Part shown: positions 1 through 64,000 of the stretch, piece after piece
Position numbering within the stretch: the stretch's first letter is position 1
Layout: every line of letters begins with the position of its first letter
Assembly (NCBI GenBank): GCA_038214715.1
Contig: JBBQRP010000012.1
Coordinates: forward strand, 43,634 to 107,633
From: Thermoanaerobaculia bacterium
GTDB lineage: Bacteria; Acidobacteriota; Thermoanaerobaculia; UBA5066
Direction of reading: 5' to 3'
DNA: 64,000 nt
Made by a program: the position numbers and the translations under genes
Notes under the pieces: model-generated
What the model was told of the DNA's origin: nothing
Seen by the model: the letters and a program-made list of their open reading frames with translations, nothing else
The model's database searches: none

Positions 1-105
1 TCGTCTCGAACCCGGCACTGCGAAGCGCCTGAAGATGGATTCCGGCCCGCAGCCGGTCGCCCGTGAATCCGCTCCCGGGGAGGCGCGGGACGAGCAGGAC
101 CGCCT

Positions 106-1404
106 TCATCGTGGAGGGCGCGCCCGGTGCCAGCGCGACGGCGCGAGGAGCGCGCGGCCCGCGGCACGGATCCACATCCCGAGTGAGGCGGAGAGATCGG
201 AGAGCGAGACGGTGGGAACTTCAGGTGGGTATCCGATGACACGTCGCGTCGCGGCGAGGGAGAGCCCCTCGAGTACGAGAGCCAGCTTTGCTTCGAACGA
301 AACGAGCAGGAGAAAGATCAGGAGCACGACCGGCCGCGTTACCGCGATCGACGCATCATGGGTAGCGGCCGAGGCGCCGACACTTGCCCGCACGGCGCCA
401 GACCACTTGCCACTCATGGAAAAACACAGCATGAGGACATCCGACGCGCCCGCGAGAATCGCGAGGGAGAGCAGGACGAACAGGCGCGGCCGAAACCACA
501 AGTCGCATGCCAGCACGAACGCGCCCTTCGGGCTCCGCACCGCGATCCGCGCCAGATCGCCGATGCCGACCAGGAAAAGCCTCATGTGCCCGCCGAACCA
601 GCGCGACCGCGACCGCGCCATGCCGCCGATGTCCGAAGAGGGTTCGTCCCGGGCGAATGGAGCGTCGAGCGCCCGGATCGGGATGCCGGCCGCGAGCAGC
701 CTCAGGGTGGCTTCGGAGTCCTCCACGGTCGTCCGCGTCGCGGCCGCGGGACCGAGCCGGAACGCGCGCGGCGAGAAGCCCATCGCCTTCCCGCGCAGGC
801 GGACCGGCAGACCCTCGGCGTCACGCGCGAGGTCGTCCTGCAGAGCTTCGGCGAGAGAGAGCGCCTCGACCCGCGCGGCGCCGGCGCCGGGCGTGCCCGC
901 CGGCCTGACCGGCAGCTGGAACGCTTCGGTCCCCGGAGGGATCGCGAGATCGCGGAAGAATCCCTCCGGCAGCCGCATGTCGGCGTCGAAGACGAGGATG
1001 AAATCGTAAGCATCCAATCGGTCACCCAGGCTCGCGGCGGCAAACGCGAGCGCGTGACCCTTCGTCGGGCCGGAAGATTTCTTTGAAAAGAAAGGGATCC
1101 GGTCGCGCTCAAGGCGCGCGACCGCTTCGGTATCGGGGCCGTCCAGAAGAACGAGAACGTCGGCCACGCTCTTTACCGTCGAAACAATCTCTCTCTCCGA
1201 CTCTCTCTTCAGATCGCCCGCAATTTCTCCGACGCGCGCGCCTTCCGCCCTCGACGGGACGATCGCGAGAAGGCGCGCGGGACGCAGCCCCACGGCGGAA
1301 ACGTGCGGCGGCCCCGAAAGACGCCGCAGCCTCAGCCAGGCATCGAGCGCGGGCAGCGCTGCCGCGAAGGCCGAAAGGCCGCAGAGGACCGTCGCCTTAT
1401 CCAC
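106..1404 (-). CDS. Family 2 glycosyltransferase (GT2) with TM segments
   Basis: The translation has a GT2 fold with DxD-like motifs (VLVLLDGPD, ILVFDADMRL) and an RSRSRW (QxxRW-like) motif. Hydrophobic helices are present at the N- and C-termini. Start at 1404 is not verified. Confidence 0.6.
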   Translation of the reverse strand: MDKATVLCGLSAFAAALPALDAWLRLRRLSGPPHVSAVGLRPARLLAIVPSRAEGARVGEIAGDLKRESEREIVSTVKSVADVLVLLDGPDTEAVARLERDRIPFFSKKSSGPTKGHALAFAAASLGDRLDAYDFILVFDADMRLPEGFFRDLAIPPGTEAFQLPVRPAGTPGAGAARVEALSLAEALQDDLARDAEGLPVRLRGKAMGFSPRAFRLGPAAATRTTVEDSEATLRLLAAGIPIRALDAPFARDEPSSDIGGMARSRSRWFGGHMRLFLVGIGDLARIAVRSPKGAFVLACDLWFRPRLFVLLSLAILAGASDVLMLCFSMSGKWSGAVRASVGASAATHDASIAVTRPVVLLIFLLLVSFEAKLALVLEGLSLAATRRVIGYPPEVPTVSLSDLSASLGMWIRAAGRALLAPSRWHRARPPR

Positions 1405-1429
1405 GCGACCCGCATCGTAGCGCCGAAGG

Positions 1430-3687
<2,258 letters not shown>

Positions 3688-3883
3688 CGCTGTTCCTTTC
3701 GTTCAATCCAAACCGCGATTCTAGAACTCCTCGCGCACGTCCGAATGATGCGGACGCACTAAGACCGCCGAATCCGTTCTCCAACGGCATCGAGAGTGGC
3801 CGTAGCCCGTCCCAAGCGGGCTCTTCGCGAGCGACCTCGTGCCGCTATCCCAATGCGTGACGGAGGCGCAAACCTGAGTTAAC

Positions 3884-6064
3884 GTGTCCGCGGAGCGTGA
3901 TCCCAACATGTTCAACTCGCGCCAGGCTCTGCTGCTTCTTCTCGTCACCGCCGCCCCTCTCGCCGCCCAGCCGTTCAATGGCTACGCGGCGTTCACCCGC
4001 AACGGTGGAATGTACTTCCAGGCCGCCTCGACGACCGCGGCCCAGCCGGCAGGCCAGGGCACGTGGGAGATGTGGGTGAAACTGACGGCGCCGCTCCAGG
4101 CGGGTGACTGCGCGAGCTTCATCGGCAAGGACTACACGACGTCCTACTGGATCGGCGCGTGCGAGGGCGGCGGCGCGGCGCACTTCCGTTCGTACACGCG
4201 CGGCACCTCCAGCGAGCACGACGGGGGAACGATTCCGCCTGGGGCGTGGACCCACATCGCGGTCACAACCGACGCGGCAACGCGGCGCCACTATGTCAAC
4301 GGCGCCCTCGTCGCCACGTTCGCCGACGCGGGCCCGCCGACGGGGAGCACGAGCGCGATGCGAATCGGAAGCGACGCAAAGTGGAACTTCCAGCCTGCCG
4401 CGCAGATCGACGAGGTCCGCGTCTGGACGGTGGCCCGGACCCAGAACGAGATCCGGAGCACGATGTTCGCGCCCGTGACGCGGCCGATTCCGGGGCTGAT
4501 CTCCCTCTTCCATCTCGACGGAGACGCGCTCGATGCCGTCGGCGCCGCGGGGGCAACGGGCATCGGGGCCACGGCGTTCGGGACGACGAACACGGGCGCG
4601 CGGACGCTGTTTGTCCCTGTCGTCCTCAAGAACCAGTACTCGTCGGAGATTACGTTCACGAACCGCGGATCGACCACGGCCACGGTCTCGATGCAGTACA
4701 CCGCGACCTCGGGCGGCGGCTCGGGAACCGCTACGACCTTCTCGCTGGCGCCCGGCCGCCAACGCGTCGAACCCGACGCGATCGCCTTCCTGGGCCTGCT
4801 GGGTCTCCCGATCGACACGTCGGGCACGGCTCTCGGGACGCTCCGTGTCGCGTTCTCGGGCCTCTCGTCGAGAGACGACGCCGCCGTCACCGTCCGGACG
4901 GCGACGAACACCGCGAACCCGGTAGGACGGGCCGGCCTCTCGTACGCGGGCGTTCCCGTCGAGAAGACGTTCTCCTCGACGGTTTATCTGCCGGGCCTCG
5001 CGTTCGGCTCCTCGACCGTGCGCACGAACCTCGCGCTTCAGAATGCCGGCGCGGCGGCAGACGGGAACGTCACTCTGCGGGTCACGCTCTACAACGCCAC
5101 GGGGGGCACGGCGTTCATCCTCCCGGACGTAACGCTCGCACCGGGCGGATTCCGGCAGTTCTCGTCCCAGGAGATGGGACTTCCCGAGAGCTACTCCGGC
5201 GGCGCCAAGGTCGAGGTCGCCGGCGGCACGGCGCGTTTCTATGCCTACGCCGTCCAGAACGACCAGGTCAACAGCGATGGATCTTTCATCCTGCCGGTCG
5301 ACCCCGCAAGCGCGGCGCGAACGGCCGTCACGATCCCGTCCGTCGTCGAGGCCGGCGCGTTTCGAACGGAGTTCACGCTCTTCAACACGGGCGACGTCCC
5401 GCGCGCCATAGTCGCGACGATCCACTGCCCCTCCTGCCCTCCCGATTCCGGCATCGGGGTTTCCGTCCCCGCCAAGGGGGAGGTCTACTTCCAGGATTAC
5501 ATCGGTTTCTGCCGCGCGTCCGCGTTCGGCGGCTCCCTCCCGAACCCGCTCGGCGTCGCCGTGGTCACGCTCGACGAGCTCGACGTGACGATGAGCTCCC
5601 AGGACCTCGTCGCGGTGGCGCGTACGTCGTCGAGCGCTCCCGGACAGGGCAAGTTCGGTGTCGCCTATCCCTCCGTGCGCGCCGCGCAGGGCGCTCCTTA
5701 CACGGCCTTCCTCTACGCCGCCCGGCAGGACGCGACGAACCGCTCGAACCTCGCGTTCGTCAACCTCGGGGATCTGGATTCCGGCCCGCTCGGCCTCCAC
5801 CTCGACATCTTTGACGGGGCGACCGGCGTCCTCGCCGCGTCCGTGGACGATCCGCGTCTCGCGGCGATTCCCGCGCACGGGTTCGTCCAGATCAATGCCT
5901 TTCTGTCGACGCTGGCACCCGGCGTCACGAATGCCTACGTGTGGGTCACGCGCACGTCTGGCGTCAACGCGTTCGACGCCTACGGGGTCGTGAACGACGG
6001 TGGCAACCCCGGGGAGCGCACGGGCGACGGCGCGTTCGTGGGAATGGACGTCCCCTACCGCTGA
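3884..6064 (+). CDS. Secreted LamG/concanavalin-A-like lectin domain protein with repeated beta-sandwich domains (hypothetical)
   Basis: Signal peptide MFNSRQALLLLLVTAAPLAAQ. An N-terminal LamG-like segment (TWEMWVKLT...IDEVRVW) is followed by about 500 aa of repetitive T/S/G/A-rich beta-rich sequence containing an HCPSCPPDSG motif. Alternative ATG start at 3908. Confidence 0.65.
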   Translation: MSAERDPNMFNSRQALLLLLVTAAPLAAQPFNGYAAFTRNGGMYFQAASTTAAQPAGQGTWEMWVKLTAPLQAGDCASFIGKDYTTSYWIGACEGGGAAHFRSYTRGTSSEHDGGTIPPGAWTHIAVTTDAATRRHYVNGALVATFADAGPPTGSTSAMRIGSDAKWNFQPAAQIDEVRVWTVARTQNEIRSTMFAPVTRPIPGLISLFHLDGDALDAVGAAGATGIGATAFGTTNTGARTLFVPVVLKNQYSSEITFTNRGSTTATVSMQYTATSGGGSGTATTFSLAPGRQRVEPDAIAFLGLLGLPIDTSGTALGTLRVAFSGLSSRDDAAVTVRTATNTANPVGRAGLSYAGVPVEKTFSSTVYLPGLAFGSSTVRTNLALQNAGAAADGNVTLRVTLYNATGGTAFILPDVTLAPGGFRQFSSQEMGLPESYSGGAKVEVAGGTARFYAYAVQNDQVNSDGSFILPVDPASAARTAVTIPSVVEAGAFRTEFTLFNTGDVPRAIVATIHCPSCPPDSGIGVSVPAKGEVYFQDYIGFCRASAFGGSLPNPLGVAVVTLDELDVTMSSQDLVAVARTSSSAPGQGKFGVAYPSVRAAQGAPYTAFLYAARQDATNRSNLAFVNLGDLDSGPLGLHLDIFDGATGVLAASVDDPRLAAIPAHGFVQINAFLSTLAPGVTNAYVWVTRTSGVNAFDAYGVVNDGGNPGERTGDGAFVGMDVPYR

Positions 6065-6081
6065 GCTTCAGGGCACGAGAA

Positions 6082-7863
6082 TCAGGGCAGGAGCGTCCGG
6101 GCGCCCGCCGCGAGAGACCGCTTCACGACGTCCACGACGCGGTCGGGGGCGATTTCCGAAGCCTTCTTCTCGCGGCGCGTCGACACTTCGACGATGCCGC
6201 GGGCGAGACCCTTTCCGCCCACGACGACGCGGAGCGGAAAGCCGATGAGGTCCATGTCCTTGAACTTCACGCCGGGACGCTCGTCGCGGTCGTCGTAGAA
6301 GACCTCGACGCCATCGGCTTTCAGGGCCTCGTAGAGCTTGTCCGCCGCCTCGAGTACGGTGGCGTCGCGCTGCAGACCCGCCACGACGCAGGCGAAAGGT
6401 GCGAGCGGCACGGGCCAGACGATTCCGACGTCGTCGTGATTCTGCTCGATCGCGGCCGCGACCGTGCGCCCGAGGCCGAGGCCGTAGCAGCCCATCGCAA
6501 GAGGCACCATCTTCTGGCTCTGGTCCGCGACCTCGCATTTCATGGCCTCGGAGTACTTCGTGCCGAGCTTGAAGATGTGCCCGACCTCGATGCCCCTCTT
6601 GATCCTCAGGACTCCGCCCTTCGCGGCCGGGGAGGGATCGCCGTCACGGGCCGTCGCGACCTCGACGACTCCGGCGAACGCCGGCCGGGTCATCACATCG
6701 CGGGGAATCGACAACTGAGCGTGATGGGTTCCATCCTGGTTGGCCCCGCACCAGATGTTCCGTCCGTTTTCCAGGGAACGATCGACGAAGAGAAGAATGG
6801 GATTTTCTTCGAAAGGAAGAAGGTCGAGCGGCCCGACGAATCCGGGCATCGTTCCTGATACGTTTCTAAGAATCTCTTCCGAAACCAGCTTCGCGTGAAA
6901 CACGTCCAGAGCCTTGGGGAGCTTGACCTCGTTGATCTCGAGATCGCCGCGGATCAGGACAGCCGCGAGCCCCTCCTTGCCATCGGCCTTTGTCCATTCG
7001 TAGACCATCGTCTTGACGATGCGCGAGGAGGTCGTCCCGAGGTGTTTCGCCTGGTCCACGCACGTCGTCAGGCCCGGTGTCGGAGCGCTCGCCTTCTGGA
7101 GCGGGCTTTCTTTCTCCCCCGCCCACGGCTCGGGGAGAGGGCCGGTCACGGCCTTCTCGACGTTCGCGCCGTAATCGCCGGCCTCCGAGAAGACGAGTGC
7201 GTCCTCGCCGGTCTCGGCCACGACCATGAACTCCTGGGACGCGGACCCGCCGATGGCGCCGGAGTCGGCGTCGACGAGCGCGTATTCGAGGTTGCAGCGC
7301 TCGAAGATTCGCCGGTACGCGGCGTCCATCTTCCGGTAATGCGCGTCCAGCCCTTTCTGGTCCACGTCGAAGGAGTAGGCGTCCTTCATGAGGAACTCGC
7401 GGCCGCGCAGGAGGCCGAAGCGCGGCCGGATCTCGTCGCGGAACTTCGTGCGGATCTGATAGAGGTTGAACGGCAGCTGGCGCCAGGAGGTGACGGACCG
7501 CCGGACCATGTCCGTCACGGCCTCTTCCGCGGTCGGCGCGAGCGCGAACTCGCCGCCCTTGCGGTCCTCGAGATGGAAGAGGATGCCTTCATCCACGTAG
7601 CGATCCCAGCGACCCGATTCCACCCACAGCTCCTTCGGCTGGAGAATCGGCAGGTCCACTTCCATGGCGCCGGTCGCGTCCATCTCCTCGCGCACGATCT
7701 CGATCATCTTGCGCAGCGAGCGGAAGCCGAAAGGAGTGAAGGAATAGATTCCCGCGGCGAGCTTCTGGATCATCCCCGCGCGATAGAGGAGCTGATGCGA
7801 GACGACCTCGGCGTCGCCGGGAACCTCGCGGAGCGTGACGAGAAACGACTGGGACCAGCGCAT
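6082..7863 (-). CDS. proS: Prolyl-tRNA synthetase (bacterial type with INS editing domain)
   Basis: MRWSQSFLVTLREVP...SHQLLYRAGMI N-terminus, class II aaRS motifs and a C-terminal anticodon-binding region. ATG at 7863; the track ORF extends to 7923. Confidence 0.9.
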   Translation of the reverse strand: MRWSQSFLVTLREVPGDAEVVSHQLLYRAGMIQKLAAGIYSFTPFGFRSLRKMIEIVREEMDATGAMEVDLPILQPKELWVESGRWDRYVDEGILFHLEDRKGGEFALAPTAEEAVTDMVRRSVTSWRQLPFNLYQIRTKFRDEIRPRFGLLRGREFLMKDAYSFDVDQKGLDAHYRKMDAAYRRIFERCNLEYALVDADSGAIGGSASQEFMVVAETGEDALVFSEAGDYGANVEKAVTGPLPEPWAGEKESPLQKASAPTPGLTTCVDQAKHLGTTSSRIVKTMVYEWTKADGKEGLAAVLIRGDLEINEVKLPKALDVFHAKLVSEEILRNVSGTMPGFVGPLDLLPFEENPILLFVDRSLENGRNIWCGANQDGTHHAQLSIPRDVMTRPAFAGVVEVATARDGDPSPAAKGGVLRIKRGIEVGHIFKLGTKYSEAMKCEVADQSQKMVPLAMGCYGLGLGRTVAAAIEQNHDDVGIVWPVPLAPFACVVAGLQRDATVLEAADKLYEALKADGVEVFYDDRDERPGVKFKDMDLIGFPLRVVVGGKGLARGIVEVSTRREKKASEIAPDRVVDVVKRSLAAGARTLLP

Positions 7864-7987
7864 GGGACCGGCGAGGATAACAGGGGTCCTCTCGGACGAG
7901 GCCCGATTCGACCGGCGCGGCATTGGTCGAGCGCCCGGCGGAATGCCCGCGATTCCAAGGGTGAAAAAATAATAGACTTGCGGCGCC

Positions 7988-9307
7988 GTGGACGTGACCA
8001 GGCTCTTTCAGACGCCCGAGAAGGCCGACGCCGGCCTGTCGTCGCTCGCCCGCGGCGTCGTCGGGTCCGAGATCCTGCGCATCGCCGGGGAAATCCGCGC
8101 GCTGCAGGCGAAGGGCCATCCCGTCTGCAATCTCACGATCGGCGACTTCGATCCACGGTACTTCCCGATCCCCAGGGCGCTTCTCGAGGGCACGCGCGCG
8201 GCCCTCGAAGCCGGCCAGACGAATTACCCTCCGGCGGAAGGGATCCTCCCCCTGCGCGAGGCGGTCGTGCGACTGTACGAGCGCGACCTCGGCCTCACCT
8301 ACCCCGTCGACTCGGTCGTGATCGCGGCGGGCGCACGTCCTCTTCTCTATGGGGCGTACCGGACGCTCGTCGACCCCGGCGACACGACGATCTATCCGGT
8401 CCCGACGTGGAACAACAATCACTACGCCTACCTTTCGGGCGCGCACGGCATCCCGGTGCCGGTCACCGCGGCGTCGAACTTCTTTCCGACGCCCGACCAG
8501 TTGAGTCCCCACCTCGCGTCCGCGCGGCTCCTCATCCTCAACTCTCCGCTGAACCCCACGGGGACCGTGATCTCGAAGGAAGCCCTCACGGCGATCACAG
8601 CGATGGTCGTCGACGAGAACCGGCGACGCGACCGCGCGGGCGGCAAGCCGCTGTACTTCGTCTACGACCAGGTCTACTGGACGCTCACGTTCGGCGCAGC
8701 CACGCACCACACGCCCGTCGAGGTCGTCCCCGAGAGCGCGCCCTACGTCATCTTTCTCGACGCGATCTCGAAGGCGTTCTGCGCGACCGGAATGCGCGTC
8801 GGCTGGGGCGTCATGCCCCCGGCGATCCGCAAGCGGATGTCCGACATCCTCGGACACGTCGGCGCCTGGGCGCCGAAGGCGGAGCAGGTTGGCGTCGCCG
8901 CTCTGCTCGACGATCCCGCCGCGGTCCACGCCCACCGCGAGAAGGTCCGCCGGGCGCTCGCCGAAAGGCTCGAGGCGCTCTATCGGGGCGTGATGGAGAT
9001 GAAGGCCGAAGGCTTCCCCGTCGACGCGATCGAGCCGCAGGGAGCGATCTATCTCTCCGCGCGCTTCGATCTCTGTGGCCGGACCATCCAGGGAACGCCG
9101 GTGAAGACGAACGACGACGTGCGGCGCCTCCTCCTCGGCGCTGGGCTCGGCGTCGTACCGTTCCAGGCGTTCGGACTCTCCGGCGACACGGGCTGGTTCC
9201 GGCTCTCGGTCGGGGCCGTCTCCACGGCGGACATCGCCGAAGCGTTTCCCCGCCTGCGCGCGCTTCTCGCTCCAGCCACCGCGATAGGGTTCTCGGCCAA
9301 CCCCTGA
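7988..9307 (+). CDS. PLP-dependent aminotransferase, class I/II (aspartate aminotransferase family)
   Basis: Fold-type I aminotransferase similarity with the PLP-lysine motif (DAISKAFCATGMRVGW). GTG start. Confidence 0.8.
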   Translation: MDVTRLFQTPEKADAGLSSLARGVVGSEILRIAGEIRALQAKGHPVCNLTIGDFDPRYFPIPRALLEGTRAALEAGQTNYPPAEGILPLREAVVRLYERDLGLTYPVDSVVIAAGARPLLYGAYRTLVDPGDTTIYPVPTWNNNHYAYLSGAHGIPVPVTAASNFFPTPDQLSPHLASARLLILNSPLNPTGTVISKEALTAITAMVVDENRRRDRAGGKPLYFVYDQVYWTLTFGAATHHTPVEVVPESAPYVIFLDAISKAFCATGMRVGWGVMPPAIRKRMSDILGHVGAWAPKAEQVGVAALLDDPAAVHAHREKVRRALAERLEALYRGVMEMKAEGFPVDAIEPQGAIYLSARFDLCGRTIQGTPVKTNDDVRRLLLGAGLGVVPFQAFGLSGDTGWFRLSVGAVSTADIAEAFPRLRALLAPATAIGFSANP

Positions 9308-9330
9308 ACCGCGGCGCTACACTTCCTGAC

Positions 9331-9993
9331 GTGAAGCAGGACAAGCGGACGGAGAAGAGCCGTGCGGCGATCCTCGAGGCATCGCTGGAACTGTTCTCGA
9401 GCCACGGGTACCGCGGCACGAGCATCCGCGAGATCGCCGAGGCTGCCGGCGTCTCGACCGGCAACGTCTACCACCACTTTCCCGACAAGGAGGCGATCTT
9501 CCAGACCGTCCTCGGACAATACTGGCAGGCGATCGAGAGCCCCGATTTTCCGTTCAACAGGGCGCTCGCGTCCGGCACGTTCCCCGACAACCTCGAGGAG
9601 CTCGCCGTCGCGGCCCGCGAGAGCGTGCGCCTCTGGCGACGCCACGTGGCGCTGATCTACGTCGACGTCGTCGAGCTCTCCGGGAATCACATCCGGAAGT
9701 TCTACTCGGAAATGGCGTCGCGCTTCGAACGATTCATCGTCACGCACGGCGAAGCGGTCTCCGGAGAGATCCGGCCCGGTGTCCCGGTTGCGACCGCGGT
9801 CATGCTCGCGAGCCGCGTCTTCCTGCAGTACTACGCCGTCGAGATCCTCTTCGGCGTCCCCCAGCAGTTCGGGAAGAACAGCGGCCTCGTCGTGGGAGAG
9901 ATCGCCGAGATCCTCCGCCACGGAATGCTCCGTGAGGACGCGGCGGCGGTTACGTCCGGCGGCCCGCGGCCCCTCGCCCGCGCCCGCCGTTAG
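9331..9993 (+). CDS. TetR family transcriptional regulator
   Basis: N-terminal TetR HTH (RAAILEASLELFSSHGYRGTSIREIAEAAGVSTGNVYHHF). GTG start 24 nt after the aminotransferase stop. The longer track ORF 6895..9993 is rejected upstream of this point. Confidence 0.78.
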   Translation: MKQDKRTEKSRAAILEASLELFSSHGYRGTSIREIAEAAGVSTGNVYHHFPDKEAIFQTVLGQYWQAIESPDFPFNRALASGTFPDNLEELAVAARESVRLWRRHVALIYVDVVELSGNHIRKFYSEMASRFERFIVTHGEAVSGEIRPGVPVATAVMLASRVFLQYYAVEILFGVPQQFGKNSGLVVGEIAEILRHGMLREDAAAVTSGGPRPLARARR

Positions 9994-10007
9994 GGCTTTC
10001 GGGCGGC

Positions 10008-12398
10008 CTACGCAGGCCCAGCGCCGCGCCCGACCCGCGAGAGGAATCGTTCCACGAGGAGCACGAACTCGTCCTCGCGCTCGACGATGAGGGCATGGCC
10101 CGAGTCCGGCACGACGACGAAGTCCGCCCCCGGGATCGCATCCGCGACGGCCTTCGTCCTCTCGAGGGGCATCGCTGCGTCGAGGCTCGCAGCCAGGACG
10201 AGAACGGGGCAGGAAATTCCCGGGAGAACGGACCTCAGGTCGACCTTCGCGAGCGCCGCGAGCAGATCCCGTAGCCCCGTGAACCATCCGGCCGGGAGCA
10301 GACCGACCTGCGCCCTTCGGGATGCGATCTCTTCCGCGTGCGCGGCCTGCCATTCGGGCCGGTACGCGAGCTGAACGATCGCGTCATAGACCTCCAGGCG
10401 ATCGCCTCCGTTCGCGGCGGCGCGCACGGCCTTCGCGAGTCTCTCACCCGCGCCGCCGGGCTTCCCGTCCGCGACGTCCGTCACCGTCGCCGCGACCAGG
10501 GACCTCACGCGCGTGGGGTGCCGGGCCGCGACAAGGAGCCCCACGTATGCCCCGTAAGAGGCCGCGACGACGTCGACGCATCTTTCGCCCAGCCCGTCGA
10601 GGAGCGCCGCGACGTCGTCCGCGTGCTCTTCCATGGAAGCGCGCGCGCCGGGGGAATGCAGCTGGCCCCGAAAATCGCAGCGGAGAACGCGGTGGGTGCG
10701 TGCGAAGCGCCGGGCGATCGGCTCCCACGCCGCCATCGACATCATGCCGCCGTTCAGGAGCAGCAGCGGCGAGCCTTCCCCGTCCACGCGGTGGGCGAGA
10801 ACACCGGAGAGAGGAGGAGGAGAAGAAGAAGGCGAAAATGAGTTTTTTGGATCGGAAGAGGAATGATATGCAGCTCTGAGGTCACCCTTGACGACCTTCC
10901 CGTAGGGCGTTCGCGGCAGGCTTTCGACGAAGACGAATTCCCGGGGGATCTTGTACCGAGCGAGGCGCGCCGAAACGAACTCGGCAAGCTCGGCCGCTGC
11001 CCCCGCGGGCCGCCCCTCTTCAACCTTCGAAGAATTCCTCTCTTCTCTTTCTTCTTCCCTCCGAACGACGAACGCGACGCTGGCCTCTCCCCACTTCTCA
11101 TCCGGGACGCCGACGACCGCGACGTCCTTCACGTCCGGGTGCTGGAAGAGCACGGCCTCGATCTCGGCCGGGTAGACGTTGACACCGCCCGAGATGAACA
11201 TGTCCTTCTTCCGGCCCGCGATCGTGAAGAAGCCGTCGGCGTCCTTCTTCGCGAGGTCGCCGGTGTGGAACCAGCTCCCGGAATCGAGCGCCGCCGCGGT
11301 CGCTTCCGGATTCCGGTAATAGCCCTGGCAGACGTGAGGCCCCTTGAGGAGGAGCTCCCCGACCTCGCCCGTCGCGACCTCGCGGCCCGCCTCGTCCGTC
11401 AGCCTCGCCTCCGTGAACATCATCGGCCGGCCGATCGAGCCGGCTTTCCGTATGGAATCCTCGAGGCTCATCGCGAAGCAGTTCACGCCGACCTCCGTGA
11501 GGCCGTAGCCCTGCTTGAAACTCGCACCGCGCGCGTGCCACGTCTCGATGATGTCCATCGGGAGCGGGGCGCCCCCGCTGATGAAGTAGCGGACGCTCGA
11601 GAAGTCGGCGGTCGGAAACGCGGGATGTTCCTGGAGCATCCGGAAGATCGTGGGGACGCCGAGCACGACCGTGCAGCGCTCCTTCGCGATCGACCCGAGA
11701 AGCCCGGCGGCGTCGAAACCAGGGTGGAGGACGATCGTCCCGCCGATCGCCAAAATCGGAGTCAGGAAGGCCGCGAGACCGCCCGCGTGGTAGAGAGGAG
11801 TGTAGATGGGGGAGACGTCGTCTTCGCGCAGCTGCCACGAAACGACCGTATTCACCGCGTTCCACGCGACCATCCGGTGCGGCACCATCACGCCCTTCGG
11901 CTTGCCGGTCGTGCCGGAGGTGTAGAGCAGGCCGTAAAGGTCCTCTGGTTTCGGAGAAGAGGAAAGAGAAGAGAAGATTTCTTCGAAGGTCGAAGAATAG
12001 AGTTCGTCGAGAACCGCGCCGGAGACTCCTCTTACCCTTCTCAGCAAATCTCTTCCGATCTCCTCGAATCCTGCGCCGTAAATCAGGGCTTTCGGTTCCG
12101 CGTCCTGGATCACGGCCTCGAGCTCCCCTGCCGTCAGTCGCGTGCTGAGCGGGACGAAGACGACCCCCGTCTTCCCGCACGCGAAAAAGATGTCGAGGAA
12201 CTCCACGCAGTTGCCCGCGAGAAGCGCGACCCGGTCGCCCTTTTTCAACCCGAGACCTTCGGTGAGCCAGCGGGCCGCGTCTCGCGCCCTGGAGTCGAGG
12301 TCCGCATATGTGAAGCGCCGACTCGTCGCGGCCTCGACGAGCGCGAGCTTCTCCGGCGACAAGCGCGCCCTTTCACCGAGGACGTCTCCGGAGATCAC
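10008..12398 (-). CDS. AMP-dependent synthetase/ligase (acyl-CoA-synthetase-like) fused to a C-terminal alpha/beta-hydrolase domain
   Basis: Adenylation motifs YTSGTTGKPKGV, GYGLTE, WFHTGDLA and GRKKDMFISGG. After an S/P-rich linker (SFSPSSSPPPLS) there is an alpha/beta-hydrolase fold with an AASYG nucleophile elbow and a DSGH His motif. The GTG start at 12398 forms a GTGA overlap with the upstream hydrolase stop; the track ORF extends to 12488. Confidence 0.8.
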   Translation of the reverse strand: MISGDVLGERARLSPEKLALVEAATSRRFTYADLDSRARDAARWLTEGLGLKKGDRVALLAGNCVEFLDIFFACGKTGVVFVPLSTRLTAGELEAVIQDAEPKALIYGAGFEEIGRDLLRRVRGVSGAVLDELYSSTFEEIFSSLSSSPKPEDLYGLLYTSGTTGKPKGVMVPHRMVAWNAVNTVVSWQLREDDVSPIYTPLYHAGGLAAFLTPILAIGGTIVLHPGFDAAGLLGSIAKERCTVVLGVPTIFRMLQEHPAFPTADFSSVRYFISGGAPLPMDIIETWHARGASFKQGYGLTEVGVNCFAMSLEDSIRKAGSIGRPMMFTEARLTDEAGREVATGEVGELLLKGPHVCQGYYRNPEATAAALDSGSWFHTGDLAKKDADGFFTIAGRKKDMFISGGVNVYPAEIEAVLFQHPDVKDVAVVGVPDEKWGEASVAFVVRREEEREERNSSKVEEGRPAGAAAELAEFVSARLARYKIPREFVFVESLPRTPYGKVVKGDLRAAYHSSSDPKNSFSPSSSPPPLSGVLAHRVDGEGSPLLLLNGGMMSMAAWEPIARRFARTHRVLRCDFRGQLHSPGARASMEEHADDVAALLDGLGERCVDVVAASYGAYVGLLVAARHPTRVRSLVAATVTDVADGKPGGAGERLAKAVRAAANGGDRLEVYDAIVQLAYRPEWQAAHAEEIASRRAQVGLLPAGWFTGLRDLLAALAKVDLRSVLPGISCPVLVLAASLDAAMPLERTKAVADAIPGADFVVVPDSGHALIVEREDEFVLLVERFLSRVGRGAGPA

Positions 12399-13342
12399 GG
12401 CTTTCCGGCCGGAGGCGTCGAGATCGTCGGCGCCGGAAGCGGGTTTTTGAGGATCTTCAAGAGGGCTTCCGCGAAGCGGTCGGGGCATTCCACCTGCGGC
12501 ACGTGGCCGCAGCGCTCGATCGTCGTGAGACGCGCGGCGGGAAGCTGCGCCGCGAGGCGCTTCGCGTAGTCGACGGAAAGGAGCTTGTCCGAGGCTCCCC
12601 AGAGGAGGTCCACCGGAATGTCGAAGCCGCCGAGCTTTCCGTCGAGAAGGTATGCGGGCATGCTCTTCCCTTCCGCCGCGATGCGCGCGATCGGGCCCGT
12701 CGCCGTCGTGCGGATCACGTCGTCGATGACGAAATTCGGGATGATCGGCGCGGAGGGATCGCGAAGGGCCTCAAACGTCCGGTCCGCTTCCGCACGGGTT
12801 TTCGGCTGCAGCGTGATGTCGAACCGGTCTCCGAGGAGCGGGCCGCCGTTCACGAGCACGAGGTGGTCGACGCGGTCCGGATGTTCCCGCGCCCAGACCG
12901 TCGCGACCCATGCGCCGAGAGAGTTTCCGACGAGAGTCACCCTGCCTGCCGGCAGCGTCTTCATGGCGCCGTCGAAGCCCGCGAGAAGCGTCGCGAAGGA
13001 AATCGGGCCGGAGGCGGGCGCGCTCTCACCGTGCCCTGCGAGGTCCACGGCGACCACCGAGAAGCTCTTCGAGACCAGGGGCGCGATCTTCGCCCAACCG
13101 CCCGCCTGGTCTCCCGCTCCGTGGAGGAGGACGACGGGGGCGCCGCCGCCGCCGGAGAAGACGCACTGCGGGCCCGCGGACGACGGCAGGACGTGTCTCT
13201 CGAAACCCGACGACGAGAGCTTTCGGCGGGAAAGCCACGCGAGGGTCGCGAGGGGACGCGTTCGGAAGACGAGCCCGGCGGCCGCCCCGAGGAGGAAAAG
13301 GATGGCGACGAGAACGAGAGCGATCTTCGCGGCGCTCGGCAT
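12395..13342 (-). CDS. Alpha/beta hydrolase with N-terminal membrane anchor
   Basis: N-terminal TM helix, HGAGDQ oxyanion region, GNSLG nucleophile elbow and C-terminal GHVPQ. Confidence 0.8.
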   Translation of the reverse strand: MPSAAKIALVLVAILFLLGAAAGLVFRTRPLATLAWLSRRKLSSSGFERHVLPSSAGPQCVFSGGGGAPVVLLHGAGDQAGGWAKIAPLVSKSFSVVAVDLAGHGESAPASGPISFATLLAGFDGAMKTLPAGRVTLVGNSLGAWVATVWAREHPDRVDHLVLVNGGPLLGDRFDITLQPKTRAEADRTFEALRDPSAPIIPNFVIDDVIRTTATGPIARIAAEGKSMPAYLLDGKLGGFDIPVDLLWGASDKLLSVDYAKRLAAQLPAARLTTIERCGHVPQVECPDRFAEALLKILKNPLPAPTISTPPAGKP

Positions 13343-13355
13343 GGATTCCCCGAGA

Positions 13356-14351
13356 CTAGACCATGCGGAAGGCCGCGCCGGCCATGTTGTAGCCCACTCC
13401 GGACGCGACGAGAACCACCAGGTCGCCCGTTCGAGCCTTTCCCTGGGAACGCGCGTCGTCGAGCGCCATCGCGACGCTCGCCGAGCCGGTGTAGCCCCAC
13501 TTCTCCATCACGAGATGGGTCTTCTCCATCGAGAGGCCAAGGTCTTTCATCACGATCTCGATCGTGGGCTTGCGCACCTGCGACAGGATCAGCATGTCGA
13601 TCTCCGCGACCGCGAACCCGCCGTCGAGGGCCATCTGCCGCACGAGCTTCGGCCACCCCTCGTTGTTGAGCTCGGGCGGATAGCGCTCGTTGAGCTTGAC
13701 GGACGTGCGGCCCGCCTTCACGGACTCGATCGAAGCCGGCTCGTCGGTACCCCCCGACAGGATCGCCCAGTTCCGGTTGTACGCGCCGTCCGCGCGGAAC
13801 CCGGACGAGACGAACCCGGGCACGTCCGACGGCTCGAGGACGGCGGCGCCCGCGCCGTCGCCGAAGAAGAAGATCATGGGGTCGTTCGGGTCCGTGAGCT
13901 TATGCATCATGTACGCGCCGATCGCGACGACCGTCTTGAGGGACTTGTTCGTCGCGATGAGGCCTGCGGCGGTCGCGAGACACGTCGGGAAGGATGCGCA
14001 GGCGCAACCCACGTCGAACGTTCCGGCGTTCTTCGCGCGGAGCTTGTGCTGGACGACGACCGATGTCGCCGGCGTGACGAAGTCCGGCGAGTCCGTACCG
14101 AGGAGGATGAGGTCGACGTCCTCGGGCCTCTTCCCGGCAGCGTCGAGGGCCTTGCGCGCGGCGCGGACGGCGAGATCGGAGGTCGCCCAGTCGGAAGGCG
14201 CCCACCAGCGCGTCAGGATCCCGCTCGCGGCCTCCATCTTGTCCACGAATTCCGGCGCGATCGACCGGAAGCGCTCGCGAAGGGCGTCGTTCGAGACTTC
14301 GATCTCCGGCACGTACGAGCCGGTTGCGACGATCCGGGCCGAGCGGGTCAT
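13356..14351 (-). CDS. KAS III (FabH)-like protein with a degenerate catalytic triad (Cys retained, His/Asn replaced)
   Basis: Collinear with E. coli FabH. The FDVGCACASF motif is present (Cys aligned with C112). The HQAN region reads SQVR and GNTSAAS reads GYTGSAS. Its ATG overlaps the upstream SDR stop (ATGA). Confidence 0.85.
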   Translation of the reverse strand: MTRSARIVATGSYVPEIEVSNDALRERFRSIAPEFVDKMEAASGILTRWWAPSDWATSDLAVRAARKALDAAGKRPEDVDLILLGTDSPDFVTPATSVVVQHKLRAKNAGTFDVGCACASFPTCLATAAGLIATNKSLKTVVAIGAYMMHKLTDPNDPMIFFFGDGAGAAVLEPSDVPGFVSSGFRADGAYNRNWAILSGGTDEPASIESVKAGRTSVKLNERYPPELNNEGWPKLVRQMALDGGFAVAEIDMLILSQVRKPTIEIVMKDLGLSMEKTHLVMEKWGYTGSASVAMALDDARSQGKARTGDLVVLVASGVGYNMAGAAFRMV

Positions 14352-15112
14352 GTGCCGAGCACCAGACCACCGTCCACGGAGAGCGTGGCGCCGTGGACGA
14401 AGGACGCCGCGTCCGACGCGAGCCAGAAGTACGCCTCCGCGATGTCCTCGGGCCTGCCCATCCGGCCGACCGGCGTTTTTGCAACCATCCCGAGAACCAC
14501 CTTTTCGGGCATGGCCTTGAGAATCTCCGTCGCGATGAAACCCGGGGCGACCGCGTTCACCCGGATGCCAAACTTCCCGAGCTCCCGCGCCCAGGTCTGC
14601 GTAAAGGAGATGACACCCGCCTTCGTGGCTGCGTAGTTCGTCTGGCCGAAGTTACCGTAGAGACCGACGACCGAGGACGCGTTCAGGACGACGCCGCTCC
14701 CCTGCCCGATCATCGCGGGAGCGACGGCGCGGGTGCAGTTGAAGACCCCCCTGAGGTTCACGGCGACGACGCGGTCGAAGTCGGCGTCCGACATCGTCGA
14801 GACGACGGCGCCGTCCTTCCACTTCACGAGCTGGGAGTCCCTGACGATCCCGGCGTTGTTCACGAGGATGTCGATCCGGGAGAAACGCGTGAGGACGTCC
14901 GCCACGGCGGCTTCGACAGCGGCCGCCTCCGTGACGTCCACGCGGCGACCCTCCGCCTCGGGCGCGCCCGCGGCGGCGAGGTCGGCCGCCACGGCGGCGG
15001 CGCCCTTCTCGTCCACGTCCCAGACGGAAACGGCGCACCCGTCCCGGGCGAACCGGAGGGCCGTCGCGCGGCCGATTCCGGCCGCGCCCCCCGTCACGAT
15101 CGCGACGCGCAT
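14348..15112 (-). CDS. Short-chain dehydrogenase/reductase (FabG-like 3-oxoacyl reductase)
   Basis: TGGAAGIGRAT Rossmann motif, NNAG and an S...YAATK catalytic set. ATG at 15112 lies 2 nt after the TonB-dependent receptor stop. The track ORF 14348..17869 is rejected upstream of this. Confidence 0.85.
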   Translation of the reverse strand: MRVAIVTGGAAGIGRATALRFARDGCAVSVWDVDEKGAAAVAADLAAAGAPEAEGRRVDVTEAAAVEAAVADVLTRFSRIDILVNNAGIVRDSQLVKWKDGAVVSTMSDADFDRVVAVNLRGVFNCTRAVAPAMIGQGSGVVLNASSVVGLYGNFGQTNYAATKAGVISFTQTWARELGKFGIRVNAVAPGFIATEILKAMPEKVVLGMVAKTPVGRMGRPEDIAEAYFWLASDAASFVHGATLSVDGGLVLGT

Positions 15113-15114
15113 GG

Positions 15115-17904
15115 TCAGAACGTCAGCCGGAGGCCCAGCTGGACTTCGCGCGGCGCCAGCGTCGCGCTCGCGTTCCCGAAATTCGAATTCGGCCGGAGCG
15201 CGGCGGCCGGATTGGCGATCGTCGGGCCAGCGAGATTCTGCGCGCCATCGATCGTCGACACGTCGTAGTTCACCGTGTTGAAGAGGTTGAAGGCCTCGGC
15301 GATCACCTCGACACCCACGCCCTGGAAGGCGAGCGTCTTCGTGATCCGGAGGTTCATGTTGCTGTAGCGCGGTCCGTCCATCCCGAAGCGGTCGACGCCC
15401 GGGGCCCGGTCGCCCGTCTTGCCGTCGCCGTTGAAGTCGTAGCCGAGGCGCTGCGTCCAGGGCTGTCCCGCGCCGTACTCGAACACGGGCGCCACGGCGA
15501 TCTGGAACGGGAGCCGGAAGACTCCGGAGAGGACGAAACGGTACTTCTCGGCCGAGCGCCCGCGTCCGTACTCGGCCTCCATGTTCGCGGGATCGCTCGG
15601 ATAGCCGGTCGGAAACTCGGGGCTGAAGTCGTCGGCGATGTTCTTTTTGCTCGCGAACGTGACGGAGGCCGTGACGAGGTGGCCACCCTTGATGTTGCCG
15701 TTCAGGCTGAGGACGAGGGCCTTGTACTCGGAGCGCCCGTCGTTCGTGTACATGTTGACCTGGTCGTACGTCGTGATCGGGCGGAGGTGAGTCGCGTTTC
15801 CGCTCCAGTTGATGTCGCGGATGACGATCTCGTCGCGGCCCTTGTTGTAGACCCCCTCGACGTCGGCGAAGAGGCCCGTCTGGCCCAGCCGTGCGGTGAA
15901 GCCGAGTGTCGCCTGGGTGGACTGAGGCGCTTTCAGGTCCGGCCCGAGGAGCGCGATCGCGGGCTTGCTGGGAATGCCGGTCGTCGTCGGGTGGGCCGGG
16001 TCGAGCGTGAGCGCCGGGATGCCGAAAAGCGCCCCGTTCAGGCGCGTAAACGTCACGCGGCCACCGACCTCGCCGTTCTGCTGGAGCTCGGAGAAGAGTG
16101 GCACGAGAAGGTAGCGGCCCGTGAAGATCCCGACGCCACCCCGCGCGACGTACTGGCCGGCTCCCGTGACGTCGTACGAGAAGCCGAGGCGCGGCTGGAA
16201 GTTCGTCGTGTCCACCTTGCGCCCGTTCGGGACGAGGGAGTGGTGGAAGTCGGGATCGTTCGCGTTCAGGTCCACGTCGTAACGCAGGCCGAGCGTGACC
16301 GAGAGCCGCGACGTCGGCTTCCATTCGTCCTGGAGGAAGCCCGCGAGCCGCGTCGTGTTCGCCTTGACGTCCGCCGAGCCAACGCCATACGCGTAGGCGA
16401 GGGGGAGCGCTTTCGTGTCGGTCAGCCACAGGAAGAGCCCGTTCTGGTAAGTGTCGATGCGCGACCGGTCCACGACGCGCTGGACGCCCGCGCCCGCTTT
16501 CACGTCGTGCGAGCCCGACCCGCCCGAAAGGTGGACGTTGATCGTGTCGCGCAGTTCCCACTGGTCGCCTTCGCCGAGGAGGTCGCCGAGGATGTTCGGC
16601 CCCGTCTGCAGCGTGTTTCCGCTGGAGAACCAGTCCGCGGGTACGCCGGTCGTGTTCGTCGGCTCGAAGTACTTCCGGCTGCCGTACTGCCCGCGAAGCT
16701 CGTTCACGGCCGTCGGCGAGAGCGTTGCCGTGTCGCCGAGGGTGACGTTCCAGTTGTCCCGCTGGAGCTCCTGCCCGTACGAGATGTCCGCGACGCCGCC
16801 CACCCGGAAGTTGTTCTCGCGGTAGCGGTCGTACTCGATCTTCGCGGTGAGCTGGTTCGAGCTCGAGAAGGAGTGGTCCACGCTTCCGAAGCCGAGGCTC
16901 TGGTGGAAAGGATGAGAGACGTCCGTGGCCCGGGACACGAACGCTCCCTGGGGCCGGAACAGGATGGGAGTCGTGGAGTTGATCTGCTCGAACGACGCGA
17001 AAAAGTGCGTGAAGTCCTTTACGATCGGGCCGCCGAGCGTGAATCCAAACTGGTTCCGCTGGTAGTCGACCGACGTGTCCTGCTCGCGCGCGCCCTTCGC
17101 GCGGAGCGACGCGCCCCGGTAAAAGCCGAAAGCCGACCCCGCGAGCGTGTTCGTTCCGGACTTCGTGACGACGTTGATGGCGCCGCCCGACGAGCCACCG
17201 ACCTCCGCGTCGAACCGGTTCGAGATCACCCGGAACTCGCTGATCGCGTCCTGCGAGAACTTCGCCTTCGCGAGTCCGAGCGCCGGATCGGTGAAGTCCA
17301 CGCCGTCCACGAGAATCGTCGACTGGCTCGCGTTGCCACCTCCGCCGACGACGGGCCCTCCCGTGATGAAGCGGAAGGCCCCGCGCTCGCGCTCGACGCC
17401 CGGCGTGATGAACGCGAGGTTCTGGAAGTCGCGGTCCGGGGTCGGGAGATCCTTGATCTGCTCGGGCGTGATGTTCGTCGACGAGTCGCTCTTGAAGACG
17501 TCCACGAGCGGCACCGACGCGACGACGTTCACGCTCTCCGATCTCTGGCCCTGCAGCGTCGCGCTGATCTTTCCGCTCTGCCCGACGAGGAGGACGACGC
17601 CCTTCCGTTCGACCGGCGCGAAGCCGGAGAGCGTCACGGTCACGTCGTACGCTCCGGGCGGCAGCGCAGCGAAGGACGCCGTTCCGGCGCTTCCGGTGGT
17701 GCTCGTCCGCGAGAATCCCGTGTCGGGCCGCCTCACGCCGACCGTGGCTCCGGGCATCGGGCCACCCGAGCCGTCCAAGGCCACGACGTCGAGCGAGGCC
17801 GTCGCCGTCTGCGCGGCGGCCGGGAGGGACGCGAACGTCAGAGCCAATACAGCGGCGAGCGCGATCCACCCGTTAGGTTTCGCGAGTCTCCTGCGAGTCA
17901 CCAT
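15115..17904 (-). CDS. TonB-dependent outer-membrane receptor with N-terminal carboxypeptidase-regulatory-like domain
   Basis: Signal peptide, CarbopepD_reg-like beta-sandwich (AYDVTVTLSGFAPVERKGV), plug domain (ILVDGVDFTD, GGAINVVTKSG), a long beta-barrel and a C-terminal aromatic residue (LRLTF). AGGAGG RBS 6 nt upstream. Confidence 0.85.
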   Translation of the reverse strand: MVTRRRLAKPNGWIALAAVLALTFASLPAAAQTATASLDVVALDGSGGPMPGATVGVRRPDTGFSRTSTTGSAGTASFAALPPGAYDVTVTLSGFAPVERKGVVLLVGQSGKISATLQGQRSESVNVVASVPLVDVFKSDSSTNITPEQIKDLPTPDRDFQNLAFITPGVERERGAFRFITGGPVVGGGGNASQSTILVDGVDFTDPALGLAKAKFSQDAISEFRVISNRFDAEVGGSSGGAINVVTKSGTNTLAGSAFGFYRGASLRAKGAREQDTSVDYQRNQFGFTLGGPIVKDFTHFFASFEQINSTTPILFRPQGAFVSRATDVSHPFHQSLGFGSVDHSFSSSNQLTAKIEYDRYRENNFRVGGVADISYGQELQRDNWNVTLGDTATLSPTAVNELRGQYGSRKYFEPTNTTGVPADWFSSGNTLQTGPNILGDLLGEGDQWELRDTINVHLSGGSGSHDVKAGAGVQRVVDRSRIDTYQNGLFLWLTDTKALPLAYAYGVGSADVKANTTRLAGFLQDEWKPTSRLSVTLGLRYDVDLNANDPDFHHSLVPNGRKVDTTNFQPRLGFSYDVTGAGQYVARGGVGIFTGRYLLVPLFSELQQNGEVGGRVTFTRLNGALFGIPALTLDPAHPTTTGIPSKPAIALLGPDLKAPQSTQATLGFTARLGQTGLFADVEGVYNKGRDEIVIRDINWSGNATHLRPITTYDQVNMYTNDGRSEYKALVLSLNGNIKGGHLVTASVTFASKKNIADDFSPEFPTGYPSDPANMEAEYGRGRSAEKYRFVLSGVFRLPFQIAVAPVFEYGAGQPWTQRLGYDFNGDGKTGDRAPGVDRFGMDGPRYSNMNLRITKTLAFQGVGVEVIAEAFNLFNTVNYDVSTIDGAQNLAGPTIANPAAALRPNSNFGNASATLAPREVQLGLRLTF

Positions 17905-17974
17905 CTCGTCCTCCTGAATGCCGCTCGTGCGGCGGACCTCAACTTGCTAAATCCCGAACACTCGGTATGTTTTT

Positions 17975-18004
17975 ACGATAGCCGTGATGAAGAAGCGCTG
18001 TCAA
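17975..18004 (-). promoter_or_regulatory. Putative sigma70-like promoter (TTGACA-18-TATCGT) upstream of the TonB-dependent receptor operon
   Basis: Minus-strand reading GGCTTGACAGCGCTTCTTCATCACGGCTATCGTAAAAACA in the 135-nt gap upstream of the receptor gene. Confidence 0.3.
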
Positions 18005-18039
18005 GCCGAAAGTCCCCGCGTTAACAGGCGTTCCGGCGG

Positions 18040-19902
18040 TCAGCGCCGGTCGCGCGTCCGCGAGCGCCCGCGATTCGCGAGCTTTTCCGTGAGCTGGAGG
18101 TTCCGGCGAATCTGCTCGAGCATCTTCGCCTCGAGCCCGCGCCCGGCGGAGACCCGCGTGTCCCGCCTCTTCGCGCGGCCGAAGGCCTGCCGCGCGGCGC
18201 GTGCGTCCCCGAGCGCGAGGTACGCCAGGCCGAGATGGGTCAGGCCGGTAGGCGTCTCGCCCAGGTCCGTCGCGCGGCGCAGACATTCGACCGCGCGGTC
18301 GTATTCGCGGCGCTTGTAGTGGACCCAGCCCTTGGCGGCGAGCGGGAACTGACGCATCTCCTTCGGTGAGAGCTTGAGCGAGAGGTCCGCGAGCTCGAGG
18401 GCCGCGTCGAGGTCCTCGCCCATCTCCGCGAGCGTGGAAGCGCGCTGGAAATACGCGATCGAACGCGCGTAATTCGACTTCACGACGCCGAGCATCTCCT
18501 CGGCGACGCGGCTTCCCTCCCGGAACTTTCCCTCGGCCTTCAGCGCTTCGAGCAGCGTCGTGTAGGCGGCGGCCGCCACCATTTCGCCGGGAGCCCGGGA
18601 AAGCACGCGGCGCGTCGTCGCGACCGCCTCCGACGTTCGCCCCACGGCCGAGCACAGAAGCGCATAGGCAATCAGAAGCGTCGGGTTCTCCGGGTCCAGC
18701 TTCAGGGCCCGCCGGTAGAGCGCCATCGCCTTGCCGGGATCGCGCACCGCGGCAGCCTCGGCCTTCCGCGCGAGGACCGCGGCCTCGCCCGCGACCTTCG
18801 GGAGGGCCCGCGCGCCCGAGGGTGCAAGGAGCTTCGAGGCCTCCTGATATTCGATGCGGTTCGGGTTCAGCTCGAGGGCGGACTGGAACCTCTCGGCGGC
18901 CTTCTGCGTCCATCCGCGATCGAGATAGCAGAGCCCGAGCTGGTAGAGCGCGTCCTCGTCGTCGGGATCGAGGCGGGACGCCTTCTGGAATGCCTCGGTC
19001 GCCTCGGTGAGGCGGCCGCGCTCGTACGCGATCGTCCCGAGGAGCGAATAGGCCTGCGCGTTCTCGTCGATCGCAACGGCTTTCTTGAGGAACGTCTCCG
19101 CGCGCGCGAGCTGTCCCTTCAGCGCGAAGAGCGCGCCGAGCGTGAAGTATGGAAGGAACGCGTCGGGCTTGATCGCCACGGCCTCCTTGAGGACCTCGAG
19201 CGCACGGTCCGTGCGGCCCGCCTCGTTTTCGAGGACACCCGTGTACACGAGAGCGTCGAAGTGCTTCGGTTCCTTCGCGAGGACCGCGCGCAGCATCGTG
19301 GCGGCACGGTCGGTTTCCCCTTCGTTGAAATACGTCTCGCCGAGGAAGAACGCGAGATCAGCGTTTCGCTTGTCGAGCCGGTAAGCCTCCTCGAGGACCT
19401 TCACGGCCTTGTCCGGATCGAGCGCATAGAACGCGAATTCGGCGTCGGAGAGGAGACCCTTGAAGCGCTCCCGCCGCTCGCCCGAAAATCCGCCGAGCAC
19501 GCGTTCCTTTCTCTCGAGGAAGCGCTCGCGCTTCTCCATCGCGGTCATGTGGTGGTCGACCCGTGTCTCCCAGAGATCGAGGAGCTCCTCCTCGACGAGA
19601 AGGCCCTTCCTCTCGAGCAGGTCCTTGAGCGCGAGGAGTCCCGTCTGTGCGACGAAACCGTTCTTCTCCTGCCGGTTGAGCGCTTCGAGCAGCATCTTGA
19701 GCGTCTCGGCGCTGCGCTTGACGATTTCCTCGAGGACGCTGACTCTCTCGAGGAGGTGCTCGTCCATCGAGACGCCTTCTTCCTGCTGAGTCGCCTCCTC
19801 GTACGCGTCGGTCGCGCCCGACACGACGAGGAGCTTGCTCTGGCACTTGACGCAGTATTCCCGGTCGAGCTCGTTCGACGCCCCGCAGACCTGACAGATC
19901 AC
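18040..19902 (-). CDS. Zinc-ribbon plus multi-TPR repeat protein (cytoplasmic, hypothetical)
   Basis: N-terminal C4 motif (CQVCG...CVKCQ) followed by about 10 TPR-like repeats. The GTG start at 19902 forms a GTGA overlap with the hbd stop. A 70-nt-overlapping ATG at 19968 is the alternative. Confidence 0.65.
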
Positions 19903-20774
19903 GAGAGCTTCTCGCCTCCGGGCCCGTCGTACCGGTAGAACCCCCTCCCCGCCTTCCGCCCGTGCCATCCCGCGTCCACCATCTGGACGAGGAGCGGGCA
20001 GGGGCGGTACTTGTCGTCCCCGAGCCCGCCGTGCAGGACCCTCAGGATCGCGAGACACGTGTCGAGCCCGATGAAATCCGCGAGCGTGAGGGGCCCCATC
20101 GGGTGATTCATGCCGAGCTTCATGATGCCGTCCACCGCGTCGGGCGTCGCGACGCCTTCGTAGACGGCGAAGAATGCTTCGTTCAGCATGGGCAGCAGGA
20201 TGCGGTTCGAGACGAACCCGGGGAAGTCGCGGCACAAAAGTGGCGTCTTCCCCATCTCTTTCGCGAGCGCGAGGACGACCTCCGTCGTCTCGTCCGAGGT
20301 TGCGATTCCGCGGATCACCTCGACGAGGGCCATCACGGGAACGGGATTCATGAAGTGCATGCCGATGAAACGGTCAGGCCTCGTCGTCCGCGCGGCGAGC
20401 CTCGTGATCGAGATGGACGACGTGTTCGTCGCGAGGATCGTGTGCGGCGGGGCGAGGGCGTCGAGCCTGGCGAACAGGTCCTTCTTGACGGCCTCGTTCT
20501 CGAGGATCGCTTCGACGACGAGGCCTGCCTCCGCGAGGCGGCCGAGGTCCGCCGTCGCCGTCACGCGCCGCAGCGCGGCGTCCCGGTCGCCGGGCGTGAC
20601 ACGCCCCTTGTCCACCTGCCGCGCCAGGTTCTTCTCGATCGTGGCGAGGCCGCGTCCCGCGAGATCGGGCGTCACGTCGACGAGCACGACCCTCTTGCCC
20701 GCGAGTGCGGCGACGTGCGCGATGCCCGCTCCCATCTGTCCGGCGCCCACCACGCCGATCGTTGCCGGTGTCAT
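19899..20774 (-). CDS. 3-hydroxyacyl-CoA / 3-hydroxybutyryl-CoA dehydrogenase
   Basis: [17 protein letters not shown]-binding motif and a C-terminal 3HCDH domain. ATG at 20774; the track ORF extends to 20915. Confidence 0.85.
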
Positions 20775-20827
20775 CGGGATTTCGTCTCCTTCGCGCGGCC
20801 GCCTTTCGGCCGCTCGACGCGAGCCTA

Positions 20828-21769
20828 TCAGGAGGCGGCGGAGGCGAGGTGCGGCTCGCCGGACGTGGCGGCGGCAAGCGCGACGCCGATCCCGGCGAGG
20901 GACGAGAGGCTCCACAGGACGGGGCCCAGCGCCGGCAGGAGAGAGAGGAGCCCGAGGAGAACGAGGCCGGCGGCGAGCGCCGCGGGATCGCCGAACAGGA
21001 GGCTGCCGCGCCGGGCGCCCCTCGTGAGTCGCCGCCCGAGCGCCACGAAGACGACCGCGAGGCCGAAGATCTTGGCGGCGGCGAGGAGGACGAGGAGAAC
21101 CGCGGAAACGGCGAGCGCCGGGCGCGCCGGAAGGACGGACAGCGCGAAGGCGGCGAGGAAGAAGGCTGTCAGGACGCCGGTGGCGCCGAGCGCCGCGAGG
21201 AACGCGAGGCGCCCCGGAGCGTCGTCCGCGGCCCGGAGCAGCCGGCGCGGCGCAAGAAACAGGAGACAGAAGGAGACGACGAGCCAGGCGAAGAGGAGAA
21301 AGAGCCGGAACGACAGGATGAGCGGCGAGGTCTTTCCCGCGGCCAAAGGCGAGGTCTCGAGCTCGGAGAGGGCCGCGGCCTCGAGCGCGGAAATCGACCG
21401 GATGTGTCCCCCCACCTGTTCGCCCCCCCTATTTTCTTCGAGGGTAAGAGAGCCGCCCACCGACAGCACGTCGCCGTCGATGCGGGCGCCCCGCTCGATG
21501 GTTGCCGAGGATCCCAGAAGAATGAGATCCCGCCGAATGCGGCCCGACACGATTGCGCGGCCCCCTCCGACGAGCACCGCGCTCCCGCTCAATTCACCTT
21601 CCAAGAAAATCTTCCTTCCGAGAACAACGACATCTCCCGGGCGGACCGTGCCCTTCGGGATCACGATGGAGTTCCCGTCCCCGGGCGCGGCGGAAGCTGC
21701 GGCTCCCGCGACGATCAGGAACGAAGCCAGGATCACCCGGCATACGGTCAAGCGAGGCGAGCGACCCAA
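20828..21769 (-). CDS. Membrane protein with N-terminal bactofilin-like (polymer-forming, DUF583-type) beta-helical repeat domain and polytopic C-terminal region
   Basis: Signal/anchor segment, then repeated GxxVxGxVxxD motifs ([41 protein letters not shown]...), then 4-5 hydrophobic helices. The start is TTG in the track; a GTG slightly downstream is possible. Confidence 0.55.
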
Positions 21770-21781
21770 GTCTGTCCCGGG

Positions 21782-22309
21782 TCAGCCGCGAGGCGTGCCG
21801 AAGTCCGTGCGCGCGAGGCGCGAGGGACGACGGAAAAGCCGCCGCGCGAGCGTGGCGAAGATCGCACCCGATCCGATGAGTGCCCCCGCGAGAGCCTGCC
21901 GGGTGCCCGGAGAACCCGACAGGACCGCGCCGATGCCTTCCGCCAGGGTCGGGATCGAGGAAAGGAGGGCGGGCAGTCCGGCCGCGGTGCCAGCCGCCAT
22001 GACCCTGGCCCACATCTCGAGGGCTGTTCCGGGACCGAGCGACCAGAGAGGTGCGAGAAAGACGATGACGCTGGCCGACAGCAGAAAGGAGGCCGCCATG
22101 GCCGGAATTCGCCAGGCTCGGGCGCTCCTGACCTCCCACGGTGCGAAGGGGCGTGCAGCCATCACGCGCGCAGTCAGGCTGGCCTCCCAGACAGAAGAGG
22201 GTGTGCCTGTAACACATTCATCAAGAAGGAGTTCTAGGCGAACGTCCCTCTCCAGGTCCTCCCTGGAAGGCGACCTCTCGTCCGGGGCGCGGGGGGCGAT
22301 CTCGACCAT
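21782..22309 (-). CDS. Putative anti-sigma factor (single-pass membrane protein)
   Basis: Lies immediately downstream of the ECF sigma (10-nt gap, GAGGAAG RBS). Has a cytoplasmic N-domain and one TM helix. No recognisable family. The track ORF extends to 22366. Confidence 0.5.
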   Translation of the reverse strand: MVEIAPRAPDERSPSREDLERDVRLELLLDECVTGTPSSVWEASLTARVMAARPFAPWEVRSARAWRIPAMAASFLLSASVIVFLAPLWSLGPGTALEMWARVMAAGTAAGLPALLSSIPTLAEGIGAVLSGSPGTRQALAGALIGSGAIFATLARRLFRRPSRLARTDFGTPRG

Positions 22310-22319
22310 CCTGCTTCCT

Positions 22320-22901
22320 CTATACGATGTCCCGGGGCAAAAGATCTCGCAAAGCCTGCCGTGCACGAAACAGCTTGTTCTTGACGGTCCCGAGCGGCAT
22401 CCCTTTCAGCTCGGCAATTTCCTCGTAGGGCATCTCCCCGTAGTGGCGGAGGCTGATGAGCTCGCGGTAGTCGTCGGGAAGCCGGTCGATCGCCTCTGCA
22501 AGCGCGATTCGAAGGCGCTGACGGGTCAGCTCTTCGTGGGGGCTGGGACGCGTCTCGGGGGGGTCGACGGACCGCGCTTCGCCGTCCTCTCCGGGAGGCC
22601 GCTCGAGCGGAAGCGTCCGAACGCGCCGGCGGCGGAGATGGTCGATGGCCGCGTTCCCCGCGATCCGGAAGAGCCACGTGGAAAACTTGAAATGAGGATC
22701 GAACGAATCGAGGGCGCCGTACACTTTGATGAAGACGTCCTGGGTCACGTCGCGCGCGTCCTCGACGTCGTACGTGAAACGCTCCACGTAGCGCGAGAGG
22801 CGGGTCCGGTAGCGGTCCACGAGGACGGCGAAGAGGTCGGTATCGCCCTCGAGAATCAGTTTCACCAGCTCCGCGTCACCCCTGATTTCGGAAGACGCCA
22901 T
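22320..22901 (-). CDS. ECF (group IV) RNA polymerase sigma factor
   Basis: Sigma-70 region 2 (DVTQDVFIKVYGALDSFDPHFKFSTWLFRIAGNAAIDHLRRR) and region 4 HTH (ELISLRHYGEMPYEEIAELKGMPLGTVKNKLFRARQAL). Confidence 0.85.
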   Translation of the reverse strand: MASSEIRGDAELVKLILEGDTDLFAVLVDRYRTRLSRYVERFTYDVEDARDVTQDVFIKVYGALDSFDPHFKFSTWLFRIAGNAAIDHLRRRRVRTLPLERPPGEDGEARSVDPPETRPSPHEELTRQRLRIALAEAIDRLPDDYRELISLRHYGEMPYEEIAELKGMPLGTVKNKLFRARQALRDLLPRDIV

Positions 22902-22981
22902 GATGAGATCGTGTCATATGAATGGTTGCGCAAGCTTCTAGAATGTTCAGTCGGGCACTGACACCACGAAGGAGGATTCCC

Positions 22982-24286
22982 GTGACTTTGAGGCATGAAT
23001 CCACGTCCGGCGTTCTGAAACATACCGCCAAGGGAGAAACGCCCACCATCAATCCGTTCGAAGAAATGACGTCGCGCTTCGACCGCGCGGCCGAGCTCCT
23101 CGGGCTCGATCCCGGTCTCCGCAAGGTGCTCCGCGAACCCATGAAGGAAGTGAAGGTCGGCATCCCCGTCGTCATGGACAACGGGAAAATAGAGGTCTTC
23201 GTCGGCTACCGCGTCCACCACAACGTGGTTCGCGGGCCCGCGAAGGGCGGCATCCGCTACGACCCCGGCGTGAATCTCGACGAAGTCCGCGCGCTCGCGG
23301 CCTGGATGACGTGGAAGTGCGCCGTCATGAACATCCCGTTCGGCGGAGGCAAGGGCGGCGTGGTCTGTGATCCGCGCAAGCTCTCGCGCGGCGAGCTCGA
23401 GAGGATCACGCGGCGCTATACGGCGGAGATGATGGACGTCTTCGGCCCCGAGCGCGATGTCCCCGCGCCCGACGTAGGCACGGACTCCCAGACCATGGCG
23501 TGGCTCATGGACACGTACTCGATGCACGTCGGCCACACCGTCACTTCCGTCGTGACCGGCAAGCCCATCTCGCTCGGTGGGTCGCGCGGACGCGCGGAGG
23601 CGACGGGCCGCGGCGTCATGATCGCGGGCCGCGAAGCCTGCCGCGCGCACGGCATCCCGCTCTCGGGAGCCCGCGTCGTCGTCCAGGGCTTCGGCAACGT
23701 CGGATCGATCTCCGCGAAGATGTTCCACGAGCAGGGCGCGAAGATCGTCGCCGTCTCGGACATCAATGGCGCGATCCAGAACAAGAAGGGCCTCGACGTT
23801 CCGGCGCTCCTCGCGTACATGGTCGACAAGAAGACGGTCGTCGGTTTCCCCGGCGGGATCCCGATGGATTCGGCCGACCTCCTCACGACCGATTGCGACA
23901 TCCTCGTCCCCGCCGCGCTGGAGAACCAGATCACGAAAGAGAATGCGAACGGCATCAAGGCGAAGATCATCGTCGAGGGCGCGAACGGCCCGACGACGCA
24001 CGAAGCGGACGACATCTTCCAGAAGAAGGGCATCCTCGTCGTTCCGGACATTTACGCGAACGGCGGCGGCGTGACCGTCTCCTACTTCGAGTGGGTCCAG
24101 GACCGCATGGGCTTTTTCTGGCGCGAGAAAGAAGTCAACGAACGCCTCGAGGAGATGATGGTCCAGTCGTTCATGGACATCCGCGAGATGGCGACGAAAC
24201 ACAAGGTGACGTACCGCATCGGTGCCTACATGGTCGCGATTCAGCGCGTCGCGCACGACCTGCAGATCCGCGGCCTGTACGCCTGA
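22982..24286 (+). CDS. gdhA: Glutamate dehydrogenase (Glu/Leu/Phe/Val dehydrogenase family)
   Basis: KGGIRY lysine motif, GFGNVG Rossmann motif. GTG start preceded by an AAGGAGG RBS; the track ORF begins at 22922. Confidence 0.9.
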
Positions 24287-24302
24287 TGGACCCTCTCTAA
24301 AT

Positions 24303-24342
24303 GCGGCGGTCCAGCCGGGCCGCCGCGACTCCGGGTTCCCGG
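24303..24342 (+). terminator. GC-rich hairpins downstream of gdhA (possible intrinsic terminator without a T-tract)
   Basis: GCGGCGGTCCAGCCGGGCCGCCGC followed by CCGGGTTCCCGG, between the gdhA stop and the ABC transporter start. Confidence 0.3.
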
Positions 24343-24371
24343 CCCTTTCCGGGCGGTGAGACCATAGACGC

Positions 24372-25106
24372 GTGACCGCGATCCGCTTCGAGAGGGCCGT
24401 CAAGCGCTACGGCGAAAAGACGGCCCTCCGGGGCCTCTCTCTCGACATCGCGGCGGGCACGCTCTTCGCGCTCGTCGGGCCGAACGGCGCCGGGAAGACG
24501 ACGGCCATCGGCCTCCTCACGGGCCTCCTCTCCCCGACGTCGGGACGGACGCTTCTCGCGGACTTCGACGTCGCACGTAATCCGGTCGAGGCGAAGGCGC
24601 GGCTCGGCTTCGTGCCCGACCGTCCCTACCTCTGGCCGAAATGGACGCCGCGCGAAACGCTGCGATTCGTGGGGGCCGTGTTCGGCCGCCGCGGTGCGGC
24701 GCTCGAGGAGCGGATCGACTCCGAGCTCGACGCGTTCGGCCTCGGCCCGGTGGCGGGGCAGCGCAACGAAACCCTGTCGCACGGGACCCGCCAGCGCGTC
24801 GCCCTCGCGCAGGCCTTCCTTCACGATCCCGAGGTCCTCGTCCTCGACGAGCCGATGGTCGGTCTCGACCCCCTCGCCCAGCGCGAGTTGACCGCGCGTC
24901 TCGAGAGTCGCGTGACGGCGGGTGCCGCCGTTCTCATCACGACTCATCAGCTGGCGCTCGCCGAGGAGATCGCGACGGAAGCGGGACTCCTCGTCGACGG
25001 CGAGCTCCTGGCGCGGGGGGCTCCGGGGAGCGTCGAGACCGCGGCCGGCCTCAAGGGAACGCTGTCGGAGGTCTTCTTCCAGCTCGCGGGCGGCGAGCGG
25101 CCTTGA
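24372..25106 (+). CDS. ABC transporter ATP-binding protein
   Basis: Walker A GPNGAGKTT, signature LSHGTRQRV, Walker B LVLDEP. Confidence 0.85.
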   Translation: MTAIRFERAVKRYGEKTALRGLSLDIAAGTLFALVGPNGAGKTTAIGLLTGLLSPTSGRTLLADFDVARNPVEAKARLGFVPDRPYLWPKWTPRETLRFVGAVFGRRGAALEERIDSELDAFGLGPVAGQRNETLSHGTRQRVALAQAFLHDPEVLVLDEPMVGLDPLAQRELTARLESRVTAGAAVLITTHQLALAEEIATEAGLLVDGELLARGAPGSVETAAGLKGTLSEVFFQLAGGERP

Positions 25107-26755
25107 ACGGCGTCTTCCGCGCGAACACGCTTCGCGCTCTGGGACGAACGTTCTTCGCCGGCGGCGCCCGCGGCCGGCTCGCGGTCACGGCCGGCCTCTT
25201 CGCGATCCTGCTGTTCGCCGCGCTCGAGACGGCAGGCCTCGAGGGCGCGTTGCGGGCCTCGCGCTCGGCCCTGAAGGAGCTCCCGGAAATCCGGCCGGCG
25301 CTCCTTCTCGAGCGCCTCCTCGCGGGCGCGTTCGGCGCGGCCCTCGTCCTCGGCTTCCTCGGCTCTCTCACGACGGCGATCGGAACACTCTTCCTGTCCG
25401 ACGAGCTCGACACCCTCGCGACGCTCCCGATCCCCCACCGGCGGCTCGTGGGCCGGCAGGCGTTCCTCACGCTTGCGCTCGCATCGACCCCGACGCTTCT
25501 TCTCGCGATGCCCGCGCTCCTCGTCGCGGCGGGCGCGGGCGGGCGGCCCGCACTCGCCCTCGTGTCCGCCGCCCTCCCCCTCGCGGGAGTGATGCTCCTG
25601 GCGGGCGCGGCCGGTATCGCGGCCGCGGTCCTGTTCGTACGTGTCGTGCCCCCGAAGCGCGCTCGGCTCTTCGCCGCCTTCCTCTCGGCGACGGGTCTCG
25701 CGGCCGCTCTGCTCATGTTCAGGGCCGCCCGGCCCGAACGCCTCCTCGATCCACTCGAGGCTCTCTCCATCGTGACGCGCCTCGGAACCGCGCCGGTCCC
25801 CCCGCCCAGCCTCGATCCTTCGGCGTGGGCGGCGCGTGCCGCGACTCCCGGACTCCTCGGCGACGCCGCGGGTCTCGTGCCCGGAACCGCGCTTTTTCTC
25901 GCGGGATACGCCGCGTTTCTCCTCGTGCCGCGGGCTCTCTGGCGCATGCACCTCCGCGTGCGCCACGACGGCGGTGCGGGCGGCGCTCGCGCGATCGGTG
26001 CCTCACGGCGCGGCCCCGAGGCCCGCGGGCTCGCGGGCGTCCTCCTCCGCGCAGAGACCGCGAGTCTGTCGCGCGACGCGTCCACTCCCGCCCAGCTCGG
26101 CTCTTTGGCCGCGGTGTTCGTTCTCGACCTGATGAACGTGCGGCTCCTCCCGGGCGCGGACTCCTCGACGCGCGATCTCGTGTCCGGGCTCCAGACCGGC
26201 CTTTCCCTCTTCCTCGTCTCGGCGCTCTCGTTGCGTTTCGCCTATCCTTCCGTCTCCTCCGACGGCCGTGCGGCGCTCGTCCTGAGGACACTCCCGCTGA
26301 AGCCGGGCAGCCACCTTCTCGCGCGCTGGGCCGTCCGGACACTTCCATCGGTCGCAATCGCGCTGACCCTGACGGGCGCGAGTCTCCTCGCGCTCAGGCC
26401 GCCGGCCCCCACGTCGGCGATCGCCCTCCTCGCCGCGCTTGGCGGCGGCCTCGCGATCCCCGCCCTTCACGTCGGGCTCGGTGCGATTTTCCCCCGCTAC
26501 GACGCACCGAACGCGGTCGCCGTCGCGTTGTCGGCCGGGGGCGTTCTCGCGCTGGTCTTCTCGACGGCGCTCGCGCTGCTCTCGACTGTCGTCGTCTCCA
26601 GCGAGCTGCGCCTCCTGCTCGGCGCGCTGTCGAGGCGAAACCTGGCTCAGATGCCGCTTCTCCTGCTGTTTCTGGGCGCCGCCTCCGTCGCAGCGGTCCT
26701 CCCGATCGTTCTGGCGAGCCGGTCCCTCGCCCGGCGGGACATCTCGATCGGCTGA
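25103..26755 (+). CDS. ABC transporter permease (about 10-12 TM helices)
   Basis: Hydrophobic polytopic protein. TTG start overlapping the ATPase stop (TTGA). The track ORF 24641..26755 is rejected upstream of this. Confidence 0.65.
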   Translation: MNGVFRANTLRALGRTFFAGGARGRLAVTAGLFAILLFAALETAGLEGALRASRSALKELPEIRPALLLERLLAGAFGAALVLGFLGSLTTAIGTLFLSDELDTLATLPIPHRRLVGRQAFLTLALASTPTLLLAMPALLVAAGAGGRPALALVSAALPLAGVMLLAGAAGIAAAVLFVRVVPPKRARLFAAFLSATGLAAALLMFRAARPERLLDPLEALSIVTRLGTAPVPPPSLDPSAWAARAATPGLLGDAAGLVPGTALFLAGYAAFLLVPRALWRMHLRVRHDGGAGGARAIGASRRGPEARGLAGVLLRAETASLSRDASTPAQLGSLAAVFVLDLMNVRLLPGADSSTRDLVSGLQTGLSLFLVSALSLRFAYPSVSSDGRAALVLRTLPLKPGSHLLARWAVRTLPSVAIALTLTGASLLALRPPAPTSAIALLAALGGGLAIPALHVGLGAIFPRYDAPNAVAVALSAGGVLALVFSTALALLSTVVVSSELRLLLGALSRRNLAQMPLLLLFLGAASVAAVLPIVLASRSLARRDISIG

Positions 26756-26763
26756 CCGCAGCC

Positions 26764-27675
26764 TCACGGGACGGGATGCAGCGGCGGCTCTCCCCGGACG
26801 AAGCGGACGATCTCCTCGCAGGCGAGGCGCGCCATCGCGAGGCGTGCCTCGTGCGTCGCGGAGCCGAGGTGCGGGAGAAGGACGACGTTCGAAAGAACGG
26901 CGAGAGCCTCCTCGATCCGAGGCTCGCGCTCGAACACGTCCAGCCCGGCGCCAAAGAGATGCCTCGAATGAACGGCGGCGGCGAGCGCCTTCTCGTCGAC
27001 GATCGGACCGCGCGCGGTGTTGACGACGATCGCCCCCTCTTTCATTCGCAGAAATTCTCTCTCTCCGAATCTCCCGCGCGTGTCCGCGGTCAACGGCGCA
27101 TGAATCGAGAGGACATCCACTTTCGAGAGGAAGTCTTCCAGCTCTCCCTCTCCCCCGCCTTTCCCAAACGGAAGGACGTTCATTCCGAACGCCGCTCCGC
27201 GGTGCGCGACGGCGCGGCCGATGCGGCCCATGCCGTAGATTCCGAGAGTCTTGCCCGCGAGAGACACGCCGAGGAGCTCCCGCGGTTTCCATCCGCTCCA
27301 GTCGCCGGAGCGCGCGAGCGCCTCCCCTTCGCGCAGCCGCCTCGCCACGGCCAGGATCAGCGCCCACGTGAGGTCCGCCGTCGCGTCCGTGAGCACGTCC
27401 GGCGTATTCGTCACGAGAATGCCTCGCTTCCGGCACGCGGCAAGGTCCAGATGGTCCACGCCGGCGGAGTGGCTCGCCACGAGGACGACTCGGGGAGCCG
27501 CGGCGAGGACGGCCTCGGTCACGTGTTCGGCCGGCGTCGGAAGGAGGGCGTCGACGCCCGCAAGAAGCGGCCATTCGGAGGCCGGGAGACCGCCGCGCCC
27601 CGTGATCACGTCGTGACCGGCGAGGAGCTCTCTCGTGGACGGCTCGACGACTGGCTGGCCGACGAAGATCTTCAC
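26764..27675 (-). CDS. D-isomer-specific 2-hydroxyacid dehydrogenase (glyoxylate/hydroxypyruvate reductase-like)
   Basis: GIYGMGRIGRAVA NAD motif and a catalytic His region. GTG start in a GTGA overlap with the upstream small ORF. Confidence 0.8.
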   Translation of the reverse strand: MKIFVGQPVVEPSTRELLAGHDVITGRGGLPASEWPLLAGVDALLPTPAEHVTEAVLAAAPRVVLVASHSAGVDHLDLAACRKRGILVTNTPDVLTDATADLTWALILAVARRLREGEALARSGDWSGWKPRELLGVSLAGKTLGIYGMGRIGRAVAHRGAAFGMNVLPFGKGGGEGELEDFLSKVDVLSIHAPLTADTRGRFGEREFLRMKEGAIVVNTARGPIVDEKALAAAVHSRHLFGAGLDVFEREPRIEEALAVLSNVVLLPHLGSATHEARLAMARLACEEIVRFVRGEPPLHPVP

Positions 27676-27845
27676 GGCGTCTTGAACGGACGCACGAGCA
27701 GCCAGCCCGCCAGGAACACGCCCGCCCCCGCGAAGAACATGCGCTCCTCGTAGCGCAGGTCGTCCCGGACGAGACCCACCGCGAGACCGAGGCCGACGAG
27801 GCCGATCCCGACGAGCTGCAGCGAGCGGCCGATTGCGAACCTCAT
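27672..27845 (-). CDS. Small membrane protein (57 aa, two hydrophobic helices)
   Basis: MRFAIGRSLQLVGIGLVGLGLAVGL...FFAGAGVFLAGWLLV. ATGA overlap with the cyclophilin gene stop and GTGA overlap with the next gene. Confidence 0.45.
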   Translation of the reverse strand: MRFAIGRSLQLVGIGLVGLGLAVGLVRDDLRYEERMFFAGAGVFLAGWLLVRPFKTP

Positions 27846-29935
27846 TCCCGCGCACCGGCCGGCCGGACCGCACGGAGCTTCTCGACGACTCTCACGGACA
27901 CCAGGCGGTCGTCCTGCTCGGTGCGGTCCAGGACCGGCATCCCCTCGAGGGTGTGCCCGAAGACGGTGTAGCCGCCGTCGAGGTGGCGCTGCGGGGCGAG
28001 GGCGACGAACCACTGCGAGCCGCCGGTATCGGCACCGGACAGCGCCATTCCGACGGCGCCTCTCTCGTACCGCAGGCCGTTGATCTCGTCCCGGATCGAG
28101 AATCCCGGGCCGCCGCTTCCGTCCCCACGGGGGTCGCCCGTCTGCACGACGAAATCGGGGACGACCCGGTGGATCACGAGACCATCGAAGTAATGCTTCG
28201 CGGCGAGCGCCCGGAACGTCTCGACCGTCACGGGCGCCTCCTCCGCGTCGAGCTCCAGCCGCACGGTGCCCCGCGCCGCCACGATCTCGGCCTCGAACGT
28301 GCTCTCGTTCGCCGCGCGCGAAAGCCGGTGATAGTCCTCCACGGACAGCCGGGTTTTCACGGGGATCGGGAGGAACGATCCCGGGGCGGCGCCGAATTTC
28401 TCCACGAGAAGCGCCCGCGCCTTCCCCCGCGTGACCAAGTCCGCGTCGTTCACGTGCGCCGCGACGAGGGGCCGCCCCGCGTCGCCGCGGGCCGCTGCCG
28501 CATCGAGCGCTCCGACCGTGAAGTCCGGCTCGGCGGCGTCGAACGCCGCCCCGAACGCCGCCGACCACGCGCGCTTCAGATCCTCACCGCCGGTCTCGAG
28601 AAGCGGAGCGGCCGCCTCGAGCGCCGTGTCCCGGACAGCCGGATCCCGGTCGATCAGGCCGGCGAGAAGCCATCGGGAACGCCTCGAATTCGGACTCTTC
28701 GACAACGAAGAGAGAGCGGCCGCGCGGACCCGGGCGGCCCGGTCGGCGAGAACCGCAGTCGCGAGCGCCTCCCCAGGCCCTACAATCTCGAGAAACTGCA
28801 ATGCTTCGGCCGCACCGAGGCGAAGCTCGAGCGAACCCGTGATCTGGGCGGCCTCCAGGCGCGAGACGGCGGCTCCCGGCGCGCGCGCCGCCGCATCGAG
28901 CCGCGTGAGCGACACGAGGGCAGTCTGGCCCCTCCAGCCTTTTCGCAGAAGGTTCTCCTCGAGCAGCGCGCGCGAAGCCGGTGCGTCGGGAAGAGCGCCG
29001 AGAAGACGCAGCGCAGCGATCGCCAGGCCCGGGAGAGGATCACGTGCGCGGAGGAGGGCGACGGCCATGGCACCATGGGCGAGCGCCTCGTCCCCTGCAA
29101 AGGCGCTTTTCCTGGAGAGTGAATGCAGCGCGGTCAGGGCCTGCACGGCAATCGACACGTCCCGGTTCGCAGCGAGGTCGACGAGGTCCGAAGCGCTCTT
29201 TTCATCCTCGAGGATTCCGAGGCCGCGTGCCGCCCAGGAAACGACGACCGGTTCGTCATACCCCTTTTCAAGCACCGCGCGCAGCGCGGGCGCCGCCTCC
29301 GGCCGCGGCTTGCGCGCCAGCGAATAGACGACCGCGTGCCTCAGCTCCCGAGCAGGATTCTCCTCTCCGAACACCGAAAGCAGGGCCGCCACCGTCCGCG
29401 CCTCCGGCTTGCGGAACATCGCGAGCGCGCTCGCGGAGCACGTCGACCCGGCGACCTCTCGCTTTCCGAGCGCAGCGAGGAGCGCGTCCGTCGCTTCCTT
29501 TCCGCCGATCTTCCCGAGCGCTTCGGCCGCGTTCGCGGCGGTCTTGGAATCTGGATCTCCGAGAGAGGCGGCGAGGAACTTCACGAGGCGCGCGTCGCCG
29601 GACACCCCCGCACCGAACGCCGCCGCGCGGCGGACGCTCGCGTCGACGTCCTTCAGGAGCACCGGCAGGAAGAGGACGGAGGCCGGATCCTTCAGACGCC
29701 CGACGGCGAGAGCAGTCTTCGCCCGCAGCCAGGGATCCGGCGAGACGGCCGTGCGGCCCGCGAGGAGGGGGTCGTACGCCCTCCGATCCTCCATCCCGAG
29801 GAGCCGGGCGAAGCTCTCGATGCGCTCGCGGTACGTTCCGCGCGGCGGGCCTTTCTCGGCGCCGAACGAAAAGCAGCCGGAAAGTGCCGCGAAAGAAAGA
29901 GCGAGAAGGGACGCGTTGCGGATCGCGCGCGTCAT
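27842..29935 (-). CDS. Lipoprotein with HEAT/ARM-like repeats and C-terminal cyclophilin-type peptidyl-prolyl isomerase domain
   Basis: Lipobox LSGC. A long alpha-helical repeat region is followed by a C-terminal cyclophilin fold (FHRVVPDFVVQTGDPRGDGSGGPGF...GAVGMALSGADTGGSQWFV). Confidence 0.8.
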   Translation of the reverse strand: MTRAIRNASLLALSFAALSGCFSFGAEKGPPRGTYRERIESFARLLGMEDRRAYDPLLAGRTAVSPDPWLRAKTALAVGRLKDPASVLFLPVLLKDVDASVRRAAAFGAGVSGDARLVKFLAASLGDPDSKTAANAAEALGKIGGKEATDALLAALGKREVAGSTCSASALAMFRKPEARTVAALLSVFGEENPARELRHAVVYSLARKPRPEAAPALRAVLEKGYDEPVVVSWAARGLGILEDEKSASDLVDLAANRDVSIAVQALTALHSLSRKSAFAGDEALAHGAMAVALLRARDPLPGLAIAALRLLGALPDAPASRALLEENLLRKGWRGQTALVSLTRLDAAARAPGAAVSRLEAAQITGSLELRLGAAEALQFLEIVGPGEALATAVLADRAARVRAAALSSLSKSPNSRRSRWLLAGLIDRDPAVRDTALEAAAPLLETGGEDLKRAWSAAFGAAFDAAEPDFTVGALDAAAARGDAGRPLVAAHVNDADLVTRGKARALLVEKFGAAPGSFLPIPVKTRLSVEDYHRLSRAANESTFEAEIVAARGTVRLELDAEEAPVTVETFRALAAKHYFDGLVIHRVVPDFVVQTGDPRGDGSGGPGFSIRDEINGLRYERGAVGMALSGADTGGSQWFVALAPQRHLDGGYTVFGHTLEGMPVLDRTEQDDRLVSVRVVEKLRAVRPAGARE

Positions 29936-29951
29936 GGACGTCCGCCCCGGA

Positions 29952-30710
29952 TCAGAGCCCGACGACGAGCCGGTCGCCGAGCACCGGAGGGAGCCCCGCG
30001 CGCTGGATCTTCCGCCGCGCGGCGCCCACGTCGTACGGAACGCGGTCGAAGTGAACGACCCGGGCCGTGGCGTCGTAGATCGCGTACGCGGCCCTGGGAT
30101 TGCGGTCCCTCGGCTGGCCCACGGAACCGGGGTTGACGAGATATCTCTTTCCGGGCTCGAGCCGCAGCTTGTATCGCGCCTCGCGCACGGCCTCCACCCG
30201 GATGCCGCCGGGCTCGAGGGTGAAGATCGAGGGAATGTGGCTGTGGCCGAAAAAGCACAGGTCGATCCCCTCGGAGAAACGGTGCAGCTGCACGAAGTTC
30301 AAGGATGCGTCGAAGTCGGAAAAAATGTATGCGTCTTCGTCGAGCGGCGAGCCGTGGCACACCACGAAGATCCCGTCCACGACCTCCGGCCCGAGCGGGA
30401 GCTTCTTCAGGAAATCCATGTTCTGCTTCGAGAGCCGATCGGTGGTCCAGCGGGCCGCCTCGAGCGCGGGCGGATTGAACAGCGCACCTTCGTCGACTCC
30501 CGAGACGACCTTGTCGTGGTTTCCGCGAACGGAGATCGTCGTCTTCCGGAGAGTCCGGAAGCGGTCGAGCACCTTGTTCGGGTCCGCCGCGTAGCCCACG
30601 AAATCGCCGAGGCAGACGACCCGGTCGAACGTCTTCCGCTTCACACGGCGCAACACCGCGGTCAAGGCCTCGTCGTTCGCATGGAGGTCCGAGAGGATGA
30701 GGTAACGCAC
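29952..30710 (-). CDS. Calcineurin-like metallophosphoesterase
   Basis: ILSDLHAN, GDFVGYA and GNHD motifs. GTG start 1 nt after the aroK stop. The track ORF extends to 31001. Confidence 0.75.
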   Translation of the reverse strand: MRYLILSDLHANDEALTAVLRRVKRKTFDRVVCLGDFVGYAADPNKVLDRFRTLRKTTISVRGNHDKVVSGVDEGALFNPPALEAARWTTDRLSKQNMDFLKKLPLGPEVVDGIFVVCHGSPLDEDAYIFSDFDASLNFVQLHRFSEGIDLCFFGHSHIPSIFTLEPGGIRVEAVREARYKLRLEPGKRYLVNPGSVGQPRDRNPRAAYAIYDATARVVHFDRVPYDVGAARRKIQRAGLPPVLGDRLVVGL

Positions 30711-30711
30711 G

Positions 30712-31233
30712 TCAGCAGCCCCCGGCGATGCGTGGGTCGAGCAGGAGAGCCAGCCTGCCGGCGACGTCGCCGGGATTCGCGTGTTGATCCACTTCCAGAG
30801 TCCGGTCCGCCATTTTATAGAAGGCGCGGCGCGCTTCCCACAGCAATCGGGCGGAATCCAGAGAATCGAACAGGGGGCGATCGGCCGCCTTGTCGCGGAG
30901 CCGGGCCGCGAGGACCTCGAACGGAGGGTCCAGGAAGACCGAAACCCCGTGTTCCCGCACGAAACGCACGTTCTCGGGGAACGTGAACGTGCCGCCTCCA
31001 AGGGCGATTACCGCGTGAGAGAGGGTAGCGGTCCCCCGGAGCAGCTCAGCCTCCCGCTCGCGGAAGTACGCTTCTCCGTGCGTTTCGAACGTCTCGCGGA
31101 TCGTCCGGCCCGAGATCGACTCGAACGCGAGGTCGAGGTCCACGAACGGCACGCCCCATCGGTCCGCAAGGATGCGTCCGCTCGTCGTCTTTCCGCTTCC
31201 CATGAACCCGACGAGGTACACGCGCCCGGGCAT
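30712..31233 (-). CDS. aroK: Shikimate kinase
   Basis: VYLVGFMGSGKTT P-loop and shikimate-kinase length (about 173 aa). The track ORF extends to 31635. Confidence 0.8.
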   Translation of the reverse strand: MPGRVYLVGFMGSGKTTSGRILADRWGVPFVDLDLAFESISGRTIRETFETHGEAYFREREAELLRGTATLSHAVIALGGGTFTFPENVRFVREHGVSVFLDPPFEVLAARLRDKAADRPLFDSLDSARLLWEARRAFYKMADRTLEVDQHANPGDVAGRLALLLDPRIAGGC

Positions 31234-31262
31234 CCGGGCTTCCCCGGAAGCGGAACGGCCGA

Positions 31263-32633
31263 TCAGCGTGGCGGGAAGCTCTTCAGCCACCGCTCGAGCC
31301 ACTTCGTGGAAACGCGGCCGCGGCGCACGTCGGGGTCGTCCAGGAGCCTGAGGTGCAGCGGGATCGTGGTCTTGACGCCTTCCACGATGAAGAGCTCCAG
31401 CGCGCGCCGTCCGCGGCTCAGTGCTTCCTCGCGGTCGCGGCCGTGCACGATGAGCTTCGCGATGAGGGAGTCGTAGTAGGGCGGGATCTTCCATCCCGAG
31501 TACGCCGCCGTGTCGACGCGGACGCCGGGGCCGCCCGGAAGATGGAGCGTCGTGATGGTTCCCGGCGAGGGCGAGAACGTGACCGGATCCTCGGCGTTGA
31601 TCCGGAATTCGATCGCGTGCCCTTGAGGCCTCCATCCCAGCCCGTCACCCGGCGGCGTCGGCCCGAACGAAAGCGGCTCTCCGGCCGCCACACGGATCTG
31701 CTCCTTCACGAGGTCGAAGCCGGTCACCATCTCGGTCACGGGGTGCTCGACCTGGATCCGCGTGTTCATCTCCATGAAGTAGAAGGAGCCGTCGTCGTCG
31801 AGCAGGAACTCCACGGTTCCCGCGCCGACGTAATCGACGGCCCGCGCGACGGCGATCGCGGCCGCGCCCATCTTCGCGCGCAGGGCGTCCGTGAGCGCGG
31901 GCGAGGGAGACTCCTCGAGGACTTTCTGATGCCGCCGCTGCAGCGAGCACTCGCGCTCGCCGAGATGCACGATCCGGCCCGCGCGGTCCCCGAAGATCTG
32001 GATCTCGATGTGGCGCGGCTCGGCGAGGTACTTCTCGAGATAGACGCTGCCGTTCCCGAAGGCGCGCTCGGCCTCCGCGGTCGCGAGATCGAATGCCGCC
32101 GCGAGCTCCTTGTCGGACCTCGCGACGCGCATGCCGCGCCCGCCGCCACCGGCCACCGCCTTCAGGAGAACCGGGTACCCGACGCCCTCGGCGAGGTTCA
32201 TCGCGTCCTCGATGGAATCGAGCGGTCCGGGGCTGCCGGGAACCGTGGGCACGCCCACCTTCCGGACCGTCTCCTTCGCGACCGCCTTGTCGCCCATCCG
32301 CCGGATCGCGTCCGGTGAGGGCCCGATCCACTTCAGGCCGACCTCCTCGAGGATTTCGGCGAAGTGCGCGTTCTCGGCCAGGAACCCGTAGCCCGGATGC
32401 ACGGCGTCGGCGCCCGTAATCTCCGCGGCGGCGACGAGCGACGTGATGTTCAGGTAGGACCCCGACGGCGCCGCAGGCCCGATGCAGACGGACTCGTCCG
32501 CCGCGCGCACGTGCAGCGAGTCGCGGTCCGCCTCCGAGTGGACCGCCACCGTGGCGATCGACAGCTCCTTGCACGCCGCGATGACACGCAGCGCGATTTC
32601 TCCGCGATTGGCGACGAGGATCTTCTGAAACAT
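31263..32633 (-). CDS. accC: Acetyl-CoA carboxylase biotin carboxylase subunit
   Basis: [20 protein letters not shown]... ATP-grasp domain and a biotin-carboxylase C-domain. Confidence 0.92.
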
Positions 32634-32643
32634 CGGTCGATTT

Positions 32644-33135
32644 TCAGCGCGGCTGGATCGCGAAGAGCTTCTCTCCGAACTCCACGGGCTGCGCGTTCTG
32701 CGGGAAGATGGAGATCACCGTTCCCGCGACGTCCGCCTCGATTTCGTTCATGAGCTTCATCGCCTCGACGATGCAAAGGGTCTTGCCCTTCTCCACGACG
32801 TCGCCGACCTTCACGAAGGGATCGGAGTCCGGATTCGCCGAACGGTAGAACGTCCCGACGATCGGCGCGGTGATGACGTGGAAGCCCTCGCGCTCGCCGG
32901 AGCCCGTCGGGCCGGGCGACACGTGCGGGGCGGCCAACGCGCCCTGCGAGGCAGGCGGCAGCGCGGGCGCTTCCTGCGGAATCGGCTCGGCGACCGCGTG
33001 CGTGAAGACCGGAGCCGCGCGTTGGGCGGGCGCGCCCTCGATGCGAAGGCGGAAGCCCGCCCGCTCGATCTCGAGGCCCGCAAGGCCCCGGCGCGACACC
33101 AGTTCGACGAGTTCCTTGATCTCCTTGACGTTCAT
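32644..33135 (-). CDS. accB: Biotin carboxyl carrier protein
   Basis: Biotinyl-lysine motif [15 protein letters not shown] and a Pro/Ala linker. Confidence 0.9.
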
Positions 33136-33175
33136 CGTTCCCTTTCGGTTCCTTTCGGCCGTCCCGTCGTTCCGT

Positions 33176-34825
33176 TCACCGGACCGCCGGCCGGAGCGCG
33201 CGCGCCGTACGCGCCGCTTCCCAACGGATCTCGCCCAGCACCGCGTCCGGGTCGACCTGCAGGATGAGAGAGTAGTCGGCGTTCACCCGCGAGACGACCG
33301 CGGCTCCGGTGGGGCCCGCGACAGCGAACGATTCGAGCTCGCCCGCTCCCGTCTCGGAGGTCGTCCGGCGGACGTTCTTCAGGAACGAGCTCAGCTCCGC
33401 GACGAGGACTTCCATTCCGGCGTCGCGCGAGGCCGTTCCGGCCATCACCACCGGAAGACCCTCGAGATCCGTCAGGGTCGCGGCGCGGATGCCCTCCGTG
33501 CCTTCGACGAGATTCGAGATGACGCCGTGGAGATGATCGACGGTCACCTCCATCCGGTTGGGGAACCGCCTTGCAAGGCGTCGCAGCCGGGGATGATCCG
33601 TCCGTTCGCCTCCCGGAACCGACGCCGCCTTTTCGCGAAGGGTGCGCGCACGCTCTTCGTCGGCGGCCGCCTCCGCGAGCGTTCGATAGGTCTCGCGCGC
33701 GTCCGCCATGTGCCCCTGCGCGCGGTAGAGATCGCCGAGGGTCTCGGAGACGAGAGGCTCCTCGGGCACACGCACCGGGGCCGCCGCGGCCCGCTGGAGA
33801 AGAGGCTCGGGAGCTCCGAGACGCGCGGCCGGCGTTTCCTCCGGCTCGACCGGGATGTCGAACGGCGCCGTCTCGACGGGTTCGGGTGGCCGCGCCTGGG
33901 CTTCCGTGCGGTAGAGATCCACCGGGAACGTGAAGGGGGCGGTTGCCTCTTCCTCCGGGACGTCGGACTCGCCGCCCGCGTCACCGAACGTGAACGGGGG
34001 CATTTCCGGCCCGGCCTCCTCGCGTACCGCCCGAATGGGCGCCGTGAAAGGCGAGAGCGCCGGCGGCGAGATCGCCTTCGCCGGGGGTTCCGGCGGCTGA
34101 ACGATGGTTTCTTCGAGCGCCGCGGGCGTCTCGAGGCGGGCTGGCTCCGCGGGGCCGGACCGGGCGGCCTTGACGGCCCTCGCGAGGACACCCCCGTCAT
34201 ACGTCATCGCCATGAGGTCCGGCGCCGTCTCGCGGGGAAGAGGCGGTGCCGCTTCGGGCGGGGCCGGCGTGCGGTCGAGCCGCGGAATCATCGCGACGCG
34301 GCGGACGCCGCTCGCGTAGTGCGATGGGCGCGGGGTCTCGCCGGATTCGGAAAGCGCCTGATGAACGCCGGAGCGGGGCCGCTCGGCCACCGCGGCCGAC
34401 ATCTCCCCTTCGAGCCGCTGGATGATCTCGGATACGTCGCGATCGCCGGCCTTCAGGCCCCTGTAGAGCTTCAGTTTCTTGATCGCCTCGATCTTGTCGC
34501 CCTTCGCGAGGTAGACCTCCGCGAGCTGCCGGATCGCGACGAGGTTCTCACGGTCGATCCGGAGGGCATTCGTGAACGCACGAATCGCGTCCTCGAGCCG
34601 GTCCAGCTGCTGATAGGTCCTTCCGAGAGCGACGAAGGCCGCCACGGACGTCGAGTGCATTTGAAGGCCGCGTTCGAGCGTGATGACCGCGTCGCGGTAC
34701 TTGCCGTGGCGCCGGTATTCCTCCGCGAGCGCGAGGAACTGGCGGGACGTCGGGTCCTTCTGGAGGAGCCTCTTGAGCTCCTCCAGGCGAGAGACCGGGG
34801 TGGAAGGACCGCCGAAGAGCGCCAT
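33176..34825 (-). CDS. TPR-repeat protein with Pro-rich linker and C-terminal roadblock/LC7 domain
   Basis: N-terminal TPRs (about 130 aa), a roughly 250-aa Pro/Ala/Glu-rich region and a second TPR, then a C-terminal roughly 110 aa matching the Robl/LC7 (MglB-like) pattern ([20 protein letters not shown]...[28 protein letters not shown]). Confidence 0.7.
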
Positions 34826-34873
34826 GTGCGTTAGCTCGACTCCGAAGTCTACGGCATTGGGTTCCGGAGACAG

Positions 34874-34900
34874 TTCGGGCCGCCCGGAGGCGGCCCGAAC
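34874..34900 (-). terminator. Perfect GC hairpin (12-bp stem) between the IPT/TIG gene and the TPR-roadblock gene
   Basis: GTTCGGGCCGCC-TCCG-GGCGGCCCGAAC on the transcribed strand with no T-tract, which is common in high-GC genomes. Confidence 0.45.
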
Positions 34901-34921
34901 GAGACTGGCTGAAATCGGTTC

Positions 34922-37516
34922 TCAGTTCACCACGAGTGAGTAGACCCTCGACGCCGTATTGGCCGCCGAGTCGGCGACGTTGATCGTGACGCTGACCGTG
35001 CCGGCTACCGCGGGCGTTCCGGAAATGACTCCGCCGGCGCTGATGACCATCGCCGCGGGGAGTCCGGACGCCGACCAGACGTAGCCGACTCCCGTGCCGC
35101 CGACCGCCGTCATCGCCACGGGACCGTAAGCCACAGTTGCGGTGCCGGAGGGAAGAGACCCGGTCGTGATCGTGACCGGCGCTCGACAGGACGTGTCGAT
35201 CGGGTTGTACACGAGGACGTTCGGCAGGTCGACCGTGCAGCCCGTGCGCGCGCTCTTCAGGCGGATTCCGAACGACGTCGGCACGTACTTGACGCCCGAA
35301 ACCGTCCCTCCGATCAGGCAGTTCTGCTGGTTGAGAGAAATGTTCTGGACGGCGGGCGCGCTGAACGTGAGGCTGGACGAGTTCGAGACGGTGGCGTTGT
35401 TGATCGGTGTGTTCGGAACCGGGACCCCGTCCTTGATGATCTGCACCGTCATCGGATCCGTGAAGTTGCTTCCCGTGACCGTGACGACGACGGGCGTCGT
35501 TCCCGTCGGCCCGGGGAACGCCGAGCCATCCTGGTTCAGGTTGTTCGGCGACGCGTTCGTCGCGACGGGGGGATCGATCCGGTACGTGAACGGCACGATG
35601 AGCGGGGACGGCGTGCACGCGAGGTTCAGGAACGTGATCTCGATCGCCCCGATGAGGTCGGCGCAAACCGGGCTGCCGCCGAGGATCTGGTTGACCGGGG
35701 GCATGTTGACGAGGATCGCGTTGGACGAGACGGAGGGCGCGTTCAGGGGCACGAGAATCCCGCCCGTCCGGAAGTTCGCGACGATCGGCTCCTCGAAGTT
35801 CGCGCCAGAAATCGTAACGGTCGTCGCGACGGTGCCGTTCCCGGCGCTCGGCGAGGCGTTTCCGATGGTCGGACACGAGTAGTACTTGAACGCGGCGGGA
35901 ATGTTCGCCGTCTTTCCCGTGCTCGGATTCACGATGACGATGTCGACGAGCTGGTTCAGGAGACACACGTTGTTCGAGGCGATTGGCGTCTTGAAGACGA
36001 TCGTGTTCACCGAGATGTCAGAAACCTGGCCCTCGACGCGCTGCGCGCCGCAGTTGCCGCCGGTCATGAAGACCTGCATCGGGAACTGGAACCCGGTGCC
36101 AAAGATCGAAACCCGCGTCGAAGAGTCGTTCGGGCCGGTGCGCGGCGAGACCGAGTAGATGACCGGATCGAGGGGTTTTGCCGTGTAGGCGAAGGCGTTC
36201 GCGACCCGCGCGCATCGCTGGTTGACGCTCCCGAGGTCCGTCACGGTCACGTCTACCGTCTCCGGCACGTCCGGGTTGGCCAGCACGCGCCTTGGGCTCG
36301 ACACGACGATCGTCGTGTTCGAGACGTTCCCGACGATCGTGGCCGGGATGCCGCCGAAATCCACCTTGAGGAGAGCCGCATTCGTCCCGAAGCCGCTGCC
36401 TGTAATCGTGACGGTGAGGCCTCCGTCGGAGACGCCGCTGTTCGGCGCAATGCTGGACACGAAGAAGCTCGGGTCCGTATTGCACGCCGCGTTTCCGCCC
36501 GTGCCGCTGTAGGTGAACGGCTTCGGAGCGGTGGCCGATTGCTGAGAGACGAGGCCGATGTCCCGCGTGACGATGACGTCGCACGCCTCGGAAACTGCCG
36601 GGTTCGCGAGGATGTGCGTCGGCGTCGACACCGTGATCAGCGAATCCACCTGGGCGACGATCTGCGCGGACTTTCCGCAGAACGTGACCTGGGTCGTGGC
36701 GAGGTTCGTGCCGAAGTTACGGCCGAGGATCTGGACCGAGTCTCCGCCCGCCGGCGAGCCCGCAACCGGAGAGATCGACGAGATGGACATTTTCTGGGCG
36801 TCCGGAATGCACGCGTAAGTGAAGAGCGTCGCCGCGGGCGGCGAGGGGACGCCGTTCACGACGACGATGACCGGTACCGATTCCGGAACCGCAGGGTTCT
36901 TGAGGGTGCGCGCGGGCGTCAGCACCTTGATCTGTGTGTTCCCCGCGGTCGCCACAGACCCTTCGATGCCGCCAAAGAAGACGCGGACGTTCGTGCCGTT
37001 CCCGAGACGCACGCCCTGGATCGTCACGGAGTCGCCGCCAGCGCACGAGCCGTTCGTCGGAAGGAACGAAGTGATGATCGGGCCGACGTCCTGGACGCCC
37101 TGGAACTGGAGATTCTTCTGCGCGCGGGCGCAGTCGAAGACCGCGGTGACTTGCGCTGTTCCGGAGGCGTTCGTCGAGACGACCGTCACGTCCGCAACGC
37201 CGCCGATGGTCGTCTTCGAGACCGCGTTGAGCCCGTTTTCGTTGAAGAACCCGAGCGTCGTCGAGAATTGCACGGATCCGCCGTCCGGCACGGGCACGCC
37301 GTTCTTCGTGACCGTCGCGCGCACGATCGAACCGGAGCCCACGAAGGGGTTGTCCGTCGTTGCCGTGAGCGTGACGAGCGTCGTGCACGAGCCGCCCGGG
37401 ATCTGGCCGGGCGGGGTCGCGGTACCGGGCGCCGTCGGCGTCTCGCCGGAGCAGCCGCTCAGGAGAACGGCAAGGCCCGCGACCAACGCGGCGTTCGAAA
37501 TCTGAAAACGTCGCAT
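34922..37516 (-). CDS. Large lipoprotein with multiple IPT/TIG-like Ig-fold domains and a C-terminal putative Ig (He_PIG-like) domain
   Basis: Lipobox LLSGC. At least 6 repeated IPT-like units (SIAPNSGVSDGGLTVTITGSGFG... and similar). C-terminal TGSLPSGT...ASGLPAAMVISAGGVISGTPA. ATG at 37516; the track ORF extends to 37540. Confidence 0.72.
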   Translation of the reverse strand: MRRFQISNAALVAGLAVLLSGCSGETPTAPGTATPPGQIPGGSCTTLVTLTATTDNPFVGSGSIVRATVTKNGVPVPDGGSVQFSTTLGFFNENGLNAVSKTTIGGVADVTVVSTNASGTAQVTAVFDCARAQKNLQFQGVQDVGPIITSFLPTNGSCAGGDSVTIQGVRLGNGTNVRVFFGGIEGSVATAGNTQIKVLTPARTLKNPAVPESVPVIVVVNGVPSPPAATLFTYACIPDAQKMSISSISPVAGSPAGGDSVQILGRNFGTNLATTQVTFCGKSAQIVAQVDSLITVSTPTHILANPAVSEACDVIVTRDIGLVSQQSATAPKPFTYSGTGGNAACNTDPSFFVSSIAPNSGVSDGGLTVTITGSGFGTNAALLKVDFGGIPATIVGNVSNTTIVVSSPRRVLANPDVPETVDVTVTDLGSVNQRCARVANAFAYTAKPLDPVIYSVSPRTGPNDSSTRVSIFGTGFQFPMQVFMTGGNCGAQRVEGQVSDISVNTIVFKTPIASNNVCLLNQLVDIVIVNPSTGKTANIPAAFKYYSCPTIGNASPSAGNGTVATTVTISGANFEEPIVANFRTGGILVPLNAPSVSSNAILVNMPPVNQILGGSPVCADLIGAIEITFLNLACTPSPLIVPFTYRIDPPVATNASPNNLNQDGSAFPGPTGTTPVVVTVTGSNFTDPMTVQIIKDGVPVPNTPINNATVSNSSSLTFSAPAVQNISLNQQNCLIGGTVSGVKYVPTSFGIRLKSARTGCTVDLPNVLVYNPIDTSCRAPVTITTGSLPSGTATVAYGPVAMTAVGGTGVGYVWSASGLPAAMVISAGGVISGTPAVAGTVSVTINVADSAANTASRVYSLVVN

Positions 37517-37529
37517 GGAAGTCACCTCG

Positions 37530-38123
37530 TCACTGGGCACGCTTCAGCTCGATGCGTCCAGCGGTCGGATTAAAGAAGAAGATCAGATCGAAGGTCGCCA
37601 CGTTGGAGACGACGGGCTGGCCGGAGAGCGTGTGACCGTACCAGGTCACTTTCCCGGCCTGCCGGATTTCCGCGCGCCCGGTTTCCTTGTCGACTCCCCC
37701 GTTGAACGGGAAGAGCTGGTCGAGGGGAGGACGAATGAGGCTGTCCCCCGACATGTACGGGTAGTTCGCGAGAGTCGAGCTCCCGCCGGCGGGAACGATC
37801 ACGTTGCCGCCGAACGTCTGCTGGGGGGATGCCGTCTTTCCTCCGTCGATCCGGGCCCACACGACGATGTACTGGTCGATCTGGACGTCCAGGAACTGGA
37901 GCGACGTCCCTCCCGGACTCTTGAGGCGGCAGGTGAGAGTCGTCGTCGCGAACTGGACGGGAACGTTCGACGCCACGTTCACGGAGAGCGGCAACAGCGT
38001 GAAGTTCCCGAAGAGGAACACCGGAGTTGCGCTGTCTCCCTGTGTGTTCGTCGAGCAACCCGGGAGCGCGACGAGCGCCGCCGCCGCCGTGGCCGCGAGA
38101 AGGGACTGTGTGAGTTTTTTCAT
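37530..38123 (-). CDS. Lipoprotein, hypothetical
   Basis: Signal peptide plus lipobox ALPGCS. No recognisable domain. Confidence 0.6.
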   Translation of the reverse strand: MKKLTQSLLAATAAAALVALPGCSTNTQGDSATPVFLFGNFTLLPLSVNVASNVPVQFATTTLTCRLKSPGGTSLQFLDVQIDQYIVVWARIDGGKTASPQQTFGGNVIVPAGGSSTLANYPYMSGDSLIRPPLDQLFPFNGGVDKETGRAEIRQAGKVTWYGHTLSGQPVVSNVATFDLIFFFNPTAGRIELKRAQ

Positions 38124-38133
38124 CGTCCGCTCC

Positions 38134-41034
38134 TCAGCGAATGATCCGCGGCGTAATGAAGATCATGAGCTCGTCCGTGCTCTCGGTCTGTGTCCGGCTC
38201 CGGAACAGGTTGCCGAGGATCGGAATTTTCCAAAGGCCCGGAATCATGGACTGGCCGTCGTTCGTCGTGATCTTGAAGATGCCGCCGATCACGGCGGTAC
38301 CGCCGTCGCGCACCATGAGCCGCGTCTTGGCGTCGCGTGTCGTGAGCGGGATGTTCTGGCCGCCCGCGATGTTGATGCCGACCGCCGGCTCGCGCTTCTG
38401 GATCGTGACGTCCATGATGACGGTCCCCTCGTTCGTGATCTGGGGCGTGACGTCGAGGCGGAGCGTCGCGTTGATGTAGAGGACGGACGTCGTGTTGTTG
38501 ACCGTCGTCTGCACCGGGATCTGGAAGCCCGACTGGATCGACGCGAGCTCGCCGGTCTGCGTCTGGACCTTCGGGGTCGAGATGACCTTGACGAGGCCGC
38601 GGGACTCGGCGGCGTGGATCGACGCGTCCAGGTTGAACGTGTTGAGCACGTTCGCGAGGCTGAGCCTCAGCACTTGCGGCGCGCCGCTCGGGAGCGAGAC
38701 GTTCCCGGCAACGTCACCCGAGTTCGGGAAGACGAGACCCGTCGTGTTGCCGTGGGAGGCGTCCGCGAGCCCGTTGAACCCCCACACGATTCCGATCTCG
38801 TTCGAGAACGTGCGGTTCGCCTCGATGATCCGCGCCTCGATCATGACCTGCGGGCTCGCGATGTCGAGGTTCTTGATGAGGTCGAGGACCGTCGGGAGGT
38901 AGTCCGGAAGTTCCTTGATGACGAGCGTGTTCGAGCGCGTGTCGATGAAGATGTCGCCCCGGGCCGACATGACCTTCCGCGCCGTGGCCGCCATCTCCTG
39001 GGCGTTGCCGTAGGAGATCTTCTGGAGGACAGTGCGGAGCGGGCGGTTCTTGTCCTGCGCCTGGATGAACTGGAGCCGGGAGCTCTCCTCCTGCGTCAGC
39101 TTCGCGGTGGACGCGATCCGCATGATGTTCCCCTCAAGGACGTACCCGAGCTGGTTGATCTTGAGGATCAGCTCGAGCGCCTGGTCCCAGGGGATGTCCT
39201 GAAGGCTCACGGTGACCGTGCCGCGGACGTCCGGGTCGAGGACGATGTTCAGCTGCGTCAGTTCGCTGAAGCGCTGAAGCGTGTCCTTGATGTCCGCGTC
39301 CTTGAGGTTGAGCGTGATCGGCTCGCCCGTGTACTGCTTGTCCCCGGAGCCGAGCGTGCGCGCCTCGTAAGGGTTCGCGATCTCGCGCGGGCGCGACGAG
39401 TTGTCCTGCTGCACGAGAAGTGCCTCGGCCGCCTCGATGAGGGCCTTGTCCTCCGCCGTCGCCGTCTTCTTGCGCCGGGGCTCGACGGAGGCGGCGCGGA
39501 CGGGAGCGGACGGGGGGGCCGGCGCTTTGACCTCGGCTTTGACCTCGGGCTTTGCTTCCGGCTTCACGTCAGCCTTCACCTGGTGGAACTCGGGCGGGGC
39601 CTGGACGAGACGGGGCGCCTCCCTCTCGGACGCGGGCTTCGTGTCGAGAGGCCTCGTGTCGAAAGGCTTCGTGTCGAAAGGCTTCGTCTCTTTCGCCTGT
39701 TTCGCCACCGCGGCCGTCGTCGAGGCGGTCGTCACGTCGATGGCTCGGCCCTCGCGGACGACCGGTTCCTTCGGATCGTCGACTTCGTGCTTCTCGTAAG
39801 AGCCTCCCGCGGGAACCGCCGAGGCGGACGCGAGTCTCTCGGGCGCCGCGCGCACGGGCGCCGCACGCACGGGCGCCGCGGCCCTCACGGGCGCCACGGC
39901 GGTTGCCGGAGCGGATTCCGAGATCATGGCCGGAGCCGGCGGCGCGGCCGGGGCGGGAGAGAGAGCGGCGGTTCGCGACGCCTGGCCGAATGAAAGTGCG
40001 AGCGAGGAGGTCGTGTTCCTCGCCGCGGGCTCCGCGGGAGAGACGAGGTCGAACACGACTCTCGTGACGGGCTCGCTGCCGCCCTTGAACTGGGAGACAC
40101 GGACGCGGCTCACGGACTCGTGGTGGACTTCCTGCGACTTCTTCGGTGTCGCAAGGAGAACGCCGGGAAGGTCGACGACGTACCGGGGCGGGTTTTCGAG
40201 CGCGAACGTCTCCCAGGTGAAGCTTCCGTTGCCCGCGAGCGTCGCGACGAGCTTTCCGTCGACCGTCCGGACGCCAACCGCCGAAAGGCGCGTCGCGGGG
40301 CGGCCCACCGCCGCATGCCGGACGGGCACGGGCGGGCCGTCGGAGACGACCGTCGACGGCTTCGCGGCCGGCCCGGGCGCGGAAACGGTTGCGACCGGGG
40401 ACGCCGCAGCGAGGGCCGGTGTGGTCATATTGGCGGACGCCGTCTTGGCGGACGTGGCGGACGCGGCGTCTTCGACCTTCACGAGAGGCTCGGCGGCCGG
40501 CGGAGCGGTTTCCGGAGTGCGCGCGGCCTCGACGGGTAGGACCGCGGCGAGCGTCGCTGCCGGCGCGGACGCCCTGGCGGCAGGCTTTCCGAGCGCGATC
40601 GCCATGGCGGGTGAGCCCGAATCGGAGGTGATGGCAGGTTCGATCGGCCCGCGCCCGGTGAGCTCGAACTGAATGTGGGGCTTGCCCATTTCCGTGAACG
40701 ACTTCATGTCGAGCCGCGACAGGACGACGCCGTCGGCGCGGGGCGGCTCGAGCCCGGGCGACATCACGGCGTTCGCGACGTCGATGACGACCTTCGTCGA
40801 CCCTTCGCGGTTGTAGAGCGTCGGAGCGAGAGGGCCGTTTCCGGTCAGAAGGAGCCGGGGCGTCTCCCCATCGGTCAGGAGCGTGGCTCCCGTGAGCGTT
40901 GCGGGCGCGGCTCCAGCCGCGGACGGATCCCCCGCGGCGACCCGGTCGCTGCGCGACGCGCAGGCGCCCATCACGGGGACGATCAACGCGAACGCCGCGA
41001 AACGGGACGCGACTCCCCTTCGGTTTCGCCGCAT
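38134..41034 (-). CDS. pilQ: Type IV pilus secretin PilQ with extended low-complexity N-terminal region
   Basis: C-terminal secretin domain (VISTPKVQTQTGELASIQSG, IPGLWKIPILGNLF), N0/N1-like domains, and an N-terminal Ala/Pro-rich region with KPFDT and KAEVK repeats. ATG at 41034 has a GGAGG RBS. The track ORF extends to 41124. Confidence 0.9.
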   Translation of the reverse strand: MRRNRRGVASRFAAFALIVPVMGACASRSDRVAAGDPSAAGAAPATLTGATLLTDGETPRLLLTGNGPLAPTLYNREGSTKVVIDVANAVMSPGLEPPRADGVVLSRLDMKSFTEMGKPHIQFELTGRGPIEPAITSDSGSPAMAIALGKPAARASAPAATLAAVLPVEAARTPETAPPAAEPLVKVEDAASATSAKTASANMTTPALAAASPVATVSAPGPAAKPSTVVSDGPPVPVRHAAVGRPATRLSAVGVRTVDGKLVATLAGNGSFTWETFALENPPRYVVDLPGVLLATPKKSQEVHHESVSRVRVSQFKGGSEPVTRVVFDLVSPAEPAARNTTSSLALSFGQASRTAALSPAPAAPPAPAMISESAPATAVAPVRAAAPVRAAPVRAAPERLASASAVPAGGSYEKHEVDDPKEPVVREGRAIDVTTASTTAAVAKQAKETKPFDTKPFDTRPLDTKPASEREAPRLVQAPPEFHQVKADVKPEAKPEVKAEVKAPAPPSAPVRAASVEPRRKKTATAEDKALIEAAEALLVQQDNSSRPREIANPYEARTLGSGDKQYTGEPITLNLKDADIKDTLQRFSELTQLNIVLDPDVRGTVTVSLQDIPWDQALELILKINQLGYVLEGNIMRIASTAKLTQEESSRLQFIQAQDKNRPLRTVLQKISYGNAQEMAATARKVMSARGDIFIDTRSNTLVIKELPDYLPTVLDLIKNLDIASPQVMIEARIIEANRTFSNEIGIVWGFNGLADASHGNTTGLVFPNSGDVAGNVSLPSGAPQVLRLSLANVLNTFNLDASIHAAESRGLVKVISTPKVQTQTGELASIQSGFQIPVQTTVNNTTSVLYINATLRLDVTPQITNEGTVIMDVTIQKREPAVGINIAGGQNIPLTTRDAKTRLMVRDGGTAVIGGIFKITTNDGQSMIPGLWKIPILGNLFRSRTQTESTDELMIFITPRIIR
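39636..39690 (-). repeat. 15-bp coding tandem repeat (about 3.5 copies) inside the pilQ N-terminal region
   Basis: gcttcgtgtcgagag / gcctcgtgtcgaaag / gcttcgtgtcgaaag / gcttcgtctc. On the coding strand this encodes KPFDTKPFDTRPLDTKP. Confidence 0.8.
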
Positions 41035-41120
41035 GCTTCCTCCCCCGGACGACACGACATCTCCCGTGTCCTTCGAGTTCCTCGAGCCCATCAGCATCGT
41101 CGTCATGGACATCCCTTCGG

Positions 41121-41618
41121 TCACGACTTCTTCGAGAGCGTGAGCGCCTTGACCACTTCCCGGAACGGTTTCGGATTCGTGGGATCGTTGACGTTCTGCC
41201 GGAACGTCACTTCCGTAGCGGAAACTTCGACGACTTCGCCATCGAAGAGCGTGGTTCCCTTCCGGATCAGGTGCGACTTGTTGTCCGGGCCCCGCATCAT
41301 GGCGATCCAGCCCTGCTTGACCTTGATCGTGCCCTGGAGCTCGAGCTCGTCCACCATCACGCCGGCAAGGCCCGGCGGGCGAACGCGATCCTTGTCCGAC
41401 GGATTGCGAACGAGGAGCGAGCGGAACGGATCGCGGCGGCCCCCGACCTCGTACGTGTAAACCGACGGAACGAAATCCTGTTCGGTGACCTTCCCCGCGC
41501 CCGCGTCGGGCGGCGCGCCGGACGAAGTCGCGGGGGGGGCCTGTGCGAAGGCGGACGCCGTCCCGAGGCAGACGGCCAGGGAGAGGAATGCGGCGGGAAG
41601 ACTTCGGATTCTCATCAT
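41121..41618 (-). CDS. pilP: Type IV pilus assembly protein PilP (lipoprotein)
   Basis: Signal peptide plus Cys (LAVCLG) and the PilP beta-domain. The ATGATG start overlaps the pilO stop (ATGA). The track ORF 41121..42446 is rejected upstream of this. Confidence 0.8.
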   Translation of the reverse strand: MMRIRSLPAAFLSLAVCLGTASAFAQAPPATSSGAPPDAGAGKVTEQDFVPSVYTYEVGGRRDPFRSLLVRNPSDKDRVRPPGLAGVMVDELELQGTIKVKQGWIAMMRGPDNKSHLIRKGTTLFDGEVVEVSATEVTFRQNVNDPTNPKPFREVVKALTLSKKS

Positions 41619-42283
41619 TCGAGCGAATCCTTCTTGCCGGACGAAGCGACGGGCGCCTTTTTCGGCGCCGCGGCTGCGGCTGCGGCTGTCGCTCCGGTCG
41701 CGTCCGTGTCGCCGAGGTAAATGAAGGTCTTCATCGTGAAGTTCGCGCCGAGGGTCCGTCCACCCGCCGCGTCGGGGTAGCCCACCATCACGAGATCCTC
41801 GATGTTGATGATCCGCGAGAAGCGCGCGACCTTCTCGAAGAAGAGCGCGAGGTTGTGATACGTCCCGTCGACCTGGAGGTCGATGGGCCACTCCGCGTAG
41901 AAGTCCTTGTTGATGTATTCCTTCGGCGCCCACTTCTTCAGGAAAAACTCTCCCTGACCCGCGAGCGCCTGGATCTTCTTGATGAGCTCTTCGGCGTTGC
42001 GGGCGGTGGGGAGGATCTGCAGGAGCCTCTGAAGGTCGAGCTCGGTCCGGCGGACCTCCTCGCGCAGCTGGGGCAGGCGGCGCTCGGCCGCGCGGCCCTG
42101 GTTGATCTTCGCGTTGAGCTGATCGAGCTCGTTCTTCTTGTTCTCCAGCGTCTGCTTCATCTCGCCGAAATTCGGGAGCTGGTAATACGCCGCCGCGTAG
42201 AGTGCGATCGCGATCGCGAGACCGATGCCCAGTCCGTAGTACCAGGGCTTGCCTTCGAGCTGCTTGAGGTCGAGCGACGCCAT
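41615..42283 (-). CDS. pilO: Type IV pilus assembly protein PilO
   Basis: Single N-terminal TM helix, coiled coil, and a PilO-like periplasmic domain. Gene order pilM-N-O-P-Q. Confidence 0.82.
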   Translation of the reverse strand: MASLDLKQLEGKPWYYGLGIGLAIAIALYAAAYYQLPNFGEMKQTLENKKNELDQLNAKINQGRAAERRLPQLREEVRRTELDLQRLLQILPTARNAEELIKKIQALAGQGEFFLKKWAPKEYINKDFYAEWPIDLQVDGTYHNLALFFEKVARFSRIINIEDLVMVGYPDAAGGRTLGANFTMKTFIYLGDTDATGATAAAAAAAPKKAPVASSGKKDSLE

Positions 42284-42286
42284 GGC

Positions 42287-42946
42287 CTATATCCCCGCCA
42301 CGGCGGAACCGGGTCTTCCCGCTTCCGCCTTGTTCGGCGCTTCGGCCGGTTTCGCGGCCCCGGCATCGGGCTGCGTCCTGTCGATGTTCGAGAACACGAA
42401 GTTCGTCTTGAAGCAGTAGAGCGCCGAGCCCCCTGGACCTCCGCACGCCGAGAACTCGACCTTCGGTTCCTGGAAGGCGGGCACGAGCTTCAGGTTCGCC
42501 ACGAAGTTCGCGACCGCGGGCGGGTTGAAGGCCTTTCCGTCGATCGCGATGGCGTTCCCGTGATACTCCATTCGCTCGATCCAGACGAGGTCCGGGAGAG
42601 CCTTCGAAACCTCGTCCATCAGCCGGACGGGCCCACGCTGGTTCTGCTTGAGCTGGTTGATGAGGTCGACCTTGCGCTGGACGCGGGCCTTTTTCGCCTC
42701 GTAGTCCTTCACTTCCTTGAGGACCGCCTCGAGGCGCGCGACCTCGATCTGCGCGATCCGGATCTTCTCTTCCTGGGCCTTGATCTGCGACCGCAGCACC
42801 CAGTAATGGACGATCCCGATGAGGATGGCGAGACCGATGACGCCGCCCATGAGGAGCGTGTTGAGCCGCCCCGCGCCGCCCAGCGCCGAAACGCCCCTCT
42901 TCTTGCGCTGCGGCCGGGCCTCGGAGAGCAGGTTGATGCGAATCAT
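42287..42946 (-). CDS. pilN: Type IV pilus assembly protein PilN
   Basis: MIRINLL N-terminus, TM helix and coiled coil. Confidence 0.85.
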   Translation of the reverse strand: MIRINLLSEARPQRKKRGVSALGGAGRLNTLLMGGVIGLAILIGIVHYWVLRSQIKAQEEKIRIAQIEVARLEAVLKEVKDYEAKKARVQRKVDLINQLKQNQRGPVRLMDEVSKALPDLVWIERMEYHGNAIAIDGKAFNPPAVANFVANLKLVPAFQEPKVEFSACGGPGGSALYCFKTNFVFSNIDRTQPDAGAAKPAEAPNKAEAGRPGSAVAGI

Positions 42947-42950
42947 GCCG

Positions 42951-44006
42951 CTACTCCCCGATCTTCCGGACGCCGAGGCCGACGGCGATCGCGAGCGAGG
43001 GCGACGCCTCGGAGAGCCACGCCGCGTCGACGGCCCGGTCGTCCGTGAAGATCGAGCGGAACGGGTTGAGGACCTCGACCGGCAGGCCGAACTTGTCCTT
43101 GAGGACGTCTTCGAGGTGCGCGGCCTTCGCGCCGCCGCCGGAGATCATGATCGAGTCGACCCGGTCCGCGCCCGAAGTCGCCTGGAAGAAATCCAGCGTC
43201 TTTTGAAGCTCGGCGGCCGCGTCCTCGGCGACACCCGTGAGCACGGGCTGGATCGTCTGGGCCGTCTGTCCCGCCACAGGCTCGCCCCGTTTCAGCGACT
43301 CGGCCTGCTCGAAGTTGAGCGAATAGGCCTTCTGGAGGGCGTCCGTGAACTGGTTTCCGCCGAACGTGATGTCGCGCCAGAAGACCGTCTGCCCCTGGGC
43401 GAGAATGTTGACGTTCATCACGGACGCGCCCACGTTCACGAGGGCCACGACGCGGCCCGGGTCGGCGCCGTAATTCACCTCGTAACAGTTCTGGAGAGCG
43501 AAGGCGTCCACGTCGACGAGCGACGGCGTGCGCCCGGCCTGCGTGACGACGTTCTTGAAGTCGTCGACCTTTTCCTTCTTCGCGGCCACGAGAAGAACGC
43601 CCATGGTCTCGCCCACCGCGCCCGGGTCGAGCACGACGTAGTCGAGGTAGACGTCGTTGATGTCGAAGGGGACGTACTGCTCGGCCTCCCAGCGGATGGA
43701 CTCCGAGAGCTCCTCTTCCGGCATCGTCGGAAGCATGATCTTCTTGACGATGACCGAGTGGCCCGACACGGATACGGCCACGTTCGGGTTCTTTACGTTG
43801 GTGGACGCCAGGAGCCGCGAGATCGTCTCCACCACGAGGGAGGAGTCCATGATCGCGCCGTCCACGATCGCCTCCGGAGAAAGCACCTCCAGGCCCGCCT
43901 TGACGAGCTGAAACGTGCCCTCCTTGCCCTCCTTCAGCTCGACGAGCTTCACAGCCGACGAGCCGATGTCGAGACCGACCAGGTTTTTCGCCTTTCGGAA
44001 CAGCAC
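42951..44006 (-). CDS. pilM: Type IV pilus assembly ATPase-like protein PilM (actin-like)
   Basis: VLFRKAKNLVGLDIGSSAVKLVEL... actin-fold PilM. GTG start at 44006 with a GAGGGAGGG RBS. The track ORF 42951..45002 is rejected upstream of this. Confidence 0.85.
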   Translation of the reverse strand: MLFRKAKNLVGLDIGSSAVKLVELKEGKEGTFQLVKAGLEVLSPEAIVDGAIMDSSLVVETISRLLASTNVKNPNVAVSVSGHSVIVKKIMLPTMPEEELSESIRWEAEQYVPFDINDVYLDYVVLDPGAVGETMGVLLVAAKKEKVDDFKNVVTQAGRTPSLVDVDAFALQNCYEVNYGADPGRVVALVNVGASVMNVNILAQGQTVFWRDITFGGNQFTDALQKAYSLNFEQAESLKRGEPVAGQTAQTIQPVLTGVAEDAAAELQKTLDFFQATSGADRVDSIMISGGGAKAAHLEDVLKDKFGLPVEVLNPFRSIFTDDRAVDAAWLSEASPSLAIAVGLGVRKIGE

Positions 44007-44126
44007 GATAGGGTTGCCCTCCCTCGACCCGGACCCCCGGGGGCTTGACGCGAAAAGGGATTGACTCGCCTTATTTTGTCGCCCCCCTCGGGAGGGTGTC
44101 AAGTTGTTAGCTCCGCACGATTTCCC

Positions 44127-44155
44127 TTGCCCCTGTGCAACGTTGTTGGTATAAG
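44127..44155 (+). promoter_or_regulatory. Strong sigma70-like promoter with extended -10 (TTGCCC-17-TGgTATAAG) and no plus-strand ORF downstream
   Basis: TTGCCCctgtgcaacgttgttggTATAAG. The transcript would run antisense into the 3' end of rel. Possible sRNA or antisense RNA. Confidence 0.3.
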
Positions 44156-44293
44156 TGCGCCCCATCGCGAGCTTGATGATGAGGGGCGTAGGGGCGTAGC
44201 CACGCTCGCCTCGTGCCGAAGGGACCCACCGGACCCGCGTCTCCCGCTCCAAAAAACAGCACGGAAAATCGGCAATCCGGCGCGGGCGCGCCG

Positions 44294-46492
44294 TCAGCCG
44301 GCCTCGACATCCGTGTCGCGCAGCTTGCGGCGCACGTCCATCACACCCGGCAGGGCCCGGAGGGAGACGAGGAGCCGCTCGAGGTGCCGCCGGTCCCGGG
44401 TCGTGACGCTCGCCTCGATCGAGGCGTTCCCGTCGTGACTCGTGCGGGCCTCGATCGAACGGATGTTCGAGTTCGCGGCCGAAAGCACCTGCGTGATGCG
44501 GGCGAGCATTCCCTGCCGGTCTTCCGTCCGAATCTCGAGGTCGACGGTGACAGTCGCGTCCTTCGCGGTCTGCCACTCGACGGGAATCTCGCGGCCGGGG
44601 TCGAAGAGAAGCGCCCGGACGTTCGAACAGGTGGTCGTGTGCACGGAGACGCCGCGCCCCCGCGTGACGTAGCCGACGACGTCGTCCCCCGGCACGGGCT
44701 GGCAGCATTTCGCGAGCGTCGCGAGAAGATCGTTCTCCCCCTTCACACGGATCCCGGTCGTTGCGCCGAAGGGAAGAACGCGCCGAACTGCGCTCGAGAT
44801 CGCCGCGACGCGGGAGGGCGGCGGCGGCGCGCCCTCGGGGGGCGAGGCGGCCTCGGGCAGGAGCTTCGCGACGAGAGCGCGCGGGGCGATCTTTCCGGAG
44901 CCCACGTCGGCGATCAGGTCTTCGACCTTGGCGACCCCGAAATCCCCGAGCACGGTGTCGAGAGCCTTCGACTCGAGGAGCTTCGCGAGGCTCTTCTTCC
45001 ACTTCTTGAGCTCGCGCTCCAGGAGGCGCCGGCCGATCTCGACAGACTGCTCCTTCTCGGCCGCATGAATGAAGCCCTTGATCTTGTTGCGGGCCCGCGA
45101 GGTGACGGCGAAGGAGAGCCAGTCCCGCGACGGATGCGCCGACGGCGCCGTCAGGATCTCGACGATGTCTCCGTTCTCGAGGGGAGACTTGAGCGGCACG
45201 AGGCGGCCGTTCACCCGCGCGCCGACGCAGTGGTGTCCGACGTCCGTGTGGACCCGGAAGGCGAAGTCCACGGGGGTCGCTCCCCTCGGGAACGCGTAGA
45301 CGGCTCCCTTCGGGCTGAAGGTGTAGACGTCGTCCGGGTAGAGGTCGATCCTGAGAGACGACAGGAACTCCCTCGGGTCCGAGACGTCCTTCGTCGTCTC
45401 GAGGATCTGGCGGAGGACCCCGACGTGCTCCTCGTGCCGCGCGTCCGTCCGCACGAGCTTCCCCTCTTTGTACTTCCAGTGGGCCGCGATGCCGTTTTCG
45501 GCCACGAGGTCCATCTCGCGCGTCCGGATCTGCACCTCGAACGGGGGCGCGCCCTCGGGCACGAGCGTCGTGTGGAGGGACTGATAGAAGTTGCGCTTCG
45601 GCATCGCGATGTAGTCCTTGATCCGGCCCGGCACGGGGCGCCAGGACTGATGGACGATTCCGAGCACGGTGTAGCAGTCGGGAATCGTGTCCACGAGCAC
45701 CCGGAACGCGAGGACGTCGTAGAGCTGTTCGAGAGGGATGGCCTGCCGGATGAGCTTCTGCCGGATCGACCAGTAGCGCTTGACGCGTCCCGTGATCTCG
45801 GCCTCGATGCCCATCGCCTTCGTCTTCGCGACGAGTTCGAGCCGGATCTTCTCGACGTTCGCGGCCGAGGCGGCCATCCGCTCGTCCACGGCGGCGCGCA
45901 GGGCGGCGAACTCCTCTGGATGGAGGAATCGGAACGAGAGGTCCTCGAGGTCGCCCTTCATCTTTCCCATGCCGAGGCGGTTCGCGAGCGGGGCGTAGAT
46001 CTCGAGCGTCTCGGCCGCCGTGGCGCGCTGCCGCTCCTCGGGCACGTGCTCGAGCGTCTGCATGTTGTGGAGGCGGTCCGCGAGCTTGACGAGGATGACC
46101 CTGAGATCGTCCGTCATCGCGAGGAGCATCTTGCGGAACGTCTCGGCCTGCTGGGCTTCCCGCGACGTGAACGCGTACTTGCCGATCTTCGTGACGCCGT
46201 CCACGAGGTGCGCGACGTCCGCGCCGAACAGCTCGCCGATGCGCTCCTTCGAGACCGACCCGTCCTCGAGGACGTCGTGAAGAAGGCCCGCGGCGATCGA
46301 TGCGTCGTCGAGCTTCATCTCCGCGAGCGTCATCGCGACCGCGAGCGGATGGACGAGGTACGGCTCTCCCGACGACCGGAGCTGGTTGCGGTGCTCGTGC
46401 GCGGACACGACGTACGCGCGGCGCAGCAGGTCCTCGTCCACCGAGGAGTGGTAGGACTCGACCTTCTCGAGGATGTCCTCGAACCGCAGCAC
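44294..46492 (-). CDS. rel: Bifunctional (p)ppGpp synthetase/hydrolase (RelA/SpoT homologue)
   Basis: HD domain (HPLAVAMTLAEMKLD), synthetase domain, TGS and ACT C-terminal domains. Confidence 0.92.
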   Translation of the reverse strand: MLRFEDILEKVESYHSSVDEDLLRRAYVVSAHEHRNQLRSSGEPYLVHPLAVAMTLAEMKLDDASIAAGLLHDVLEDGSVSKERIGELFGADVAHLVDGVTKIGKYAFTSREAQQAETFRKMLLAMTDDLRVILVKLADRLHNMQTLEHVPEERQRATAAETLEIYAPLANRLGMGKMKGDLEDLSFRFLHPEEFAALRAAVDERMAASAANVEKIRLELVAKTKAMGIEAEITGRVKRYWSIRQKLIRQAIPLEQLYDVLAFRVLVDTIPDCYTVLGIVHQSWRPVPGRIKDYIAMPKRNFYQSLHTTLVPEGAPPFEVQIRTREMDLVAENGIAAHWKYKEGKLVRTDARHEEHVGVLRQILETTKDVSDPREFLSSLRIDLYPDDVYTFSPKGAVYAFPRGATPVDFAFRVHTDVGHHCVGARVNGRLVPLKSPLENGDIVEILTAPSAHPSRDWLSFAVTSRARNKIKGFIHAAEKEQSVEIGRRLLERELKKWKKSLAKLLESKALDTVLGDFGVAKVEDLIADVGSGKIAPRALVAKLLPEAASPPEGAPPPPSRVAAISSAVRRVLPFGATTGIRVKGENDLLATLAKCCQPVPGDDVVGYVTRGRGVSVHTTTCSNVRALLFDPGREIPVEWQTAKDATVTVDLEIRTEDRQGMLARITQVLSAANSNIRSIEARTSHDGNASIEASVTTRDRRHLERLLVSLRALPGVMDVRRKLRDTDVEAG

Positions 46493-46554
46493 GATCCCAT
46501 TATCGCGGTACCCGTACGTTTGCGGATAATCTCCGCGCGACCAAAGGAGCCCCG

Positions 46555-47205
46555 ATGGATCTCTTGAAGCAGTTCGTGGACGTCTTCCTGCACCTCGACG
46601 TGCATCTCGCCGAGGTGACGCGGAACTACGGAACGTTCACGAACCTCATCCTCTTCGCGATCGTCTTCGCGGAGACCGGGCTCGTCGTGACCCCCTTTCT
46701 TCCGGGCGACTCGCTGCTCTTCACGGCGGGCGCGCTCGCCTCGCTCGGCAGCCTCAACGTCTGGGTCCTCTTCCTCCTGCTGTCTCTCGCGGCGGTCCTG
46801 GGCGATACCGCGAACTACTGGATTGGAAAGAGGATCGGGCCCCGCGCGTTCGACGGGTCGATCCGCTTCCTCAAGCTCGAGCATCTCCGAAAGACCGAAG
46901 CCTTCTACGAGCGGCACGGGAAAAAGACGATCATCCTCGCGCGCTTCGTCCCGATCGTGAGGACGTTCGCGCCCTTCGTCGCCGGCATCGGCTCGATGAC
47001 CTACAGGACTTTCATCGCCTACAACCTCATCGGCGGCGTCCTCTGGGTCGGAATCTGCGTCTTCTCGGGCTACTTCTTCGGGAACATCCCCGTCGTGAAG
47101 AAGAACTTCTCACTCGTGGTCCTCGCGATCATCGGCATCTCGATCGTTCCCCTCCTCTGGGAGTGGGGAAAGGCCGTCCGGGCCGGCCGGAGCGTGCGCG
47201 CGTGA
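46555..47205 (+). CDS. DedA family membrane protein
   Basis: DedA/SNARE-associated motif (TPFLPGDSLLFTAGALA, ILARFVPIVRTFAPFVAG). AAAGGAG RBS. Confidence 0.85.
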   Translation: MDLLKQFVDVFLHLDVHLAEVTRNYGTFTNLILFAIVFAETGLVVTPFLPGDSLLFTAGALASLGSLNVWVLFLLLSLAAVLGDTANYWIGKRIGPRAFDGSIRFLKLEHLRKTEAFYERHGKKTIILARFVPIVRTFAPFVAGIGSMTYRTFIAYNLIGGVLWVGICVFSGYFFGNIPVVKKNFSLVVLAIIGISIVPLLWEWGKAVRAGRSVRA

Positions 47206-48449
47206 GCGGCGGGCGCGCGCGCAGCCGCTTGCTCTCCTCGACGGCCCTCATCTTCTACGCACTCTTCCTCGGTGTTCTCCTCGGGCACTTCCTCCCCGCC
47301 GAAACGTACCCGTGGGCCTACGAGTCCTTCCGGTTCCTGTCGAAGGCGTTCATCAGCCTGATCAAGATGCTCGTCGTTCCGCTCATCTTCGCGACGATCG
47401 TTCTCGGCATCGGCAAGACGGGCGACGTGAAGGCGGTCGGCCGCATGGGCGTCAAGGCGCTCATCTATTTCGAGATCGCGACGACGATCGCGCTCGTCAT
47501 CGGGCTCGCGTTCGCGAACCTCGTCAAGCCGGGTCTCGACCTCAAGCTGCCCCCCACCGGCGAGACCGGTCTTGCGAAACCGAAGACGCTCGTCGAGACG
47601 CTTCTCCACCTCTTTCCTTCGAATCCCGTCGACGCGATGGCGAAGCAGGACATCCTGCAGATCGTCATTTTCGCGACGCTCCTCGGGGTCGCCGCGGCCC
47701 ACGTCGGCGCCGAGAGGGCAAAACCCTTCGTCGATTTCTTCGAGGCGGCGGTCGCCGTCCTCTTCAAGCTCACGGACTACGTCATGTCCCTGACCCCCCT
47801 CGGCGTCTTCGGGGCGATGGCGGGCGCCGTGTCGCATCACGGCATCACCGTCCTCGGGAGTTACGCGAAGCTCGTCCTCTCCCTTTACGCGGCTCTCGTC
47901 GTCTTCGCGCTGATCGTGCTCGTGCCCGCGCTCAAGATCGCGGGAGTCTCGGTCCGGCGCTTCGTCGGGAAGATCCGCGAACCGTTTCTGATCGCGTTCT
48001 CGACGGCGTCCTCGGAGGCGGCCCTCCCCCGCGCCCTCGAGCGCATCGTCGAGTTCGGCGTCCCGAAGGGCGTCGCGGGCTTCGTCCTCCCCGCCGGCTA
48101 CAGCTTCAACCTGGACGGCTCGACTCTCTACATCGTCCTCGCGACGCTGACGATCGCGCAGGCCGCGGGCCGCCACCTTTCGCTCCTCGAGCAGGTCACG
48201 ATGTGCCTCGTCTTCATGCTCACGTCGAAGGGGGTCGCGGCGGTGCCCCGGGCTTCGCTCGTGATCATCGCGGCGGGGTGTGCGTCGTTCAACCTGCCCG
48301 GTGAAGCCGGCGTGGCCATGATCCTCGCCGTGGACGAGCTCATGGACATGGGCCGCACGTCGATCAACCTCGCGGGAAACTGCGTCGCGGCCGTCGTGGT
48401 CGCGAAATGGGAAGGTGTCCTCGGCCCGGAGGCGAAGATCGCGAACTAG
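47202..48449 (+). CDS. Dicarboxylate/amino acid:cation symporter (DAACS family, GltP/DctA-like)
   Basis: Eight or more TM segments plus DAACS motifs. GTG start in a GTGA overlap with the dedA stop. The track ORF begins at 47163. Confidence 0.85.
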   Translation: MSGGRARSRLLSSTALIFYALFLGVLLGHFLPAETYPWAYESFRFLSKAFISLIKMLVVPLIFATIVLGIGKTGDVKAVGRMGVKALIYFEIATTIALVIGLAFANLVKPGLDLKLPPTGETGLAKPKTLVETLLHLFPSNPVDAMAKQDILQIVIFATLLGVAAAHVGAERAKPFVDFFEAAVAVLFKLTDYVMSLTPLGVFGAMAGAVSHHGITVLGSYAKLVLSLYAALVVFALIVLVPALKIAGVSVRRFVGKIREPFLIAFSTASSEAALPRALERIVEFGVPKGVAGFVLPAGYSFNLDGSTLYIVLATLTIAQAAGRHLSLLEQVTMCLVFMLTSKGVAAVPRASLVIIAAGCASFNLPGEAGVAMILAVDELMDMGRTSINLAGNCVAAVVVAKWEGVLGPEAKIAN

Positions 48450-48465
48450 GGCCGCGGACGGGTAC

Positions 48466-48493
48466 CGGAGCGGCCGTGAGACGCGCCGCTCCG
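48466..48493. terminator. Hairpin between convergent genes (DAACS transporter and secF), possible bidirectional terminator
   Basis: CGGAGCGGC-cgtgagacgc-GCCGCTCCG. Confidence 0.35.
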
Positions 48494-48509
48494 AACCCGC
48501 CTCGAAAAC

Positions 48510-49736
48510 TCAACGGCTCTTGGCCGCCGCGGGCTTGCCCTTCGGAGCGGGAGCGGAAGCCTGGGGCTTCAGCGCGGCGCGCTTCTGCTTCGCCTCCTCC
48601 CACACGACGACGAGCGGCGCCGCGATGAAGATCGACGAGTACGTCCCGACGATGATTCCGATCATCATCACGAACGCGAACCCGCGCAGGACCTCCCCCC
48701 CGAGAAAAAAGAGGACGACGACGACGACGAACGTGAGCACCGAGGTCAGCACCGTCCGCGACAGCGTCTGGTTGATCGACGTGTTCACGAGCTCGGGGAG
48801 CGGCGTGCGCTTCGACTTCTCGCGGTTCTCGCGGATGCGGTCGAAGACGACGACCGTGTCGTTCACGGAATAGCCGATGAGAGTCAGGAACGCCGCCACG
48901 ACCGTGAGCGAGATCTCGACGTTCAGGAGCGAGCAGATTCCGAGGGTCGCCCACGTGTCGTGAATGAGAGCGACGACCGCGGCCGAGCCGAAGGAGGCCG
49001 ACTTGAACCTCCACGCGATGTACAGGAGCATCGCGGCCCACGAGAACAGGATCGCCCAGGTCCCCTTCTCGCGCAGGTCTTTTCCGACCTGAGGACCGAC
49101 GTTTTCAGCCGAGAGGAGCGTGAACGGGCCGGAGACCGTCTTTGCCTTGAGCCACTCGCCGGTCGCCGGTGAGACTCCCTCGGTTTTCGAGGCTTCGTCG
49201 ACGGAATGGAAGAGCCCCTTCTCCGATCGCGCCGCGATCAGGGCCTCGACTTCGCGCCCGTATTCGACCTTGGGGTCTGCGTTCGGGCGCGTCGAGAGCT
49301 TCTCGGGATCGTCGGCGATCAGCTTCATGAGGAGCGTGTCCGCTCCGTTCAGGTTCAGGTCGAAGGCAGAGGGGCTCGCGCCCTCGGGGAACAGCGCCTT
49401 CGTGAGCGCGGCCGTCACTTCCTTCGAGAGGTCGCGGCCTTCCTTCTTCTCGAGTGGAACACGGAGGAGAACCTGGTTCTTCTCGGGCTTGTCGAACCGC
49501 TGCACGGACACCACGTTGACGTTCGCGGCTTCGACGATCTTCCTCACCTCGTCCTCGTCGGGGGACTTCGCAAACCCGTAGACGATCTGGGCCCCGCCCG
49601 TGAAGTCGATGCCGAGCTTCGGGCCGCCCTTCGCGACCAGCGAGATCGTGCCGATGACGATCGTGAGAATCGAGATCGAGATCGCGATCCACTTGACCTT
49701 GAGGAAGTCGATGTTCGTGTTGTGAAACAGGCGCAC
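48510..49736 (-). CDS. secF: Protein translocase subunit SecF (with C-terminal basic extension)
   Basis: NIDFLKVKWIAISISIL...GIDFTGG and a SecD/SecF TM bundle. Confidence 0.9.
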   Translation of the reverse strand: MRLFHNTNIDFLKVKWIAISISILTIVIGTISLVAKGGPKLGIDFTGGAQIVYGFAKSPDEDEVRKIVEAANVNVVSVQRFDKPEKNQVLLRVPLEKKEGRDLSKEVTAALTKALFPEGASPSAFDLNLNGADTLLMKLIADDPEKLSTRPNADPKVEYGREVEALIAARSEKGLFHSVDEASKTEGVSPATGEWLKAKTVSGPFTLLSAENVGPQVGKDLREKGTWAILFSWAAMLLYIAWRFKSASFGSAAVVALIHDTWATLGICSLLNVEISLTVVAAFLTLIGYSVNDTVVVFDRIRENREKSKRTPLPELVNTSINQTLSRTVLTSVLTFVVVVVLFFLGGEVLRGFAFVMMIGIIVGTYSSIFIAAPLVVVWEEAKQKRAALKPQASAPAPKGKPAAAKSR

Positions 49737-49752
49737 GTTTTTCCGCTCCGTG

Positions 49753-51384
49753 TCAGATGGAAAGTGTCTCGACGCGCTCCTTCGGACCGTAGATCAGGTC
49801 GAAGAGCAGGTGCGACACGAAGACCGCGGTGAAGACCGAGGCCAGGAGTCCGATGACGAGGGTCACGGCAAAGCCCTTCACGGGACCGGTGCCGAACTGG
49901 AACAGGAAAAGGGCCGCCATGATCGTCGTGACGTGCGTGTCGACGATCGTTCCCCACGCGCGCTTGAAGCCGAGGTCGATCGCAGCCTTCGGCGCCTTGC
50001 CGTTGCCCATCTCCTCGCGGATGCGCTCGAAGATGAGGACGTTCGAGTCCACCGCCATGCCGATCGTGAGGATGAACCCCGCGATCCCCGGCAGCGTGAG
50101 CGTCGCGTTGATGTACGCCATCGCGCCGAGAAGGATCAGAGAATTCAGGATCAGCGCGACGACGGCGTTCACGCCCGAGAGCCTGTAGTAGAGGACGACC
50201 GCGATGAAGACGCAGATCATTCCGACGACCGAGGCAAGGACGCCCTTCTTGATCGAGTCGAGGCCGAGCGACGGCCCGACCGTGCGCTCCTCGAGAATGA
50301 TCATCTCCGCGGGGAGAGCGCCCGAGCGGAGCACGAGCGACAGGGCGTCAGCCTTCTCCGGGGTGAAGTTTCCCTCGATGATGCCGCTTTCCTTGATCTG
50401 GCTGTTGATGTTCGGCGCGGACTGGACTCGCTTGTCGAGCACGATCGCGAGGTGCTTGTTGATGTTCTCGCCCGTGACCTTCGCGAACTTCGTGGCACCG
50501 GCCGCGTTCAGGAAGAACATGACGGCCGGCTGGTTGAACTTGTCGCGATCCACGCGGGCGTTCTTCATGTCCCGCCCCGTGACGGCGGCGGCCCGCTTGA
50601 GGACGTACCAGACGGGAGTCCGCGTGCGCGCGTCGGCGTCCTCATTGAAGCCTTCGACGATCTCGAGGTCGTCCGGCACCGTTCCGCCGTAGGCCGAGCG
50701 GGCCCCCTCCATCGTCGGATAGGGGCCGCCCCGGTCGTCCACGAGCTTCAGCTCCAGGAGACCGGTCGTTCCAATGATCTCCTTGACGCGGCTGGGATCG
50801 TCCACGCCCGGGATCTCGACCACGATCCGGTCGTTGCCCTGACGCTGGATGACGGGCTCGGCGACGCCGAGCGCGTCGACGCGATTCCGGATCGTCTCGA
50901 CCGCCTGGCGCGTCGCCTGGTCTTCGATCGTGATCCTCTCGGAGTCCTTGAACGAGATCTTCCACTCCCGCCCGCGCTGGTCGACGGCCCACGCGTTCGG
51001 CGGGAGGACCGCCGAGACGAGATCCTTCAGCTTCGCGGCGTCCGTCTTCTCGTCGATCTTCAGCGTGAAACCCGTACCGTCCGCGGGTCCGGCCGGGGCG
51101 AGGACCACGCCGCGCTTGCCGCCTTCGTCCTTGAGACGCTCGAGCGCGTCCTGCGCTTCGACGCGCAGCGCGTCGGCCGTCTTTACCTGCATGACGAGGT
51201 GAATGCCCCCGCGAAGGTCGAGGCCGAGCTTGAGGCCGTTCTTGAGAACGTCCGAAATCGTCGGATTCGGGGGCGCTGTCGGAGACTTCTTCAGCGCCTC
51301 GTGGCCCCGCCACCAGTACGCCCCGATCGAACCGAGAAGGACGGCCAACGTCACGCCGACGCGCCATCCGGTGGGCTTGTTCAC
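49753..51384 (-). CDS. secD: Protein translocase subunit SecD
   Basis: SecD periplasmic domain and TM bundle. GTG start at 51384 has a GGAGG RBS. The 182-aa Arg-rich N-terminal extension in the track is rejected. Confidence 0.85.
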   Translation of the reverse strand: MNKPTGWRVGVTLAVLLGSIGAYWWRGHEALKKSPTAPPNPTISDVLKNGLKLGLDLRGGIHLVMQVKTADALRVEAQDALERLKDEGGKRGVVLAPAGPADGTGFTLKIDEKTDAAKLKDLVSAVLPPNAWAVDQRGREWKISFKDSERITIEDQATRQAVETIRNRVDALGVAEPVIQRQGNDRIVVEIPGVDDPSRVKEIIGTTGLLELKLVDDRGGPYPTMEGARSAYGGTVPDDLEIVEGFNEDADARTRTPVWYVLKRAAAVTGRDMKNARVDRDKFNQPAVMFFLNAAGATKFAKVTGENINKHLAIVLDKRVQSAPNINSQIKESGIIEGNFTPEKADALSLVLRSGALPAEMIILEERTVGPSLGLDSIKKGVLASVVGMICVFIAVVLYYRLSGVNAVVALILNSLILLGAMAYINATLTLPGIAGFILTIGMAVDSNVLIFERIREEMGNGKAPKAAIDLGFKRAWGTIVDTHVTTIMAALFLFQFGTGPVKGFAVTLVIGLLASVFTAVFVSHLLFDLIYGPKERVETLSI

Positions 51385-51506
51385 GAACGCAACCTCCGGA
51401 CGCGGGCCCGTCCGGAAGGCGGCAGGAGCCACCCGTTCGTCAGGAAACCGCGGGATGCGCCCGGCTTCTCCGGGCGAACCGGCGGAGTCTACCAGAAGCC
51501 CCGTGC

Positions 51507-54416
51507 TTAAGGTTCCTCTGGACGCGGAAGGGACGGCCGGGACGAATAAGGAGCAAGGGACACACGCGTCAGCCTCTGAACGATCTCGGGAGGGAGCGAG
51601 GCGAAGAGCCGCTCGTGCCTCCAGGCGTGACACGACACGACGAGGACGGGGCGCTCCCCGAGAACGTCCGTCGCGAGGAACCGCATCACGGCGAGAAAGC
51701 GCTCGTCGTCCGCGCCCACGAGGGGATCGTCGAGCAGGAGGGGCACGCCCGCGACCCCCGTCCCGAGATAACGCAGGGTCGCGAGGCGCGCCGTCAGGTG
51801 CAGCTGTTCTCGCGCCCCGGTCGAGAGGCCGGACCGGATCTCGCCCTTCGTCGCGACGCGCCCTCCGCGGACGAGCACCGAGAGGGAAAGGTCGTCGCCG
51901 AACTCGAGAGCCTCGTACGGCGTCTGCCACGTCGCGAGGATCTCCTTCGAAGCGGCCTGCAGCCCGCGCCGAAAGTCGCCGTAGACGGACGAAGCCGCGG
52001 AGAGAAGAGTCGTCCGGGCGAGCTCGAGCGCGTCCCGGAAGAGGATCGCGCGGGCCTGCGACGCCTCGGCGGACGCGAGATCCTCCTCCACGGAGCGCGC
52101 CATCTCCCCGCCCTCGCGCGCGGCGTCTGCGAGCTCCCGCTCTGCCGCGACGCGGGCGTTCTCGGCGGCGGCCATCGCAGACCGCGCCGCGTCCGCGGCC
52201 CGGCGCGCCGCCTCTGGTGTCTCGGGGAGTGTGAGCGCCTGTGAGTCGACGCCGAGTTGCGCCGCGCGCCGCGCGCCTTCGTCGTCGAGACTCGCGAGAC
52301 GCGCGGCGAGATCGGCCTCCTCGCCTTCGCCACCGCCTTCGCGGCGGGCCGGAAGCTCGTGTTCAACGAGCCGTTTCAGGCGCGCGGCCTTACGCCGGCC
52401 GGCTTCCGCCGCGACGAGCCCCTCGAGAAGGGGCAAAGAGCCCGGAATCCCCATCCGCGAAAGGGCGTCGCGGAGCCGCCCCTCGATCTCACGGATGTCC
52501 CCGTCCTCGCGCAGGAGCCGCTCCGCCTCCCGGGCGAGGACCTCGTCCCCCATTCGCGCGTCCTGATGACAGCGCCCGAGGTCCGCGAGGAACGAGAGCG
52601 CACGCTCGGACTCCTCGGGAGCAGGAAGCCCTTCCGGAAGCGACAGCATCGTGCGATGCGGCCGGAGAGCCTCTCCCAGCGCCTGCAGGCGCTTGATCGC
52701 GGCGTCGCGACGGGCCGTCAAGGCGACCATGTGGCGGCGGGGCTCTTCCGCCCCGCGCGCGCGCCGATTAGCCTTGAGCATCGCGGACGCGTCGCGATAG
52801 CCGGCTCCCCGCGCGAGCCGGTCGAGCCGGAGACGCAGGCCGGACAGGCGTTTCCGAAGCTCCACGGCCTTGCGCCGGCAGCTGCCCTCGTCTTCGCGGG
52901 CGCGCGCTTCGTCCGAGAGGCGATGGCGCACGGCGCGCGCCCACGCGATTCCTCCGAAGAGTCCGAGCGAGAGGACGAATACGGCGAGCGATGCGACCAT
53001 GTAGACGGGCGCGCCCGCGGCGCGGAGCGCGAGCCACGCCACGAAGGGAACGCAGACGGCAGCCGCGACGACGAGGGAGCGCGCGAGCCGCACGCGCTGT
53101 TTCCGCTCGCCCGCGGCGATGGCCGCCGTCGCGCCTGCGTCGGCCACGCGCCGGTCCAGCTTCACGCCTTCGAGCTCGAGCCCCGCCCTCTCCTCCTCCG
53201 CGCCCGCGAGAAACGCCCGATCCTCGGGGGAGAGCGCATCGAGGCGGACGAAATCCTCCGCGAGCCCGTCCCGTCTGAGGACGCTCCAGCGCTCCTCCAG
53301 GAGCTCTTCCGCCTCCGAGCGATCCCGCGCGGCCGAGACTTCTCCACGCAGCGTCTCCTCCAGCGCCGCGCGCTCGGATTCACCGAGCCGGAACGCGGGC
53401 CCGAAGCGGCGCGCGAGCTCCTCTGCCTCCCGGGCCGCGCCGCGCACGCTCTCCGCCAGCGCCACCCGGGCCGTTTCGAGAGCCTGTGGCCTGTTCCCGC
53501 GCTCCTCGCGAAGGCGGTCCACGGCAGCGAGTGCGGTCTCCGAGAAGAGCTCCGCTTCGGGCGCGAGTTCGCGGACCTCGTCCTCGGCGGCCCGTCGCTT
53601 CCTGATCGCGGTGCCGAGCGTCTCGCGCCGCCGCGCGAGCGCGCGGCGATGGGCGAGAACCTCCGCGAGCGCGGCGATCTCGGCGGCGCGCCCTGCCTCG
53701 TCGCGGGCCCGCGCGCACCCCGAGAGACGCGCGGAGGCCTGAGCGGCCGCGGCGCGCCGGGCCGCGAGCTCCGCGCGCCTCTGGCGAAGCGCTTCCACGC
53801 GCTTGCCGAGCCTCGCGATTTCCGTATCCACTGAAATTTTCATGCCGGCCGAGGGTTCCGGCATTTCGGCCCGGACGGCCTCGAGAGCCTTGAGGGCGCG
53901 GACGACGGAGGCCTCTCCTCCCCCCGAGTCCGCGATGCGCGCGAGCTCGACCGTCAGGCCCGAATCGAGGGAATCCCGGTCGAGGACGTTCTGCGAGACG
54001 TAGGCGGTCGCGCGGAAGAGCGCTTCCGTCAACCCACCCGTCACCGTCTGGCCGAACACGTCGCGCCCGCCCGCGCGCAGGAACTCCTGCGTGCAGTCGA
54101 GGCCCTGGTCGCGGTCGACGACACGGAGCGTTCCCGCATCGAGGTCGCGGTCGACGGACCAGCGCGTTGTCCCGGCGGTCACGTCGAGCCCGACGCGCAG
54201 GGGTGCGCCGCTCCGCGGCCTTCTCACTTCGCGCACGCGCCCCGCGATGCCGCGCGTCGACGGGAGGCCGTAAAGCGCCGTGACGATCGCCTCGCAGAGC
54301 GTCGTCTTGCCCGTTTCGTTCGGATCGACGGCGAGGAGGACGCGCCCTTCCGGCCACGCGAGATCGAGATCGCGAAGAGCGCCGAACCCGTCGATCCGGA
54401 TGCGTTCGATCTTCAC
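51507..54416 (-). CDS. SbcC/Rad50-like ATPase with central transmembrane hairpin (YhaN/SbcE-like)
   Basis: N-terminal Walker A (RIDGFGAL...VDPNETGKTTLCEAIVTALYG), long coiled coils, two adjacent hydrophobic helices near the middle, and a C-terminal signature/Walker B (LSTGAREQLHLTARLA...VPLLLDDP). GTG start in a GTGA overlap with the nuclease gene stop. Confidence 0.8.
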   Translation of the reverse strand: MKIERIRIDGFGALRDLDLAWPEGRVLLAVDPNETGKTTLCEAIVTALYGLPSTRGIAGRVREVRRPRSGAPLRVGLDVTAGTTRWSVDRDLDAGTLRVVDRDQGLDCTQEFLRAGGRDVFGQTVTGGLTEALFRATAYVSQNVLDRDSLDSGLTVELARIADSGGGEASVVRALKALEAVRAEMPEPSAGMKISVDTEIARLGKRVEALRQRRAELAARRAAAAQASARLSGCARARDEAGRAAEIAALAEVLAHRRALARRRETLGTAIRKRRAAEDEVRELAPEAELFSETALAAVDRLREERGNRPQALETARVALAESVRGAAREAEELARRFGPAFRLGESERAALEETLRGEVSAARDRSEAEELLEERWSVLRRDGLAEDFVRLDALSPEDRAFLAGAEEERAGLELEGVKLDRRVADAGATAAIAAGERKQRVRLARSLVVAAAVCVPFVAWLALRAAGAPVYMVASLAVFVLSLGLFGGIAWARAVRHRLSDEARAREDEGSCRRKAVELRKRLSGLRLRLDRLARGAGYRDASAMLKANRRARGAEEPRRHMVALTARRDAAIKRLQALGEALRPHRTMLSLPEGLPAPEESERALSFLADLGRCHQDARMGDEVLAREAERLLREDGDIREIEGRLRDALSRMGIPGSLPLLEGLVAAEAGRRKAARLKRLVEHELPARREGGGEGEEADLAARLASLDDEGARRAAQLGVDSQALTLPETPEAARRAADAARSAMAAAENARVAAERELADAAREGGEMARSVEEDLASAEASQARAILFRDALELARTTLLSAASSVYGDFRRGLQAASKEILATWQTPYEALEFGDDLSLSVLVRGGRVATKGEIRSGLSTGAREQLHLTARLATLRYLGTGVAGVPLLLDDPLVGADDERFLAVMRFLATDVLGERPVLVVSCHAWRHERLFASLPPEIVQRLTRVSLAPYSSRPSLPRPEEP

Positions 54417-55624
54417 CGGTCCTCCGCGTCCGGCGGGCGGACCGGCCTTCCGAGGAGCGCGTCGCGTCCCAGGCGGAGGGCGAGATCCACGACGCGCCGC
54501 CGCGCGTCGCCTTCGGCCGCGGCGCGGAGGGTCGCGAGGTCGGACGCGAAGCGGCCCTCCGCCGAGCGGGGACCGGGCTCGGGCGCGGGCGGTTCCGTTT
54601 CGTCGCGCACGGCAAGGTGCTTCACGCGCAACCCAACCGGCCTCAGGATGTCCGCCGGACGGGCTCCGAACGTCTGCGTCCCCGTGAGCGTGACGCGCAC
54701 GAGGTCCGCGGCCGCGACGCCCGCGTCCCGGAACGCGGCCTCGACTCTCTCGACGAGGGGGCCGGCTTCGAGCTCCGTCACGTCCACCGTCAGATCCCGG
54801 ATGACGCGCGCGTCGGCCGGGACCCTCTCGACGACGATCGGAGATCCGTCCGCGGGCAGGGTCACGCGCAGGAAGAAACGCGGCCCGGCCTCGTCCAGAC
54901 CGCGCCCCGTCGGACATCCCGAATAGGCGCCGCGCGGGCGCCCGTCGTCACCCACGACGACGTGCGCGTGGTGGTGGTGTCCGAGCGCGGCCCACGAGAA
55001 GCCCGCCCCGAAGAGCTCGCCCGCGGAGAATGGCGCCGTACGCTTCGTGCCGCGCGGAGAATCGGCGCCGGTGTAGGACTCGAGCGATCCGTGCAGGAGG
55101 AGCAGCGCGTGCGGCGTCGGGGGCCGCGCGGGCGGAGGCGCGAGCGGGCGCTCGACAACGACGGCGGAGGAGAGGAACGCGCGCCCGACGACCGTCACGT
55201 CGTCACGCCCCGGGAAGGGGACGGCCGCCCACTCCGGGCCGCGAAAGACGACGACGTTCTCGGGCCACGGCCTCATTCCGAGCGCGGCGAGGAGCGCCGG
55301 GTCGTAGTAGCCGCCCGGCCCCGCGAAATCGTGGTTTCCGGGCGCCACGAAGACGGGCCGCGGCGCGAACGAGGCGAACGCCTCGAGCAGCCTGTGAATC
55401 GTCGCGGGCGGAACGTTCTCGGCGTCCCACAGGTCCCCCGGAACGAGAAGCGCTTCCGCACCGCAGGAGACCGCGGCGGCCACCGCACGCTCCGCGGCGG
55501 CGTCCACTTCGTCGCGGCGCGCCGCCCGCGTTTCGGGCGTGAACGAGAGTCCGCCCCCGGTCAGCGCGGAGCCCAGGTGCCAGTCCGAGGACTGCAGAAA
55601 CGTCAGGGGGCGCCCGGAGGTCAC
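54413..55624 (-). CDS. SbcD/Mre11-like calcineurin-type nuclease (YhaO/SbcF-like)
   Basis: SDWHLG, PGDLWD, GNHD and GHHHH metallophosphoesterase motifs, followed by a C-terminal extension. Confidence 0.8.
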   Translation of the reverse strand: MTSGRPLTFLQSSDWHLGSALTGGGLSFTPETRAARRDEVDAAAERAVAAAVSCGAEALLVPGDLWDAENVPPATIHRLLEAFASFAPRPVFVAPGNHDFAGPGGYYDPALLAALGMRPWPENVVVFRGPEWAAVPFPGRDDVTVVGRAFLSSAVVVERPLAPPPARPPTPHALLLLHGSLESYTGADSPRGTKRTAPFSAGELFGAGFSWAALGHHHHAHVVVGDDGRPRGAYSGCPTGRGLDEAGPRFFLRVTLPADGSPIVVERVPADARVIRDLTVDVTELEAGPLVERVEAAFRDAGVAAADLVRVTLTGTQTFGARPADILRPVGLRVKHLAVRDETEPPAPEPGPRSAEGRFASDLATLRAAAEGDARRRVVDLALRLGRDALLGRPVRPPDAEDR

Positions 55625-55638
55625 CCCCTAGTTTCGCA

Positions 55639-55965
55639 CTACGTGGCGGATTCCTTCGAGTCAGCCTCGCCGGTGGTCCCGCCTATGGCGCTACGGTTCA
55701 CCTTGATCTTCACCGTGTCGGCGATCTTCAGCCAGACGATCTGGTCCTCGACCTGCGCGATCGTGCCGTGAATGCCGCCGCTCGTGACCACGCGATCTCC
55801 CTTTTTCAGGGCCGCGAGGAGCTCCTTCTGCTTCTTCTGCTGCTTGCGCATCGGCGCGAGAAGAACGAAGTAGAAGATCACGAACATGAGGACGTACGGG
55901 ACCATCTGGACGAGCGGCGAGGCCGCCGCCGAGGGCGCCGCCTGCAGGAGGTGGAACGGGTTCAT
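55639..55965 (-). CDS. yajC: Preprotein translocase subunit YajC
   Basis: Single TM helix plus the YajC motif (KGDRVVTSGGIHGTIAQVED). ATG overlaps the tgt stop (ATGA). Confidence 0.8.
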   Translation of the reverse strand: MNPFHLLQAAPSAAASPLVQMVPYVLMFVIFYFVLLAPMRKQQKKQKELLAALKKGDRVVTSGGIHGTIAQVEDQIVWLKIADTVKIKVNRSAIGGTTGEADSKESAT

Positions 55966-57101
55966 GGGACGTCCTTTCCGATGGTCCGCGACCACTTCGG
56001 GAGCGCTTCCGCCGCCCAGGCCGCGAACCGTTTCGCATCGAGAGCCTCACGGATTCCCCGCATCAAGTCAAGGATCGCCGTCAGGTTGTGAACCGTCATG
56101 AGCGTCGCGGCGGTGGGCTCCCCCGCGACGAAGAGATGGCGCAGGTACGCTCGCGAGTGCCGGCGGCAGGTCGGACAGCCGCACGCCGGGTCGGGCGGCG
56201 CGGCGTCTTCCCGGTACCTTGCGTGCTTGATCGCGAGGGCGCCTTCCGACGTGTAGAGGAGGCCGTGACGCGCGGCGCGTGTCGGAAGGACGCAATCGAA
56301 CATGTCGAATCCCTGCGCGACCGCGTCGATGAGGTCGTCCGGCCGCCCGACCCCCATGAGGTAGCGGGGCCGGTCCACCGGAAGAAGAGGCGCCGTATGC
56401 GCGACCATCGCGCGCATTTCCTCCTTCGGCTCGCCGACCGAGAGGCCCCCGCAGGCGATCCCGTCGAACGGGAGAGCCGCGATCGTGGCGGCGCTCTCGG
56501 CCCGGAGAGACGGGAACATCCCGCCCTGCACGATTCCGAAGAGCGCGCCGCGCGTTCCCGAGATCGCGTCCCGGCGTTCGGCCGCTCTCTTCGCCCAGCG
56601 GTGGGTGAGGTCCATGGACGCGCGGGCGGCGTCCTCGGTCGCCGGATACGGGGTACATTCGTCGAGGACCATCGCCACGTCCACGCCGAAGTCGGCGAGC
56701 TGGAGGTCGACGGCGCGCTCGGGGGTGAGGGCATGGGCCGACCCGTCGATGTGGCTCCTGAAAAGGACTCCGTCCTCGGAGAGCGTCCGGTTTCCCGCGA
56801 GGGACATGACCTGATAGCCGCCGGAGTCGGTCAGGATGGGCCGGTCCCAGCCGATGAAGCGATTGAGTCCGCCGAGTTTTTTCACGACGTCGCCGCCCGG
56901 CCGGAGCATCAGGTGGTACGTGTTCGCGAGCACGATCTCCGCCCCGGCCGCCTCGAGGTCGCCCCACCGGGCGGCCTTCACGGTGCCCGCGGTTCCCACC
57001 GGCATGAACGCGGGAGTCTCGACGGTTCCGTGGTCCAGTGTGAGGCGTCCGCGGCGCGGTCCTGAGCCGCCCGAAGGGGACCGCAGCTCGAAGCCCAGCA
57101 T
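55962..57101 (-). CDS. tgt: Queuine tRNA-ribosyltransferase
   Basis: TPAFMPVGTAGTVK, a zinc site (CGCPTCRRHSRAYLRHL) and a TIM barrel. ATG at 57101; the track ORF extends to 57293. Confidence 0.9.
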   Translation of the reverse strand: MLGFELRSPSGGSGPRRGRLTLDHGTVETPAFMPVGTAGTVKAARWGDLEAAGAEIVLANTYHLMLRPGGDVVKKLGGLNRFIGWDRPILTDSGGYQVMSLAGNRTLSEDGVLFRSHIDGSAHALTPERAVDLQLADFGVDVAMVLDECTPYPATEDAARASMDLTHRWAKRAAERRDAISGTRGALFGIVQGGMFPSLRAESAATIAALPFDGIACGGLSVGEPKEEMRAMVAHTAPLLPVDRPRYLMGVGRPDDLIDAVAQGFDMFDCVLPTRAARHGLLYTSEGALAIKHARYREDAAPPDPACGCPTCRRHSRAYLRHLFVAGEPTAATLMTVHNLTAILDLMRGIREALDAKRFAAWAAEALPKWSRTIGKDVP

Positions 57102-57106
57102 CCCGG

Positions 57107-58300
57107 CTAAATGCCGACGCGCGCCGTCAGGGTGAGCCCGAGCGCGCTCTTGTCGGTTCGGTACCAGCCCCCGAGATCCACCTTCGCGGGCCCGATGACG
57201 ACGCCCGCTCCCCCCGTGAAGGCGGGGGTCTTGTCCGGCGATTCGAGGTTCACCGAAGCGCCGCCGCGCACGACGACGACGAGAAGCGTCCACTCGATTC
57301 CCGCTCCGAGCTGCCGCACGCGAAGGTTGTCGACGAGCGTCTCGTTCGCGGTGAGGTCGTAGTCCGCGGCGACGAGGATTCCCAGGATAGGGACCTTCAC
57401 GGACGCCCCGATGCGGGCCTGGCGGCCCCAGGCGACGGAGCGGCCGCGGTCCGCCGCGGGGCCGTCGTCGGCGAAGGGAAACGAAGGCTTGTTGATTCCG
57501 CGCACGACGCCGCCGACGTGGACGGGCCCGAGAGACACCAGACCCCCGACGTCGATCGAAAAGTCCGTGTGAGAGCGCGTACGGCCCGTGAGGGCGCGCT
57601 GTGCGAGGTTCCAGGGATCTCCGACCTCGGTCGTGAACGCGGACTCCTCTTTCGTGTACGTCGAGCCGAACAGCGCGTGAACCGAAGCGCCGACCGTGAC
57701 GCGTCCAAGGAAGAACGACATCGACTTGCCGAGGGCGACGTCTTTGAGCTCGAGACCCCGGAAGAGCGCGCCCGAATCGTTGAAGGCGATCGAGGTGGCC
57801 GGGTTCGATCCGAGCGCCGTGTGCACGAGGTCCGTCCGCGCCGTGAGGCCGCTGAAACCCCAGTCCGTGAACGAAAGCTCCCAGCCGCTGTGCGCGAGCG
57901 CGAGGCCGACCACGCCGGTTCCCGTGACGCCGTTTCCAGGATCGCCGAGCGTGCGGAGGGCTTGCACGACGTCCGCGTAGCTCTGCGGCTGCGACCCGGA
58001 CGCGAGCGACAGGGGGCTGTTTCCCGAGACGACGCGGAGCGGGCCGAGGAAGTCGCCGCTCTCCCGGGTGAGGAGCCCGGCCGAAACCGCGAACGCGAAG
58101 TTCCGGGCCGGGACGGCGGCGGGATTGTCGATTCCGGCGGCGACGTCAGACCCGAGACCCACGGACGCTCCGCCGAGAGCGACCGAGCGCGCTCCGAAGG
58201 GTGAGAAGGGCATCTGCGCCAGGCCCGCCCCCGCCCACAGGACCGTGGCCGCGAGAGAGGCGAGGACCCTCCGTGGGAACGAGGAGGACCGCGTCGGCAT
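57107..58300 (-). CDS. Putative outer-membrane beta-barrel protein (hypothetical)
   Basis: Signal peptide (VLASLAATVLWAGAGLAQ) and alternating amphipathic beta-strand pattern rich in Gly/Ser/Thr. No family assignment. Confidence 0.55.
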   Translation of the reverse strand: MPTRSSSFPRRVLASLAATVLWAGAGLAQMPFSPFGARSVALGGASVGLGSDVAAGIDNPAAVPARNFAFAVSAGLLTRESGDFLGPLRVVSGNSPLSLASGSQPQSYADVVQALRTLGDPGNGVTGTGVVGLALAHSGWELSFTDWGFSGLTARTDLVHTALGSNPATSIAFNDSGALFRGLELKDVALGKSMSFFLGRVTVGASVHALFGSTYTKEESAFTTEVGDPWNLAQRALTGRTRSHTDFSIDVGGLVSLGPVHVGGVVRGINKPSFPFADDGPAADRGRSVAWGRQARIGASVKVPILGILVAADYDLTANETLVDNLRVRQLGAGIEWTLLVVVVRGGASVNLESPDKTPAFTGGAGVVIGPAKVDLGGWYRTDKSALGLTLTARVGI

Positions 58301-58354
58301 CGGGCTCCAGTGTACGGTGAGAGGGTGCGTTGACCGTGAAAAAGCAAGGGTGCT

Positions 58355-58717
58355 ATGTTCCGGCCTCGTTTTGCAGGAGGCGAATTGCCCGATCTCGGAA
58401 ACAAACACAACTGCTTCAAGTGCGGAACGAAGTTCTACGACCTGAGGAAAACGCCCGTGCACTGCCCGAAGTGCGGCGCCGACCAGAAGGACGCTCCTCC
58501 GCAGCCGACGTCTCCCGTCGTGCTCCACGCCGCGCGCCGCGCGAAACGCGACGAGTTCGCGGATCCCGACGTCTTCGACCGCAACCGCGAGGACGAAGAC
58601 GTGGCCACCGGCGAGCCCGAGGACCCGGCCGCAAAGCGCGTGGATGACGACGAGGAGCTTCCGCTCGGTGAAGCCAAGACGCTCGAAGGCACGGAAAGCG
58701 GCGAAGACGACTACTGA
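58355..58717 (+). CDS. Small C4 zinc-ribbon protein with acidic C-terminal tail (FYDLN-type)
   Basis: LGNKHNCFKCGTKFYDL...CPKCG plus a D/E-rich tail. An in-frame alternative TTG start at 58385 has a GGAGG RBS. Confidence 0.6.
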   Translation: MFRPRFAGGELPDLGNKHNCFKCGTKFYDLRKTPVHCPKCGADQKDAPPQPTSPVVLHAARRAKRDEFADPDVFDRNREDEDVATGEPEDPAAKRVDDDEELPLGEAKTLEGTESGEDDY

Positions 58718-59297
58718 GGTCGCGGCGCGCCCGCGATCCGTCTTCGTCGCGATCGGGCTGGGCTCGAATCTGGGAGACCGGAGAGAAATTCTCCAAAAGG
58801 CGACGAGAGCGCTGGCGGCCCTCCTGGAAGGCGCCCGTTCTTCATTTCTTTATGAAACGTCCCCGGTTGGCGGCCCTCCCGGCCAGGCCGACTACCTCAA
58901 CGCCGTCGTCGTGGGGCGATCGAGATTCTCCGCGCAGGCTCTCTTCACCCTTCTAAGAAAATCCGAATCCATCGCCGGCCGAAAGAGAGAGCGTGGCAAG
59001 CGAAACGCGCCCCGCACGCTGGATCTCGATCTCCTCCTCTACGGAACAGAACGAATCTCGACCCGCCGCCTCACCGTGCCGCACCCGCGCATGACGACCC
59101 GCCTCTTCGTCCTCGTACCTCTCGCGGACGTCGCGCCGCGGCGCGTCGTCCCCGGGACCGGGAAGACGGTGACCCGTCTCCTCGCCGAAGCCCGGCCGAC
59201 CTCGGCGGAGCGCGTCACGCGCTTCCGGCCTGTCAGGACGCGGGGGCGAGGGGCAGGAGCCGCGCCTCGACACGCAGCTGGTCGTTCGGCAGGGTGA
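58668..59297 (+). CDS. folK: 6-hydroxymethyl-7,8-dihydropterin pyrophosphokinase (HPPK)
   Basis: VAIGLGSNLGD and RTLDLDLLLYG HPPK motifs. The start is uncertain: GTG 58668 or ATG 58644, both overlapping the upstream gene. The 3' end overlaps convergent cysE by 65 nt. Confidence 0.65.
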   Translation: MKPRRSKARKAAKTTTEVAARPRSVFVAIGLGSNLGDRREILQKATRALAALLEGARSSFLYETSPVGGPPGQADYLNAVVVGRSRFSAQALFTLLRKSESIAGRKRERGKRNAPRTLDLDLLLYGTERISTRRLTVPHPRMTTRLFVLVPLADVAPRRVVPGTGKTVTRLLAEARPTSAERVTRFRPVRTRGRGAGAAPRHAAGRSAG

Positions 59298-60132
59298 CGC
59301 GCGTGCCCGGAGGAACCGAGGCCGTGAGCCAGACGCTTCCGCCGATGACGCAGCCCTTTCCGATGACGGTCTCGCCGCCGAGGATCGTCGCCCCCGCGTA
59401 AATGACGACGTCGTCCATCACCGTCGGATGGCGCTTCGTTCCTCGAATGAGCTCGCCGCGCTCGTTTTTCGGGAACGAGACGGCCCCGAGCGTGACGCCC
59501 TGGTAGAGCTTCACGCGGTCGCCGATGTCCGTCGTCTCCCCGATCACGGTTCCGGTCCCGTGGTCGATGAAGAAGGACGATCCGATTCGCGCCCCCGGAT
59601 GGATGTCCACACCCGTTTCGAGGTGCGCGAACTCGGTCATGATGCGCGGAATCAGCGGCACGCGAAGCTCGAAAAGGGCGTGCGCGAGGCGATAGGTGAA
59701 CACTGCCCTGAGACCCGGGTAGGCGAGGATGATTTCGTCGAGACCGGTCGCCGCGGGGTCTCCGTCGAACGCGGCGCGCACGTCCGCCGCGAGGAGATCC
59801 GAAATAAGGGGAAGCGTCTCGAAGAAACGAGTCGCGAGATCCTGCGCCGTCTCGCGCGTGCGCGACTCAACGGGCAGGGCCTTCTCGATCTCGCACGCGA
59901 GCCGCAGGTGGAGGCGGAAGAGGACGTCCCCGAGGTGGTCGCGGAAATTCGCCCGGTAGAGCACCGTGTGGCCGAAGTAGCCGGGGTACACGACCTCCTC
60001 CAGCATCCTCAGGATCTCGATGATCTCCTTCTTCTGCGGCTTCGGCTGTGCGTCGACCGCCGAGAGGAGCGGCCTGTTTTCCGCGCCCGCCACGATCCGG
60101 TCGATGGCCTCCCTCAGGCGCGCGTCTTCCAT
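59233..60132 (-). CDS. cysE: Serine O-acetyltransferase
   Basis: SATase N-domain and left-handed beta-helix hexapeptide repeats (IHPGARIGSSFFIDHGTGTVIGETTDIG...). Confidence 0.85.
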   Translation of the reverse strand: MEDARLREAIDRIVAGAENRPLLSAVDAQPKPQKKEIIEILRMLEEVVYPGYFGHTVLYRANFRDHLGDVLFRLHLRLACEIEKALPVESRTRETAQDLATRFFETLPLISDLLAADVRAAFDGDPAATGLDEIILAYPGLRAVFTYRLAHALFELRVPLIPRIMTEFAHLETGVDIHPGARIGSSFFIDHGTGTVIGETTDIGDRVKLYQGVTLGAVSFPKNERGELIRGTKRHPTVMDDVVIYAGATILGGETVIGKGCVIGGSVWLTASVPPGTRVTLPNDQLRVEARLLPLAPAS

Positions 60133-60144
60133 CGCGTCATTCTC

Positions 60145-61020
60145 TCATTTGGAGGCCCAGACCTTCAGGAGCTGCGCGGCCTCTTCCTGCGTCTTCCGGT
60201 TCTCCACGAGGTACTCCGGGTCCGGTGTTTCCGCGACGATCTTCTCGAGCATGGCGCGGGCCTCCGCGCGGCGGGCGCTCTCGTAGTCCCAAATCGCCTC
60301 GGCGAGGAACTGGCGCCCGACGAGGTTGTGCGGCCCAACCTCGACGCCGAGACGGAGGTTCTTCAACGCCTCCGTCCGCGACGCCCAGCCCGTGAGGAAC
60401 GGCACGGAGGGGGTCTGGTGATGCAGCCGTCCGAGCACGCGGTACCCTCCCCCTCCGTCGTACGCAGGGTCGAGAAGGATCACCGCCTGCGCATAGTCGC
60501 GGATTTTCGCGGCCGCCCCCTGTTTCACGGCCGCGCCTTTCCCGAAGGCGAGCGCCCACTTTCCCCAGTCCACGGACGCCCACAGGAACGTCGGGACGAC
60601 GGACGAATTGCCCACGAGGTAGGGGACGAGCTCGACCGGCGTCGCCTTCGCGAGGTCCCGGCTGGAATGGCGGGCGGCCTCGCGGCGGAGAATCGCGAGC
60701 GACTGCTCGGCCACCGTGCGCCCCTCGTCGAAGATCGTCTTTTTCACCGCGGAATCGTCCGTCGTGTGCTCACCCTTGAAGTAGAGCGCACGCATGAGGC
60801 GCCACCGCACCTCGAGCGAGTCCGGCTCCGCGGCGAGGGCGGTGCGACAGGCGGCGATCGCAAGGTCGATCGGCGCCGAAAGGGCGTGCCCGCCCGTCGA
60901 GCCTTCGGCGCGGTGGCTCCACAAGCGGTCTAGATCGGCGTTCCTCGGGGCGGACCCTTCCGCCGCGAGCAGGCACGGCAGGAGGACGACGAGCGCGAGA
61001 AGGCGGGAGAGTCGTCGCAT
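60145..61020 (-). CDS. Secreted hypothetical protein (helical, TPR-like?)
   Basis: Signal peptide MRRLSRLLALVVLLPCLLAAEG. No confident family. The track ORF extends to 61065. Confidence 0.5.
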   Translation of the reverse strand: MRRLSRLLALVVLLPCLLAAEGSAPRNADLDRLWSHRAEGSTGGHALSAPIDLAIAACRTALAAEPDSLEVRWRLMRALYFKGEHTTDDSAVKKTIFDEGRTVAEQSLAILRREAARHSSRDLAKATPVELVPYLVGNSSVVPTFLWASVDWGKWALAFGKGAAVKQGAAAKIRDYAQAVILLDPAYDGGGGYRVLGRLHHQTPSVPFLTGWASRTEALKNLRLGVEVGPHNLVGRQFLAEAIWDYESARRAEARAMLEKIVAETPDPEYLVENRKTQEEAAQLLKVWASK

Positions 61021-61082
61021 GGGTCCACTATACTGGCGCGCCTCTTGCGAAGAAGGCTCACCCACGAATTCGAGGTGCCTCC

Positions 61083-61403
61083 GTGGCCGATCAGGATCCC
61101 AAACCCGACTCCCAGCCTCCGCCCCTCCAGTTCTCGATCGACGACACGGTCGCGAACGGGGTCTACGTGAATTTTGCGAACATCATCCACAATCCGGCGG
61201 AGTTCGTCCTCGACTTCGGGCGCGTCGTTCCGGGACGGAACGACGTCCGCGTCCTCTCGCGCGTGCTGACGACTCCCGTCCACGCAAAACAGCTCCTCAA
61301 CGCCCTCGCGCAGAACGTCGCGCTCTACGAGAAGACGTTCGGGGCGATCCGGACGGACTTCGAAACGCAGCGCGCCGGCACCGACTCCTTCCGTCCCAAC
61401 TGA
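61083..61403 (+). CDS. DUF3467-like small protein
   Basis: YVNFANIIHNPAEFVLDFG motif characteristic of DUF3467. GTG start. Confidence 0.55.
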   Translation: MADQDPKPDSQPPPLQFSIDDTVANGVYVNFANIIHNPAEFVLDFGRVVPGRNDVRVLSRVLTTPVHAKQLLNALAQNVALYEKTFGAIRTDFETQRAGTDSFRPN

Positions 61404-61424
61404 CCCACAAGGAAGACCAGACCG

Positions 61425-61940
61425 ATGAACCCGAGAAGTTTCCCGATCCTCGCCCTCGCCCTCTCTCTCGGCTTCGTGGCGGGCGCGGCCCCCGCGGCCG
61501 CCGGCGCCTCTCCCGTCCGGCCGAAGCCGGTCGCCCCCGAGGTGCCCATCTTCGACGGCGACGCGATCGGAGTGAAACAGGTCGTCGACTACCAGAAAGT
61601 GGCCCAGGACTCCGGACGCCGCCTCCTTCTGGTGTTCGGCACGAACGATTGCGCCCCTTGCCGCGCGTTCAACAAGGCGATTCACCAGAAGCAGTTCTTC
61701 TCCGCTTTCATCAACCAGTTCGTCCCCGTGTACATCGACGTCTCGAGCGGCACGAACGCGTCGCTCCTCGTCGACTACAACATCAATCCCGCGGCCCCGC
61801 AGCCCGGCATCGTCATCCTGATGCCCGACGCCCGGATCACGGACGTTCTCGCGCAGGGCGAGATGGCGACGCTCGCGAAGAAGGGCGACGCCGCCGTGCA
61901 GGAATTCTTTCTCGCGCGGTTCGCGAAGTCGGAAAAGTAG
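61425..61940 (+). CDS. Secreted thioredoxin-fold protein (CxxC)
   Basis: Signal peptide, CAPC redox motif within LLVFGTNDCAPCRAF, and an AAGGAAG RBS. Confidence 0.7.
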   Translation: MNPRSFPILALALSLGFVAGAAPAAAGASPVRPKPVAPEVPIFDGDAIGVKQVVDYQKVAQDSGRRLLLVFGTNDCAPCRAFNKAIHQKQFFSAFINQFVPVYIDVSSGTNASLLVDYNINPAAPQPGIVILMPDARITDVLAQGEMATLAKKGDAAVQEFFLARFAKSEK

Positions 61941-61988
61941 CGCTCCCCGATCCACTTTAGTCCCCTGGCCTCTGGCAGAATCGGCGCG

Positions 61989-62573
61989 GTGGCATCCCCG
62001 CGAAGCGCGCCTCAGCTCGAGCCCGACTCCGGCGATCTCCTGCTCGTCGCCGCGAGTGACGGCGCCGCGTTGACGCGCCTCGTCACGCGCTGGAGCCAGC
62101 CTGTCTACGCGTTCTTCGAGCGTACCCGTGAGCCTTCGGCCGCGACGGAAGCCGCGCTCTCCACGTTCGAGCGTCTCGTGTCGAGCGCGCCGCGCTATGC
62201 GCCCGACGTCCGGTTCCCGGCGTTCCTCTGGGAAATCGCGGTGAAGGTCGCGCAGGACGGCACGTCGAGCCGGGTCCTCGAGATTCCCTCGGCGAAGCTC
62301 GCCGAGTCCGCGGCCGCGAGGACCGCGCTCGTGCGCTCCGCGATCGCGGCCCTCCCCCCCGCCGAGCGGGCGGCGTTCCTCCTGACACGCGTCGTCCGGC
62401 TCTCGACGTCCGCTGCCGCCGAGGCGCTTGGCACCACGGACGCGGACGTGAGGCGCCGCCTCGTGAACGCGCTCGAGCTCCTGCGCGAATCCCTCGCCCC
62501 CCTCCTCGAGGGCCCCGCCGCGGCGTCCGCTCCGGCCGGGCCTCCCGGCGGGCGAGAGGAGGCGGAACCGTGA
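61989..62573 (+). CDS. ECF-type RNA polymerase sigma factor
   Basis: Sigma-70 region 2-like and region 4 HTH (ERAAFLLTRVVRLSTSAAAEALGTTDADVRRRL). GTG start. Confidence 0.72.
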   Translation: MASPRSAPQLEPDSGDLLLVAASDGAALTRLVTRWSQPVYAFFERTREPSAATEAALSTFERLVSSAPRYAPDVRFPAFLWEIAVKVAQDGTSSRVLEIPSAKLAESAAARTALVRSAIAALPPAERAAFLLTRVVRLSTSAAAEALGTTDADVRRRLVNALELLRESLAPLLEGPAAASAPAGPPGGREEAEP

Positions 62574-63538
62574 CGTGCGCCGAGCTCCGCGAGAGGATCG
62601 TCGACTCGGCGTCCGGCTCGCAGGGCGGGCACGCGCCGGTCGTCGCCCACCTCGAGGAATGCGCGGACTGCCGTGCCGCCGCGCGCGAGTACGGGGCCCT
62701 CGACCGGCTCGTCCGTCCGGCCACGCCTCCCGCGCCGCCGCCGGATTTCGAGAGACGTCTCCGCCAGCGCCTTTCCGTCGGATCCCGGCACGCCGTCTCG
62801 AGCGCGTGGATGCTGGGCGGCGCGGCCAGCGTCCTCGCGCTCGCGGCGCTCCTGGCCCCGCGTCTCTTCCGTGACGCCCCGAAGTCCCGGCCCGTCGCGC
62901 CCCCATCGCGCGCCGAGGCGAGACCGTCGCCCGTGCCCGCGCCCTCTCCGGAAGCGCCGCCGCCGGACATCGTCGCCGTGCGCTCGACGCCGATCTCCTT
63001 TCAGGCACCGCCGCTGAGCGCGGAGGAGAAGGCCGAGGCCGCTTCCCTTCACGATTTTGAATTCCTCAATTCGTTCCAGATGCTCGCGCGTCTCGACGCC
63101 TTCTTCCCGGAGCCCGTCGGACCTCGCGCGCCCGTGTCGATGCCGGCCGGCGGCTTCCCCTCGCGCCCCCCCGATTCGCCCGACGCGACGACCGGCCGCT
63201 TCCTCGACTGGCAGCGGGCGTCGCGCGCCGAGCGCGCCAGACTCTCCGCGCTCGAGAAGTCGTTTCGCGACCGCCCCGAGGACGAGCGTTCCCTCCTGGA
63301 AGCGCGCTGGGCTCTCGTCCGCGACTTCTCCGAGGACCAGCGTTCGGGGCTGCGCCGGCTCGCGAGCCGGATGGACGAACTCGACTCGCGCGCCCACGCC
63401 CGGCTCGAATCCGAGATCCGGCTCATCGGACACCTCCCCAGGGAGCAGCGCCCGGCGCGCTGGCGGGTCCTTCCGTTCGCGAAGCCGCTCACGGGCCAGG
63501 AGCTCGCAAGCGCGGAGCGTCTGCTGCTTTCCCGCTGA
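62570..63538 (+). CDS. Anti-sigma factor with ZAS-type zinc motif (HxxxCxxC) and TM helix
   Basis: [14 protein letters not shown] near the N-terminus, one TM helix ([16 protein letters not shown]), and a Pro-rich periplasmic region with an RW-rich C-terminus. GTG start in a GTGA overlap with the sigma-factor stop. Confidence 0.68.
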
Positions 63539-63587
63539 CGACTCCTTCTCCCTCTTTCACGCCGATCGTCCCGTAGACTCCCGGGTC

Positions 63588-64000
63588 ATGGCCGAAAGAG
63601 CGCCTGCTCCCGCGTTCCAGCCCTGGATTCCGGCGACCGAGTCACCCGCCGAGTTCACGTTTCGAGCGGTGGCGCTCGGATCGGTCCTCGGAATCGTCTT
63701 CGGCGCCGCGTCCGTCTACCTCGGCTTGAAGGTGGGCCTGACGACGTCGGCCTCGATCCCGATCGCCGTCATGGCGATCACGATCCTGAAGAAGCTCGGG
63801 AACTCGACGATCCTCGAGAACAACATCGTGCAGACGACGGGATCGGCCGGCGAGTCCGTGGCTGCCGCCGTGGTGTTCACGATCCCCGCCCTGATCTTCC
63901 TCGGGTTCCCCATGAAGATACCCGTGACCTTCCTCATCGCGCTCACGGGAGGCGTTCTCGGAGTCCTTCTCATGATCCCGCTTCGGCGCTATCTGATCGT
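63588..64000 (+). CDS. OPT-family oligopeptide transporter (N-terminal fragment; continues beyond the window)
   Basis: [15 protein letters not shown]...[27 protein letters not shown], typical of the OPT/TIGR00728 N-terminus. The open frame runs to the window end. Confidence 0.7.

Follow-up and report, generated by a model that had tools for sequence, protein, structure and literature searches.

The closest described counterpart of the anti-sigma factor analysed here is RsiW of B. subtilis, its nearest solved relative. This membrane-anchored protein, with a C3, H30, C34, C37 pattern, does not respond to oxidation and is controlled through intramembrane proteolysis (PMC5358783), which is carried out by PrsW/RasP. 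A CHCC zinc motif is also found in RsrA, the soluble anti-sigma factor of SigR in Streptomyces coelicolor, whose redox determinants E39, E40, L45 and E46 are conserved among the sensitive ZAS proteins (PMC3177212). In the RpoE-RseA-RseB system of E. coli and the AlgU-MucA-MucB system of P. aeruginosa the anti-sigma factors, RseA and MucA, lack a zinc site, and the periplasmic partners RseB and MucB are beta-rich lipid-binding proteins.

The locus described here occupies positions 61083-63538 of a 64 kb stretch of DNA (the window) from a member of the Thermoanaerobaculia (Acidobacteriota). A genuine alternative sigma factor and its membrane-bound inhibitor are present in the region, which resembles a conventional envelope-signalling switch, albeit one whose fused sensor domain is unusual, rather than a disulfide-stress circuit, because the secreted thioredoxin belongs to a separate, apparently sigma-54-driven unit. 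Its likeness to SigW/RsiW comprises an anti-sigma gene co-transcribed downstream of the ECF sigma gene, a cysteine at position 3 followed by H-x3-C-x2-C, a four-helix anti-sigma domain, a single membrane-spanning helix and, at the C-terminus, a domain outside the cytoplasm. That last domain is an all-alpha DUF3106, unrelated to the corresponding domain of RsiW, and the anti-sigma factor with its fused DUF3106 departs modestly from an already known type of ECF switch.

Gene content and layout of the locus

All four plus-strand open reading frames were confirmed where a first-pass annotation of this DNA had placed them, and an independent gene caller applied to an identical public contig returned the same four genes, of 106, 171, 194 and 322 aa. 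The order DUF3467-thioredoxin-sigma-anti-sigma was kept in every related locus with sufficient flank. The first-pass annotation had suggested that the four genes form one thiol/disulfide-sensing circuit. This does not agree with their separate promoters, a sister lineage lacking the sigma/anti-sigma pair, the topology of the proteins, the unconserved redox determinants or the insensitivity of RsiW to oxidation. The interval is instead read, with a probability of about 0.6, as two neighbouring, separable transcription units. Unit A would be a sigma-54-dependent bicistron for the small DUF3467 protein of the cytoplasm and the exported thioredoxin-fold protein with its CxxC. Unit B, also bicistronic but leaderless, would be transcribed from an extended -10 promoter of the housekeeping type that is its own, and would encode an RpoE-like ECF sigma factor and a single-pass class I anti-sigma factor.

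The two units were told apart by promoter footprints, topology and comparison with the syntenic sister lineage, in which the divergent TPR gene and DUF3467-thioredoxin are kept together with the sigma-54 motif, without the sigma/anti-sigma pair. As the entire neighbourhood is syntenic, gene adjacency carries little weight. Neither Rfam nor tRNA searches across the full window gave a match, and a generic sigma-70 promoter and terminator scan of positions 60000-64000 returned zero promoters and terminators at chance level.

The DUF3467 and thioredoxin-fold genes

The first gene (61083-61403, plus strand) encodes a DUF3467 protein of 106 aa (PF11950, E 7.8e-24) with neither a signal peptide nor cysteines. 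No other gene in the cluster is as well conserved, identity across loci being 68-94% against 33-85% for the thioredoxin-fold protein. Its AF2 model was poor (pLDDT 62, beta3-alpha), and a literature search on DUF3467 found no relevant work. The thioredoxin-fold gene (61425-61940, plus strand) starts 21 nt past DUF3467 and has its own AAGGA ribosome-binding site. Its product of 171 aa matches Thioredoxin_7 (E 7e-8, above the Pfam cut-off), with 3fk8, a 'disulphide isomerase', as the best PDB match (E 1.9e-8, aligned across the CxxC). The C76-A-P-C79 motif is retained as CxxC in ∼42 of 44 orthologues, the dipeptide between the cysteines being variable and the two exceptions reading CAPS and SVAC; the Pro of 'QPGIV' is also conserved. 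From its CxxC, cis-Pro loop and fold the protein is predicted to be a thioredoxin-fold thiol:disulfide oxidoreductase, and a hydrophobic N-terminal signal-like segment predicts that it is exported to the periplasm. The DUF3467 gene and CAPC thioredoxin gene that had been described upstream in the same orientation are thus both borne out by the profile matches, and the thioredoxin by its predicted export.

A sigma-54-type element upstream of DUF3467

A search for an ECF target promoter in front of these two genes had been suggested. The conserved element found there was instead of the sigma-54 -24/-12 type, TGGCGCG-CCTC-TTGC at 61034-61048 on the plus strand (GG at 61035-36, GC at 61047-48), 35 nt 5' of the DUF3467 start codon. 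Across the 64 kb, TGGC-N7-TTGC is matched just twice, once at this site. At the orthologous position, 36 loci (28 unique sequences) carried the motif with its spacing unchanged, 21-24 nt from the GAGGTG ribosome-binding site. Its invariant form is TGGCGCG-N4-TTGCG, the N4 spacer taking 11 variants in the 28 unique sequences. The sigma-54 consensus in the 1999 compilation of Barrios et al. is reportedly TGGCACG-N4-TTGCW. With the GG and GC elements at the exact spacing upstream of a gene, 61034-61048 is a predicted sigma-54 promoter.

A TPR gene (60145-61020, minus strand) diverges from DUF3467. A -10-like TATAGT hexamer (61027-61032, minus strand) lies 6 nt before its ATG (61020) and abuts the sigma-54 -24 element. 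The CCACTATAC block at this hexamer was invariant in 27 of the 28 unique upstream sequences, and the distance from hexamer to start codon was 6-11 nt across loci. The hexamer is likely, from its position and conservation, to be the promoter of the TPR gene, giving a near-leaderless mRNA.

On the plus strand the same bases include TATACT (61029-61034), a -10-like hexamer that is equally conserved and stands directly 5' of the TGGCGCG-N4-TTGCG block, so that the block might be an operator or 5'-UTR element of a transcript from TATACT rather than a sigma-54 promoter. One clade has a small inverted repeat in the block (CCTCTT GCG AAGAGG). Neither an enhancer-binding protein gene nor rpoN was found in the window and locus flanks, and six-frame translation of the window and of the first 64 loci revealed no sigma-54 activator motif of the GAFTGA/ESELFGH type. 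This explanation is nevertheless considered very doubtful. The positions that never vary coincide precisely with the sigma-54 consensus, the spacing is exact and the four spacer bases vary freely; the inverted repeat is missing from the other clades; TATAC is lost in L061, the most divergent locus, where TGGC-N7-TTGC is retained; and the region has no Rfam family match. The TATA block is itself explained as the -10 element of the opposite-strand TPR gene, at a leaderless spacing like that of two other genes here. With a sigma-54 promoter as the preferred reading, the locus yields testable promoter predictions for an uncultured class of Acidobacteriota, namely a sigma-54 site before DUF3467-thioredoxin and leaderless -10 promoters before the sigma, OPT and TPR genes.

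The ECF sigma factor gene and its putative promoter

The third gene (61989-62573, plus strand) encodes an ECF (group 4) sigma factor of 194 aa that is RpoE/AlgU-like by its best PDB matches and has a divergent sigma2. Sigma70_r4_2 was matched with E 9e-10, passing the Pfam cut-off, Pfam Sigma70_r2 gave no match, and the TIGR02937 score of 42.1 bits fell just below the cut-off of 42.9. The sigma family profile (alignment A3) matches sigma2 (residues 20-92) and sigma4 (113-175) of AlgU, E. coli sigmaE and Mtb SigE with E of about 1e-6. The protein consists of sigma2 and sigma4 only, without sigma3 or sigma1.1, as is the rule for ECF sigma factors. The TGA of the sigma gene overlaps the GTG start of the anti-sigma gene as GTGA, an arrangement shared by the related loci for which gene coordinates were examined. 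The earlier assignment of an ECF sigma gene coupled to an anti-sigma gene therefore stands, and the sigma factor has the adjacent, co-transcribed cognate anti-sigma factor typical of the ECF family.

An extended -10-like element, TGG-CAGAAT (61973-61981, plus strand), precedes the GTG start of the sigma gene by 7 nt, with no Shine-Dalgarno sequence between them. Nearly all related loci have it in the conserved form TGGCAGAAT or TTCTAGAAT, 5-9 nt upstream of the start codon, and the sigma mRNA would therefore be leaderless. In the aligned orthologous regions upstream of the DUF3467, thioredoxin and sigma genes, no conserved -35 was found at workable spacing for GGAAC-N16-17-CGT or the AlgU-like GAACTT-N16-17-TCTGA, and the GGAAC-like -35 and CGT-like -10 expected of an autoregulated ECF gene are missing upstream of sigma. 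In both its apparently leaderless sigma gene and the absence of a visible autoregulated ECF promoter, the locus differs from SigW/RsiW.

The gap between the thioredoxin and sigma genes is just 48 nt and in the window has less predicted structure than shuffled controls (z +2.3). No terminator was detected in this spacer, so sigma-54 read-through into the sigma gene is conceivable and the units may not be fully independent. The two units could then be coupled without any thiol chemistry in the anti-sigma factor, through a sigma-54 to ECF cascade like that of hrpL in Pseudomonas syringae, through the exported thioredoxin or its substrates acting as the cue for DUF3106, or through both. The short, unusually unstructured gap and the strictly conserved gene order are consistent with such coupling, and there is a precedent for an ECF sigma gene transcribed under sigma-54 control (PMC5263251). 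Coupling is still judged unlikely, since the -10 element of the sigma gene itself is conserved at leaderless spacing in all clades, vertical inheritance of a syntenic neighbourhood accounts for the adjacency, and the split DUF3106 operons of other phyla have no thioredoxin or DUF3467 neighbour. GC-rich hairpins past the thioredoxin stop codon in several clades also speak against it, yet they are no better than shuffles. Two separable units remain the preferred arrangement.

The CHCC domain of the anti-sigma factor

The anti-sigma gene (62570-63538, plus strand) encodes 322 aa. Residues 1-73 (62570-62788) form a predicted four-helix anti-sigma domain, within which the HLEECADC segment noted in the first-pass annotation as an H-x3-C-x2-C motif was found at residues 27-34 and is of the ZAS type. 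A check on the spacing of further ligands, which had been suggested, placed C3 (62576-78) 23 residues before H27 (62648-50), completing a CHCC site with C31 (62660-62) and C34 (62669-71). All 71 homologues, extending to 38% identity, share C3-x23-H27-x3-C31-x2-C34 unchanged; the loss of the motif among orthologues for which that annotation had allowed was not seen. In the predicted structure C3 precedes helix 1, H27 is in helix 2, C31 is at the helix 2/3 break and C34 is in helix 3. The ligand motif and the fold together identify a putative zinc site.

Pfam zf-HC2 (PF13490) gave no match to the window protein at E<=1, and among 23 members of the anti-sigma family 4 matched weakly (best E 0.037). 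The family profile nonetheless reaches the bona fide zf-HC2 proteins P0277 and P0284 at E of about 1e-9, hhalign against RsiW gave 88.5% probability, and the PDB profile match had E 0.0036. The two proteins differ in the spacing from C3 to the histidine (26 residues in RsiW, 23 in the window protein) and in the usual LDGE-type loop, which is replaced here by G19-G20-H21, likewise invariant in the homologues. This triplet has no classical ZAS counterpart and could indicate a different metal or redox chemistry.

The presence of such a site next to a thioredoxin gene could be taken to suggest an RsrA-like thiol switch, in which disulfide stress would oxidise C3, C31 and C34, zinc would leave, and the ECF sigma factor would induce a thiol-repair regulon including the thioredoxin and DUF3467 genes. 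The CHCC motif is invariant, the extra invariant His21 could tune metal lability, the CxxC thioredoxin adjoins the pair throughout the clade, and the window has no detectable terminator between them. The window protein also shares with RsrA a Glu-Glu pair (E29, E30) before the first cysteine of the H-x3-C-x2-C (HLEEC against HFEEC in RsrA). The RpoE regulon of Neisseria meningitidis includes the envelope thiol-repair enzyme MsrAB. An RpoE-binding ZAS anti-sigma factor is known in that species (PMC3177212).

We regard such a switch as quite improbable here. E29 and E30 account for two of the four redox determinants of RsrA, and this pair varies in orthologues (EE, DE, QE, ES, ET, NT, HA, HS and others); the equivalents of L45 and E46 are a nearly invariant R35 and A36. 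RsrA is soluble, whereas all members of the window family have a transmembrane helix. In the literature examined, the validated redox-sensitive ZAS proteins (RsrA, RshA and RsrA homologues) are actinomycete anti-sigma factors, and RsiW, ChrR and RsuA are reported to be insensitive to thiol oxidants, the membrane-anchored RsiW being regulated by proteolysis. SigR drives trx genes from ECF promoters, whereas the thioredoxin gene here stands behind a sigma-54-type motif and, with DUF3467, is found without the sigma pair in the sister lineage. As the thioredoxin is predicted to be exported, it could not re-reduce a cytoplasmic ZAS site. An HxxxCxxC motif beside a thioredoxin gene is accordingly no evidence of redox sensing, and a structural role for the putative zinc site is preferred.

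Membrane topology and the DUF3106 module

The transmembrane helix that had been annotated was predicted at residues 74-98 (62789-62863), as a single helix over the same residues in the AF2 model. A hydrophobic 19-mer was present in 71 of 71 homologues (mean Kyte-Doolittle hydropathy 2.27). It is followed, on the predicted periplasmic side, by a Pro/Ala-rich linker (residues 99-145, 62864-63004) that is predicted to be disordered (pLDDT below 50 for residues 97-140) and is poorly conserved in alignment A1. Residues 146-322 (63005-63535) form a predicted periplasmic all-alpha module, in which an acidic/aromatic 'LHDFEFL..LDAFF' segment precedes DUF3106, the two being modelled as one confident unit (AF2, pLDDT above 90). 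DUF3106 (PF11304) scored 25.9 bits in the window protein against a curated cut-off of 24.3 and was matched by 21 of the 23 family members (best E 2.8e-8). A reciprocal link was obtained between this family and a standalone DUF3106 protein, P0375. This domain, in the C-terminal half of the anti-sigma factor, had been overlooked in the first-pass annotation, and a literature search on DUF3106 found no relevant work.

The cysteines of the zinc site are predicted to be cytoplasmic and DUF3106 to be periplasmic. No cysteine was found beyond the transmembrane helix in 67 of 71 homologues, and the positive-inside rule was indecisive on the helix flanks (3.5 vs 3.0 K+R residues).

Proposed mode of sigma release

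The most likely mode of action combines a structural zinc with DUF3106 as the periplasmic sensor and a regulated proteolysis that sets sigma free. The four-helix cytoplasmic domain would hold sigma at the membrane, stabilised by a structural zinc bound to Cys3, His27, Cys31 and Cys34. The DUF3106 module would pack onto the juxtamembrane acidic segment as a sensor or protector, comparable to RseB on RseA. An envelope cue that disturbed this module would then allow site-1 followed by site-2 proteolysis of the anti-sigma factor and free the sigma factor. No protease gene (none of the PrsW type included) and no ECF-type target promoter were identified nearby, and the release step and regulon are therefore purely inferred.

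The RpoE and AlgU systems share with this locus the fold of the anti-sigma domain (in MucA and RseA) and a periplasmic partner module downstream of it, which by analogy with RseB and MucB may modulate proteolysis. RseB and MucB are themselves unrelated to DUF3106, the zinc site has no counterpart in RseA or MucA, and the window has no rseC or degS context. A more far-reaching proposal is that DUF3106 is a widespread RseB-like periplasmic co-regulator of ECF anti-sigma factors with an unrelated fold. Its fusion to the CHCC and GGH elements would integrate a periplasmic cue with cytoplasmic thiol or metal status at a five-ligand zinc site, fed by read-through from the sigma-54 DUF3467-thioredoxin operon in a sigma-54 to ECF envelope-redox cascade. 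This we treat as a long shot.

Three-gene operons with a separate DUF3106 protein

The same modules occur in the same order in three-gene operons from Deltaproteobacteria-type and other metagenomic genomes (L069-L075), where an ECF sigma gene is followed by a small anti-sigma gene and a gene for a secreted DUF3106 protein. Standalone DUF3106 was the third gene, after the ECF sigma and small anti-sigma genes, in 5 of 5 contexts examined, and the window anti-sigma factor is therefore read as a fusion of genes two and three. DUF3106 thereby gains a context as a third member that recurs in ECF sigma/anti-sigma operons and is fused to the anti-sigma factor in the Thermoanaerobaculia clade. If it generally modulates anti-sigma stability in the periplasm, it would be a new accessory module for ECF signalling.

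In these operons, whose sigma factors are only 24% identical to that of the window, the anti-sigma and DUF3106 proteins are separate and the latter has its own signal peptide, whereas in the window protein they are joined by the Pro-rich linker. Residues 185-308 of the window anti-sigma factor are the part to which their DUF3106 protein corresponds. The small anti-sigma factors are either of the zf-HC2 type (L069, L072) or Cys-free and DUF3619-like, both types having an acidic/aromatic periplasmic tail that resembles window residues 160-180. In L069 the zf-HC2 anti-sigma factor combines C5-x24-H30-x3-C34-x2-C37 with a single transmembrane helix and, on the periplasmic side, an acidic tail.

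Identification of the four genes

The four open reading frames proposed in the first-pass annotation were all found on the + strand at the positions assigned to them, and the same four genes (106, 171, 194 and 322 aa) were predicted by an independent gene caller on an identical public contig. The names carried by near-identical proteins and loci point to an uncultured Thermoanaerobaculia bacterium (Acidobacteriota) as the source. The first encodes a DUF3467 protein (61083-61403; PF11950, E 7.8e-24), for which the AF2 model was poor and COMM-domain matches were weak though consistent. The second encodes a thioredoxin-fold protein, Trx (61425-61940; Thioredoxin_7, E 7e-8), with a C76-A-P-C79 motif and a hydrophobic N-terminal segment; its closest solved relative is 3fk8, a structural-genomics 'disulphide isomerase' (E 1.9e-8). 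The third encodes an ECF sigma factor (61989-62573; Sigma70_r4_2, E 9e-10) that scored slightly below the cut-off of TIGR02937. When 17 orthologues of this sigma factor were combined in a profile, AlgU, E. coli sigmaE and M. tuberculosis SigE were each matched in sigma2 as well as in sigma4. The fourth gene, encoding the anti-sigma factor (62570-63538), has a GTG start overlapping the sigma stop codon as GTGA.

Predicted zinc motif of the anti-sigma factor

Residues C3, G19, G20, H21, H27, C31 and C34 were invariant in an alignment of 71 anti-sigma homologues with identity down to 38%. The HxxxCxxC segment on which the original assignment was based (residues 27-34, HLEECADC) is thus fully conserved, and examination of the spacing of further Cys/His ligands identified C3, separated from H27 by a 23-residue gap, as the residue completing a CHCC set. 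The full motif, C3-x23-H27-x3-C31-x2-C34, is a zinc-binding anti-sigma (ZAS) site of the CHCC type, with zinc binding predicted. The call of an ECF sigma factor and a ZAS-motif anti-sigma was right, and the two genes very probably constitute an ECF sigma/class I anti-sigma pair.

Profile comparisons other than that with Pfam zf-HC2 support the ZAS assignment. The sole significant PDB match of the anti-sigma family profile was B. subtilis RsiW (E 0.0036), with the alignment spanning HLExCxxC and the helices after it, and hhalign against RsiW(1-87) gave 88.5% probability (E 2.7e-6). Pfam zf-HC2, on the other hand, did not match the window protein and gave weak matches in only 4 of 23 relatives. 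An exhaustive profile search returned ∼3,300 proteins matching the N-terminal 100-140 residues only, and sampled members of this set scored above the zf-HC2 cut-off.

The Gly-Gly-His sequence G19-G20-H21 (62624-62632) lies six residues ahead of the ZAS histidine and was present in 71/71 homologues. Classical ZAS proteins usually carry an LDGE-type loop at this position and have no counterpart of GGH21, which might bind the metal as a fifth ligand or else touch the sigma factor.

The DUF3106 domain

The C-terminal half of the anti-sigma, overlooked in the first-pass annotation, is a DUF3106 domain (PF11304, above cut-off), and PF11304 was matched by 21/23 family members. No close fold was found among the solved structures compared with this half, and a literature search on DUF3106 found nothing relevant. 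In the exhaustive profile search the full-length ZAS-DUF3106 architecture was limited to ∼35 clusters at 50% identity; the same search located a standalone DUF3106 protein (P0375) matching residues 185-308 of the window anti-sigma.

Gene contexts were surveyed for P0375 and four other diverse standalone DUF3106 proteins. The order ECF sigma, small anti-sigma-like protein, DUF3106 was found in 5/5 contexts (L069 2889-4564; L072 1871-3546; L073 1978-3480; L074 34-2134; L075 2018-3489), and the DUF3106 products are strongly basic secreted proteins, that of L069 having its own signal peptide. The middle gene encodes a zf-HC2 anti-sigma in two of the operons; the L069 example has the motif C5-x24-H30-x3-C34-x2-C37, crosses the membrane with a single helix and carries a highly acidic tail on the periplasmic side. 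In the remaining operons the middle protein is Cys-free with an acidic/aromatic C-terminal tail of the 'DLDFYEWLA' type, so that an acidic/aromatic periplasmic tail is common to both kinds. A similar segment occurs at residues ∼160-180 of the window anti-sigma, between the linker and DUF3106, and was modelled by AF2 as a single unit with the DUF3106 helices (pLDDT >90). Because of the constant operon order, the matching acidic tail and this joint model, the window protein is most plausibly explained by fusion of the second gene with the third in sigma/anti-sigma/DUF3106 operons of this kind. DUF3106 emerges from these comparisons as a recurrent ECF-operon component and putative general periplasmic partner of ECF anti-sigma factors.

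Predicted promoter elements

Non-coding regions were aligned across about 30-45 related loci from genomes and metagenomes. A look for an ECF target promoter upstream of the DUF3467 and thioredoxin genes had been suggested; upstream of DUF3467 the aligned loci have no ECF-type -35/-10 pair in common. The invariant block is instead CCACTATAC-TGGCGCG-N4-TTGCG. We take TGG[C/T]-N7-TTGC in this region to be a sigma-54 -24/-12 signature, the consensus reportedly compiled by Barrios et al. in 1999 being TGGCACG-N4-TTGCW. In the window the motif is TGGCGCG-CCTC-TTGC (61034-61048, +), 35 nt ahead of the DUF3467 start codon. It was found at the orthologous position with fixed spacing in 36 loci (28 unique sequences, with 11 different four-base spacers) and at a constant 21-24 nt from a GAGGTG ribosome-binding site. 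No enhancer-binding protein gene is encoded near the motif. TGGC-N7-TTGC has two matches in all 64 kb; the second (TGGCACCGGGTTTGC, 2822-2836, +) falls within a long ORF on the minus strand (1430-3790) and is therefore probably due to chance.

Only one element is conserved 5′ of the sigma gene, with the sequence TGG-CAGAAT or TTC-TAGAAT and its end 5-9 nt ahead of the start codon (61973-61981, +, TGG-CAGAAT in the window), and no Shine-Dalgarno sequence precedes the gene in the aligned loci. This element is a predicted extended -10 promoter giving a leaderless mRNA. Conserved TANNNT-type -10 hexamers 5-11 nt before the start, without a Shine-Dalgarno sequence, are shared by the ECF sigma gene, the downstream OPT transporter gene (63574-63579, +, TAGACT, 7-9 nt ahead of ATG) and the divergent TPR gene upstream of DUF3467 (61027-61032, - strand, TATAGT, 6-11 nt ahead of ATG), a pattern suggesting that this Thermoanaerobaculia lineage makes frequent use of leaderless mRNAs. 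Because the -10 element of TPR immediately adjoins the sigma-54 -24 element, the divergent promoters may compete.

Separability of the two gene pairs

Two loci of a sister lineage, L066 and L067, have the same flanks as the window (TraF_2, FYDLN_acid and TPR, then DNA_alkylation, tRNA methyltransferase and Pterin_4a). Both keep DUF3467-Trx (Trx 40% identical, CSQC) with a TGGT-N7-TTGC motif; the sigma and anti-sigma genes are absent, and DUF3467-Trx, divergent from TPR, is followed directly by the DNA_alkylation gene (L066 4173-5042; L067 5001-5866). The ECF module is a clean presence/absence polymorphism between the two lineages, and since DUF3467-Trx is kept without it, the two pairs are separable units. 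Upstream, the order of a TraF_2-like outer-membrane protein (-), a FYDLN_acid zinc-ribbon protein (+) and HPPK (+) (57107-59297) is retained in the distant relatives L065-L067, so the whole region is syntenic and the adjacency of the two pairs counts for little as a sign that they are functionally linked. The Trx-sigma gap in the window contains no terminator, and sigma-54-driven read-through into the sigma gene is therefore possible.

Redox sensing and proposed mechanism

The thiol/redox-responsive circuit first proposed from all four genes is unsupported; it is contradicted by the promoters and the sister lineage, and also by topology, the RsrA determinants and the behaviour of RsiW. Trx is predicted to be exported. 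The zinc cysteines must, on the predicted topology, be cytoplasmic, because sigma binding requires that location. In 69/71 anti-sigma homologues the only cysteines are the three at positions 3, 31 and 34, and a cysteine past the transmembrane helix is present in only 4/71; an exported Trx would therefore have no thiol-disulfide exchange with the nearly Cys-free periplasmic sensor domain. Redox sensitivity of RsrA is conferred by four residues, E39, E40, L45 and E46 (PMC3177212). Only the two glutamates corresponding to E39 and E40 are present in the window anti-sigma, both variable among orthologues, whereas the L45 and E46 positions are occupied by R35 (nearly invariant) and A36. RsiW, likewise membrane-anchored and with an identical CHCC motif, does not let go of SigW on oxidation, and its regulation is through intramembrane proteolysis (PMC5358783).

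We propose that a zinc-stabilised four-helix domain of the anti-sigma would hold the RpoE-like sigma at the membrane, that the DUF3106 module, predicted to be periplasmic and to pack against the acidic segment next to the membrane, would sense or gate a putative envelope signal, and that regulated proteolysis of the anti-sigma would free the sigma to act on a presumed regulon. The probability of this mechanism as a whole is put at roughly 60%. The advance is a modest one, a fused ZAS-DUF3106 anti-sigma, with the recognition of DUF3106 as a repeated part of ECF operons as a by-product.

Divergent neighbouring unit

The TPR protein and a serine O-acetyltransferase are encoded divergently (59233-61020, - strand) with only 12 nt between their genes, which are for that reason probably co-transcribed. 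Besides a signal peptide, the TPR protein shows a weak NCBIfam match (E 8.6e-7) to BstC, the outer-membrane protein of a sterol transporter. The acetyltransferase belongs to the EpsC type, with a score of 150.9 bits where the cut-off is 150, and is present in some related loci and missing from others.
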